Assembly: GCF_038025025.1 (NCBI RefSeq)
Contig: NW_027117343.1
Location: forward strand, 248,001-312,000
Reading direction: 5' to 3'
Length of the DNA stretch: 64,000 nucleotides
Source: Phyllosticta citribraziliensis
Lineage: Eukaryota
Part shown: positions 1 through 64,000 of the stretch, piece by piece
Layout of the letters: each line of letters begins with the position of its first letter
Numbering within the stretch: the stretch's first letter is position 1
Position numbers and translations under genes: made by a program
The notes under the pieces: generated by a model
What the model saw: the letters and a program-made list of their open reading frames with translations, nothing else
Told to the model about the DNA's origin: nothing
The model's database searches: none

Positions 1-191
1 CATGGTCGCTTAAGTGCTATTGGGACGCTTGAGGTGGCTTTTGCAGTATCATGAGCATGAAGCACTCGTCACGTCCAGGTCGGCCTCCGCATCTTCCCAT
101 CATCCGTATGGCTTTTTCTTGCAGCCGTTCATGGAACATTTCTCAGGCCTCTCGTTGCGGAAACCGTCTTTATTTGCCTGTTTGTATGGTC

Positions 192-581
192 TCAGGGCCC
201 CGTCGGTTCATTTGCGTATTTGCAGCACCATCGACAGACCCAGCTATCGGGAAAGGCGTTGATTCTCTTCTTTTGCTTGCAGAACTTGGCCGGTTTAGCG
301 CAGCTTGGGTTGGCGCAACGATCTTCTGACAAGAACAGGGCTCTTGGCACTTCTTCTCTGGGGTCAAGGTCAAGCTCCCCTGGTGGCTCCGCGAAGAAAG
401 CGGATGCTCCTCCGGTCTTCTCAGGAGACCAGATGTGATCCAAGCCCTTTCCGTGCCACGGGCGCTCGGGTAAGATCTTTTGGGCCTCTGACAAGACCTT
501 GCCGTACCATTCTGCATGGAGCGGCGTGGTGGAGACGTTGCGATGAGTTGGGTTGATTTGTGTCAAGGCGGGGAGAATCAT
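192..581 (-). CDS. Hypothetical ORF with a Cys cluster (CANPSC...CRWC), possibly a decayed zinc-binding protein fragment
   Basis: 129-aa ORF starting at ATG, with C-x4-C and C-x2-C pairs near the C-terminus. No family recognised; it lies in a region of degraded ORFs. Confidence 0.25.
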   Translation of the reverse strand: MILPALTQINPTHRNVSTTPLHAEWYGKVLSEAQKILPERPWHGKGLDHIWSPEKTGGASAFFAEPPGELDLDPREEVPRALFLSEDRCANPSCAKPAKFCKQKKRINAFPDSWVCRWCCKYANEPTGP

Positions 582-1046
582 GATGACAGAATTATGATGA
601 CAGTCTCAAGGAGCAGGGCTCGGGTGATGCGCACCATGTACACGAGCGACGCCATGACCTGCAGCTGTGAGCCTTCAGACGATACAGAGTCTGGGGAAGT
701 CCGTAAAAGCTGTGGCACACCCACGAGGCTTGACGGACTATGCTTCGAATGCTTTGAATGCTCCTTGGTACTACCACTCATGGGCGCTTGCAACCTCCTC
801 AGTACTCTGGTCAAGGACAGCTTGAAGGTTTTATTATTTGTGCGGCGGAATACTTAAAAATGTCACGAGTCTCGTCGGGACGTCTTTTTCAAGCTAGGAT
901 TGTATTCTTATTTGCACAAAAGAAAGAGGCTGAGGGATGACGGGGAACATTTGCGTCCGTAGACTGGCAGTCAGCGGGGAACAATCAGTCAAAGTTTGAG
1001 GTCCCAGGAAGCTCGGGGGCATTCGACTCTCGCGACTTCTCCTCCA

Positions 1047-1721
1047 ATGAAACCCCCTGCAACCTCTCAGTCTTTGAAGAGGAATTTTGACCATGAATCT
1101 CCTTATGACGATGTTTCCCGCCGACCTTACAAGAAGCAAAGGTCGACACCAATTGATGATGAGGATGACCTGATCCTATGCCTTTGCCACCGTCCATCAA
1201 AGGCTCCAGCAATCGGAAAGACTACCGAACGCGTGGTCTTCATAGACGACATCAAGCATCTCAACATAGGGAAGAAGCTGAGCGGAAAGTCCAAATCCGT
1301 GTCAACTAATGTCGACGACTCCTCCCGCGAAATCCTGACAGTCATTACCGATGGAATCCAGCAATTGATCCTCCGCGCTCTCAAGGAAAAGAAGACTATG
1401 GGCTGCTCCGGCCGATTCGTTTCGGTGCCCGCAGACGAATGCTCCCTATCGCTCGCGTCGGCACGAGTCCAACCTTTCTCCCCCCTTCTCATCTTAGAGC
1501 TTGAATGCTCCCTGCCCACGTCATTTGCTTTTGGCCACACGCGTTTCTCCTGTCACCCTTCTTGTATGGTGCAAGTCACGCTACGTCTGACTTTCTCGAG
1601 CCTCGTGCTCTGGCCCAGCTTGCGACGGTCGTCATGGCAGTGGATGTCGCAAAGGTTGGCATGGTGGCAGCGAAAATGCTGCCCTGAAGCCCGGCACCTC
1701 GCGAGGGAAAGTCGCCCGTGA
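1047..1721 (+). CDS. Hypothetical protein or gene remnant
   Basis: The N-terminal ~120 aa (MKPPATSQSLKRNFDHESPYDD...LRALKEKK) read like a charged protein. The reading becomes non-protein-like where the GAATGCTCC motifs begin (1437, 1503). Confidence 0.25.
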   Translation: MKPPATSQSLKRNFDHESPYDDVSRRPYKKQRSTPIDDEDDLILCLCHRPSKAPAIGKTTERVVFIDDIKHLNIGKKLSGKSKSVSTNVDDSSREILTVITDGIQQLILRALKEKKTMGCSGRFVSVPADECSLSLASARVQPFSPLLILELECSLPTSFAFGHTRFSCHPSCMVQVTLRLTFSSLVLWPSLRRSSWQWMSQRLAWWQRKCCPEARHLARESRP

Positions 1722-2289
1722 GTCTGCCCAGGGGGGTGGGAGGTCTTGAATGCTCCCTATCAATCGGCCGTTCCAGTGGATGAATGACCCCCATCTACTA
1801 CACTACCTCTTTTTGCTGCGGGGAAAGAGGTGGCAGCGCGGACGGGTGCCGGTGGGCATTGTTTTATGCATTCCTCGAGATGTTGTTGATAATTTTTTCA
1901 CCCTACGTAATATTAGTACCAAAACTAATGTTGGATCATTGTACTTACATTGGCGCCGTCATGCAAATTCATGTCTGGCTCGACTTTCTGGTAGAGCTGG
2001 CAGAAACTCTGGTGCCGGCAAATTTTGTGGAGGGCCAGACACCCAGGTGCCGCACACGGTCCTTGTACCTCCTCCAGGCTCAGGAACCTTCACTTTGGCC
2101 CATGGCGGAGGCAGTATCATAGCATCTTGGGCGCCTCAGCTGGCCAGTGGAAGACACGACCTCCGTCAACCAAATCAACAAATGCCTTTCTTTTCCTCGT
2201 CGTTCTCAACTCGGCGTCGCTTCCTTTCCCGGGGAAGCATTGTCACTGCCACCAGGGCAGACAAACGGCTTCTTTTGGGTGAGGCTTAC

Positions 2290-2400
2290 GGATGCTCCTC
2301 GTTGGCATCGCATGCAGACGCTTGAATGCTCCTGATCATCCTGGCGTCTCATCGTTTGGATGCTCCCTCTTGACTGCCAGTCTGAATGTGCGAATGCTCC
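2290..2400. repeat. Phased array of four G(A/G)ATGCTCC motifs, 34-bp period
   Basis: Motifs start at 2290, 2324, 2358 and 2392. The sequence after the last one (GAATGCTCCCAACCACTCCCCATT) resembles the MITE at 43821 (GAATGCTCCCCAAGTGCACTCACATT). Confidence 0.7.
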
Positions 2401-2525
2401 CAACCACTCCCCATTCTTTTCCTTCTGTGTGGCGCGATTCTGCACACCAAGCCTTGGTCCAAACATTGTCCATGGGTGGTAAGTGTTCAATTTCCCTGAC
2501 TTGGACCGGGGAATTTTGACGGTGA

Positions 2526-3374
2526 TTATTTGGAAGATGGCATTTCCATCCAGTGGTCTTCGTTCCAGCGCAGCACCTCGTTTGATTGGCGTAACGTATC
2601 TTCCATGGCGATGAGCTGGTTTGAAATGTGGCGGGCGTTTTCGCGGAGCTGCGCAAACGCACCAGACATCGGCTGTCTGTGATCGGCAGCGACCATATCG
2701 ACGTCATTCTGAAGCGATGCACGAAGCTTCCGAATTTCCTCGATGGCGTTCTCGTTCTCAGCAACTTGGTCTCGGTTGGAACGAGACAAAGAACGGTCCT
2801 GTTGATTGTAGGCGCTACGTCGCTCGCCATGGCGTTGAAGCTGCCGTTCAGGATCATTGGTGTCGGAGAAGCGTTGCCTGTTGAAGGCGGAATTATTGTC
2901 GTAGCCGGACTGCACGTCTGCCTTCTTTGATATGCGTCTATTGCTATGGTCGTGAGGCGTGACGAGCCTTGCATCTCGATGGATGGTCTCGGGCGCTGGG
3001 TTTCCACTGGGGGGTCGACTTTTGGCAGACTTACGTTTCGCCTGCAAGTAGGGACGGTACGGCTGATGATCGGGGTGAGTTGGTGACCTCTTGTTCCGAC
3101 CGAAGATCGAGCCATCTTCGCCACGGATGTTGTCCATGTCGTAGTCTTGAAAAGCGTTCGCGAATTCAGGATGCAGCGCTCTCTCCTGGTCGCTGACCCT
3201 GTCGTAGTCGATAACTTTGTTCTGCAAGCTAAGCGCAGCATCGGCATTGAAGCTCGTGCAGATCCCGCTTTGCTTTTCCGCTGCCTTCAGATGCCACCAC
3301 GGCTTCGAAGCACGAATATGACTCTGCCGAGCGCCTTGAGCAGGCATGTATTCGAAATTTCCCATCTCTTTCAT
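2526..3374 (-). CDS. Hypothetical hydrophilic protein with a C-terminal coiled coil
   Basis: 282-aa ORF, R/D/Q/N-rich, with a heptad-like C-terminus (ENENAIEEIRKLRASLQND...ISNQLIAMEDTLRQSNEVL). No family recognised. Confidence 0.45.
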   Translation of the reverse strand: MKEMGNFEYMPAQGARQSHIRASKPWWHLKAAEKQSGICTSFNADAALSLQNKVIDYDRVSDQERALHPEFANAFQDYDMDNIRGEDGSIFGRNKRSPTHPDHQPYRPYLQAKRKSAKSRPPSGNPAPETIHRDARLVTPHDHSNRRISKKADVQSGYDNNSAFNRQRFSDTNDPERQLQRHGERRSAYNQQDRSLSRSNRDQVAENENAIEEIRKLRASLQNDVDMVAADHRQPMSGAFAQLRENARHISNQLIAMEDTLRQSNEVLRWNEDHWMEMPSSK

Positions 3375-3613
3375 ATTTGGAGCACGGTCTGTCGAGTCTC
3401 AGGCGTGGCATGGCGTACGAGACAAAATGCGGCTGTCTGGAACGCCTCTTGTGGCCAAAAGAGAAGGGCGCGGACAGGGAGCATTCAAGTACTCCATCTG
3501 CCTCCTTGAAACTCGCGCTCAGGAGTTGCACGTCTTCAGACGTGCAAACACGCCCTCCTCGCCACCACTTGTTCCGGCATAGGGGACCATCATGTCGCTA
3601 TCTTCCACCAGCA

Positions 3614-4370
3614 TCAAGTAGCAGCCATGTTGGTACGCTGCTTTGTTGCTGCAAGACGGCAATCCTTTAAGCGTCTCGATGGTGAAATTATTTCCGAGAT
3701 ATAGTCGGGAAGCAGACTCATGTTGCGTTCCATCAGCTGATTGGTGCTGAAGTCCTCGACCAGGCGGGCAGATTTGAAGGACATGCCGCGGGCGACTTTG
3801 GGCAACGTCGTTCCCTCGGACAGACGAGCAAGAGTTACAAACATAGCCTCGAGGATGGCTCTCAACTGCATCTTCTGTGTATTCAATGGCGGACGTCCTG
3901 GTCCCCTGGGTTCACCAACGTTGAGGCTGGTCAGATCCTCCATTTTGTTGACAAAGGGTAACCGCCGACGTCTCGCTGAGCTGCGTGTTGTGGAGCCGTC
4001 ATCTCCAGAGAGAAGAGAGCTGGTATCGCTTTCAATTTCGCTCTCATTGTCGCTGTCACGTTCATTCTCGCTCGCGCTGTCGCTGTCACGTTGAATTTCG
4101 CTCGCGCCGTCGCTGTCGCTTTCCGTATCGCGCTGGCTGACTGCATCACTGTAGACCGATTCATCACTCTCAGCGTCCCATACGCTTCCCGAACCGTCGT
4201 TGAATTATCTATTGTTGAGCTCTGTATGCTCAGCATCGGAGCTATCATCGTCATGATTCGTGATTGACACGCGGCTTTTCGATACGTTGAGAAGTCTTTG
4301 TCGAGACGCAAGGCGAGAGACAAGGGAGCAAAAAAGGTTTTCAGCGGCTCGGGCGTCGAGGTTTGTCGTC
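3614..4370 (-). pseudogene. Degraded acidic (D/S/E-repeat) protein gene
   Basis: The frame of ORF 3614-3943 continues upstream as SQRDTESDSDGASEIQRDSDSASENERDSDNESEIESD. It is broken by an in-frame TAA at 4205-4207, one C>T away from CAA. Confidence 0.35.
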
Positions 4371-7331
4371 GGTCAAGGAGCATTCGCTTGCAAAGCGCAG
4401 CGGTCGCGGGTCGTCATTTGAGGAGCATTCGTTTGCAGAGCGCAGCGATTTCGGCAGCGGCGGCGATGCCGCAGGTTGAGGCTGGGGTTGAGGTTGCAAT
4501 GAGCTTTTTGGCTGCAGTGGTTGACGTTGAGGTTGGGGTTGAGCTGGCGATGCGATGTTGGCCCGGAGTTGAGAAAGCACGAGAGAGGAGTCCTTCTCTC
4601 AGCGCTCAACCTGCGACGAGAGGGACACCAAGGCAAGAAACTACCACAGTCTACGAGAAAAATACGGCAGTGATGACAACCAAGTGGACAAAGAGGGTCC
4701 CGAGAGGACTCGCTCATTTCAGACTTCTTCCTGCAGTCAAGGAAGTCCGTCAGTCCACACGGAGAAGACAAGAGCCCGCACCTGCACATGCCTGTCCTTC
4801 CAGAGAGGCATTATAAACCCAAAGCGCGAGTCCTATGTCAAGGACCACGCGGGACGGCGCGTGCTAAGTAGAATCTCCATGGTCGGTATGAAAACCTAGC
4901 CAGTTGCGTCGGGGCGAAAGATCCTGGCCAGCTTTGCAAGCACCACAAAGCATGCTCGATTCGCGTGGTCTGCGTTTCCTTTTTGGTCTTTTCTTTTTGA
5001 TCTGCCTATCCGTCTATCTTTTTTGTCTCTGCGAGCATCTCCTCCTCCTCTTCCGTTTGTTCCTTGTAGGCGCCGCTCCGGCTGGCGCGCTGAGTTTTGT
5101 CCCACACACAAGCCGCTGCGAGCGTGGACCTACCTCATCTTGGAACTCCACTCTGCCCACCCACGTGCGCCACTGCAGCCATTCCTCACTGCTCACTCAC
5201 TCACTCACCGTTTGCTCGCTCCTGCCGTGTCGTATTGAATGAGGCATGTGGTGTACGCGACGAAGCCGTACCGCCGTGTACGCTCTACGCTCGACGACTC
5301 TGTGCGAGGTAGTCATCGTTGTGTTTGCGTACAGGTAAGCGGCGGCGCTGGTCATTACCACCATGACGCGAGGTCAGCTGGCACGAGCAGGCAGCGGAGT
5401 AGAGAACGAGGAGAGGAGAGGAGAGGGCAGTCAGAAAGATGGTGGGGAAATGGTGCTCGTGACGATGATGATGCTGCTGCTGCTGCCGCTGCTGTGTCTC
5501 AGGCAGTGTAAGCAAGGACGGACTGCAGACAGAGCAAACAGACGCGCGGTAAGGTAGAAAGAGAAGAAAAGAAAGAAATACGAAGAATTCGAGAAGTAGA
5601 GCGCGTCGGACTACCAACCAGAGAAACAAACAGAAGCAAACAAAACCTACAGCGTGCCAGCTCCACCACATCTGCCTTGTCCATCCACCTATGTACCTTA
5701 CCTTACCTTACTCTTCCACTTCCATCCACGGGCAACAAACGCAGACAGCACTCGCCGTCGTCCGGCTGGCCGTCGCCCATCGCATCTCTCTCAGCTGACG
5801 CCAAAGCGCCGCCGCACCAGGCACATCAGAAGGTCGACACGAAATCAATGTCGCCACATGGCGGCACTTGAGCTGAGCAATGCGACGGCAACGGCGACGG
5901 CGAGTACGAAATAAGAGTACGAACGGCGCGTCCGTCCGTGTCTTCTCTTTCGAGCAGCAGAAAGCATTGAGTGGCTCCAATACTGGGCGAGTGGGCGGGG
6001 GGCCTCGTCATATGCGCAGCGCAGCGCACCTCAGCATGAGTCGCAAGCAACAATTGAATGGCTTACTGCGGCGCCATCTCCGGCGCCTGTGATAACGAAA
6101 CGGGTGGGAGAAATCGGTGGTGATGACGGTGGTAGTGGTAGGGCGTGGGCAGAGCCAGCCAGCCAGCCAGCCAGCCCGTCCGTCATCAATTCAGCGTGTA
6201 CGAGTCTGAGAAGTAGGCAGGCAGGCGAGTGACGGAGTGAGGTCGTTGGCGTGTGCGACCTGCGCAAGCAGGCAGGCCGATGGAGAAGTCCGCGCAGAGA
6301 GGCGAGGCGCGCGCGGCTTTCTCCTTGGTGGTCGGTCCAGCCAGCCAGCCAGTCAGGGAGGTCACTCAGAAGGAGCGGCGGGCGGATCGGGGCGAGACAC
6401 GCGGGAGATTCTAGAAAGGAGCTAGAAGGCGTTGTGAGAGGGAGGGATGAGGGATGAGGGATGGAGGGAGGGGGAGAGGAGCCATGCGAGCGGTTCTGCT
6501 GCTGCTGCTGAAGGGAGTGGTGGGAGGTGTGGGTGGGCAGAGGACTGGAGCTAGCTAGCGGGCTAGGGCGAGGATACACGGCATGAGAGTCGGACGGGAT
6601 GCGGTGGATTGGCCGGGGAGCTCAGGGAGCTCAGGGAGCTCAGGGAGCGCATGGCGCGTGGGGGCGAGGATGACGATGAGGGCGAGGGAAATGGGCGACG
6701 CAGTACAGGATGAGGATGGGCGAGGTGAGGTGTGGGAGCACGACAGCAGCCAGCTGCGCACCGGGCACGCGGGAAGTGGGTAAGGGTAAGGCGCTCTCGC
6801 TCAGCACCTTGCAGCGAGCACAACGGCATCCACAACCACAACCACAACCACAGCCACCACCGCAATCTGCCAACGCCCATATTCTGCCCGCCGCATCCAC
6901 CATCATCTGGATAATTGCCCGGCTGCCGCATGGCCCGGCCGCCGGCATTACAGCGCAATGCGGCAATGTGGTACAGCTCGCATCCATGCCATGCCCGCTG
7001 CTCCGCGCCACGCCCCTGCAGCCTGCCTACATACAGCACAATGCCAATGTGTTTACCACCGGGACCACACCTGCGTGCGAAGAAGAGAACGGAATGCAGG
7101 CAGCGAAATGCCGTCTGCATGGCGTGTGCCCTTTTGATTTGGAAAAGAAACACAGACAAGCGACAAGGGGACAGACAAAGCATTGTTTTGCTCGGTAGGC
7201 GCTGCGCTGTGACGGCGTTGCGGCGCTGGTCAAACCCTCCCTCTAGATCCCTTCGCGGACCACCACTCTTCTCCAACCGCGGCTAATCGCAGAAGCAGGA
7301 TAGTGCAGCCTCTGGTTGATAATCTCGTCTA

Positions 7332-7859
7332 TCACCCAGCCTCCACCTTGACAAACTCCCAGATCGTCGTCCCGTGATTCCGCATGGCCAACTTGCCGTC
7401 CTCCGCCACGCACAGCACCATCAACGCGTGCGAAAAGAAGCCGAACGGAAACATGATCTGATAGCCGCCCTCCGGATGCTCTCGCGGCGTGATCAGCTCC
7501 CAATTGTTGAGTGCCGCCGCCCCCGGGCTGATCCCCCTCTTGCCATCGTGTCCGAGGTATCTGCCCGAGATGGGGTTGTGGAAGCCAAAGTAGCCGTTCT
7601 TCTCGACGCACAGCCAATGCGTCGCCGGATCGTGCGGGCTTGAGACGTGCTTGAGGGCGACATTGCCGTTCACGAGGGCGATGGCCCGCCCTGTCGCCTT
7701 TTCGATTATCTGGTAGGTGTTGCTGGGCCACGGGACGGTGCCGCGACTGCGCCAGAAGTCGTCGTCTGCTGCCATTGAAGGCTCGGTTGGCGAGGTGAGG
7801 GGCGTCAGGGTAGGTTGTGACGATATGTCGGACACCGAATCGTCTTCTTTGGTGTCCAT
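7332..7859 (-). CDS. Small fungal beta-rich protein of the VPWP...HWxCVE.NG..GF.N...G.YLGHDG type (ricin-B/beta-trefoil-like fold inferred), paralog A, 175 aa
   Basis: Intact ORF from the ATG at 7859 (MDTKEDDS...). It has a disordered S/T/P N-terminus and a domain clearly homologous to the neighbouring paralog at 9117-9742. Confidence 0.8.
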   Translation of the reverse strand: MDTKEDDSVSDISSQPTLTPLTSPTEPSMAADDDFWRSRGTVPWPSNTYQIIEKATGRAIALVNGNVALKHVSSPHDPATHWLCVEKNGYFGFHNPISGRYLGHDGKRGISPGAAALNNWELITPREHPEGGYQIMFPFGFFSHALMVLCVAEDGKLAMRNHGTTIWEFVKVEAG

Positions 7860-8014
7860 TTCCGACTTGAAACAACGACGACGGCGAAGCATGAGAAGGA
7901 TGATGAGGACGGACATTGCTCATATCAGATATCAGGGGCGAGTCGCACCTAGTGCACACAGAATAAACTCATGGCAAACTTAAAGCCAACCCGCTTGGAT
8001 GGGCGAGCTGGCAA

Positions 8015-8160
8015 GCAGGCAGACAAGCAAGCTCAAGCTCATGATGCATCGACGTTGTGTTGGAGTCGTTGGATAGCCGCTCCAACCCAAATCCCGCAAC
8101 CCGCTTCCCTGTCATCGAGGACAAGACAGCGGTCGTCGGCCTCTGGCATGCCATGTCGAC
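8015..8160. promoter_or_regulatory. Conserved upstream element of paralog A
   Basis: Shares CAAGCAAGCTCAAGCTCA, TGTTGGAGTCG, CCGCTCCAACCCAAATCCCGCAACCC, CCTGTCA, GGACAAGAC and CATGTCGA in the same order with 9945-10075. Confidence 0.75.
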
Positions 8161-9116
8161 TCCTGCGAAGAACCCACCTCATGGGCAGACGCCTATGCTA
8201 GTCTGCCTAGGCCCTTCTAGTTCATCGTCCATTTCCCTTTCTCTGGCTTGCTCTTTTCTGTCCGCACACACGCTTAACCCACCTACTGAAGGAACAGGTA
8301 GCCACGACTTTTCTTCCACCACTCCACCAGCGCCTCTTATCGTCTCTCAATTTCCGCAGCCGCCCTGCTTCTCGCCGCCTTCTTCCTTTTTCTTCTCGTT
8401 TCGATGTACAGCGCTCTAACCACCCAGCCGCTAAAAAGAGGACAACCAAGAACCGACGGAGATACTGGCGAGCGGTTATATCCTCCATCCGGCTGCAGAC
8501 AGGAGGTCCAGATAAGCAAGCAGCAGCGCGTCGTCATCTGTCAACCGCTCGCTCATCTCGATTCCTCGTCTCGCATGCGTGCGCGCCTGGCTGGTCTGCT
8601 CCTCGACGGGTGCGCGCATCGCGTCGCATCGCATCTGCTGCTCTCTGCCTTTCGTGGTTTGTCAGCAGGCGCGGCTGTCATGCGTCCATGCCGCAACACA
8701 CATCCACACACACGCCATTTACCGTACCTACGTACTCGACCCACAGACGCGCGCGCGCGCGCATGACCGTTTCGCTGCTCGCCGTGGGCCAGTGTCTCAC
8801 TCGCCTGTCATGATTTGCCGTCCGTCATTCGCCTCGACTGATGGGATTGACGAACTAACTGCCCTGCGCCCGTTTGATCATTTGTAAGGTTTCACGCTGT
8901 GGGCTGGTCGCAAGAAACGACGAGAGCCAGGCAGCCAGCCAGTCAATCGGGTCAATTGCGCTGCTGCTCTATGGTTCTGAGTGTGGTGCGGCGGATATTG
9001 GACGGCAGCCGGTATGGCGTCTCCAGGCCGCAGCGACAACCACAACCACAACAAAACCACCCGCCACATTCTCTCAAACCTCACAATACACCCCTTCCCC
9101 ACAGTCCCTCTCCCTC

Positions 9117-9742
9117 CTACACCGCAACAAACTCCCAAAGCGTCGTCCCATGATCGCGCCTCACCACCCCCGCGCCATCCTCACCCACACAAAGCACCAT
9201 CAGCGTATGCCAATAAAACGGGAAAAGGATCTGATACCCGCCGTCCGGGTGCAGCCGCGGCGTCAGCATCTCCCAGGCATCCAGCGCCCTGGCGGCCGCT
9301 TTGATGCCCTGGTGTCCGTCGTGCCCGAGGTACGTCCCCGCCTGCGGGTTGTGCAGGCCGAAGTAGCCGTTCTTCTCGACGACGAGCCAGTGCGTGGATG
9401 CGTCGTCGGAGGGCGTGGTGGCGGGTTTGAGGGCCACCGTGTTGTTGATGGCGTGGAGCGCGCGGTTGCTGTCCTTCAGGAAGACTTGGAATTTTTTGTG
9501 AGGCCAGGCCAGGGCACGGCGCCGCGGCCGCTGTCGTCGTTGTCGTCGTTGTCGTTATTCTCGCCGTCGTGAATGTCTGCTCCAGCGGTGGCACACTCAG
9601 TGGGCGGCGGCGTCATGGCCGCAGAGTCCGTCCACGCCGTCGACGGCGCCTCGCCGCTCCACAGCCTGTCCATTTTCTCGGCCGCGGACATGGACGACAT
9701 GTCTGCGACGGGGGCGTCTGCGTCTGCGTTGACGATGGCCAT
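9117..9742 (-). pseudogene. Paralog B of the beta-rich protein, frameshifted by 5 extra nt at ~9492-9510 (pseudogene or assembly error)
   Basis: The upstream frame gives ...GRGAVPWP and the downstream frame gives FQVFLKDSNRALHAINNTVALKP...THWLVVEKNGYFGLHNP...GTTLWEFVAV. This aligns to paralog A VPWP-SNT-YQIIEKATGRAIALVNGNVALK. There are 14 nt between VPWP and F instead of 9. Confidence 0.8.
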
Positions 9743-9944
9743 TTGCCGAGGATGCAGGACCACCGGACCGCGCTGGATGAGATCAGATGGGTGCTGGATT
9801 TGCAGAAAACTGTAGAATCACGTTGAATATAAATTGCAGAAGAATCCCGTCCGCGATGGGCAAACGCAACAGCGGGCCGGCGTAAATAGACAGACAGGCC
9901 AAGAGACAGGTAAGACAAGAAGCTCACTCGCTCGCTCGCTCGCT

Positions 9945-10075
9945 CGCAGGCAAGCAAGCTCAAGCTCAAGCTCATCCGTCCACGATATATGGTGTTGGAG
10001 TCGCGAGCCACCGCTCCAACCCAAATCCCGCAACCCTGTCACTGGGACAAGACGTCGGCTCTCCAGCATGTCGAG
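9945..10075. promoter_or_regulatory. Conserved upstream element of paralog B
   Basis: Colinear match to 8015-8160, including the GTTGGAG...CTCCAAC inverted repeat (9994-10020). Confidence 0.75.
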
Positions 10076-13000
10076 AAGCTACTGTACGTACGCTCTCGGA
10101 GCCCTGTCCATGTACGACGTTGTAGCTAAAGTCGACTACCTCGTCCACGGCGACGAGAAGGCTTGAGAAGGCATGTACCGGGCGTGTATGTATGTATGTA
10201 TGTATAGCTGTTGTTGCGATTTCACTTTGGCCAGCCGCCATTCATCGTCACAAGACGACATATGTGTATGTTTACGCGTACGGAATTACGCATGCAGACG
10301 CGATCGACCTGGTCCTTCGCAGACGAAGACGCTGGCCACCCAAGCCCAGCCAAGGCAGACGGCATGCAAGCCACGTCGGCCGGGGGGTCAAGTATGTAGA
10401 TATCCTGCGTACATACCTAGGCGAGCGAGGAAAAGAGTGTAACGAGGACATCTTGGACCGACGTCCATGCCGAATCCGACTCCAACGAAGAGCAGTGCTG
10501 TCTCTCCACGCTGCCTTGCCATCCATTTAGATTTCTGACAAAGCGCACGCGCTCGCCCACGGCGGCACTCATTTCATCGCGTCTCTGCTACTGCCGTTGC
10601 CACTGCCACTGCTGCTGCCGCCGCCGCTGCTGGTGTCGTGGTCGTCGTCGTCGTCGTCGTCGACGCGTTTCACAGGTGAGCGAGGATGCCCCCTGCGCGA
10701 GCGGTCAGTCAGGCACTTAGTCAGACAGACAGGCAGGTGAGTCGGCTGGCTGGCCGGCTGGCCGTCTTGTTGGCGCGCAGATACGCAAGCAAGCAGGCTG
10801 ACATGTTAGGGCTGCGTTGCCCGCCAGTCCGCTCGCTCGGTTGTTCGACGATATTTGGGCGACGGTGCGACGCGAGAAAGGGCTTCGCTCGCTCGCCCGC
10901 CACAGACGACGGCCTGGCCCAGCTTCCCTGCCTCCTGCCTGGCTGGGTGCGCAGTGTGTTTCACGGCTGAGGCGACGCGCCTGGAGGGCAGAAACGTGCG
11001 AATATCAAATGGATGATAATGGAAGGGCGGGCGCGCGTTTTGGCTTGATTTGATGCAAAGCAACGCAAAGCACCGCAACGCCCAGCCCGACAGCAACGAG
11101 TGTGCGTGTTGTTGTCGGCCAAACAGCATGCTGCCAATTTGGCTTTTGCATTCACTTTTTGGCGGCGGCGGCAGCGCGGGAAGGATGGATGGGGTGCGTA
11201 AGCAACGCCGCTCTTCGTCTGCCTTGCTCCCTCTGTCCGTCCCTCCTCTATCATCTCAGCAAGACGGAGTAGTTACTGTACCCAGGCCGGGTACCAGCAG
11301 CAGCAGCTTCTTGATGCAGACTCGGGCCTGACATCATGATGGAACCGGCTCTCTGCATGGATGCATCATCCATCAATCAGCCCATGCACCGACGACGGGC
11401 GATGGATGCACACCTGGAGCTAGGGCCAAGCGCAGCGCTGCCGCCATCACGGACCTGTCAGAAACGGTCATTCCAGGCCTGACCCCAGCAGGCAGGCAGC
11501 GCAGGCAGCGCAGCGCGAGAAGAGAGCGGCACAGCAGGGACGCCCCCGCCCGCTTGATGCCCACCCCCCGGCCGTCCGTCCGCCAGCCAAACCGTCGCGG
11601 TAAGAGGATGCGCCCACCCCCCCCGTCGACAGCAAATGTCAACGAGGCAGGATTTTGCCCAAAAAAAGATTAAAGCGCCGCGAAATCAAGGCGCCCTGGC
11701 GTGGTTGAGGAGGCTGTGACGTTTATGCGGCAGCGTTGGAAAATCTTGTCCATTTGCCGAGACGCAGACAGCAGCGGCTTGGGGGATTTTCGCGGTTGGC
11801 GTCGTTGTTGTTGTGGTCTGTCGTCGTCGTCGTCATGTCAAAGTGGATCAATCAAGATGGGTCTGAGGTGAGTCCTTGACCGCTGCAACTGCGGGAAGAG
11901 TCCCAAGGAATCTCGGGAAGCCAGGGAAGGGCCTGAGAAAATCACGAGCTAGGGAGCCCTGACTGAGCTGGCCGGCTCCGTCTGTCTGTCTACAAGGTTC
12001 GTGACACGCCGTGACAGCAGCAACCTTAATTCTGCGTATACTCTTCGTTTTGTCGACGATAATCCCCCCCGGCCTTGTGTCCGCCATTCACCACAGGCGC
12101 GACCGGCAAGTCGCTCGCCCTTTGACTGAAACTGGCTGCGTGTGCTCGTAGCGCGGCCGCCCTCGGTTGGACTTGTTGGCCGAGTGGAGGCCACTTCCGG
12201 AGGGTGCCGTCCAAAAACATGTCGAGTCCGAAAGATTATTGATGGGACGTTGGAATTGGAAAAAAACAAAGCACGCATTTTGCATGAGCAGTCAACCACG
12301 GTCTGCCCGCCAGATAGGAGCAGCGTTCCTGGCCGGCGTGGGCAAACAAGCATGAGGACCCCAAATTCGGCCCCCGTCGACAATGCCTGGACCGTTGGAC
12401 GTGCCTACGGGTAGACATGGGTGGGCCAAGATGCAGACCAGGAACGTCGGCCGGGATGCACGGGTGGAGAGCATCATCAACACACGGTCTGTGATCAACG
12501 TCAACAACGACGACTGGCGGGTGGTGTCTGTCTGTCGGTCGTGAGTGAGCAACGCAACTCGACGCGAAGCCATCAGCCGGCTGACTCGATGTTGCTCGTG
12601 GCGATCGCCATTCCACATGCACCAGCCGCTCCATTCTGCAAGGCCTTGACCGCGGCAAACGGAGAGAGAGAGAGACAAAAGGACAATTTGGAGCTGCACG
12701 TCGCCGCCTCGCGGATGGGGCGAGAAGTTGGAGCATTGTGTGCGACCATGACTCGACGATATGCAGCGATCATCTCCGCGAGGTGCCGGGCGCTTGCTTG
12801 GAGCTTGGCTGCCACCAGCTGGAACAATGATTGCGACTCATCACGTGTCAGCTGCCCGATAGTGTTTGCGGCACCTGAACTCGCGAGTCGACCGCGAAGA
12901 GATGAGAGGCATTGGATGCTCGGCCGGTCTGCGGTGCGGAGCAGAGTGGTGCAGGCGTCGGCTTGCCTGCAGCTGCTGCACCCAGAGGAGAAGGGTGCTC

Positions 13001-15250
13001 CGCATCAACAAAAGTCAGTCAGCTGCGGCGCGGTTGATTCCATGCCTTCTCCACATTGACGCGTGAACGCGCCGCATAGCAGAGCAAAAGGTCTAGACGT
13101 CCGAGGCCGAGCGGCCAATCATGGCCAAGGCCGGGCGAGTGAGGAGAAGGCTTTATCACGCGTCAAACTGTGAGAGCAAGTCGACGTCCATCATGACCTG
13201 ATTGATCATCACCGGAGCGGGCGAGGCACCCACAACGAACAAGCCGCGCTGCGGTCTGAGGACCTGACGCTGCGCTGCGGGCGCACTGGCGTATTCTCGA
13301 GACCAAGTTTCGAGGCTCGTATCCGTGCCGGTTTTGGCCCGAGGGACGGTTTCGTCAGAAGACAAAGTCAACAGTGATTGAACGACTGCCGCACCGTGCC
13401 GCAGGTTGCAATTAGAAGCGAGTCGAGTCGAGTCGTCGAGTGTTTTGGCAAAGCAAAAGAAATAAACATGAGACGCAAAGGACTGCTGCGTCAGCGAGGG
13501 CCGTGTGAGGTGTTGGAACAGGCGACGGTGGCAAGGCGGAAGAAGTTTGTTCAGAGCTTGTTCTGTGTCGAGGCAATTGAGGCGACGCGACGACGTCGGG
13601 GAGCATTCGGGACGACCAGACCGATGCATCCGCATGGCCGACGCTGGCGCATTCCAGCCCAACAACAACAAGTGTAACCCATGGGATCCTCACGCGCTCC
13701 AGTCGGTTCGGGCTCCGATTCAGCGACGTGACGACTACGATTCAGCAGGCGCATGGACAGGCTGCGCTAGCTAGCCAGCCGTGCCAAGGCGAGGGCTGGA
13801 TTAATTCGTTGATATTTTTCGCCGTGATAATTCGCGGTTGACAGGTGCGCCAGGCCGGAAAAAGAAGGCGAGCAAAACAGCGACGGTAGGGAAGGAAGGG
13901 TAGGGAGCGAGAATTGGCAGCGCACGTCAGTCCTTACGTACGCAGAACCAGAGGCGCCGATCGGTAGTCGAGGCGCCCGGGCGGGCAAAGAAACGTCTTT
14001 TGGCGGCGGCGGCGGCGGCGGCGGCGGCGGGAGTGGATAGGCCATCCGGCCGCGGAGCGCCATGGCATAGCCAGCCAGCCAGCCATAGTTGAGTCGTGGC
14101 CGTTGTGCCGCGCCATGTCCAACGGCGGGCCTATCAAGGGCGACATGGTCTGGTGTTTGTGTTGGTTGTAGAGGTGTGGCTGGTTTGGAGGGCGCGTCGA
14201 CAGGCGGGATCCATGGCCATGTCTGCGAAACAGCTGCTCTGTGCGCGTCGATTGCTGAGGGATCGGACGGGGACGGGGACGGGGACGGGGACGGGGACGG
14301 GGCAGGAGGGCGAGATGTCAGATCTGGCGCGGCAGGTGACGGGGCGTGGCCAGCACCAGTGATGGGTGGATGGGGTGGAGGGAGAGCGGCGACAAGGAAT
14401 GGGAGAGGGGGGGGAGGGGTGGTCCAGGGTGGTGAGGAGCAGGGGGACGGGGGTGGAGGAAAGGGAACGAGTCAGGGGATGTTGGAGGAGAAGGAGCAGG
14501 AGCAGGAGCAGCGATGAAGAACAGTAACTACATACAAACTATGGACAGTCGTCGCAGTCCACAGACCCATCGGGCATACCCTCCGTGGGCGCATATCGCA
14601 TGTCCATGGGGCGCTCGTGGCTGAGGGCGGCGGGCTTAGGGTGTTTTGAGTTTATTTCAGTGCGGGCTCCACCCGGACTCGACTGCCGCTCCAGCCAGTC
14701 GCACGCGCAGGGCAGGGCCGTTGGTAGCCTGTAGCCTGCCCGCCCGGCGCCCGCCCACTCGACCTGACTGCCACTGCCACCTGTGGGAGAACTGACTCCA
14801 GGTAATAATAACCAGATGGGCTCCGGGGTATAAGGAAGAGCCGGCGCCTGTGGCGGTCCCCTCTGGTAAGTGCCTCCCTGCTGCAATCCTCAATCAATCG
14901 CCCTCCGCCTCGGCCTCGGACGCGCCCGGCCACCAAAGCCCTGCTCCCGCCTTCGCCGTCAAGGTTTCGACCTCTTGCTGCTGCTCGTCCACGCCAACCT
15001 GGACCCCATCGCCTCGCCTCACTTCGCTCCGCCAGAACTGCTGCTCCTGTTTCGTCGCGTCGCCTTGCCTTGGTCGCATCGCACCGCATCGCAGCGCATC
15101 CATCCCCTCGCTCCTCGTCGCGTCGCCTTCTGCTGCTCTGCTCTGCTCTGCTCTGCTCTGCTTGCTCCCTCTGCGCGCACCGTAGTCGCGGGCGAGTCAT
15201 CTCATCCCGCATCCTGACCCGGCGCCCGCGTGCTCCCCTCCCCAGGCTAC

Positions 15251-18200
15251 ATGGTAGGCCCCTTCTTCTCCTCTCTCACACCCCCCCTACCCGCTGTACC
15301 TTGTCTAGCAGCTTGATCCATGCGTGCTGCCGCCGGCGTCTCGTCTGCGCCCGGCCCACGACGCGTTTCACCTAGCTTGCTTGCTTGCTTGCGCGCGCGC
15401 TGTACACCTCACCTGCCCGACTGTTCTTTTCTTAAGCGGCCGCTGCCTGTCCTGTCGCGCCCCCGCCGTCGTGATCCTCGGACCCTGTCTTTGAACGCGA
15501 CGAGGGAACGACGGAAAAAAAAAAAAAAAAAAATCCATTTCCCTTGACATAATCCTCGTCGGGCCCCGGCATCGTCTTTGACATTTCTCTCTCGCTGCTC
15601 TTGCTTGCCTCGTCCCTCCCAGCATCGGGAGCGCGAGGGAAGGAAAAAAAAAAGAAGCGTCTGGGTCCCGCCCGCGTCGCCCTCGACCACCTCATCACAA
15701 CCTATTTTTTGTTTTCTTTTTTCTATTTTCTCCTGGGCCTCGGGGTGCCTTGTTTCACTCTCGGTTCTCCCATTTCCTTCTGGCAGCAGGGGTCGGTCGG
15801 TCCTCGTCCATCCTTTTGACCAGCCACACCGACTCTCACGTCGTGCACCTCTGGCTAACGCTCGCGCGCCTTCCAGCATCATCCCCACCCCGCTCAGCAG
15901 GGCCTGCCAGCGCCGCAACCTCATCCGCGACCGGGTGTGCTCCAACAACACCAACAGCATCATCCCAATTCGCCCCAGCAGCCCCAGCATCCTGCCCAGC
16001 ACCCAACCACCCAAGGCCCCTACGCCTCGCCGCACCCTCCGACGCCCCACGGTCTCCCCTCGCAGCAACAGCACCAGTCCCCCTACGTCAGCAACGTTCA
16101 AGTCCCTCCCGGCCAGCACCCGCAGGAAGTCCCGTACTACGCGTCGGCTCACCCAAGCCCATATAGCACCAACAGCACTTCTGGGAGTTACACGTCGTCA
16201 GGTGCGTCTTGCCACCGTCTGTCCATCCCTTCTTCTTTCCCTTCGTCGCGCCGTCGCTCATGCGAACCTACGCGCTGCAACGCGCGCGCCGCTCCTGCTG
16301 CTGTGATCGCCACAGGGAAGCTGTGTGTTGTGACTGACGCGTCTCTAGAAGCTTCAGACCTCTCCATGGCCACCGCAACCATGAACAGGCAGTTTCCGCC
16401 CATTTACCACACGCCGCAGTCGAATTCGCCAGCGTCGATCCAGTCGCCGCAGCACGACCAACATGGCCGACCCATCTACGGACAGTCGGCCGCCCAGGTC
16501 CCCCAAAACATGTATTACCCGCCATACCAAATGACCCAGCAGTCGCCCTACGCCCACCAGCAGACGGCACCAATGGCTCCCAACATGCCGTTGATGTCGA
16601 ACCAGCAGACGCAGCCGGCCATGCACCACCCGCCGGCCCACCCTCACACGCCCGGCCTGCCGGGCAGTCCACGGACCAAGCTCAATCAGACGCCTCTGCA
16701 GAGGCCCCCATCAGGACTCGGACACCCGCAAGGGACGCCGACGGCCCCTCCAGGCAGCGCTGGTAGCATGCACTCGGGTGCTCCGCCAAACCCCAACGCC
16801 AACCCGAGCGCCGCTCCCGGCCCGATTCCTGCCACGACACCACTGGTCGTGCGCCAAGACTCCAACGGCGTCCAGTGGATCGCATTCGAGTACTCGAGAG
16901 ACCGCGTCAAGATGGAATACACGATTCGCTGCGACGTCGAGTCGGTCAACGTCGACGAGCTGCCCTCGGACTTCAAGTCCGAAAACTGCGTCTACCCGCG
17001 CGCCTGCTGCGCAAAGGACCAGTACAAGGGCAACCGCCTCCACTACGAGACCGAATGCAACACGGTCGGTTGGGCGCTCGCGCAGCTGAACCCGTGCCTG
17101 CGCGGCAAGCGTGGACTCATCCAGCGCGCTGTCGACAGCTGGAGGAACAGCAACCAAGACCCGCGTCTGCGCAGCAGGAGGGTACGACGGATGGCGAAAA
17201 TCACCAACAGGAAAGCAGTCCAGCAGACGCAGCCTGGTACCCACTTGGCAGGACCCGGTGCGCCAGGCGCCGCAGGTATTCCTAACGCTGCAGCTGCTGG
17301 GATTGCTGGGGCTCCAGGTTCCAGGCCATCGAACATGGGAATGGGCGGCGGCGGCGGTGCGCAGCTGCACCACCATCATGAACACCCGGGCGGTGCGCCG
17401 GGCGGGGACGATGTTAGCGGTATGTTCCAACAGATGTGACGCGCGACTTGAGATTGCGCTTTTTTTGAAACGGATTTGCAATGATAATCATGTCCTGTCG
17501 TTCTGTATCGCACTTGTATTGCATGTACATTATTACTCCTTTTGATGTAACTTTCCCCCCGCACTGCACCGTCGTTTGTACCCGTCTGTACCCATCTCGT
17601 CATGCACGACATGTACCCTGGCGCAGATCGCGATCGTCAGACAAGGTAACGATAGCTAATTTCTCGTTTTGGTGTAGCCGCGAATGACTACAATGAGGGA
17701 TCCCACACCCATCACCACCAAGCCCCGAACGGCCAGACCGGCGCTCCCGCTGGCGACGTCCGCCAGGCCAACAACTTTTACCCTACCTACCCCCCCAACC
17801 CTGCGGCTGGAAATCCAAACATCCCGCCGCTGGAGCAGACCATGGCCCCGGTTCCGCCTCCACCATCCCACGCCGCCTCGACCAACAAGGCGCAAGAGGA
17901 CGAGGAGCGCAACCTCGAGCTCTTTGGCGACCTTCCCGAGGCCAAGCGCCGCAAGTTCATCCTCGTCGACGACGCCCAAAGGGGAACCCGCGTCCGCGTC
18001 CGCGTCATGCTGGACCAGGTCAACATGGAAGAGATGCCAGATTCGTACCGCAAGAGCAACTCGGTATACCCCCGCTCCTACTTCCCGACCCAGATGCAAT
18101 CGCCTCCCGCATCTCCGCGTGGCACTCGTTTCTTCGATGACCCCGAGCCCGAGGAAAAGGACGACGGCACCAGTGGCCCCATCCCCGTCACTGGACGTAC

Positions 18201-18553
18201 CTTGGTCCCTGTGCCGATGCTCGACGGTTCCGAAGCCAAAGTTCCTCGCCCACGCATGACGCGGGCCAAGAGGCACAAAGAAGTCACTCTCAACGACCTG
18301 GGCTACCGCATGACCTGGAGCCAGAGCAGAGTGTTTGCAGGACGCACGCTATTCCTGCAGAGATCTCGTAAGTCACCCTCAATTTAAACAAACGAGGACA
18401 AATCTAACGCTAGTAGTCGATGCCTACCGCAACAAGATGCGTAGCACAATGGTCGCTGCAGGTCAAGACGTTGCGCCGCATTTCGAGACGCGCGTGGGCA
18501 AGAGGCGCTGGCTCGAGAGGAGCAAGCGATCCAAGCGCGATGCCTCGCCTTAA
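15251..18553 (+). CDS. Conserved fungal uncharacterised protein (~741 aa), Q/P/H-rich, with two diverged copies of one globular domain; probable regulator
   Basis: Predicted exons 15251-15253 (ATG only), 15877-16201, 16349-17419, 17678-18367 and 18417-18553. Donors are GTAGGC/GTGCGT/GTATGT/GTAAGT and branch sites GCTAAC/CTGAC/GCTAAT/CTAAC. Phases join into one 2226-nt frame. The conserved block is PATTPLVVRQDSNGVQWIAFEYSRDRVKMEYTIRCDVE. Confidence 0.8.
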
Positions 18554-20008
18554 AAAAGCACACATCCAACTGTCAGCCTGCCTGGTGGCTTATCTCGTGG
18601 ATCTTCGAACGAGGGCCTCTTTGCACGACTCGAGCATCGACCCTGGTCTGACACGGCAGAGCTTCCTAATTAGGCCCCTGCATCCTGTCTCTCCCATCAA
18701 CGATTACGCGAATGCGGCCCGGGAATATTAGGATCCCCTTCCCTACAGAGCATCATGTACCCACCCCTCTACACACGGCAGGGATGGGGATTCGTCTGTC
18801 CTGTGCAGTCCGATGTGTGTAACATTGGATTACTGCAATCGTCAACGCACACACATATTCCTGCGTCTCAAGGCACATGGCCGCGTCGACTGGGTCTCGC
18901 CTCTGCTTGCTCATCCATGGCCCCTACCTCGTTTCCACCCTCCGGCACGGCTTCCCTGGCCTGTATCATCCCTGGACGCGGACTTCCTCTTTCATCTGGA
19001 CGCAGTCCACCGGGATACATGCATGCATGGCTGGCAGATCTCAGCTGCTTTTTTCCCCATCCATCGAGTGCTCCGCCACTTTTGCACACCCACCAGCATC
19101 AATGCCCCCTCCCTCCCCTTTATTGTATTGATTCCAACCGCCGCTGTTCGTATTATGCTGACTGATTGCTTTCCGTGCGTCGTGCCCAGCGTGGCGGGGT
19201 TTCATCGTCATTTTGCTGTTTTGCTCGAAAGAAGACGATGGGCTTTGTTGCGGTTTTTTCTTTGCTTCCCTTACAACAAGATACGATTCCCCTGTAAACT
19301 TGAACATGCCTCGCACCTGCTTTTCACTTTTTCCCTTTTCTTTTCTTTCCTCGGGGCGGTGGACTCGGTCTGGCTTGGCGTACTCTGCTGCGTCGATTTT
19401 ACGCGGACGATACGTTACTGGCGAATGGCTTGTCCATCGTCTTCGTCGTCGTCTTCGTCGGCTGCCCTTTGATGGGCTTCTGGCTCGAGGTCTTCGCCCC
19501 CCTTTTTTCCCCTGTTTCATTTTTTGCTTTGCTTTGCTTTGCTTTGCTTTGCCCTGCGCTGCGCCGCTCTGCTTACGAAAGACTGCACTGATTCTGTTTC
19601 CCTCCCCCTTACAACACAAGAACTCACGCAAACTCCAACGTCCCCTTCCCCCTGCCCTGCCCTTGCCCCTGCATTTGTTCTCGTTTTCTTTGCTCTGCTC
19701 TCGTTTTCTGCTCTTCTCGCCCCTCTCTGTATGCCCTGTTATGACGGAAATGGAATGGAAACAAGTATAAAATGCGCGTCCCGCGGTATGATGATGATGT
19801 TGATGGCAAAAAAGAGGAGATGATGGGTGGGATGGATGGGATGGATTGGGATGGCTAGCGCTGCTGCTTTTTTGCTTGCTGTCTTTGCTGTTGGTTGACG
19901 ATGGTGGGTGGGGTATGGAAATGAATGGGTCGGCGGTGGGTGCGTCGGTGGGTGGCTCAATTGCTTCTGCTCCTTGTTTCTCCTGTCGCTTTTGCCGTTT
20001 TGATTGGC

Positions 20009-20039
<31 letters not shown>

Positions 20040-20688
20040 CCCCTCCAGTTGTTATACTACTACACTGCTACATTATCACCTTGCTGCGTCGTTTGCTAGG
20101 GAAGGTAGTCTGAATATCAACCTGTCGTTTCTCTCCCCCTCTCTCCTGTCCCTCTCTGGCTCGTTGATGCGTCGTGATGGACGCGCCTGTATTCAAATAC
20201 CAAATGCCACGCCCGCAAACCTGCCTACATACCTGGTACCCCTCACGCTCCATGCTCGACGACGCGCTGTCGAACTCGTCTGTGGCGTCTCTCGTGCCCA
20301 CTTACCCACCAATGTACCTACCTACCTACCTACCCCTTGGCTGGAATAGACACGACACACACACACCGCCACCGGTAGTATAGCGGCGTCTGCCCTCTGT
20401 TGGCACTGTGCCGTGCGTGCGTGCCGTTCCTCTATGACTGATTCGGACTATCCTGCCCTTCCTGAGCGCTTTGCTCGTCGCCGTACGTTTGATTGGCGGC
20501 ATGTCGTGCTGCTGTGTATGCTAGACTCGTTCACGACGGCACCGCTCTTTTCTCTTTTCTTTTCTTTTCTTTTCTTTTCTTTTCCTATTCTGTTCATTCT
20601 CTTTTTGATGTGTTTATTTGCCACGTTTTGTCGTCTTAGCTCGTATGGTACTGCATGTCGTCTACGTGTATGAACGACGCGAGTAGGC

Positions 20689-20717
20689 GGGGGGGGGGGG
20701 GGGGGGGGGGGGGGGGG
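20689..20717 (+). repeat. Poly-G tract (29 nt)
   Basis: Uninterrupted G run. Confidence 0.9.
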
Positions 20718-23700
20718 TGGGGGAGAGGGAGCACGCGCAAGCAAGCAAGCAAGCAAGCAACTCACAGCACAGCATTCCACGGCCAAGGAAAGAGCAGGAG
20801 AGCGCGGATTCAGCACCGGAGACTTGCGATTCGATGAGACCAGACCAGACCGGACAAGAAAGAAACGCTCTTGGCGGCTGAAGTCCCCTCGTGCCATCTG
20901 GTCTCCCGCTATACCACGCACGGCCGACGTGCTGCGGGGACCTGATTCAGGGTCCAGCTCTAATGTGCTGTGCTAAGCTTGCTAAGCTTGCTATGCTTGC
21001 TATGCTTGCTATGTATAGGCGGGCGGGAGGGCAGGGAGAGATCGATCGGGGAGAAGGGTTGGAGATGGGATTGGTTGGTTGGAATAATTAGTAAGGTGCA
21101 TGGATGGATGGATGGATGGTTGGATGGTTGTTGGCGCAGAGTTCAGAGCGCAGGAGTACGTGAGTGTACTTGAGGGAAGGTCGCAGTACCTGATGTACTT
21201 CATTCATGTTTTCTACTTGTGTGGTCGAGGTGGAGAAGTTGATGGTGTGGAGAGGATGGGAGAGGGAAAGGATGGAATGTGCTACGACGGCAATGCGATT
21301 GTCTTCGTGATGGAGCCACATTGAGCGGAGATGAAGCAAAGCAGAGCAAAGCATAAAACCAGGAAGGTCACAATGTCACTCCGCGGAGGCGGCAATGCCG
21401 AGCGATCCACCATCATCTCGCCTCCAATCAATCTCATCACATCCGCATCAACAACAAACACGCGCTCGCTCGCGTCGTCGACTCCACAGCAATCACCGGG
21501 CTCGCTCGCCTGGAGACATGATGCGCTCTCCACAATCATCATTCATCAGCTGCCCTGTCAGTCAGTCAGTCAGTCAATTGCCGGTCCGTTCGTCTCCACC
21601 TCATCAAAGACTCTCAGCGACGTAGACGAGAAGGATGCCGTGGCCGTCAACCCCACAAAACACGCCGGCCCGGGCACAGCATTGCCCCATCCATCTGACC
21701 GGTTGCGGGGAAGGAACGGCGGACGGGATGCCATGAGGGGCGGGCGGGCGTGTGGATGTTGCTTCGCGCCGGCCGAGGGAAGACCACACGACCCGGACGC
21801 GTCGAGGGCGGCGTCACGTCATTTGTTGTTGATGCGACTGGTGTTGTTGACGACGGCGGGGCGGAGAGGAGAGCGCGCGCACGCACGGGTCTGGGGGTGG
21901 ACGGGTGCGTTTTGTGCGCGTGTCGAGTGTCGAGTCGTCGGCCGACCACTCACCAGCGAACGAGACGACGAAACTTTTGCTGCCCTCGGCAGTGGTGGTG
22001 GCCTCGCCTGGTCTGTTCTGTTCGACTGATGTGATGATGGAGTGGAGGGAGGTGGAGGGAACAAAGCGATGGACCCAACCTGACCCACCGTGATTATGTA
22101 CGCCGCGCACAATCGGCACGGCAACGACGCGCTGCCATCCTGCCGCTCGCTCCTACAGGCGACAAGTCGCTGCACTCACCTCGGCAACGGATGCGATGAC
22201 AGCGACAACATCGAGGTTGCTGCTCGTTGGCAGTCAGAGCTGTCAGCAGTCAGCAGAAAGCGACGTCGCGTGCAGGCCCTGCTCCAACAGCGCTCGGTCG
22301 CCTCATCATTCGGTCGATCTCTCGGCGCCCGCCCACTTGTGTGTGGAGTGGGTGGAGCAGCGCAGGGCAACAGAGAAAGCGACAGCGGTGCTGATGGTGG
22401 GAGCGCCGTGTCGCTCGTGCTCGTAACCATGTACACGGCCATCGGCCCGGGCGCAAGGCTGGTTTGGGTTGCGAGGTGCGAGTTGCGAGCGAGCGAGCGA
22501 GCGAGCCTGCCTCTGGCCAAACTAAGTGCTGAGCTGAACGACCTCAAATCCCGGCGCATTCCGTAATGACGGATTCATTCTTTTTCTGCGCCCGTAGTAT
22601 CGTCAGCTAAAAGACATCAGCCCTGCGACGACCGCGGCATGTTCGGCATGGATGCGGGCGTGGCTTGCGAGTGATGGTTTCTTTGACAGCGGGAGGGCGA
22701 CAGCCAGACACTAGACAGGCGTGGCTCGGTCGGGAGCGGGAGCGGGCGGGGGGATGGCATGGGGAGAGAGAGTGTGGAGAGAGCTTGGGCGGGCTTGACG
22801 GAGCTTGAGCCCTTGCGCTGGCTGGCTGGCTGGCTGGCGGTCGGGTCGGGGCGCTCGCTCGCTCGCTTGGTCGCTTGCTTGGGCTTTGTGGTGCATGTTG
22901 TTTCCGTTCTTCAAGGGATGTTTGTTGTTTGGTCGGTGGGGGTCTTGCTTGTCAGGGCCTGGAGACGCGAGGGATGGCCTTGAGACTAAAACACCACACC
23001 AACGTCCAAGTGCTGCATATCCAGCCTCGATGACTTTTGCATCATGTCGTACCGTACTCCTGCACTGGCCAGCCCCTTCTGCAGGGCTCGTTCGGTCATA
23101 TATCACCAGCTTACGTAGGCTGGTGGAGTAGTCGGCCATGGGCATTGCGCGGCCTGAGAGAACTCGTAGATATAAAGCCCGACAGCCTGCGGTGCTGGCA
23201 CTTTTGGCCTCGTCATGTCGAATGAGAAGCCCGACTGCTGCAAACGACGACCCGACATGTTTGATGAAACGACAAGACGCGAGGTCCAACGACGGCCGCA
23301 TCATGCGTCGCCGTTTATGTTTCCCAAGCCGACACGAAACGATTGTTGGCGGTGACGTCGGCGTGCCAGCAGAGAAGCCTGGCGGAATACGACCTGACTG
23401 GAGGTTGAATATGGACATTCAAGAGCGAGGGTTTCTATTTCAGTGGACGAGTTGCCGGGGCAAGGCTGTGGCTGTGGCCGGGGCGGCTGGTGTCGACTTG
23501 GGTCTGCTCCTCCATGACCATGTCTGGCAGAGGTAGGGCGGCAGCCTTCAGGTCACCTCTCCACCACCTCCTCCACCTCCACCACCACCAACAAGCCTGC
23601 CAGCCAGGCCAATTCCATCACTCTTCAGCTCCTCTTCTCCTCTACGCTCTGTCGCATCGCCCTCGTTTCTGCATCTTCTGCACCCGCTCGTTGTGCTCCA

Positions 23701-23789
23701 CTCCACATTCCGCTTGCCTTGCGTCCCGCGCCGTGACACTGGACCCCGGCTTTGGCGGCCAAGAAGGCAGCCCGCACTGAAACTAAATC

Positions 23790-25985
23790 ATGCCCTCACC
23801 CTCGCAAGCCCCTTTCTCCCGTACCTTTTCCTTTGAGCGCGACGACGATAGCCGCCCGTACTTTTCAAACTCTGCTCCCTACGACGACGTCCCTCCACCC
23901 CCGCCAGTCCACCGCTCCATTCCTGCCCAGCAGAGTTATGGTCTGACGCCTCAGGCTCACCAATACCCATCCATCCCCCCGGTCTCGCCCACAACCCATC
24001 GCAGCCAGTCATCGTCATCGCCCGGAATGGATAATAATCATGGTGAGCCGCACCATTCTTCGCCCTCCGCGTGCCACTGTCGCACCGCTTCCATTCGCTT
24101 GCAAGCAATTAACCTTTTCCTGCAGCAAACTACCAACAGCCCTACGGCTTCGTCCCGCCTGCGACGCACATCATGGGCCACGGTCCTTCCGACTCCAACG
24201 TCTCCCGCGAAGGGTTGGCCTCTGGCGGTGCCCTGCCCGACAACATGTCCCACGGGAGCTTCCCGACCCCGGATTCCCACTCGCTGAGCCATGACGGCAT
24301 CTACGCCGACGACCCCTACCGCTCACGCGCGAATCCGTTTCAAAACATCGACCCCAACGAAATTGACGACGATGACGACGACATTGCCGCCTACCAGAGA
24401 GGCAACCGCGCGTCGGCTGCGAAAAAGGGCCTTGCGGCTGGAGGTGCGGCTGCTGGCGCTGGCGCTGCCGCCGCCGCCTTGTCCAGCAGGGACCCCGATG
24501 GTCACGGCAACTACGCGCCCATGGGACCCAACGGGCCCGGAGAGTACAACCACGGCTTCGCCAGCGAAAAGGCCGAGTGGACCGCCAAGGAAAAGGCCGT
24601 CAAGAGGAAGCGCAAAATCATCATCGGGCTGGTCGTGGCCTTCATTATTGCGGCCATCATTGCCGGCGCGGTGGCGGGCGGCATCATTGGCGCCGAAAGG
24701 GGAGGCAAGGATACGTCGGCGCCGGCATCAAGCCACAAGGACGACGATAGCAGGGGCGAGTATGACAAGGACTCGCCTCAGGTGCAAAGGCTGCTGAACG
24801 ACCCGGACCTCCACCGCGTCTTCCCGGGCATGGACTACACGCCGTTTAATGCGCAGTACCCGGACTGCATGCACAACCCGCCTTCTCAAAATAACATTAC
24901 GCTCGACGTGGCGGTGCTCACGCAGCTGACGTCGGCGATTCGGCTCTACGGCACCGACTGCAACCAGACGGAAATGGTGCTTGCGGCGCTGGACTTGCTC
25001 GACATCAAGGACGTCAAGGTGTGGCTCGGCGCGTGGCTGGGCAACAACCAGACGACCAACGATCGCCAGATGTCGCAAATGTGGAGCATCCTCGACAAGC
25101 ACGGCGCGTCGCCGTTCGCGGGCGTCATTGTCGGCAACGAGGTGCTGTATCGCAAGGACATGTCGGACACGGCGCTGGGCAAGATTCTGAAGGAGACCAA
25201 GGACAACATCACGACGCACGGCTGGAATCTGCCGCTCGCGACATCTGACCTGGGCGACAACTGGACCGAGCAGCTGGCGTCGGAAGTCGACATCGTCATG
25301 GCCAACATCCACCCCTTCTTCGCGGGCGTCGAAGCGCACCAAGCCGCATCGTGGACGTGGTCATTCTGGCAAAACCACGACGTCGCCGTGACCAAGAGCC
25401 TGACGGACAAGAAGCACGTCATCAGCGAAACGGGCTGGCCCAGCGCCGGCGGCAACGATTGCGGCACCGAGGCCGGCTGCACCAGCGATACGCAGGGTAG
25501 CGTGGCGGGTATTGATGAGATGAACATCTTTTTGGGCGACTGGGTGTGCCAGGCGCTCAAGAACCAGACCGAGTATTTTTGGTAAGTCTGCTTGGTCTTT
25601 CCCGGCAGCACGCAAAGCAGAGCGAGGCGGGGCGGAGCGAAGCGAGCGCTTAGCGTATCCAGCCAGACAGCTGCTTGCAACGAAGCGCCGCGCCGCTCCG
25701 CGCAGCGCCCCAGCTTCACACCATTTTCTCAGCTAGTCCAAACCCGCGGCCGGCCGGCTCGCAGCACCGAAAATAAACGAAGCAAAAAGGACCGTTGCTA
25801 ACACGTGAAACAGGTTCGAAACGTTCGACGAGCCGTGGAAGATCCGCTACAACACCAAAGACGAGCAGTGGGAGGACAAGTGGGGCCTGATGTCGGTCGA
25901 CCGCAAGCTCAAGCCCGGCGTCAAGATTCCGGATTGCGGCGGCCAGAAGGCGAAGGTTGTTACCGGCAATCCTGCTGCGGTGTAG
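23790..25985 (+). CDS. btgC: Glycoside hydrolase family 17 beta-1,3-glucanase/glucanosyltransferase, type II membrane-anchored (btgC-like), ~626 aa
   Basis: Exons 23790-24042, 24126-25581 and 25814-25985 (GT-AG, in phase). TM segment after KRKRK ([25 protein letters not shown]). GH17 motifs [48 protein letters not shown] and WEDKWGL. Confidence 0.92.
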
Positions 25986-27560
25986 AGGGGGGTTGTGAGT
26001 AATGAAGTGCTTGCTCCTGGACTCGAGAGAGGGGGGAGCCAGAAAGCAAGCGAGCAAGCAGTGGAAGAACAAGACGGCGACGACGGCGACGAATTTTCCT
26101 TGTGGGTTTGGCGGGCGGACGGTTTATTTGGGTTGGGCTTCACCACCCGATATTGGAGATGGGCGGCGGTGGGAGGTACGCGATCCTGACATTTCCCCCC
26201 CTTTTCTCTTCAGCTCCTCTTTTTCCAAGAGATGTGCGCGGGTAGGGAGAGCCTTACAAGGAGAGACACGGGGCTGGTTGGCGGCTACATTGTCCGATTT
26301 TGTTGTTGTTTTGTTGCATTTGGTAAAGGATAGGACAGGTAGGATGGGATAGGATTACGCGTCATGGGTTTATGGATTCAAGATTTCTGATTCAGATTCA
26401 AGTTCTCATTGTTAGTTGGCTGATTGGGCCGTCGTTGGTTGTGGATGTGATGTTGGTGATGGTGTTTGGCTTGCTGGTAGAAGGGGCGTTGCTTTCTCTT
26501 CAACACTCAGATTGCATTGCCTGTTTGGGACTAGCACCGCCGACGCACGTCTTTCTTCGCGGTGTGTCGACGCTCTTCGTTTCTTCTCTCTTCTCTAACT
26601 GGTCAATCGCGTCACTTTTCTGCCTGCGCTGCTGGCTTGTTACGAGGCGCTGCTCTCCTCACCTCTCGCTCCTCTCTGGGCAGTCACCTTCTCCGCTACC
26701 TACAGTTCGACGCGACTCTCTCCGCTACCCTTCTCCTCTTTACCAGGTTGACCTCACGTCACCCTCTCGCTTGCGGTGCTGGCTCGAAACAACCGCTGCT
26801 CAAACGACTCCATCACCTGCGCTATCCAGTGCATTGAGCAATCCGTCACCTTTCTTCGCAACACGTCGACGGGACCATCTCCTCTTCTCTCTCAAGGTTT
26901 CTTTGCAACATTCTCTCACTTGACCTGCTGGCTCGAAACAACGCGCTGATCTGTTTACGCCTCCTCGCCTTTCCTTCCTTTCTACCTCGAACGACTCCAT
27001 CTCCTTGATCTTCCACAATCAATTGAGCGATCAATTGAGTGAGGCTACGGCCAGTCCTCTGCGTCCTCTGCGCCCTCTGCGCCCGTCCTCTGATACTGGC
27101 AGTGGTGGTGTAAGTGCGCGGTTTCACCTTCGATACTCAGATTTGCTAACCAGGACTAGCACAGCCTACGCACGTCTTAGTCGCGCCGCATTGACGCGAC
27201 TCTCTCCTCTCCTCACCTCCGCCACTGGAAGCCAGTCCTGAATGCTCCCCGTCATCTTCAGTGATCGAAAACTTTGTTGATACACGGCTGCCAGAACGAA
27301 ACACGGATTCGGAGGGCAACAGTCGGCTAGCGAAGTCGAGGAATCAGTTGGCGCTCAACTCCCGACCTTCGACATTCGACCTGTCTCACTGGGATTCCAC
27401 TGGCAAATGCTTCGCCCGATTGCCCTGCTCCTCTTGTCTGATCGGAGTCCACCTCACCATCTCACCTGCTGACTTATCGAAAAGCGCTGCTCTCGTCTGC
27501 TATTCATTTGGATCTACCTTCGCGCTGGGTGGTAGTGTCAAGAAGCACTCAACCTACACC

Positions 27561-28635
27561 ATGGACACCACCGCAGGAAGTACGCCATATCTAACCCCTT
27601 CAGTAACAGAATCAATCCAAGCTGACTTCTTAATTCACCTTCAAGGCTTTTTCGGAGGCTTGAAAAAGCTCGTCGACAACAACTTCAAGAGCAAGTGGAA
27701 CACGGACCTGACCATTGTTTGCAAAGGCGAGAAGCTTTTTGCGCATCAAATAATATTGGGCGCGCATTCCGAATTCTTCCGCAAGGCTTGCGATCCGGAA
27801 TCGTTATTTAAGGTGAGATTGGTATTTGTGTAGTCGTTCCTTTGGCTTGAGCTGATGCGCAGCGCAGGAGGCTAGGACCGGCGTGATCAACCTGGAAGAT
27901 GATGATCCGTTCTTCGTCAAGCTCATGCTGGTGTACTGCTACAGTGGTGACTTGGACGACAAGATGATTGCTGAATGGGACAAAACACATTACAGCCGCT
28001 ACCCTGATAAGGAAGTGGGCACCGCAATTTTCAGCGTCCTCATGTACGCCTTGGCGGACAAGTACCAGATCAGGGATCTCAAAATCAAAGCAGCAGACCG
28101 CCTGAGGTGGTGGTTTTGCTTGTCAATTGATATCGAGTTTTCGCCAGTTGTGCTTCCGGAACTTGCCCGCAAAATATACACAACAACCCCTAGCACGGAT
28201 CAGGGATTGCGCGACCTTGTTTTGTTCTACGTGTTAGAAAATGTCGACTTCCTCATGAGGATTCGGCGCTTCAAAACCACAATGAGCAAAATTGATGGCT
28301 TCTGGGCAGATTTCGCCGAATACACCATACAGGTTGGCAAGAGAGAACGCCAGTGTCCAGAGTGCTACGGGTATTCCGAGCCGGAATTCCCCAGGTGGAC
28401 CGTCCGCCGCAACGGAGCCTCAGCCGAATGCCAACATTGCGAAAAGAGCCACAGCTGGGAAGAGTGGAACGATTTAGAGGACACAGACGAAGCCATCGAA
28501 CCTGACGACGACTCGGATGATGAGGCAACCCAGTCTTTGGAATCGAACAACAAACGCAAGGCAGACGAGGTAGACGAGCGGAACTTGTTCCCGTCAAAGG
28601 CCCGCAGGCTTGCCAGGCGCGCCAGCGTTCCTTGA
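27561..28635 (+). CDS. BTB/POZ-domain protein with C-terminal C4 zinc ribbon and acidic/basic tail (paralog 1)
   Basis: Exons 27561-27812 and 27868-28635, with a possible extra in-frame intron at 27580-27645. BTB motifs TDLTIVCKGEKLFAHQIILGAHSEFF, EARTGVINLEDDDP, MYALADKYQI and YTTTPSTDQGLRD. CPEC-x21-CQHC follows. Confidence 0.88.
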
Positions 28636-30201
28636 TCAACAAAGGATGATCTCCTGCTGCAAGAAGACACGGCTTCTGTGAAGTACGATCTCAATTTCTC
28701 CCCTCGACAGCCGAGCTTCAACATCCAACCATCGAAAGGTTATTTGCCCGGAGGAACCGAATAGAACACGGCCTTGTTGAGGCCAAATAAATCATTACTG
28801 GGTTCTCCTACACGAAGAAAGGACACAGTGGGCGAAGGTGCTTGCCCGACTGAGGTGGATTGGGTTAGTCTACGACGGAAAAGAGCGGTTCGAGAGTGGA
28901 TCAGTGAGTTTGCTGGAACGACAGACTGGACTGGAATGGAATAGACGGCTGCAGATCCGACAAAATGGATGATATTGACCTGGCTAACTGCATGTGGCTT
29001 TCCACACAAGGCGACGCATGGATGCAAGCATGCATGCGCGAGTGGCTCCTGGAAGGCGAAAAGTACGTGCATAGGAGGTACCTACATCTACATGCCTTGA
29101 CGAATGCTGCTTGAAACCTTGGGGCTGCTCTACGAGCTATGCGCGCTGTGCTATGCATGCGCTTTGTAATCTGACCATCTCCTTTCTGCGTTCACCGCAG
29201 CATCCTCCTCGCCCCCTATTTCTCTCTTCGTCTTTCCTCACATTGCACTCACCAATCACACCGCCCACAAGTCCTCCGCACCCTTGGCTTCAACACGCAA
29301 CACTGCCACGCTATCACATCCCACCATACAGTCGCAACGCAGTAAAGCGGCACGTCAAAGCCAAAGTTCAGCCCAAACAAACAACAGCTGCGAGTGCCGG
29401 CGATGAGCGCACGAGCTGGTTGACTGGCTGGCTGGCTGATGGCTGATGACCGGGCATGCTACTTTTTCGTCTCTTCTCTTCTCCTCTTCTTCCTGACTGT
29501 CCTCCTTTGCGTCGTTTGCTGTCTATCTCCTTGCGCCAGTCACTTTTTGCCACCTGCTGCTCCACCTCACGCATTGCTTCGGCTCCGTTCAGGCATGATG
29601 GCTCGCTGGCTATCTCGCTCGCTTGTGGGTCCGTTGGTCTGGTCTGGTCTGGTCTGATTCGGGAGGAGGGGACAAAAAGGAAGGGGGGCGCTGATGCTGA
29701 TGATGACGTTGGCTTGGTTGGACAGAGGAAATGAATTCGAGGCGAGACAGGTGGAGAAGACGAGTGCAATGAATGAATGCCTCGCATTGTATAGAGTGTA
29801 GACTTGCTTGCCGCCCACGTCTCCATTTGCGTCTCCGATTCCGCAATCAATTCACCATCGCCATATCCACCCACCACCACCCCCTTTCCATCACTTCCGC
29901 TCCCTGCGCAAACAAACAGTCGGCGTCACAACTCACAACCAACATCACTGACACTGACACTGTGCCTTTCGCCTCGCGACAGCGCACGCCAGCTACAAAT
30001 TCCATCTGGTTCTGAAATAGCATTCGAGCAGTGCGGTACAGTCGCGGATCAAGTTTGGATTATCGCTTCATTTCCTCACGCATCATCTCGTCGCCGGCTG
30101 CAACCCCCGATGGGCCAGAAGGTGAGAGCGCGACCTACTACCGTAGTCTCGTGCCAAACGTGCCGCTCACATGGCCTGCCTGCCTTCCATGCCATACGCT
30201 T

Positions 30202-30227
30202 CCCCCCCCCCCCCCCCCCCCCCCCCC
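30202..30227 (+). repeat. Poly-C tract (26 nt)
   Basis: Uninterrupted C run. Confidence 0.9.
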
Positions 30228-30975
30228 GTCACGTCACGCCAGTCAGTCCGACTCCGAGTCACCACCCCACGCTCCTACATCCACCCGTCGTCCCGCATCG
30301 TCGTCATGGCCAGTCCGTCAGTCAGCCAGTCAGCCAGATATTTACACAGATAAACACGAACAAAACCTGCCCGGCCGGTAGATATTCAGATAAGAGTGTG
30401 CGGTGTGGTTTACAAAAAACGAGTTGGGGTGGGGTGGGGTGGGGTGGCAAGGAAGGTGGCGGATTAAGGACGAGGTCAGGCAGGTCAACGACTGAGAGGA
30501 ATAGAGAGACAGAGAGAGAGAGGGAGAGCTGCAGGTGCAGGTGCAGGTGCAAGGAAAAGGACGAGCACAAGGAAGCAAGCAACGCAGCCGCAAAGGAAAG
30601 CAAAGCAAAGGAAAGATTAGATCAATCGGAGAGAAAAGGCGAAGGAAGGAAAGCGAATAAAAGAGAAAGACAAAGCGCGCTAGATACGTCCGTCACGTTA
30701 CATCGTCGTCGTGTCCTCATCAGGTCGGATACGTCCTCCTCCACCTCCTGCTCCTCACCCCCCTCTTCTTTTACTTCAACTTGTATCGAAACCCCCACCT
30801 CCACAGCTTGGGAGCCCATGGCGTCACGGTCGTTCAGAAGACACCAAGCCTTGCGGTGGGTAATGTTGCTCTGACGCATGCTATGCACCTTTCGCCTTTG
30901 CTGACTGAGGCGTCGAGGACCGCTCGCTTCCGCTCATGTTCCTCTCAAGGCGTCGAATCCAGGCCGCCGTCCACC

Positions 30976-33900
30976 TCAAAGCTCGTCCTTGAGCCCCCGC
31001 ACCTTTTCCTTGACTTCCTCCACCTTCTCCTTGACGCTGTCGACCACGCCCTCTGCCTCCTTCTCCGGCGCCTTGTCAAAAGTCGTCGCCTCTCCGACCT
31101 TCGCCTTGGCACTTTCGACAGCCAGGGCCAGTCGGCTCGACGCGCTCGCCAACGCCTCGCTCGCGGCTTCGTACGCGCTCTCCACGCTAGCTGCTGCGCC
31201 CGCGCCCGTCGAGGTGGGCGTTGCGCCGTAGATGGCGTCGGAGAGCTGAGCTTGCGCGGCTGACGCTACAGCGAGGAGGCTGGACTGGGCCTGCTCGGCG
31301 TAGCCAGGCGGAGTGCCGTAGACGGCTTCGGATGCGCGGGCAGAGGCGGAGCTAAAGGCAGAGCTGGCAACTTCTGACGCTGACTCAAAGGCGCCCTTGG
31401 GCGTGCCGTGAACCTGGATACTGGCTGCCTCGACGGCGGCGTTGAGCTGGGCGTTGGCGGCTTCTAGGATGGATTCGAGCGAGGCAGGAGGGGTGAAGGT
31501 CGCATAGTCTGCGGCAACAGAGACGACGGACGATGCCGAGTCGTAGGCTTCGGATGCATATGATGAGGCGGCTGATCCGGCAGCGGGGAGGGCGGTTGCG
31601 TAGGCAGATTGCAGTCTGGAAAGGACACTTTCGGTGAAGGACGGCTCCTTGCCAACAACCAGCTCTGAAACGAGGTCCTGGACTGCAGCATACTGGGAAG
31701 CGGCAATTTCCGTGGCCTGGGCTGCGTGGGAAGAGGCATCAAGGTAGACAGAGGAGTACCACGGCGTGGGTTGACCGTAGACTTGCAGCGAAGCGCTAGA
31801 GACGAGAGAAGCCCAGTTTGCCGACGCTTGGGAAGCAACCGACTCGACTACACCGGTCGAAGTGCCGTAAACTGCCGAGCTTGCTTGCACAGAGGCTGCG
31901 GAGAGGGATTCAGACGCCACAGAGAGGGCGGCGTCGTACTTGGAAGAAGCAGCAGAGAGGACGCTTTCGGCGGGGGACTTGCTAGTCTGGCCAGCTACTG
32001 AGCTGGCTGATGCGAGAACGTCGTCAAAGTGGCTCGACGCAGCAGCAACGGCATCGGAGTACTTGCTCTGAGCCGCCGACAGGTACTTTTCGTAAGCAGG
32101 CGTCGGAGTGCCGTAGACTGCAGTCGAGGCGGCGTCGACAAACTCAGAGTATCGCGCATGAGCAAGGCCGATGCCTTCGTAGTAGCGGCGTTGAGCCTCG
32201 GCCATGTACTGCTGGGAGACGGGCGTGGGCGTTGCAACAACGGCATTCTTTGCGTTTGCGTACTGTTGAGACGCAAAACTCAGACCCTCGCTCAAACGAG
32301 AAGATGCTACGGCAGAAATGGACGATAGAGCATCAGTGACGGTGATGTCGTCGGAGTCGTCAATCTCGTCTTCAAAAACGACCTGCTTTGCCTCGGGGAC
32401 GGCTTGAGCGGCTACACCGCCCCAGACCTTTTTGACGGATTCAGTGGCTTGTTCAAGAGGTTCCTGGACAGGCTCCCCATGAACCACATGGCTAGCCTTG
32501 GAAGCAAAAGACTCGTAAGCCGGGGTCTCTGAGCCAAAGACAGCCTCGCTTGCCTTGGTAGCGACGGATTCGTAGGCTGGCGTCTCCGAGCCAATGACGG
32601 CTTCGCTGACCTTGGTAGCAACAGACTCGTAGGCTGGCGTCTCGCTGCCCAGGACAGCCTCGCTGACCTTTGAGGCGACAGACTCGTGAGCTGGTGTATC
32701 GGTACCGAGAATAATCTCGCTTGCGCTTGAGATGAGAGCGTCGACATCGGCTTCGGGTTCAGGAGTACCAACAATAGCCTCCTTGGCTTGGTCCTTCTTG
32801 TAGGCGGCGGCGGAAAGGACAGTCTGCGCCCCATCGGCAACCTTGTCGTAGGCCTCAGAGGCTTGAGAGCTAGCAGCAGACGAAACGCTTTCGACAGTGC
32901 CCTGAGAGCCATAGACGGCTTCAGAAGCTTTGGTAGCAGCTTGTTCTGCGACGTTGGGCGTAGTTCCGTAGACTGATTCACTGGCGTGGGCTTTTGCCTC
33001 GTCCACTTGCTTCTTGGCTGCAGCGGTAGCGCTTTCGGCGCTTTCAGAAGCCTTGGAGATGATGGACTCGGAAGTCTCGTGAGAAGCACCGAGAACGGCT
33101 TCGCTGGCGTCGTTGATGACCTCCTGAGCAGCCTCCTTGGCCTTGCGGACGGCTGCAACGGCAGAGGCCGGGATGACCTTGGAGGAAAAGTCGTCGGAGG
33201 TGTCTTGGGTGTAGAGCTTGTACTTGGAAACCTCTCTCAGACGGACCAACTCTTTGGCAGCTTGTTCAGCGAGATCCATGGCCTGGCCTTCGACATCCTC
33301 GCCTGCTTGCTTGGCAGCAATCAGCCCCTTGTGCTCCGAAGCAACATCGACGACTTGTTTGCGCCACTCGTCAAACGTCTTTTTCAAAGCATTGTACTTG
33401 GCCCAGTCCTTGTAGGTGACGCCATCCATCCACGCCCAGCGCATTCCAATTTCTTGCAAGCCGAGATCGCGAATGTTGTCCACCACCTCGAGGGTAGAGT
33501 CGGCTGCGGCCTTGACAAGAGATTGAGTTTGATTGTCATACTTTTGCTTCCAAGATCTGACTGCCTGAGCCTTTTCTTTGACGGCCTGTCCCGAAGAGCG
33601 AATGGCCGAGAGAACCGTTTCTTGGGCCTCTTCAATGTCCTCCTCTGTGGGCTGTTCGGGCAACTTCTCAACAACGCTGTTAATCTTGGACTTGATGTTG
33701 GCGAATTTGGAAGCAATCGTTTCCTCCAATTGGACAATCAGGGCTTGGCCAACCCCGTTAGCCTGGCTCTGGATCTGGTGGTCTGTGATTTCTTTGACGC
33801 GCTCCGAAAGATCTTCCGATCCCTTGTTGGCGGCCTTTGTAAACTTTTCCTGCCAAGTCTTGAGGTCACTCTCGACCTTTTCGCGCACGTCAACGTCGCT

Positions 33901-34950
33901 GGCCTTGGCGGGTGCAGCAGAGCTGCTAGATGCAGTGGAAGCGGAAGGGGTCGCCGTCGCGGCGACGGAAGAGGACGACGATGAAAGGCTAGAGGCAGCG
34001 GAGGTTGCAGAGGAGGCGACATCGACAGCCTCAACGGCTGCTTCCAGCTTCTTGCTATCCTTGTATCGACCAAGCCTCTCACTGATTCTCATCAACTGCG
34101 GCTCGACATTGTCTCCGTAAAGAATGCGAATCTGGGGCCACACTTGTCGAAGCAAAAAGGACGAGGCCGAAGAGACGCCCCAGCGGGCGTATGGGTAGCC
34201 GACGTCCACGGTATAGTAGCGGCCTTGGTCGAAGGCATTTTGCGCGTGTGGGAGAACCACCTGGTAGGCGGGCAAGACCTTGTTCTTGTAGGCATCTTCA
34301 GCGGCCGAGGTTGCCTGAGCGTAGTAGGGAAAGATGGCACTGGACAATTGCTCAACGTGGGGCGCAAGGTTGGCGTCGTATTGGGCCTTGACCTTTTCCT
34401 GGGCCACATCTATCTGGGGCTTGACAGTCCGCTCCCACTCTGAAAGAGCATAGTCCCGGGCATGTGCGACGCGAGGAGCTCCATAGACATCATATGTGCG
34501 CTTGGTGAAGTCGGCGGACGGGGCGTAGACCTGATGGTTGAAGCGATCGACATAGGGTTGGGCCTTTTCGGCGTAGGGCGCGAGGTAGGAGTTGTAGTAT
34601 GGAGTGACGTAAGGCTCGAGATGGGAGTAGGTGTGCAGATACGGCTTGCAGATCTTGGGCGACGAATCGTCAAGGTCGTGGAGAGACCTGGGACAGCGAA
34701 AGAGGGTGGTCACGAGAGTGTACCACAGTGCCAGTCTGGTTGGCGGGTCAATTCAAAATTCTGTAGCGGTTGGTGGGCACATGGGCGCTTACCGAAGGAC
34801 ATTGCTGAACAGCCAGGCAGACCAGCTTCTGCGCTGGGAATTGGAGCGGTGGGAGCGATGGACGTTTCCATTCATGCTGGAATCAATGTTGCCGTTTGCC
34901 TCGGAGGGAGGTTGTGGCGCTTTTGCTTGGCCGTCAGGCGGCACGACCAT
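30976..34950 (-). CDS. Large A/S/E-rich helical ER protein (~1305 aa) with an N-terminal membrane anchor and C-terminal KDEL; conserved fungal family often mislabelled 'transcription factor hoxa13'
   Basis: Exons 34950-34793 and 34735-30976 (donor GTAAGC, acceptor CAG), giving ...WLFSNVLRLALWYTLVTTLFRCP. Conserved block IRDLGLQEIGMRWAWMDGVTYKDWAKY. Ends in GLKDEL. Confidence 0.85.
32500..32715 (-). repeat. Coding minisatellite, 57 bp / 19 aa, ~4 units (TPAYESVATKVSEAVxGSE)
   Basis: GA(C/T)TCGT(A/G).GC recurs every 57 bp inside the KDEL protein. Confidence 0.85.
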
Positions 34951-35758
34951 GGTGGGCGTGAAGGTGTGGAGGCGCGTGCGATCGACGCCGTCCGTGCAGT
35001 GGAGCGAGGATGGACTGATTCGGAGATGGTGATGGGTCGAGACAAGACGAGGCAGCACTCGAGGCAAGTTGAGCGCGGTGGAAGAGCAGGACGGCAGACA
35101 GGTAGAGCGGGCGGTGGCAGCAGCGGGTTTTGTGGTTGGAGTTGGATTGTTGGTGGTGCAATGCAGGCTGGCAGGGAATCAAGCTCCTGGGTGCAGTCCA
35201 GGTCCAGCGGCCAAGACGGTCACGTCATAGGCTGCCTTCACCAGGTTCAGGTGTCGTTGCGCTGCAGCTGGGAAAAGATGAGGTTCTTCTGCCGCATCCC
35301 GCTCGACGCGTCTTGAACAGTAGCCAGCTTATTCTGCCTGTGCCAGTGCCCGCGTGTTGCAGGACGAGCTGAGTCAGGACAGAGACCCTTCTTTACCTTA
35401 GTTTACGGTGGTTCCTTGCCTACACGTGATCTCCTCTTGGCTCCACCGGCACCTCACCACCTGCACCACGTCCCGTCCGGCCTTTCTGCCCGCCGCCATC
35501 CCATCCATCGTCCATCTCACTACTCGACTACTCGAAACCTTCTCCTCACCCCTCCGCTCCGGACACTCCCTTTGTTTACCCCCCGCTTTCCAGAATCAAC
35601 CCCCCTCTTCTCCACCCTTCCGGCCTCCTCGCTGTCCTCACAACGCTGCCTCGCCACCCCGTTGGACATGTTTCCTTGAACCTTGATAGACTCCGGCTTT
35701 GAGCCTACCAACTCTTCTTCGCCCCGTCGGCCCACGTCCCGCGCTCTCCGCCTCCACC

Positions 35759-38700
35759 ATGGCCTCCGCACATCCTTCGCTAGCCTCTCGAAGGCCTACC
35801 TTACCCGACATCATGAACGACCCCGACTACGATCCTGGCCCCGCCTCGTCAGATAAAGCCGACGAACCAGACACCTGCAGGATATGCCGAGGAGACGGAA
35901 CTCGCGAAGAGCCATTGTTCTACCCCTGCAAGTGCAGTGGCAGCATCAAGTTTGTCCACCAAGACTGCTTGATGGAGTGGCTCTCGCACTCGCAAAAGAA
36001 GCACTGCGAGTTGTGCAAGACGCCTTTTCGGTTTACGAAACTCTACCACCCCCACATGCCCACCCAGCTTCCCACGGGCGTCTTCTTGCGCAGAGCCGTC
36101 GTCCACGTCTTGCGACACTTGCTGACCTGGGCGCGAGGACTCCTGGTGGGATCCGTGTGGCTTCTCTGGCTGCCGTGGTGTATGCGCGTCATATGGAGGG
36201 CCCTGTTTTGGTGCGGCGATGGAGGATTCGCTGGAGACTTGCACCTCGTCGCCAACATCCACAGGCAGCGCACTGCTCTTGACGGTGCTGATGCTGTCAA
36301 CACCTCTGCTACTGCCAATGCCAGCGCGTCGCCGCTTCCCGCCATTCTCTCCCCCGTTTCTCAGACCTTGAACATGAGCGCTGGCGAACCCACCGCATAT
36401 ACCCTTTTCAAGAAGTTCCTTTTCGGCTTTGGGCCCCTTCACTCAGAGTTGCTCAATATGTCTTTAACTAATGCTACCGAGAACGCGACGGCCGTCATGA
36501 TCACCCATCGGCAATCCTCACTCCTCTCCAACGTCTCCTTTTTCAAATCTCTCACCTCTCGCCCCTCGATAAACCGACTTATCCTCGACGTCATAGAAGG
36601 ACAAATCATCACCGTGGTGGTCGTCATTGCATTCATTTTGATTTTCCTTATTCGGGAATGGGTTGTGCAACAGCAACCCGTCATGAACCTAGCCGATATC
36701 CAGCCCCAGGTCCACGCCCCGGCCCCAGTCGAGCTTCCCATTGAGAACGAGGCCGATGAGCCTGTCCAGGATGAGATCCACCAACATGACCACCAAGACG
36801 ACGGAGATGAGCCCCAAGGCGCCGCGGATAACGCTGATTCGACCGCGAACCGCTTTCGCTTCGACTTTGCCGCCGATTCCTCTGACGATGAGGATGACGA
36901 GCCACTCCCGCCAGCGCCGCCGGTCGTTCGGGAGAATTTGTACCGCATTCCAGATGCGCAGGTTCGCGATGCAGTTGCACGGCGCAAGTTTGAAAAAGCA
37001 AACGACCTCATTCATGCCATGGATCCTCTGGCGCAAAGGGTCATGGGAGCGGAACTGGGAATGTGGATTCACCACATGAGCGAAGCTATTCAGGAGGTGT
37101 CTCAAGAGGCGGAACAAAGGGAGAGATTGGCCGACGAAGTCTCGGAATGGTTGGACGGTGTGGGGTACCTTCCGATTGACCACCCCTACGGTCTTCTCGG
37201 CGAACGGCTCGACGATGCAGCAACCTCTTCCGAAGGTCCATCGAGCAAACAACGACCGAACATGCCTGGGCGCGGAAAGTCCCTCTTGGCTGCACAGATA
37301 CGCCGAGAACTGGAAGAAGGCGCTCGGACTGTTCCATCCCTGTCCCCAGCCGAACCGTCTTCCGAACCAGGTGCCGAAGCCCACAGCGAGAACAGCGACG
37401 GGAGCTGGCAACAAGTCTTCAAGACCGATGACAACGAGATCGGGGAGTCCGCATCAAACGCATCGCCTTTGGTTGTCCACAATGAGTCAGGCGCGTCCAA
37501 CACCCACGAATCAGGTGCACAGCGCGCTGCATGGAGCCTTTCAACAGAGAGGCGCCGATCTGCAGGACCGGCAGAATCCGAATCAGGCCCGTCACACCTG
37601 CACGAGATCGATGACAACATTCGCGCGTCTTCGGCAGAAAGCTCCCCAACAATAGCCCCAGGAAACGAACCTCAGCAAGCTGCAGGACCGGTAGCAAATA
37701 CACCTGCGATACCCGCTCAAGCAGCCTTGAGAGAAACATTATGGGAAAGACTTTACGACTGGCTGTGGGGAGACATTCCTCCTGCCATTGGCGAAGATTT
37801 GGCTCACGCCGTTGGAAACGAGGAGCATGTCGTCCAAAACATTGCAGATGAAGATCCGTTTGTGCAGCGCAACGCTGGCATCGAGGATGACTTGGACGCA
37901 CCCGCTCAAGATCCGCAGGTCGCGGAAGCCGCTGCGCAAGCTGGGATCGACATCAACGCCGAGCAGGATGCCATTGAGGATGCCGAAGACCTGGAGGGCA
38001 TCATGGAGTTGATTGGCATGCAAGGACCGATTGTCGGCCTTTTCCAGAATGCCCTGTTCAGCGCTGTCCTCATCTCAGCTACTGTGGCTGTGGCTGTCTG
38101 GGTTCCCTATCTCTGGGGCAAGGTGGTCTTGCTCTCCCTCGGTCGACCAGTGTGGCTCTTTTTGAAGGTGCCTCTTCGCCTGCTGTCGGCTGCGGCGGAC
38201 CTGATTGTCGACTCGACACTATTCCTTGGTGCTGCATTTGTCTACTGGTCCATTGCTCTCCTCCGGCTGGTGTTGCCCATGGCGAGCTCTTCCGAAGCTA
38301 TCGACTCTGCGGCGTCGACGACGCGTACAATTGCCGAATCAGCCATCGAACGCATATCCAAAGTGTTCCTCGTGGCGAGCTCAAGCATGAATTCGGACTA
38401 CCTCCATCTTTCGGCAAATTCCCATGCCGCTTTGCGGTCACTGCAGCAGGAGCTTGCCGGGTGGATATCGTTTGTGTGGGATTTGGGCGCGTACATTTAT
38501 GGCAAGGTGGCTGCAGTTGATCCGGCATCCATCATGCCGGCCGTCAACCACGTTGTCGATCTGTGTGCCACGGCATGCGCCACCGCCTTGAGCAACCTCC
38601 GTGCGGCTCTTCCGACCATTTCCACCACCAAAGGCCTTTCCGTGACGCTCCAACTTGGCAACAGTACGGCAACCCCTGTCGACCCTGCATTCGAGTACTG

Positions 38701-40849
38701 GACTGCCTGGGATCGTGTCATTGCGATTGTTGCTGGCTACGTATTTTTCGCCGTGGCTGGAGCCTTGTACCTGAAGCGGGGCACGCCCTTTACCAGTTCT
38801 CAAAATGGCCGAAGGGTCGAAGGCATCATTTCAGATGTCCTGCAGCAGGCTGGCGGAGTCCTCAAAGTCATTCTCATCATCAGCATCGAGATGCTTGCAT
38901 TCCCGCTTTACTGCGGTGTTCTTCTCGACTTTGCCTTGCTCCCTCTTTTCGAGGACACTACCGTGGCCACCCGGCTCGCATACGCCCACCGGTCTCCCTG
39001 GACCGCTGGATTCGTGCACTGGTTTGTCGGGACTTGCTACATGTTCCACTTCGCGCTCTTCGTCTCAATGTGCCGCAAGATCATGCGCACCGGCGTCTTG
39101 TACTTTATCCGCGACCCGGACGACCCGACTTTTCATCCTGTTCGGGATGTCCTCGAACGCAGCGTGACTGGACAACTCCGCAAAATTGCCTTTAGTGCCT
39201 TTGTGTACGGCGCCTTGGTCATTTGCTGCTTGGGAGGCGTCGTGTGGACGCTGCACTTTGGCTTCGACGGCGTCCTGCCCATCCACTGGGCCACCAACGA
39301 CCCGTCCATGGAGTTTCCGCTCGATCTTCTCTTTTTCAATTTTCTCACGCCGCTGGTTGTAAAGTTTCTCAAGCCCAGCGATGCTCTGCACGAAATGTAC
39401 AGTTGGTGGTTCAAAAAATGCGCACGAGCCCTTCGCCTTTCTGATTTCCTCTTCGGAGAGAAGAATCTGGATGAGCGTGGCCATCACGTCAGACGCACTT
39501 GGACTGCCTGGTTCAAGAGACAAAGGGGGGATGCGGAAAAGCCCGTCATCGGCGAAGACCGACGCCTCCTCGCCGACGACCGCAACATCGAAGTCTACTT
39601 CATGTTTGACGGCAAGTACGTGCGCGCCCCAGCGTCGGACCAAGTCCGCGTCCCCCGCGGCCAGACGGTCTTTGTCGAGGTCGACGTCTTTGACAATCGC
39701 GTCGACGGCGCCACCGAAACTGGTGGTGGCATTCACGACAAGAATTCATCCTTCACGACAACAGTCTACATACCCCCCTGGTTCCGCATCCGGATCTGCC
39801 TATTCGTTTTGGCTATTTGGCTCTTTGCTGCACTCACTGGCGTTGGTGTCACTGTGATTCCCCTCCTCTTTGGCCGTCGCCTCTTTGCGGCTGTCCTTCC
39901 AGCTGGCACGCGGACAAACGACATTTACGCATTCGCGACTGGCATTTACATCTTCGGCGGCATAGCCTACGGATTGTGCCATCTCCAACCACTACTTTCC
40001 TCAATCAAATCCTCTCTGCGCCATCCCTTTGCGACTACCTATACCACCATCACCGTACTCTGCCACTTGGTCGCGCAAGCCGCATCCATCGCCTACGTGT
40101 ACGGCGCGCTCATCATTTTACTTCCTGCGCTCTTTGCCCTCTTCCTCGAATTCTATGTCCTCATCCCCCTGCACGCTTACCTCGGCCCTGGCGAGACGCA
40201 CGTCGTGCACATCATCCAAGACTGGTCGCTGGGTTTCTTGTACGCGCGGATTGCTGGTCGCTTCTTGCTGTGGAACCACAATTCGCTCGTCAGCCGCGCG
40301 CTGCGTGCCGTCGTGCGCAACGGCTACGCGCACCCCGACGCGCGCCTCGCCACGCGCGCCTTCGTCGTCCCCGTCGCCTGTTTCTTCGCAGCGACACTGC
40401 TCCTCCCCCTCGGCCTCGCGCGCGTCATACACGCCGCGCTCTTCGGCGCATCCGGCCCCGCTGCGTCGTCGAGTCCCTTCCAGCCCAGATCCGCCGCCGC
40501 CGACGCAGCCAAAGCACACCAACCCCTGACCCACCACGTGCACTCCGTCGTCGACTCGCCGTCGTCGGTCCCCTTCGTCACGGCCGTGTATCCAGTCTGC
40601 CTCGCCGTCGCCGCTGTGGCGTGGGGTCTGTGGGCGCTGACGCGTGCCACGGAGCGCTGGCGCGCCCGCATCAAGGACGAGGTGTACCTCATCGGCGAGC
40701 GCCTGCACAACTTGGGCGAGAGGCGGGCGCCGCCGCCGCCGCCGCCAGCAGCTCCCATGGGAGTGGATGCTGGTGTGATTGGGGACGAGGGTGCGCTGGC
40801 TTTGAGAGGATTTGGTGATGATGGCGTCGAGGGCGAGGCTGTGAGATGA
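35759..40849 (+). CDS. DOA10: ERAD E3 ubiquitin ligase Doa10/Ssm4/MARCH6 (RING-CH + multi-TM), 1696 aa, intronless
   Basis: N-terminal RINGv CRICRG...PLFYPCKCSGSIKFVHQDCLMEWLSHSQKKHCELCK. TD-region motifs LIREWVVQQQP, HWFVGTCYMFHFALFVSMCRKIMRTGVLYFIRDPDDPTFHP and C-terminal IKDEVYLIGERLHN. The start ATG is in CCACCATGG context. Confidence 0.95.
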   Translation: MASAHPSLASRRPTLPDIMNDPDYDPGPASSDKADEPDTCRICRGDGTREEPLFYPCKCSGSIKFVHQDCLMEWLSHSQKKHCELCKTPFRFTKLYHPHMPTQLPTGVFLRRAVVHVLRHLLTWARGLLVGSVWLLWLPWCMRVIWRALFWCGDGGFAGDLHLVANIHRQRTALDGADAVNTSATANASASPLPAILSPVSQTLNMSAGEPTAYTLFKKFLFGFGPLHSELLNMSLTNATENATAVMITHRQSSLLSNVSFFKSLTSRPSINRLILDVIEGQIITVVVVIAFILIFLIREWVVQQQPVMNLADIQPQVHAPAPVELPIENEADEPVQDEIHQHDHQDDGDEPQGAADNADSTANRFRFDFAADSSDDEDDEPLPPAPPVVRENLYRIPDAQVRDAVARRKFEKANDLIHAMDPLAQRVMGAELGMWIHHMSEAIQEVSQEAEQRERLADEVSEWLDGVGYLPIDHPYGLLGERLDDAATSSEGPSSKQRPNMPGRGKSLLAAQIRRELEEGARTVPSLSPAEPSSEPGAEAHSENSDGSWQQVFKTDDNEIGESASNASPLVVHNESGASNTHESGAQRAAWSLSTERRRSAGPAESESGPSHLHEIDDNIRASSAESSPTIAPGNEPQQAAGPVANTPAIPAQAALRETLWERLYDWLWGDIPPAIGEDLAHAVGNEEHVVQNIADEDPFVQRNAGIEDDLDAPAQDPQVAEAAAQAGIDINAEQDAIEDAEDLEGIMELIGMQGPIVGLFQNALFSAVLISATVAVAVWVPYLWGKVVLLSLGRPVWLFLKVPLRLLSAAADLIVDSTLFLGAAFVYWSIALLRLVLPMASSSEAIDSAASTTRTIAESAIERISKVFLVASSSMNSDYLHLSANSHAALRSLQQELAGWISFVWDLGAYIYGKVAAVDPASIMPAVNHVVDLCATACATALSNLRAALPTISTTKGLSVTLQLGNSTATPVDPAFEYWTAWDRVIAIVAGYVFFAVAGALYLKRGTPFTSSQNGRRVEGIISDVLQQAGGVLKVILIISIEMLAFPLYCGVLLDFALLPLFEDTTVATRLAYAHRSPWTAGFVHWFVGTCYMFHFALFVSMCRKIMRTGVLYFIRDPDDPTFHPVRDVLERSVTGQLRKIAFSAFVYGALVICCLGGVVWTLHFGFDGVLPIHWATNDPSMEFPLDLLFFNFLTPLVVKFLKPSDALHEMYSWWFKKCARALRLSDFLFGEKNLDERGHHVRRTWTAWFKRQRGDAEKPVIGEDRRLLADDRNIEVYFMFDGKYVRAPASDQVRVPRGQTVFVEVDVFDNRVDGATETGGGIHDKNSSFTTTVYIPPWFRIRICLFVLAIWLFAALTGVGVTVIPLLFGRRLFAAVLPAGTRTNDIYAFATGIYIFGGIAYGLCHLQPLLSSIKSSLRHPFATTYTTITVLCHLVAQAASIAYVYGALIILLPALFALFLEFYVLIPLHAYLGPGETHVVHIIQDWSLGFLYARIAGRFLLWNHNSLVSRALRAVVRNGYAHPDARLATRAFVVPVACFFAATLLLPLGLARVIHAALFGASGPAASSSPFQPRSAAADAAKAHQPLTHHVHSVVDSPSSVPFVTAVYPVCLAVAAVAWGLWALTRATERWRARIKDEVYLIGERLHNLGERRAPPPPPPAAPMGVDAGVIGDEGALALRGFGDDGVEGEAVR

Positions 40850-41245
40850 TGATCGGCTGGGAGGAGGAGGCTTAGGGAAGCCTTGTTGGCGATCAATGGG
40901 TGGTTTTCTCGTGTTGTCGTAGTTTCTGAGCGGGCATTGCTTGCTGCCGTTATTTGGTATTGTTTACTTTACGTCTTGTCGTCATGGTTGGTGGTTGGTG
41001 GTTGGTGACTTCAGCTGCTGTTGCGTGTGGCAGTCGAGATTCCTCAGGAGTAGTGCTGGTTGTGGTGAGTGGTGATGGAGACGCGGAGACGCGGAGACGT
41101 GGCAGCCATCAAGTCTATACAATTCAAGGCATTCGTTCGTTCATTCGTTGCAACTCACCGACTTGCGTCCTTCTTGCCTGATTCTTTGGAGTTTGAACGT
41201 TGGATCTGGGGAACTTCAGAACCGGGCGGGCCTGATTTTGATTTT

Positions 41246-41913
41246 GGGAGTCTTACTGAATCCACACTCCCACCCCCTGTCAACAACTAGAATCAACACA
41301 CCGTTACTGTACCCACCCTCCCACCCACAGCTTTACTAAATCCACCCTCTTCACTAGATGACCTTTACGTATTTCTTATATTTTCTTTCACCTATATATT
41401 AGAAGGGTAATATACAAAATCCACCCATATCTTATACGCCAAAATAATATCCACCTACTAAAATAATTTCTACCTATCTCTATATTAGAGGTCTAACTAA
41501 TACTACTACTACTACTACTACTACTCCTATCTTTAGCTATATTTACCCCTAGTTACTTAAGATACTATTACTATACTCTAGGAAGGGACCTTACTATTAT
41601 AATTCTAGGTCTAAGACCCCTCTCTAGTATATAGTGGGTGGATTTTGTTTTAGTGGGTGGATAATGTTTTGTCAAAGGCCAGGTGGGTGGTTTTTATATT
41701 TGCCCCTATATATAACCATGAATAGTCTTACTAGTATAGACTTCCCTAATTAAAATAAAGCCTAAGATAAAGTATATAATTAGTTATAGGAGGGTGGATT
41801 TAGTAAAGTAGAAGGTGGATTTAGTAAAGCCATAGATGGGAGGATGGGTTCAGTAACAGTGTGTGCATTCAGTTGTCGACAGGGGGTGGGAGTGTGGATT
41901 CAGTAAATAACCC
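41246..41913. mobile_element. Non-autonomous foldback / Mutator-like (MULE) element, 668 bp, RIP-degraded interior
   Basis: ~100-bp TIRs (GGG....TTACTGAATCCACACTCCCACCCCCTGTC.ACAACT / reverse complement), with weaker inverted symmetry extending further in. Flanks are TTTGATTTT (41237-41245) and TTTGATTAT (41914-41922). The interior is AT/TpA-rich with no ORF. Confidence 0.88.
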
Positions 41914-42538
41914 TTTGATTATCGCAATCAATCCGTCGCCCATGGCACTCTTCGACGCACAATGGAGACTCTATGATTGCGACATTAACTTCTCTATATA
42001 GTGCCTCCTGCCTACTAGGGTGATACTCTTAGATAAGATGTCATTCGTCCTCCGTAATCTCGTCGTGAAGAGGGGAATCATGCCAATGACCAGTCTCCGG
42101 AGAAATTGGCCGGCTAACTTCAATGCGGAAGGCAAATTCACGCGATCCCTCTAACCCGTTGGTGCCCCTACTATTATAAGGTGACAAGGTCAGCTTGGGT
42201 ACGCCGTTGCTGAGGGACGAATCTTCCTGGGAGCTGCTGGCTTCGAGCAGGCTCGCATCAATCTCCCGGATCTGTCGCGCAGGCATCTTCTGTGGAGCAC
42301 TCCCACAAACCAGGAGAAGGAAGAGGGTATCTGCTTCAGATTCGCACCCAAGCACGCTCGTTTTCATGTTTTCGAAACAGACTACGGCCGCGTCCCATTT
42401 GATCAGCGCCACACGCATCCCACACAGGAAGAAGGGTTCAGTTTGTATGATGCCAACAGATTGCGCACTCAATACGGCGGTGTCTTCGGCGTAACAAGGT
42501 TTTCCCTATCTCACCCTGAATGCCAATCCTACCACGGA

Positions 42539-43105
42539 ATGGCAGAGCAGATCTCTCGCGGGATGCAAGGGGAAAACGACCCGGCTATGCGTCTCTGTCC
42601 TTCGGCTCTTGACAATGAGGAAGCGCGACCTCGCAAACAGTACCAGTTGGACTCGGGTGAGCCCGAATACCAACCCGAGTTGCGTCCCACCGTCACTTAC
42701 TGGGATGTTATTAGCACTCCTGCCATTCAGGACGCTATCCAGAGGAACGAGGCCACCCAAGCTGAGGTTGAGGGCCTGCGCAACCAGCATGCTGACCTTA
42801 ATGAGGACCTGAGCAATCTTCAAGCTCATTATAGAGCCCTGATTGCCTCCACAAACGACGTTCTTGCTGAGTTCGAAAGGCATCTAAGCACCTCTGGCAC
42901 AATTAATAAGCTGACCCAGCATACGAGGTCAACATCAGGCTTGCTTCAAGAACTTCTCAAGAGGGGGAGCCGCGCAATGAGTCCAGTCCCGAACCAACAA
43001 ACCTATCGGATCGTCCAGAGCGCCCAGAGTTCCATGACGATCGCTTGTTGCCCAAGCGACACCGCTACTTCAAATAGCATCATGCTCTGGGCCGGGTTCT
43101 ATTAG
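42539..43105 (+). CDS. Hypothetical protein with a coiled coil
   Basis: ORF (ATG 42539, MAEQISRGMQ...) with a heptad segment IQRNEATQAEVEGLRNQHADLNEDLSNLQAHYRALIASTNDVLAEFE. No family recognised. Confidence 0.35.
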   Translation: MAEQISRGMQGENDPAMRLCPSALDNEEARPRKQYQLDSGEPEYQPELRPTVTYWDVISTPAIQDAIQRNEATQAEVEGLRNQHADLNEDLSNLQAHYRALIASTNDVLAEFERHLSTSGTINKLTQHTRSTSGLLQELLKRGSRAMSPVPNQQTYRIVQSAQSSMTIACCPSDTATSNSIMLWAGFY

Positions 43106-43494
43106 CTGAGCCGCATCCCAGAACTGCACGTCACTTACGTGGTCCTGACGGGACTTTTCAGACTCTTTCTTGTGGTGCTTTCCAGAGCCAGCTTGCATAT
43201 CCCCTCCTCGAATGCATGTTTTCTTTCTCGGATTCTGGCTTTTTTCGCAGTGTTGGGAGTTGCCATGGAGCAAAAGAGATAAGCATTCTCTGCCCAGACA
43301 GTCTCAGTTCCTGGCCCTCAGAGCTGCCGCAGGGGAAAAAGAGGGTGGATCGCCCTCGGGCGTTGCTTGATCCAAAAATGCGCCAGCGAGCTCAAAAAAG
43401 GGAGAGGTAAAAGCGGAGACAGGTTGATACGGTAAGTAGTCTTGGATGGATCCCCTATTCCAGAAATTCCATGCTTTTACTATTTATTATTTGA

Positions 43495-43900
43495 CTGGAC
43501 CTGGTCTTTCTAATGAGTGGTGCGGCTGACATCTTCACGGTGGGGGCGGAAGGGCTCACTCTCTGGCTAAGTCTGGTCTCTCTGACGAACGGTGCAGCTG
43601 ACATCGTCGCGGCGCGGGCGGAAGGGCTCGCTAGCAGGCTGGACCTGGTCTCCCAGACGAGCGGTGCCACAGTGGGTGTAGAAAGAAGTGAGACTCCCTA
43701 GGTCTAGATACAGTAGTGGGCGGATTCTCTCTAAGTGTGGGTGTATATGTAAATGAATGCTCCTTGAGCGCGACTGCAGCAGTAGATGAATGCTCCCTAA
43801 GTGTGGCTGTAGCAATTAATGAATGCTCCCCAAGTGCACTCACATTACCAAGAGGTCTGTCGCATTTCTTAGACACCCACTGTGGTGCGGCTGGTATCAT
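43495..43900 (-). repeat. 72-bp tandem repeat (24-aa unit DQVQPxSEPFRPxRxDVSxT) of a decayed gene, interrupted by a MITE
   Basis: CT(GG/AA)..CTGGTC at 43495, 43567 and 43639. The third unit resumes after the insertion at 43885. TAG stops occur where sister units have CAG. Confidence 0.75.
43668..43884. mobile_element. MITE with CACAGTGGGTGT terminal inverted repeats and 4-bp TSD (GTGC), 217 bp, copy 1
   Basis: Perfect 12-bp TIR (43668-43679 / 43873-43884). GTGC on both sides. Internal motifs at 43722, 43755, 43788 and 43821 (33-bp period). Confidence 0.9.
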
Positions 43901-45450
43901 TGGCGATACGAGAGATCCGGAGGGATCTCTGAACTTCGGTGGCGATTTTTTTTGGGATGAGCGGCGTCACAACGTCGAGGCAAGACCAAGGGTATTACTT
44001 GCGTCCGGGGTGGATCTCGCTGAGGGCAAGGTAAACGAGGGCGCCCAGGTTGTCGTGGCTGAGATGTTGCCCAGTTTCTCTCTTGCTTGCAAGGTCGCCC
44101 GTAGCTTCAGGACCAGGGTTCAAAGCTCTGGTGGCTGTGTCGTTGGCAATGTCGGTGAAAAACTCTTGGGCTGACCCGAAAGACCGCTGGTGAAGGTGAC
44201 TATCCGTATTCTTAGAGTGAGGCGTAGGGGGTGGACGTCAAAGTGCAGATGGCGATGACGATGTGAGAATCTTGGGATTTTGATGGTGAACCGCGGGGTC
44301 CTTAATGAGACGGCATAAGGTAGAGGTGGGCGTGTGAAGCGGGTGGTAGATGTTGACTGGTAGGCGTTGCCCGGGCTGTTGGTAAACATCAGGCTGCGGT
44401 GCCGCCCGCACCACCGTGGCCTCTCCCTCTCGGTCACCACCTTGCATTTCGCTTTTTTCCGTCGACCTGACGGATACTCGCATGAAGGGTGTAGGTCTGA
44501 TTCATAATGTCGAGGAGAGACTCAGCGAGGTTTCCCCCTATTTGGCAGCTTCCGCCCGTGTATACTGGCCAAATCGACCATGTTGTCATTGGTAGCTGAG
44601 AGTCTTCAACTAAGGAAGACTGTCGGCTGGAGAACATCAAGCAAGTAGATGGAAAGGGATGCAGATGGAGATGCGAAAATGGAAATGATACTGACACTGA
44701 CACTGAAGTAGAAATTGGTATGCCGTGACATTTCGATGGGCATTTTGCAGGTTTGAAGTGCTTGGGTGTGGTGTGATACGCGCCCGTGCATGCGCAAAGC
44801 GAAGGTTCAGGAGAAGGGAAAGGGGAAGGAGGCATAGTAGCTGCGGCGGTGGACGAGAGCCGCACATATTGGGGTACTTGACTGCCTTGGATTGCGAAAA
44901 TGGAAGAGCAACAGCACTTTTCTTTTGACGCGGGTCGACTGCCAGTCTGCTTATCCTCCTGACTATCTGCCAGTCAGGAGAGTTGGCGAAGTTTCGACGT
45001 GACAGTGCCTTCCCTTCTTCGCCCATGCACGAGGTCATGTCGTGAAAACCTCTTTCCCGCGAGCAGGTCAGACGTTTCCAGAGTGTACAGACAGAGCTGG
45101 TTCATTGGTGCAGTGGATGGAAGATGCCTGAGCGCAGCCGTGGTGCTGAATGACAGTTTCCAACGTTCACTCGCCGCGTTTGGCCGATGAACTCGACGGA
45201 AGAAACAGCAATGATGGGAGGACAAAGAATCAGTGTGTCCCTGAAAGAGCAAGTCTATTATGCTACCTCGTCCTTTATCCTGCCTTCCATTGAGTGCTTG
45301 CCAGACCCTTCCATTCCCACAGGTGCCTTTTTCATTCCGCAACGTCTTCGAGCAATCCTCCTTCCGTTTCCCTGTCTCCCTGAGACTCTGATACCCTTTT
45401 GTCTTCAATCAAAACGTCTTCTTGAGGATGATACAAGTTTCATGTTGCAT

Positions 45451-46532
45451 TCAGATGCCGTCGCAGACCTGCAGCCTGCGAGTCTTAGCCGCAGGAGGAC
45501 TCATTCCAAGCTCTGGGGTTTCTTCGAGTCGCTTGCGCTTGTTGGAAGATGATGGAGACTCGTCGTCAGAGCTGTCTTTGTAGCTTCCCTTTTCGTCGTC
45601 GTCATCAAGCGGCTTGTTCCACTCCCTCATACCAAAGAGACTCTTGCACTTTGGACACGTGAGGCTGTTGGCAGCGAACCAATGGTTGTACCGGACCGTC
45701 CAATTCGGGAATGACTGTGATGAAATGACTTTGCACTCCGAATTCGGACAGATGCGCTCCCGCTTGCCAGTCTCCGCCTGATAAATGTGGAGTTCTCCCC
45801 AAAAGCCCTGAATCTTTTCCATTTTGACTCTGAACCGCTTCGTCTGGATGAGGTAGTGCAATTCTTTGGACGTGAAGTACAGTACGAGGTCGCGCAATCC
45901 CCTGTCCGTGCAGGGAGTCGTGCGGTAGACTTCTCGAACAAGATCGGGGAAAAAGTCAAGGTCGGAACGGGCCCATTCTTCGTGTTCCATGTACTCTTTG
46001 AATAGCTGTTGTGCGACTTTCTTGAGGGACAGAATCTGAAATTTGTCCGCCAACCCATAGATCCGGACTGTGCAAAGGGCGATATATTCCCATGTGTCGC
46101 CGTCCATGTCGTTTTCTCGGCACCATTCTTCCATGCATTCTCTGTCTAGGTCGCCTGTGTAACAGTATACAAGCAAGATCCGAACGAGAAAGGCGTCATC
46201 GTCGGTAAGAGTAATCACGCCGGTCCTAGCTTCCTGTTCCAACCTTTAGTTTTTGGCAGAACTAATACTTTGCGTCCGTCTTACCTTGAAGGGCGATTCT
46301 GGATCACAGGCTTTCTCGAAAAACGCGGACTGCATTCCAACTATGATCTTGTGGACGTGGAACTCCTTGCCTTGGCAGCGAATCGTAAGGTCGGTGTTCC
46401 ATTTGGCCTGGAACATGGAGTTGTTGTTTTCGAATATATAATAGAATAGGGCATCACGCAAAGCTAGGGTAGGTTGTCAGTTTCGTACAATCGTAGAGGA
46501 AGGAGTGACGTACAATCCTCACCGTAACGCAT
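45451..46532 (-). CDS. BTB/POZ-domain protein with C4 zinc ribbon and acidic/basic tail (paralog 2), ~326 aa
   Basis: Exons 46532-46514, 46463-46285 and 46233-45451 (GTACGT/TAG, GTAAGA/CAG; 981 nt in frame). Motifs TDLTIRCQGKEFHVHKIIVGMQSAFF, EARTGVITL, YGLADKFQI and CPNSEC-x25-CPKC. Confidence 0.88.
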
Positions 46533-48418
46533 GGTGCAAGAAGGCCGGGCGCTTCCCACTATCAGCAAGAGTGTGAGGCTTGGATCGGACACTGCTTGAC
46601 TGGCAGAGAAAGGGCGCGGCGTAAAGGAGAAGATGGGCAGGTTAAGCGCTTTGTGACTGCCAGCGCGAAGGTGAGACGAAGAGAAGAGGAGCGCTTGTTG
46701 GCGAGCCCACCGTTGAGGGTGTGAGTTGAAGATGCGAAAAGCATCACGGTGACCTAAACGCGTCGCGAAAATCTGGCGCAGGCGGCGCTAGTCCAGATCA
46801 GGAGATACGGGTGGTGAGGAGGAAGGTGGGTGACTCCTGATATCGGATTAACACACACACATGCGGCTACGTGTTAATTTGGCGCAGACTGGTTTCGCGC
46901 TCAAGAGTGCCTGTTAGTGCAAAGATGCAGGCAAAAGCAGCTCCTCCACTCATTCAGTCACTCACTCACCACATTCGCTCGTCACTGATCCATGACGGCT
47001 GGAAAAATGAGGTTCGCTTTCCTACCAATCTGTCGCTCCTCCGTCTTCGAAAGTCCTGCCTGACTCCAAGCCCAGACTTTGAGAATCCGATGCGTCCTCT
47101 CCCAGAACTCAAGTCTGCCCACGTCTCAATCTTCGCAAATCCAACGTCTGGTGTTCAAGAGTCCAAGCCTGCCTATGCTGCGACCCAACGGTACCGAGCC
47201 ACATGCGCCCACATCGTTGACTCCGAAAACCTTTCGAACTCTTTCAAAGGTACCTTGTCGCCGCAATCCCTCGCTTGAGAGGTCAATATGGGCCTGGCCA
47301 ATGGTAAATGGGGACAAGAATTGGGAACTCAGAGGCTGGACTTCTCGCTCAATTAAAGAAAACATGAAGAACAGCAGCGACGAAAGACTTCTGCAATGCA
47401 CGGAATGTTCCATCACTCCAAGCGTCAGCGTCTCCGAATGCTCCAGAACAAGCAGCGCACAGCTCCCTCTCGCATCTTCCACGTCTCGTAGGCCTTGCAA
47501 CATGTCTTGATCCAAACACCCCACGCCAGCATCATCGCACTCGGTTTCGCATCCCCTGAGTCGAATCCCACATCCGTCCGGCGAAGATTACCGAATGCGG
47601 ACACCGTGGGAGGTCGGTATAAGAGTAAAGGCAAAAAGCTACGGCTTGACGGGAAAGCCAAACTCTATCAACACGTGATTCCATTTTTCCACAGGTACCG
47701 CGTCGGCCGGGCCCGTCTTTCCGACATGTAAACCAGGGCTGTACCCGCGGTACCGGCCGCACCCGCGGTAACGGCCACACCCGTCATTCCGTTGTCCCGT
47801 TACTTTTGTGTCAGTGGTGCACCCGCTCTTTTAATTTCTCGTTTACTTAGTTGACGGGTCTTCGCGCTCGCTCGATCGAGGCACATTGCCTGCGGGCTGA
47901 CTCCGCTCATTGAGCGGTCGTCATGCATTCATCTTTTTCACACAATGCGGCTGGTAGCATCGCTGCCAACCCTTTCGCTCTTCTGGGGTCACATCTGGGC
48001 TGGTGTTCGACATACTGCTGACATGATGGCAACAAAAGACCATAAGGAAATAGATTCTGTCATTTGAAGAGTGAGCTACTTTTTTGGGACTTTCAGCTCC
48101 GTTCCGCTTCTTGGACCCTTCAGCGATTGTCTGAAATTAAAATTGCAACCGAATTCAGTTTTCTGAGATCCCACTCCAACCCTTGCCGTCACTTGCCGCC
48201 AAACTCCATGTCAAGCAATATGCCGTTCTTTCATAGATGCATACCCCTTTTTGGAATCCTCCGCTTTTTTTCCAAAGAAAATTTTGTCCGTCTCAGGTTC
48301 GGAAACGTGAAAGATTTGTTGCTCGCCTCACCCCAACGCTCGCAAGGAGCATTGAGCTCCACTGCCATTCACTCTCGAGGAGCATTCAGTTCCATGGCCA
48401 TTGATGAGAATGTGCCAT

Positions 48419-49430
48419 TCATTTGACACGCCTTTTCTTGGTTGGTTGGGTTCCAATGTTGGCTTCTTCTCCATCGCTTGACTTGATGTCGTACTCGTCG
48501 TACCATTTATCAGGCGGGGCTTGCGGGTTCCACCTTTCAATCGAGAAATTATTGCGACACTTCCTGCACTGGACTTCGTTCTGCTGCAGCTTGTTTTCGA
48601 ACGACACGTTCCAATCGCGCTTGCATACCTGGCACCAGCGCTCGCGCTTTCTGGTCTCGATGTTGCAACGCACCAATTCGGGCCAGAATCCGTCCAGATT
48701 TTTCATGCTCTCTGCGAACCGCTGGTGACTCATGAGGCTGACGATATGCTTTGAAGCGTACGCGATAGCCTGTCGGCGTAGTCCTAGATCAGTGCTGGGT
48801 GTGGTCTCGAAAATCTTGTGCGTGAGCCTCGTGAAGAAGGCCGGCGAGAGAGTGCCGCAAATGTAGAAATTGGAGAGCAAGGCATGGAATGCTCCTTGCG
48901 CAGCCGACTTGAGCCCAGCCACTCGATATTTGTCGGCAAGCGCATACGCGAGGACCCAACGCATCAACTTCTCAGACTCTTCCTTTCGATAAATGCCGAA
49001 GTAGAAGTTATCACCCGTCTTTTTGCCCGCGGGTAGGTCCCTAAGTATTCCAACGTCGGCCTCGCAAGTGTAGCAGTAGGAAAGCATGAACCTAACGAGG
49101 ATCGGGTCTTCATCGTCGAGCGTAATGACTCCTGTCCTGGCCTCCTGTTTCCACGCTTAGCTCGTTTCGAAGTCAAGGACATCGTAGATCTTACTATGAA
49201 GGGAGAGTCGTGCTTGAAAGCCAGCGCAAAGAATTCCGACTGTGCGCCGAGGACGACTTTGTGAGCATAGAATTCCTCGCCGTTGCAGCGAACAGTAAGG
49301 TCTGTGTGCTGCTTCGTTTTGAAGCCGGTGGTCGAGTACATGGTGAGACCTTTCGTCAATGTTTTGGCGTGGTCTGCAGCAGATGGATCAGCTTCGCCTG
49401 CTTCACGTTTGGAAAGAACATACCGGTCAT
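48419..49430 (-). CDS. BTB/POZ-domain protein with C4 zinc ribbon and basic tail (paralog 3), ~303 aa
   Basis: Exons 49430-49424, 49373-49195 and 49144-48419 (GTATGT/CAG, GTAAGA/CAG; 912 nt in frame). Motifs TDLTVRCNGEEFYAHKVVLGAQSEFF, EARTGVITL, YALADKYRV and CQVC-x18-CRKC. Ends in PTKKRRVK. Confidence 0.88.
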
Positions 49431-49516
49431 GGCGAGGAAGCAGCTTGACGAGGTGATCTGGCGGATGATTTGGTGGAGAGGAGAAGTGATGAAGAGAGGG
49501 CTCGGGTGAATGTGCG

Positions 49517-49818
49517 AGGTTGGAGAGGAGAGAGAGGTGCGCGGTGATTGAAGAGGTAGATATACCCGCAGCGGGCACAAAGTCCAAGTAGGAAGGCTGA
49601 GTCAACGGAGGAAGTCACGGTGGCACCTCTCACTCCAGATGATGAGAGCAGTTGAGGTATTGAGCAAAGCTAGACCTGGATGGGGGGTTCATGTTGAGGT
49701 TGAAGAGGAGAGGAGCTGCGTGGTGATTGAAGAGGTAGATATACACGCCCGTGGGCAGCGCCGGCGCAAGGCCCAATGAGGAAATCTGGGTCAACGGAGG
49801 AAGTCACGATGGTACCTC
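49517..49818. repeat. Direct duplication (~115-120 bp, offset ~180 bp) of the BTB paralog 3 upstream region
   Basis: GGTGATTGAAGAGGTAGATATAC and GTCAACGGAGGAAGTCACG.TGG.ACCTC occur in both 49517-49628 and 49697-49818. Confidence 0.85.
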
Positions 49819-50761
49819 CCGCTCTACCACGCTCCGTACTGCATCGCGCGCTGCACAAGCAGCGAACAAAAATATCTTCAACTCCTTCACCACGCCACGC
49901 CGTCTGGCAGACTCAATCCACCTCACCACTGTCTTACCGCACCACTCTCCGATTACCACATCTGCCGCCGCACCCGTCTCGCTCAGGCGCCTCTTCGAAA
50001 CGACGCGCCTTCGTTCTTTTATACCTCCAGCTTGCTTCGTGGGTTGCACCAGCTTTGCGCAGTCCGCGGCTTCAAAGGCTTGCCAAATCTTCGCTTCCAT
50101 TGCCTGAACTCACACAAGGAACGCGGCCGTACATGTCGGGGGATAGGATGCATTGCTTTCTACATGCGGGGCGAGCGACAACGCAAAGCCAGCGACTGCG
50201 GTTTGGCCTGTGGAGCAGAAGCGTGTTATTCTTCCACAGCTGTTGGTCGTGGCGAGGAGATACAAAAGGAAAGGATGCGCCCGTGCTCTTCCTGGAACGA
50301 ATGGTCGGGAATGCGGATGCAATATTCTCGGGGTTTGCTGCAAGCAGCACACCATGGTAGTGATTGCGGCCGGGCCAGCGAGGGAGGGCCGTAGTATCCC
50401 TTGAACGGCGATAGAGCACAAGAGAAAAAGACAGTATAGGAAAGAAACGAACGGGCGGGGAGGGAAAGGAAAGGCAGCGTTTGGGCTTGGGTTTGCCGGA
50501 CGGTATCGCGGCCGAAGAGGAAAACTCTGGACAAATGAAAGAAAGACCCAGGAAATGATGTGCGTAGCAACTCCCCAGAAATGTATGGACAGACCCAGAA
50601 ACTTCTTTCGACGCCTTGCGAGATGCGTGGTATACCAGTATGAACCACCAGTTGCGCCAATCCCGATGCTCCTGTCCGCGTGTTGGCCCATCCGAACACG
50701 ATGCCGTTTCAAACGCCAGGTACATGCAGAAAAACCCCAAAGACAAACCTCCATCCAAACA

Positions 50762-52711
50762 TTACAGCCTGCAATTGTCGAGCAAATCCTCTATCTGCAT
50801 CATTGGCGACGCCGCGCGGGTTCTCTTCGCATCCGGATTTTCAACCCCCTCAATGAAGCTCTTTCCTGCGTCGTCATCGTCTCCGGCGATGACGTCCTGC
50901 TCGTCCAACCAGCCCTCCTCCATGGCGAGGACGATCAAATCCTTTGCGGACCAGACGCCCGAAGTGGCTACGTTATCTGGATCCAAGAGATCCTCCAGCT
51001 TCTCCAAGATCTTCTCCAATGCCAGCTTCTTCTCGACGAGCAGCTCTTCAAACGACTTTTCGACCTTGGAAGCTCCCTTTTTCCTTGACCTACTCCCGTT
51101 GGATCTGCCCTTCTTGATCTTCTTGGTCGGCGTAATCTGGTACATCATCTCGTGTAAGACGAAGTGGAGCCACATGAGGTTGGTTTGGGGATGGAAGCCG
51201 GCCCAGGTGCGGCCTTTGGCCTTTGCCTCATCTTTTCGCGCGTCGACGTCGGCGAGGGGGTCGTCAAGGAACATGGCGCCACGCATGTAGCGGTAGATTT
51301 CATACTGGTAGTTTTCGGATGCATCGGCTTCAAACAGATAGTCTTGCAGCTCCAGGTCCTCATAGGCAATGTCGATGAGTTTTGGCTCCGGGGATTTCAA
51401 CGGTGACGTCATTTGAGCTCGTGATAATGTGTAGTCGATGAGTGTGGTCTCGAGGCCAGTGAAGTTGAGCTTGCGTGCGAGCTGGGCGGCGCTGCTGGGT
51501 GCGGCGATGGGTTCGTTCGAGTTGATGGGCCGGATGCAGATGTTGCCCATGTGCAAGTCGCGATGTTCGAAATGCGCTTCCTCTTCACCTTTGCCCAACG
51601 CCAGTGCGATGCCCCAGAATATATCCCAGACGCCAAAGACGCCTCCAACAGTCTCCAAGTCTCTCTCCTCCAGGTCGCTGCCTGCGTCTTGCATCTCGAT
51701 GACCGCCCAGAGCTGTGATGCGTCGTAGCTGCCTTCAACGCCGGGATCGGGAAAGATGCTTTTGTTCTCCTCCGGTCGCGCGTCGTTCCAATCCCGCCAG
51801 GCCTTGATGAAGGGTCCCGAAGGTGCCCCCTTTAGAACTTCGACTGCTCGAAAGTTGGTGAAGCCTGGCACTTCCGACATACGTTTGAGAAGTTTGACTT
51901 CGCCAACGACGGACTCTACGGAGCTCATGTTCTCAACGCGTTCGTCCAGCTCCTTTTCCTCTTCGGTCCTTCGTTTTCCTCGCGGGCGGTCGACAGTCGG
52001 AGGAGGCTTCAGAGCTATGATCTTGAGAACGGACTCGTCAGACTTGGTGAAACCATAAAAGTCTTCGTTGAGCGCGAGTCGGTACACCTCGCCGTAAGAT
52101 GCTTCGGCTATTTTGATGACCTGGAATCGGGGTTCCAGACTGGCTGCCCATGTTGAGAATCGTTTTGGCGCGAAGTTTCTGTGAGTAGGGTCTGAGCAAA
52201 GGCGAAGCAGGTTTCTCACGTGGAAAAAGACTGGGTTTCGACGTCGATGCTCTGGTATCGAGACATCTGGGGGCTTTCTGCGCCCAGATTTGGCGCTTTT
52301 TGCCTCCGGGGTCGCTGTGGCCGTGGAAGGAAGCTTCTCTGAACACTCGATCGTTGGCATGCATGCCCCGAGGTCGAATGCTCCGGGAGGCGACGAGGCT
52401 CCTCTCGCTTCACATTCGGTTCGAGTCGTCCCTCGGTTCAGCTTTGCTTTTGGCCGTCGAGAAGGCGAGCAGACGACGTTGCTATCAATGGGTTGCAAAG
52501 CACGTTGTTGCCTTTCGACTTTGCTCCCGTCCTCGATTCGGTCGTCTTCGAGCTCATTCATCTTCGAAGCCCTTCGTTCCGGAATGGCCTCGACAGTTTT
52601 TATCGGCTTGAGCTCCGTTGGCTGTTCGGTCGGGCTGGTGAATAGGTCCGTCATGCTGCAGAATGCGGTCGTCTTCTTGGAACGCTTTCCGTATGTTTTG
52701 ATGCCGGCCAT
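50762..52711 (-). CDS. Haspin-family protein kinase (histone H3 Thr3 kinase; Alk1/Hrk1-like), 649 aa
   Basis: Atypical kinase motifs KIAEASYGEVY, SVLKII, FEHRDLHMGNICI, haspin-specific IDYTLSRA, YQYEIYRYMR and FHPQTNLMWLHFVL. Basic disordered N-terminus (KTYGKR). Confidence 0.93.
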   Translation of the reverse strand: MAGIKTYGKRSKKTTAFCSMTDLFTSPTEQPTELKPIKTVEAIPERRASKMNELEDDRIEDGSKVERQQRALQPIDSNVVCSPSRRPKAKLNRGTTRTECEARGASSPPGAFDLGACMPTIECSEKLPSTATATPEAKSAKSGRRKPPDVSIPEHRRRNPVFFHVRNLLRLCSDPTHRNFAPKRFSTWAASLEPRFQVIKIAEASYGEVYRLALNEDFYGFTKSDESVLKIIALKPPPTVDRPRGKRRTEEEKELDERVENMSSVESVVGEVKLLKRMSEVPGFTNFRAVEVLKGAPSGPFIKAWRDWNDARPEENKSIFPDPGVEGSYDASQLWAVIEMQDAGSDLEERDLETVGGVFGVWDIFWGIALALGKGEEEAHFEHRDLHMGNICIRPINSNEPIAAPSSAAQLARKLNFTGLETTLIDYTLSRAQMTSPLKSPEPKLIDIAYEDLELQDYLFEADASENYQYEIYRYMRGAMFLDDPLADVDARKDEAKAKGRTWAGFHPQTNLMWLHFVLHEMMYQITPTKKIKKGRSNGSRSRKKGASKVEKSFEELLVEKKLALEKILEKLEDLLDPDNVATSGVWSAKDLIVLAMEEGWLDEQDVIAGDDDDAGKSFIEGVENPDAKRTRAASPMMQIEDLLDNCRL

Positions 52712-52898
52712 GGTGTCGGCTCGAGTTGTCGGCGTATTCCGGTGTGGGTTTTAAGTTGAGCGCGGTTCCCAGCGGGCGGGTGGCAAGGGTGCGTGGACGG
52801 TCGGAAGGGAGAGATGTTGAGTTGGAATGTTGAAGAGGGCTTTGCGCAAGCTGCGACTTTTGCCTGATCTCGTGCTAGCGCGGTGGTTGCCCCAGCAA

Positions 52899-52942
52899 CG
52901 TTATCGTCATCGTTATCGTCATCGTTATCGTCATCGTTATCA
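52899..52942. repeat. 12-bp tandem repeat CGTTATCGTCAT, ~3.5 units
   Basis: Directly visible, upstream of the haspin gene. Confidence 0.8.
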
Positions 52943-53082
52943 GCAACGACAAGGGCAGACGAGGCAGTCAGGGATCGTTCAACTGCGTCGCCTTTGTCAG
53001 AGGGCCACCGAAAAGCTTCTAATGGCACGGCGTGTTGGTCATGATTGCGCCCAAAAAGTTCGGAGACAGGAATGTCCGACAT

Positions 53083-53131
53083 GCCCGAAGTAGACGCCCG
53101 AAGTAGACGCCCGAAGTAGACGCTCGAAGTA
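53083..53131. repeat. 13-bp tandem repeat GCCCGAAGTAGAC, ~3.7 units
   Basis: Directly visible. Confidence 0.8.
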
Positions 53132-55656
53132 AGTGCCGAAGCAAGTAGTCTTCTGCATGTCCTGCTCAGAACTATTCATTTCAGCCACAAAGCAACGGGA
53201 AGAGCGTTGGGGAAGTATCTCGTCCCGAATTTCAGGCTGGAAGAAAGCATATCTCCATAAAACGCGGCTTTCTTTCCTATTAGGATCTACGTCCACATGC
53301 AAAGGCTGAGTATCGAAATACCGGTTATTCACTCTCTACACCATTAAACTAGATATTCAACATGGGTAAGGTTCACTTTTAGGGCAACAAGTAGACCAGT
53401 CACCCACAACTAGCTGAATTTGTCGATAAGAGGCCTGAGTACATAGCGCTCCGTGAAATCGATGGCTACGCTCAGCGCCTAAATGGTGGAGCCTCAGCAC
53501 TTACCGCAAAAAGTAGGTCATTTGGACTGGGTTCTTGGTAGTGCGCGTCCAGCAGATGTTCAAGATATACGCGAAGCCCACGGATACAATACAAAATCTC
53601 AAAATCCAAATGCCTAGGTATAAAATGACGTCGGCGACTTGGCCATGCTTAAACGCGTGGTGCGCGCGTCTTATTTGCTTCGGCGCAGTATTAACTTCTC
53701 CATGACGCGGCATGACTCTGTTCTCTTTTTGGAAATATACCTTGTTATTTCGGGCTGCAGTCACCCTTGTGGCTGGTCAACATTGGCGGTAAGAGTCCGT
53801 GTGGGAGCTGTTGTTGAAACGCGTTCAATGACGGCTTCAGTGCAGCTTGTTACTAGGTAATTCTTGCACGCTGGCCGGAGACGGCGAGAGCTATTTAGAA
53901 ATCCGGTTGCTAAATGGCATTGCTCTGACTCTTGAGCTCGATGATGGTAGGTTGTGGTACTAGAAGTTCACTTTCTAGGGGCATACCAAATTGAACATCT
54001 GCTGCTGTCAGCCTGCTCTTACCAAACCTGAATAACATTCATTGCGTCACGGGCGTATCTTTCCGCTCCCTTGCAAACCCCCATGTCAAAGTTGCCGCTG
54101 ACTCGAATTATTAAGGAACCTATTTGACGGTGCATTTATGGCCAACTGTTGCAGATCAACCTGGACTTGTCACCAATCAATGCCATTGTTTCAACTCAAT
54201 ACGGCTTAGAGTTGCTACCCGGGCGAAGATAGTATGAAAATAGCTTGATTCAGGCCGTCGCGCCAATTACGCAAGACGGCGATAACAAGTCGTCTACCTA
54301 ACAAAGCAGACAAGGGAACTGACGAGAAAACTGCCAGCACGACTGTCTCAGACCTCAAGCAAAGAAGCAAAGAAGCAAGCAAGACATGACTGCGAGACTG
54401 CAACCGAAGTTGCGTGCGCAGGTGCGCTTATCACTACCGGAGGAAGAGAGCTTCGTTATACTCTGTTGTTTTGGAGAACGCCGTAAATCAACGGTCTTCA
54501 GTCCACTGACCGAGGCTTGGTAGCAAAAGCCGTGGCAGACACAACAATGGTTGAGGTCAGTCAAGGAGAATTCAAGACCCTGAGAGATTAGGTCTAGGGA
54601 GCATTCGAGCCCCAACCTACAGAAACTGAGGATTGTGTGTGCCACGACTTTTGCGGCGGAGCCTTGGACCCTCCGACCACTCCGGCTCCTGAGGTCCGCG
54701 AATCATCCCCATCATCGTGCCGTGTACCGTCACGAAATTTGCCACAAGCCCCATCATCAACCTTGAAGGCAATGGAAGATCCCGTTCTTCGACTTGTGTG
54801 TCTGGAGCCGACGAGCTGGAAACAGCGGAGTGCAAACAACTCTCCTCATCGTTATTGCCTCGTCCTTCGTGTTGCGGAAGCTTCTTTTGCCTGCGTCACG
54901 CGCGCAGCCATTTCCACCCGGTCAGAATTTCAGTGACCTCTCCATGATTACTCAAGAAAGAGCCAAAGCAACTATTATATCCCACTAGAAAGCAATTCAG
55001 CATCTACAGATCTTGAATGCTCCAAGAGACCAGGCAAGAAGCAACGCCAAGCCAAAAAGGGAGACAGAAAGGCGCCGCAGTACGATTGACCAGCGAAATT
55101 CGCCACTATCATCCGCGGATACGCAGTTCAAACTTCTCCTGTGCGTACAGGTAAGCCAAACGGAATTGAGCAGTCCATGTTGCATTCCACAAGATGACCA
55201 CGCCAGATGCAGGGTCGTTGCTAAAGTCGTCGAATAGCATTCACGTTCAGCACCATGTGCACATTCTGCGATCTAAAAACTACCCTGTTCCTCTATCATT
55301 TATGGCTTGCATTTAAGAGTAAGCTACACAAAATCTGTCTCTTTGACGTTTTGTAGACCCACCGTGTTGAGCCCTATTAGGGACCTTAACGTTCTCTGCC
55401 ATGCCAATCAGGTCCATGAAACAGAGCACGCGACCTCAACACACACCCGCTGTCTGGCGAAAGCCCACCGTCTATCCTCCCGTTGAGAGCCTGTTCAGAC
55501 TCGAAACTGCCATCTCTCGACAAGCTGCTTCGTGAATGAGGAGATTTCTAAAGTTAGCAGACTTTACGGCGTTGGAGAGAGGAGACGACGGTGGATCACG
55601 GCTTGAAGCTGCTGTGTTGCCCACTTTTCTCGAGGCTCACGATAAGAGGAACTGGC

Positions 55657-55662
55657 TATAAA
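55657..55662 (+). promoter_or_regulatory. Putative TATA box of the GDPD gene
   Basis: TATAAA lies ~75 nt upstream of the ATG at 55736. Confidence 0.45.
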
Positions 55663-55735
55663 GCCCACGTCTCTTCTCGTGGAAAGACATCTATCCAACA
55701 TTGTGACAGAGAGAAAACTCCCCACTGTCTTCAAC

Positions 55736-56857
55736 ATGCTACTCCAGAAACTACTCTTTGCTCTTTATTTCGCTGCAGTCATCCACTGTCAATGCCTCAA
55801 AAACCCCAGCAAAATCATCAAGGCAATGAATGGTGAGGATGCCCAACTCCGCCTTGTCTTTGCCCACCGCGGCATCCAAACCCGAATCGCCGTGGAGAAT
55901 TCTATCCGAGCCGTCGACGAGGCTTGCAAGACCGACGTCGACGGTATCGAAATCGATGTCCAAATCGCAAAAGATGGGACCCTTTGGCCGAGCCACGACA
56001 CGCGGGTTGGTCGCATCACAAGCTACAAAGACAAGCCCACGGACACCCTGTTTGATATCCTGAAGGACGACCCATACGGACCCAAGAACCCACGGATCAG
56101 AGACTTGACACACGACCAGCTGGATTCTCTCTTCCTCCGCAACACCCGGGGTGAGGTCCAACAAGGTGTCTATTTCCACAGCGTCGAATTTGTGCTCACC
56201 CAAGTCAAAACCAATTACCCTCACGTCGCCATAGTCTTGGATGTCAAAAGTGCTGATGCAGTCACGCCTGCCGCTGAGCTTGTCAACCGGTTGGGGATGC
56301 AGGGGCAAGTCGTCATCAAATTTCTTGCCGTCTGGGTTCCGCCGTCAGCCGTGGCCAGCGCCACAAGAGGCGTCGGCTTCATCGTTGTCACATACTGCGA
56401 CATGCTTGACGGTTTTGTGGACAAAGGAATTGGCCCGAATCCGCAGGAGAAGGTCAAATCCTACCTCTCAGCGTACTTCAACAATCCCAACTATGTCTCC
56501 ATGGAGCCCCCGACCAAGAACTGGTTTGTCTCCAACAACAAAGAGGTTGTGCTTCCAACAGGGCCCGGTGGCTTTGTCGACAGGTGGTTGGTCAACGAGG
56601 TCAAGAGGGGTATCGGAAAATTCCACTTGAGGAACGACTACAATCTTGGTACAGTTGACTCTTTGGGGCATTGTTGTGTGGACGCCAACTCCTATCTTGC
56701 CACCTCAAGGGTCTTTGGCAAAGAAGGCCCGGACCAGCGCTATGATGCCAACGTCGTCTTGAAAGCTGCGGACTGGGTGACGACAGATTCGGCTACTGAA
56801 GTCCTGGCAGACGCTGTAAGGTCAGGTTTCCGTGTCAAAAGGGACACTCTTTGCTAG
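55736..56857 (+). CDS. Secreted glycerophosphodiester phosphodiesterase (GDPD)-domain protein, 373 aa, intronless
   Basis: Signal-peptide-like MLLQKLLFALYFAAVIHC. GDPD motifs FAHRG, ENS, GIEIDVQIAKDG, HDTRVGRIT, LDVK and C-terminal VTTD. Confidence 0.88.
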   Translation: MLLQKLLFALYFAAVIHCQCLKNPSKIIKAMNGEDAQLRLVFAHRGIQTRIAVENSIRAVDEACKTDVDGIEIDVQIAKDGTLWPSHDTRVGRITSYKDKPTDTLFDILKDDPYGPKNPRIRDLTHDQLDSLFLRNTRGEVQQGVYFHSVEFVLTQVKTNYPHVAIVLDVKSADAVTPAAELVNRLGMQGQVVIKFLAVWVPPSAVASATRGVGFIVVTYCDMLDGFVDKGIGPNPQEKVKSYLSAYFNNPNYVSMEPPTKNWFVSNNKEVVLPTGPGGFVDRWLVNEVKRGIGKFHLRNDYNLGTVDSLGHCCVDANSYLATSRVFGKEGPDQRYDANVVLKAADWVTTDSATEVLADAVRSGFRVKRDTLC

Positions 56858-58496
56858 GGAGATTTGCTTGCCTTTCATGAATTCTTTCTCACCTCCCGCT
56901 CTTTCTTCTCTCTTTCGGATCCTGGACGTCATTCGCTGGTCTGCTCGCTTGCCGTTTTTGCCCTTTCGAGTCATTTTTGCGCGTTTATTGATCAATGGCG
57001 AGGTCGGTTCGTGTGAGGTTGTTAGTGAGTTGCGATTCTTGGGAGGTTTGACAGCTTAGGTTGCCAAGTTCCTCGTCCAAGGACAATTTCTCCCTATTCC
57101 AGAACACTGAACTTGATCAATTGTCTCGTGATTAATTAAACAATTTTCCAACCGCGGAATCAAAAAGAACTTCCAGACAAAGAACGGAATGCAGGTTCAG
57201 TGCTGCCTCTGCAGTGTTCATCCAATGTGCTTGCTCCCCTGAACAACGTGGACAGCATCTGAGTGATCAATGACGACGCCCTGCTCAACTAACGTCATCA
57301 TTTGCTTTTTTGTTTGATTTGCGCCGCGATATCTTGCCAGTGCACTCCCTTCCTGGGCTTCGGATCGTCTAGAAAGTAAAGCGTACATGCAGGTCGGGAT
57401 TTTTTGTCATTTTGGTCTTGACTCGTGGAATCGCGGCCGTACCTTTGCGAATGCCGGAATCGACTGGGAACTTCCATGGACAAGCCGTTACTCCTCCCCG
57501 TATTTGGTAACTTTTCTCCCGGTGACAGCTTAGATATCGAATGCTTCTTGCAAGTAGTCAGAGCAGCATTAGTTCGTCGTCAACTTCGAGATACTGAATT
57601 CTTGACATTGAGTCCTTCATACGGGTGAGCTGTTCAATCCACAAGTGGTCACCGTTGACGGCTGAGCTCTTGAAGTTCTGGTATGTTTCGACCGTTTCAC
57701 ACTATGGCCGGTCGAATTTGGCAATTATGCTTCGGAATGTGGCTGGGATCATGATCTACGGCAATCGGAGACGGTGAGTTTCGGTCCCGAAGCGGGAGAA
57801 AGCTCCGCTCTCGAAGCCACAGTCGTCTGAGGTGCGGAATCTTCCTTTGAAATACCTCTATGTCCACACTTTTAGCGTGGCGGTCTTTTTTATCGCCGGT
57901 ATCAGTAATTACAGTGACAATCTGGCTTCAGGGCGGTCATAAGGCTTAGCATGTGGAAACAGCTAAATCGGCTACGCGTTTCCTGCTCTCTCACAGCCCC
58001 TTGATTCACTCCTCCAAACCTGCACATCGCATTTTCCCTTCCTATTTGCCCTCTCCAACCCACAAACACGACGACTATGCTCATTCCCATTGTTTGGCTG
58101 TCGAGTCCGTGTTCCGCTGTTCATTGCTGGGAGGCTCGAGCAGATGTCGCTGTATGACGCTGGCCATCGGCGCCCGGGAAAAGTTCAGCGAACGTAAGAA
58201 GTCTACCAGGCTGCATGGCGGTGATAGTATTAGGAGATGTGTCCTTCAGGATAATCCAGGGGCGACCAAATCCGCAAAACGAAGTGAATGGCCGGATATC
58301 ACCGGAAAAAGAAGGAGGCACATTCGCCAGGAGAGCACGGGGGCTGCCGCCGCCACCGTTGTGCGAAGAAACAACATCGTCGCCCTCTCTTTTTAAGGTT
58401 CCCCACAGGTAGATACATCCACTGGACTTGGTACCGGTGCTCCTAGTGGTGCAGCAGCTGCCGGGGCCCGAGTATCAGAGAGCCGGCTTCTTGTCG

Positions 58497-58635
58497 CACA
58501 TTGGGCTTTGAAAAAAATGACAGACTCTCTGATTCTGGCGACGGCAATGAGCGACTGCTCCCTGAGCGTAGTTGTGACAATAAACGGATATTCCTCAGGC
58601 GCACTTCTCACTAAAATCTCCATAATTGATGCGTG
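58497..58635. mobile_element. Degenerate third copy of the CACAGTG MITE family (one end retained)
   Basis: Begins CACATTGGGCTTTGAAAAAAATGACAGACTCTCTG, matching the copy 1 end CACAGTGGGTGTAGAAAGAAGTGAGACTCCCTAG. Motif variants at 58553 and 58586 are 33 bp apart. The other end and TSD are not recognisable. Confidence 0.6.
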
Positions 58636-59077
58636 CGCCAGGGGCGTTGTCATCATCCTCATCGTCCTCGTCATCCTCGTCGGCGACGGCGGCGGCGGTG
58701 GCGGCCGGGACAGCATTGTCGGCCCCGTCCTCGTCCTCGCCCTCGTCCTTGTCCTTGTCGTCGTTGACGGCGGCGGCGGCCGGGATAGTATTCTCGGCCT
58801 TGTCCTTGTCGTCATCGATGGCGGCGGCGGCCGGGAGGGCGTCGGCCGTGGGAACCAAAGCCGGGTGGATGGCGGCCGGGGGCGGAACAGCAGGGTGAGT
58901 CGGAGGGAAGTTAGAGCCGGAAAGAGAAATGGCAGGGGCATGCGGCTGGTTGCGCGCCCGCCGTGCTTGGTTGCGGGCGACCTCTCTTTGGTTGAGGGCG
59001 GCGAGGTGGGCTTGGGCACCAGGGATGCCGGCGGCTTGGTTTCTCTCAGCGATGCGGCGCGAGCGCGAGCGAGGCAT
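58595..59077 (-). pseudogene. Low-complexity basic/acidic protein gene (MPRSRSRR...DEDDEDDEDDD), apparently truncated by the MITE remnant
   Basis: R-rich N-terminus and PAAAA/DDDKDK repeats. The stop codon falls inside the MITE-like sequence, and compositionally similar coding fragments continue downstream in other frames. Confidence 0.45.
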
Positions 59078-61548
59078 GTTGGTGGTGGTGGTGGTGGTGG
59101 TGATTATGATGATGATGGGGGGTGTAAGCCGTGGAGGCGGCGGGGGCAAAGGCGGCAGCGGCGCCTCGGGTTCAGGTGTCGCTCTTGAGCGTGACGTGGA
59201 GGAGAGTTCGCAAGAGGGTGAAAGGGTTGACGGATGATATAGTTCGTTGATAAGGTGCGGTGACGGCGTAAAGCGTTGCTTGGAGATGATGGTGATGGGA
59301 CAGGACTTAAATCATGGTCGCTTAAGTTGCGGAACTATTGGTTATTAAAAAAGCAGGGAGGACAGTTGCTACAGGCGTGAGCTATCAATTAATAGATTAT
59401 GAGGGGAGGGCTATAGATTATGAGAGATGGTATCAGAGGTGAGATGAAGATGTTCTGGCATACAACAAAGGCTCATCTTCTCAAACTGAGCGCGCAGAAG
59501 AACATTCTGTGAAGAGCATGATGCTTCTTCATCGAGGCTGAAGTGTCGGTTCGAATTTCGCGGAAGAGGCAGCTTGAGACTACGGCATGTGAGAGCAAAG
59601 AATGTGCTGGAACAGGAGCAGATCAACTGTAGAGCGCGAAGGCGGTTGGAGCGCCGCAATCGTTTTGAAAGTGAGTGCCAGTCTGCTTGACCGACGGGAG
59701 TCCAAGTCAGTTGTCGTTGCACTGCGTGCCGGCCGCAGTGAGTCCACTCATCGAACCCACAACAACAAAGGACAACTTTCTCATTGATTCGAAATATGAT
59801 CCATGCATTTCACGACTCCTCTTTGCAGCATCAGAGCAAAACAACTCTTCTGTGCCTCTTGAAAATATGGAATCAGGTCACACCATGCGCGCATTGCAGC
59901 AAGCGCCCAGCGGCGCAGTCCCTGGTCAAAAAGCGTCAGACAAACAGACTTTGCGACCGTCAGGCTCTCACTGACGCTCAGAAATGTCCGTAAGGTCTGA
60001 AGGCGCTTTTCCATGCTCAAGTCATCGTCATGAACGAGTCGCCCAGCACGGCACATTGCCGACCCCAATCCCCGGCACAACGCCAGCACAATTTCAAAGC
60101 GACAAGATCGCTGACTACCAAAGTCTTAAATCCAAGATTCAAAGTAGTGAGGACATCCTGATCGCTTTCGCTTTCGCTATTGTTGTCGCTCAACTCCACA
60201 AGATTCCTCGGCCAAGAAGACACTTCTCAAAGCCGCCGTCCAAGAGCCAATGCTTTCAAGGTAAATGTGCTCAATCGCGATGTATGAATTGATGGCGTGC
60301 TGACATCAACTATTAGGCTCAGGCGCCAGTCGGCTTGTCTGTCTTTGTATTGACCTCTCAAAGTTGTCACCAACTCTACGTTAAACACCTGTGGAGCACG
60401 TTTATAAACATCACTTGGTGCCACAACCTTATTGCAACACACAAGACTGGTGATCACGCTTAATACTACCTATTTGATCTGTAAAAACTTCCTCACGTGG
60501 ACAGCATCCCTGGAATACCATGTAGTCTCGTTTCGCTATTGCCGGGAGAGTCATGAGCGAGCAGGGTCAAGCTCAGTCGGTATGTCAATACTCTGGCAGA
60601 AGTCACACACTCTCTTTCGATGTTTCATCTCCACGATTTAGTGGCTTCCCACTTAACGATATCATGGACTCTCTTGAGCTAAGGCTCTCGAACTTCTGCG
60701 AATTCGGGTCATGGGCCATGTCGCGCGTCTATGGCCTGAATCGAGCACTTCTCCCTATCTTCTGTCTTTGACGAGTCCCAATGGCAAGCCTAGCCTCATG
60801 TGGCAATCCAGGTCATTCTTTAGCCATGGAAACCCTGTCGATGGCTGCTCTCTGAGTGGTGCTGTGCATAAAGGCTCAGCCCAAGCGAATCCGACGTTAC
60901 ACCCGATTACGAACATATGCCCAATGACCGCGCTGTCAAATGCACATTTGCATTGCAACAAGACAAATTCGACTCTACTTCCCATGAGCTTTACCAACTC
61001 ATGGCTTGCGGACGCTCCTGCCAGTTGGTGATGCACTGTGATGCAAGTCTTGGGCACATATGGTACATTTAGCTAACTCTCGACTGGCGTTGTGGCTCTC
61101 TACAAGTCAAAAAGCAAACTTTGGGGAAATAGACGAGCTTATTATGTCAGTTCCCTAAAACACACGGAAGTTCCCTTATTTACGTAAATGTAGTGAAAGA
61201 GGAATGACCAAGACCGGGGCGAATGTCTGCCACGGCGCCGTTTCGATTTGCTCGACTATTTACGATCTTCATTTGCACATATTTTGCTCGTATTCTCGTT
61301 CAGTGCCTCACCTAGACTATCCCAGCTCACCGCGACGTCCGTCATGGCTACAGCGACGCCTTCAGCCATGCTGCTAGACGCTTCGCCATTTCTTCCGTTG
61401 GCGGACTCACTTGCCGCCGCTGATCTCAATCCCGTACTTCAAAAGCTAACGACAATCTACAGAATGTGATCAAAGAAACAGATGCTGCTACAGTTCACCT
61501 TGCTATGGCCGGCGACGACTATGTATGACATCAGCTATAACGTCGCGG

Positions 61549-61702
61549 CACAGTGGGCGTCGAAAAGAAAATGTGACAGACCTCCTGGCAATGTGAGTGC
61601 ACTTAGGGAGCATCCATCTGAAGCGGTAATTACGCTTAGGGAGTATTCATCTACTGGTGCATCTAGACCCAGGGAGTCTTGTTTCTTTCAACACACGCCA
61701 TG
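61549..61702. mobile_element. CACAGTG MITE copy 2, 154 bp, 4-bp TSD (GCGG), inverted relative to copy 1
   Basis: Colinear with the reverse complement of 43668-43884 (GACAGACCTC.TGG.AATGTGAGTGCACTT.GGGAGCAT; ATCTAGACC.AGGGAGTCT). It has two rather than four internal 33-bp units. GCGG at 61545-61548 and 61703-61706. Confidence 0.85.
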
Positions 61703-62550
61703 GCGGCGTGAGCACAGAGTAACTGGATCAGCCCGTCAACCAACAAAGATTCCAGGCCTGTCATCCAGAATATCCGTCGCATCATCACGACCGCAGCAGT
61801 CGTTCGCGCAGGCACGGAATGCATCCAATCAGGGGAAGTCAATTACTCAAGCACCTACGTACTTTACCTACCTAGCCAAAGCAAACCCACGCACTATCGC
61901 AACATGACACAAACCCAATGGCTTAAACCACATAAGCATAACCCACCGTCACCCACAGCCAACCGCCCGGGTTTCTAACGACACTCAGCCCCCGGATCCC
62001 CGGAATAACCGCATTTTGTCCGTCCCCGGAGCGCAACGACGGATGACGACTTCCAAACTAGCTTTTTTGCGGCAGATTGGGTTGGATGCGTGCCATAGAG
62101 TTGCGAACAGCCTTTGGCCGCCTTGCTTGAAAGATGGGAGGGAGATAGAGTTTTATTCGAAAGGGGCAGTTTTGGAGCGAGTGGGGCTTGGTATTTGCGG
62201 TTTGTGGTTCTCCTGCTGCTACTCTCCTTGTCTGCTTGGTTCTCAAATGACTCCTGTTTGTATCGACGCATTGTGCTTTTTGCAGTGTTGGTTTTACGAG
62301 TTGATTAATGTTTCTGTTTCCTTGCTTTTCCGTTGTTCTCCTGCTCAGGGGCTGGCTTGTGGTGAGTCCCGAGAGCGATACCTTTCTTTCCACATACCCA
62401 ACAACCATAGCCTAGAGAACGAGGGGACACAATGATTGATTCGGCGATGCAGATGATAAAGCAATATTCGCTGCCTCTCAAATGTCCAATACACAACCAC
62501 TTGCAACCTCAGGCAAACCCAACCCAGCCATACCCCTGAGCCCCCACCCC

Positions 62551-63308
62551 CTATTCCTCCTCCATCGCCTCAGCCAACTCCTCCTCTGCACGCATCAACT
62601 CACTCTTCCTCTCCTCCACACCCCTCATAAGCCTCTCAACCATCCGCCGCCTCATCCACGCACACTCCCTCTCAATCTCCTCAACATACCGTCCGCGCGC
62701 CTCATCTTTAGACCGCAGCCACCTCACCTCTTTCTCCAGCGCCGTGACGCGCTCATTAGCGGCATCGAGGGCCTCACTGCACAATTTCTCGCCATGACAC
62801 GCTTCGGCCTAGAGCCCCACCCGCTTGCCGGCCTGCTTCGAGTACCACCTGTGCAGCTTTTTGGACGTTGCCAGCTCGGCGGCGAGGGCGGCCGCGCACG
62901 CTTTGTGTCAGTTGCCGCGCTGCTTGTATTCGTCGCCGCGCCGCTTGTGGAAGGAGAGGTCGTCGAGCATGGGATGACGGCGGAGGTGCGCGTACTGTGA
63001 GCGGTGGAATGGTTAGCTGAGGTTTGAGAGATGAGAGATGAAGGAGTGTCAGGGAGCAGGCGGAGGCGCACCTTACTCTTGGGAAGGTACTGCGGCTTGT
63101 ACTTGACCAGAGAGCTCGTCTTGGGTTTGTGCTGCTGCTGCTGCGCCGGCGCAAGCGGCGCGTCGCTCGTGGAGGTCGTGGCGTCGGGGGCAGGCTCGCT
63201 GCACGCACGAGGGAAAGACGAAGCCAACATGTTGATGGTGGTGGTAGCTTTTGCAGTCTTGGATGGAAGAACTGGTGAAAAGGAGGTTTTTCTGGTCGTC
63301 GAAGACAT
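62551..63308 (-). pseudogene. Two-exon coiled-coil protein pseudogene with two in-frame stops
   Basis: Exon 63308-63072, intron 63071-62995 (GTGCGC...GCTAAC...CAG, phase 0), exon 62994-62551. The second exon reads through TGA (62908-62910) and TAG (62809-62811) into an E/R-rich coiled coil. Confidence 0.65.
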
Positions 63309-64000
63309 GAAGGTGGCAGACTTGGTAATGGCGACGTGCGGAAGAGCCGGTGGACGAAAGGTTGGAGACGGTGCTGTTGGACGAGAGGTCTGAAGTTGGA
63401 AAGGAAGTTGTGCGAGCAGAAGATATAAGATGGCGAAGTAAAATCAAGTGAAAGAAACTTGAAAAGGGAAATGGTGTCAAGTGAAAGGGACTGAAATGGG
63501 AACACTGCGAGGAGTTCACGTCCACATTCACAATTCCTGACAGGCGCCAGTCATTTCCAACAGGCGCAACACAGTGCCTTCAAAAATACAGTGTCAGTTT
63601 TCAAAAGATTCCCCGAGGTTGATGGATTTGACTTAGGCTTTAGGGTGCTCGTCCACGATCAGTCTGATCTGACCGACGAAGTGTTGAAGTGGCGCTCCCT
63701 CCGCTTCCCCTTTGCTGTGGCTACGCTTTTCAGCAACGGCGCCTGGGGAGTGAGAAGCCTTACCAGTTGGAAATGACAACTCGAGCACATTTGCAGCAAG
63801 GAATCTTGCTTGCCTGAGAAACCACAACAATAAGACAATCAAAATGCCTTAGTCCAACCAAGCGCCCACGTGAATGCGTACCAAAGAAAAACCTTCGTGG
63901 GCGACACTTCGCGACGACTCCACATCCCTTGCCTTTCTCCCTTCTTTCCGGTCAGCTTTGAGTCTCAAAGACTACCACCACCAACATAGGACTGACTCCT

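What the first reader, a model, noticed from the sequence alone, without database searches (positions are those of the whole stretch)
43664..43888. MITE family ending in the RSS heptamer CACAGTG with 4-bp TSDs and variable 33-bp repeats
Seen: copy 1 (43668-43884) has perfect CACAGTGGGTGT TIRs and GTGC flanks. It splits one unit of a 72-bp tandem repeat, so the empty site (GAGCG-GTGC-GGCTG) can be read from the sister units, which supports a 4-bp duplication. Copy 2 (61549-61702) independently has GCGG flanks. The copies differ by two internal 33-bp units. Established: CACAGTG is the V(D)J heptamer. Transib/RAG-like transposons start with such ends but make 5-bp TSDs, whereas Chapaev-type (CMC) elements have CAC ends with 4-bp TSDs. 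Neither is a commonly described ascomycete element to my knowledge. Inference: non-autonomous progeny of a possibly undescribed fungal CAC-terminal DDE transposon. No transposase is visible in this window.
Basis: partly seen in the sequence, partly recalled or inferred. Interest (0 to 1): 0.8.

Follow-up and report, generated by a model that had tools for sequence, protein, structure and literature searches.

The report
Fungal mini-transposon with RAG-like ends
This is a real family of small, mostly old jumping-DNA elements in a mould genome whose ends look like those of the transposons related to the antibody-gene cutting enzyme, but the enzyme that moved them was not found, so its exact family is still open.

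Summary
Window 43668-43884 and 61549-61702 are two copies of a dispersed MITE family: 249 ends in the 31-Mb genome against 0 for the control. Exact 4-bp target duplications flank 40 of 71 paired copies; 0 of 71 show 5-9 bp; background is 0.5%. The duplications are 76% G+C. The body is a 33-bp array whose core motif starts inside the left terminal repeat. Copies are diverged (nearest-neighbour median 84%, best 98%) and show CpA-biased, RIP-like changes. No transposase or long parent element was found; six Pfam searches were blank, but their controls were silent too. CAC..GTG ends with a 4-bp duplication fit the Chapaev hallmark within the CMC/Transib (CMCT) clade. The first nine bases equal a sea-urchin Transib end, but the 5-bp duplication and the RSS nonamer are absent. 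The heptamer is therefore a clade signature, not a V(D)J signal. CMC elements are already known in ascomycetes (Sly1-1). Verdict: a new non-autonomous family of a known kind; a fungal Transib-like side lineage is not excluded (about 15%).

The parts
43664..43667 (.). left 4-bp target-site duplication of copy 1 (GTGC)
43668..43884 (+). MITE copy 1, 217 bp, five core repeats
43668..43700 (+). left terminal repeat (first 12 bp perfect with the right end; contains the first core motif at 43694)
43687..43851 (+). 33-bp direct-repeat array; core motif at 43694, 43727, 43760, 43793, 43826 (array edges approximate)
43850..43884 (-). right terminal repeat (43873-43884 perfect; inner edge approximate)
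43885..43888 (.). right 4-bp target-site duplication of copy 1 (GTGC)
43495..43667 (.). host 72-bp tandem repeat (decayed coding repeat) whose sister units show the empty site
58497..58603 (+). third, degenerate copy: left end and two core repeats, no right end found
   Evidence: (E 1.5e-14)
61545..61548 (.). 4-bp duplication of copy 2 (GCGG)
61549..61702 (-). MITE copy 2, 154 bp, three core repeats, one degenerate end
61703..61706 (.). 4-bp duplication of copy 2 (GCGG)

Best explanation
A non-autonomous cut-and-paste DNA transposon (MITE) that was moved in trans by a DDE transposase of the CMCT clade (EnSpm/CACTA, Mirage, Chapaev, Transib, ESTA, Plavaka, Sly). Shown: fixed CAC..GTG ends, a 4-bp duplication, dispersed copies, GC-rich targets, a 33-bp array that changes in unit number, several diverged subfamilies, RIP-like changes. 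Inferred: the enzyme bound the terminal ~22 bp, cut at CAC and inserted with a 4-base stagger into GC-rich DNA; the repeated core motif, which also sits inside both terminal repeats, is a multimerised transposase (or helper protein) binding site that makes the two ends asymmetric; units are gained and lost by slippage or during gap repair; the parent element was destroyed by RIP or lost while the short copies largely escaped. My split within the clade (judgement): Sly- or Chapaev-like CMC about 0.45, another unnamed CMCT lineage about 0.23, Transib-like about 0.15 (listed as a rival).
For: 4-bp duplication in 40 of 71 paired copies, 10 more with one mismatch, none at 5-9 bp; chance 0.5%, P about 1e-72. 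249 ends against 0 control. Terminal positions 1-12 are 86-97% conserved (inflated because copies were picked by their ends). 133 of 158 unit spacings are exactly 33 bp, 225 units in 71 copies, none on the reverse strand; an exact 33-bp tandem duplication separates L060 from L059. Chapaev hallmark is CAC..GTG with a 3-4-bp duplication (PMC4079192); the CMCT clade has CA..TG ends and 2-5-bp duplications (PMC12730594); a CMC element exists in ascomycetes (PMC4592977). 18 of 24 C>T/G>A changes in the five 212-bp copies are at CpA.
Against: No transposase or long element was found: PF02992, PF18759, PF12940, PF20231, PF05699 and PF18758 gave 0 matches (controls silent, so weak), and none of 11 long-range end pairs is an element. 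21 of 71 paired copies have flanks differing at 2 or more of 4 positions. The fungal CMCT lineages I read about make TA, 2-bp or 3-bp duplications, not 4, and the Chapaev3 families read make TWA. A 2026 preprint shows duplication length is labile within one transposase lineage, so ends and duplication only support a classification. The binding-site role of the 33-bp unit is untested.
Confidence: 0.68

Rival explanations
1. The parent is a Transib/RAG-like transposase that has shifted from a 5-bp to a 4-bp stagger, in a kingdom where Transib is reported missing.
For: The first 9 bases (CACAGTGGG) equal the end of Transib-N1_SP and the 3' end of TransibN1_AG (supplement of PMC1131882). Targets are GC-rich (121 of 160 bases against 55% background, P 3e-8), as for Transib and RAG. 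RAG itself makes some 4-bp duplications and Transib relatives with 2- and 3-bp duplications exist.
Against: 0 of 71 copies have a 5-bp duplication. No nonamer: mean 3.3-4.0 of 9 matches at 11-13-bp spacing, 1.3-2.2 at 22-24, critical AA in at most 14 of 71. RAG1 profile finds nothing in the genome (control silent). A survey of fungal genomes lists Transib as absent (PMC5751038); the one rust record is in PMC1131882.
Confidence: 0.15
2. The parent belongs to another DDE superfamily with CA..TG ends and an unusual duplication length, such as a short-stagger hAT or a KDZ element.
For: Fungal hAT7 ends read CAACAGTGGG/CAACGGTGGG and hAT lineages with 5-, 6- and 7-bp duplications exist; Cryptococcus KDZ2/3 make 4-8-bp duplications; Kyakuja ends are CA..TG.
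Against: Third base is C here, G in canonical hAT ends; the duplication is fixed at 4 bp, not variable; KDZ2/3 have 139-169-bp TIRs; PF05699 and PF18758 blank (weak). An 8-bp duplication with the boundary moved in by two bases is excluded by the empty site.
Confidence: 0.13
3. Not a cut-and-paste element: a dispersed minisatellite, a short retro-element or an intron-generating element.
For: The interior is a tandem array that varies in unit number; the unit is open in some reading frames.
Against: Inverted ends with a fixed 4-bp duplication at dispersed sites; no poly-A tail in the copies inspected; no codon-phase bias in unit conservation (0.67/0.71/0.64); no Rfam match; neither consensus end offers an AG acceptor at its 3' tip. 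RNA data were not examined.
Confidence: 0.04

Closest known systems
Chapaev (CMC group; EnSpm in Repbase)
   Same: CAC..GTG ends; 4 bp lies in the stated 3-4-bp range (PMC4079192); non-autonomous families classed by ends alone exist (PMC3014272, PMC6004678).
   Different: The passages read concern animal hosts; Chapaev3 inserts at TWA, this family at GC-rich 4-mers; transposase not available for comparison.
Sly1-1 of Neurospora crassa (CMC; homologues in Chaetomium, Coccidioides)
   Same: Ascomycete CMC element with TIRs and a duplication of at least 3 bp, subject to RIP (PMC4592977).
   Different: 11.5-kb autonomous, two genes. Its TIR and duplication sequences are in a figure and supplements I could not read, so identity of ends is untested.
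Transib / RAGL / RAG1 with RSS
   Same: Terminal heptamer; first 9 bases equal Transib-N1_SP; GC-rich targets.
   Different: 4-bp not 5-bp duplication; no nonamer; position 10 and 11 differ from Transib-N1_SP, so Repbase's rule (same duplication length, at most 1 mismatch in 11) is not met.
Fungal EnSpm, ESTA, CNEST, CNIRT6, Plavaka
   Same: CAC or CA ends in EnSpm, ESTA, CNEST, CNIRT6 and PlavakaB.
   Different: Duplications of 3 bp (EnSpm, CNIRT6), TA (ESTA, CNEST) or 2-3 bp (Plavaka); basidiomycete hosts; in the supplement search the places shown for the 7-9-base end motifs (6 shown; the 7-mer occurs 14 times) were internal, none at a 5' end.
mimp and other Tc1/mariner-derived fungal MITEs (recalled, not read)
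   Same: Size class about 200 bp; a CAGTGGG-like stretch near the tip (recalled).
   Different: They duplicate TA; here CA is part of the element and the duplication is a variable 4-mer.

Membership tests
MITE (non-autonomous TIR element) | short, non-coding, terminal inverted repeats | tested here: met
   102-248 bp, about 33-bp imperfect TIR; no Pfam hit for the ORF running through copy 1
MITE (non-autonomous TIR element) | dispersed copies with a fixed-length target duplication | tested here: met
   249 ends; 40 of 71 exact 4 bp
MITE (non-autonomous TIR element) | presence/absence polymorphism between strains | tested here: inconclusive
   4 low-depth contig sets laid; no joint removes copy 1 or 2
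CMCT clade | CA..TG ends and 2-5-bp duplication | tested here: met
CMCT clade | DDE transposase with C(2)C and H(3-4)H motifs | not testable with these tools
   no parent element found; no seed protein could be obtained from a tool
Chapaev | CAC..GTG ends with 3-4-bp duplication | tested here: met
Chapaev | transposase groups with Chapaev | not testable with these tools
   no transposase
Transib/RAGL | RSS-like terminal heptamer | tested here: met
Transib/RAGL | 5-bp duplication | tested here: not met
   0 of 71
Transib/RAGL | GC-rich target | tested here: met
   121 of 160 bases G or C, P 3e-8
Transib/RAGL | A-rich nonamer 12 or 23 bp from the heptamer | tested here: not met
Transib/RAGL | RAG1-core-like transposase in the genome | tested here: inconclusive
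   PF12940 0 matches, control silent
EnSpm/CACTA (canonical) | CACTA/CACTG end and 3-bp duplication | tested here: not met
   end is CACAG; 3-bp match in 6 of 71 against 40 of 71 for 4 bp
Sly family | ends and duplication equal to Sly1-1 | not testable with these tools
   sequence only in a figure; supplements unavailable
Tc1/mariner-pogo MITEs | TA duplication | tested here: not met
hAT | 8-bp (5-7 in variants) duplication, G at terminal position 3 | tested here: not met
   0 of 71 at 5-9 bp; position 3 is C in 89%

The most novel reading that the evidence does not exclude
The copies are the footprint of a Transib/RAG-like transposase lineage in ascomycetes that keeps the exact RSS heptamer and GC-rich targeting but makes a strict 4-bp stagger and uses a 33-bp array of binding sites in place of a nonamer. 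This would put a RAG relative in a kingdom where Transib is reported absent and give a natural variant for studying how stagger length is set.
Probability: 0.15. Interest if true: 0.75.

Novelty: new member of a known kind. Interest (0 to 1): 0.42.

Why it matters
The fungal branch of the CMC/Transib clade is still being mapped: ESTA, Plavaka and CNEST were placed only in 2025-2026 papers, all with 2-3-bp duplications. A family with a clean 4-bp GC-rich duplication and Transib-like tips marks a further fungal lineage or the small partner of Sly-type elements, and gives an exact end motif with which to find the parent in related genomes. Without the transposase it is a well-defined lead rather than a discovery; the V(D)J link is common ancestry of ends at most.

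Tried and rejected
Parent element: fetched DNA around all 142 distinct ends that searches listed (149 of the 249 rows were never listed); most unpaired ends run into a decayed short body; no shared non-element sequence of 270 bp or more at under 99.5% identity among 125 loci. Of 11 opposite-facing pairs 0.4-30 kb apart, 9 use an end that already closes a short copy and 2 have non-matching flanks (C8 pair; C2 pair). A pattern allowing all RIP-type changes in the end found 39 sites; the 4 I fetched from it were short copies in ordinary-GC DNA. A RIP-type pattern of the unit found 3 sites: two short copies and an unrelated AT-rich duplication. Six Pfam searches blank with silent controls; no positive control was run on this genome. 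Other collections: 21-mer in metagenomes 0, 18-mer in viral contigs 0; 17-mer gave 48 and 26 single hits, none with the element body or a closing end plus duplication, read as chance. Polymorphism: runs X1, X2, X3, X6 are low-depth contigs; no empty site seen for either copy. Single-strand fold not beyond shuffles (z -1.5). Rfam blank. Coding origin of the unit: no codon phase. Empty sites are not enriched in long open frames (median 109 aa at 14 sites against 172 at 50 control positions; weak control). Shifted boundaries (2-bp TG or 8-bp duplication) rejected by the empty site and by the variable base outside CAC. Atlas search of the neighbouring 306-aa ORF gave only scores under 0.9. Earlier scan findings were not available.

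Full report
Observation. Copy 1 lies at window 43668-43884 with a perfect 12-bp inverted repeat and GTGC on both sides. It interrupts a 72-bp tandem repeat whose two intact units carry GTGC once at the same register, which fixes the boundary at CAC and the duplication at 4 bp. Copy 2 at 61549-61702 is the same family in the opposite orientation with GCGG flanks and one decayed end. A core motif recurs every 33 bp, five times in copy 1 and three times in copy 2. A third, partial copy lies at 58497-58603.

The family. The window is part of a 31.4-Mb, 22-contig genome. A neighbouring BTB protein has its nearest Atlas clusters in Ascomycota, and the genome has AT-rich blocks of 23-33% G+C, as expected in a filamentous ascomycete with RIP (inference). 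Copy 1 gave 50 matches; the 12-base end occurs 96 times against 5 for the control and a 23-base end at up to 3 mismatches 249 times against 0, so there are at least about 125 copies. I fetched DNA around the 142 distinct ends that were listed plus the 30 best DNA matches. Among 71 copies with both ends recognisable, the four flanking bases match exactly in 40, differ at one position in 10, and at two or more in 21; no copy has a 5- to 9-bp duplication. With both ends near consensus the figure is 27 of 41. Random flank pairs match 0.5% of the time. The duplications are 121 of 160 G+C against 55% background (P 3e-8), with a loose palindromic preference (pyrimidine second, purine third, each 63 of 80).

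Anatomy and age. The two ends form an imperfect repeat of about 33 bp, best conserved over the first 22 bases (copies were chosen by their ends, which inflates this). The core motif first appears at position 27, inside the left terminal repeat, and continues as a one-directional array: 225 units in 71 copies, 133 of 158 spacings exactly 33 bp. Lengths run from 102 to 248 bp. Unit gain by local duplication is visible between two members of one subfamily. Nearest-neighbour identity has a median of 84% and a maximum of 98%; no two copies examined are identical, so the family is old with a few younger bursts. In the five 212-bp copies 24 of 45 differences from their majority sequence are C>T or G>A and 18 of these are at CpA, a RIP-like pattern.

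Search for the parent. None was found. The long-range pairs, RIP-type patterns, six Pfam profiles and scans of metagenome, viral and prokaryote collections are listed under Tried and rejected. These negatives are weak: the profile controls were silent, 149 of 249 end rows were never listed, and no Sly, Chapaev or Transib protein could be used as a query. Public runs gave no empty site, at low depth.

Mechanism. Shown: fixed ends, fixed 4-bp duplication, dispersal, GC-rich targets, variable array. [quoted passage not shown] Inferred: the enzyme was of the CMCT clade; the 33-bp unit (about three helical turns) multiplies a binding site that also lies in both terminal repeats, like the subterminal repeats of CACTA elements (recalled, not found in the passages); RIP removed the long parent and mostly spared the short copies.

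Comparison. Kojima 2025 (PMC12730594; parts 1-3 of 7, passages, and supplement listing, part 1 and searches, with sequences cut at 400 letters) defines a CMCT clade with CA..TG ends and 2-5-bp duplications; its fungal members make 3-bp, TA or 2-3-bp duplications. CNIRT6 (3 bp) and CNEST (TA) in Cryptococcus do too (PMC12810828, passages). Chapaev has CAC..GTG ends and 3-4-bp duplications (PMC4079192, passages), which this family meets, though Chapaev3 prefers TWA (PMC3014272, passages). Sly1-1 shows that CMC elements occur in ascomycetes (PMC4592977, passages and part 1 of 2 of one section); its ends are in a figure and its supplements were not available, and they bear directly on novelty. Transib shares the heptamer, the first nine bases in one family and GC-rich targeting (PMC1131882, passages and supplement S4 search and part 1 of 3), but its 5-bp duplication and nonamer are not met here; protostome RAGL elements also keep 5 bp (PMC7204232, passages). 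Transib is listed as absent from fungi (PMC5751038, passages), while a 2026 preprint reports 2- and 3-bp duplications in Transib relatives (10.64898/2026.08.26.747230, passages), so the failed tests lower membership without closing the question. By Repbase's rule for non-autonomous elements (PMC4455052, passages) it would not be filed as Transib. Also seen in passages only, with little bearing: PMC1636069, 10.1101/2021.09.26.461848, PMC4298943, PMC6004678, PMC4158355. The Epichloe MITE paper PMC3227409 was seen only as a search listing and not read.

Novelty. Ten paper searches showed me no fungal element with CAC ends and a 4-bp duplication, but I read only listings and passages, the library lacks most subscription journals and Repbase Reports, and Repbase and Dfam could not be searched. 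The family is probably not catalogued, and its features fall inside a known clade. I rate it a new member of a known kind, interest 0.42. The bolder reading, a fungal Transib/RAG-like lineage with a 4-bp stagger, has about 15% and would deserve 0.75.

Noticed in passing
window 41256-41903: A different non-coding element: about 100-bp terminal inverted repeats, TA on both sides, AT-rich RIP-like interior; looks like a Tc1/mariner-pogo type non-autonomous element.
   Followed up: partly
window 60503-61135: One contig of run X1 skips these 633 bp (depth 5.7, only 30 letters on the short side); no terminal repeats seen by eye. Possible strain deletion or artefact.
   Followed up: partly
window 54512-54640: Several contigs break or skip 86-87 bp here, suggesting another small dispersed repeat.
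   Followed up: no
window 43495-44238: Host of copy 1 is a decayed coding region with a 24-residue repeat; frames reopen across the junction when the element and one duplication are taken out.
   Followed up: partly
window 48346-48395, 44838-44915, 45106-45161, 1742-1793: Weak fragments resembling the 33-bp unit (pair I5, E 0.004-0.14 for three of them); may be very old copies or chance.
   Followed up: no
window 55646-56854: Uninterrupted 403-residue frame with a GDPD phosphodiesterase domain (PF03009, E 1e-12) in a lower-GC stretch.
   Followed up: no
window 45454-46245, 48422-49614, 27865-28070: Cluster of related BTB-like genes.
   Followed up: partly
window 50765-52750: Haspin-like kinase (PF12330, E 2e-36).
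   Followed up: no
window 42185-43105: 306-residue frame with no Pfam match above cut-off and no Atlas hit above 0.84.
   Followed up: partly
L213:720-2200 (G000 C12): AT-rich, RIP-like tandem copy of the neighbouring gene followed by a long palindrome; unrelated to this family.
   Followed up: partly
L136 (G000 C10:520000-527500); L130-L135: AT-rich blocks of 23-33% G+C, several at contig starts; likely RIP-mutated repeats where a parent element could hide.
   Followed up: partly
L005:1501-1870 and L009/L034: Copies often lie within a few hundred bases to 2 kb of each other, hinting at local hopping or shared target regions.
   Followed up: no
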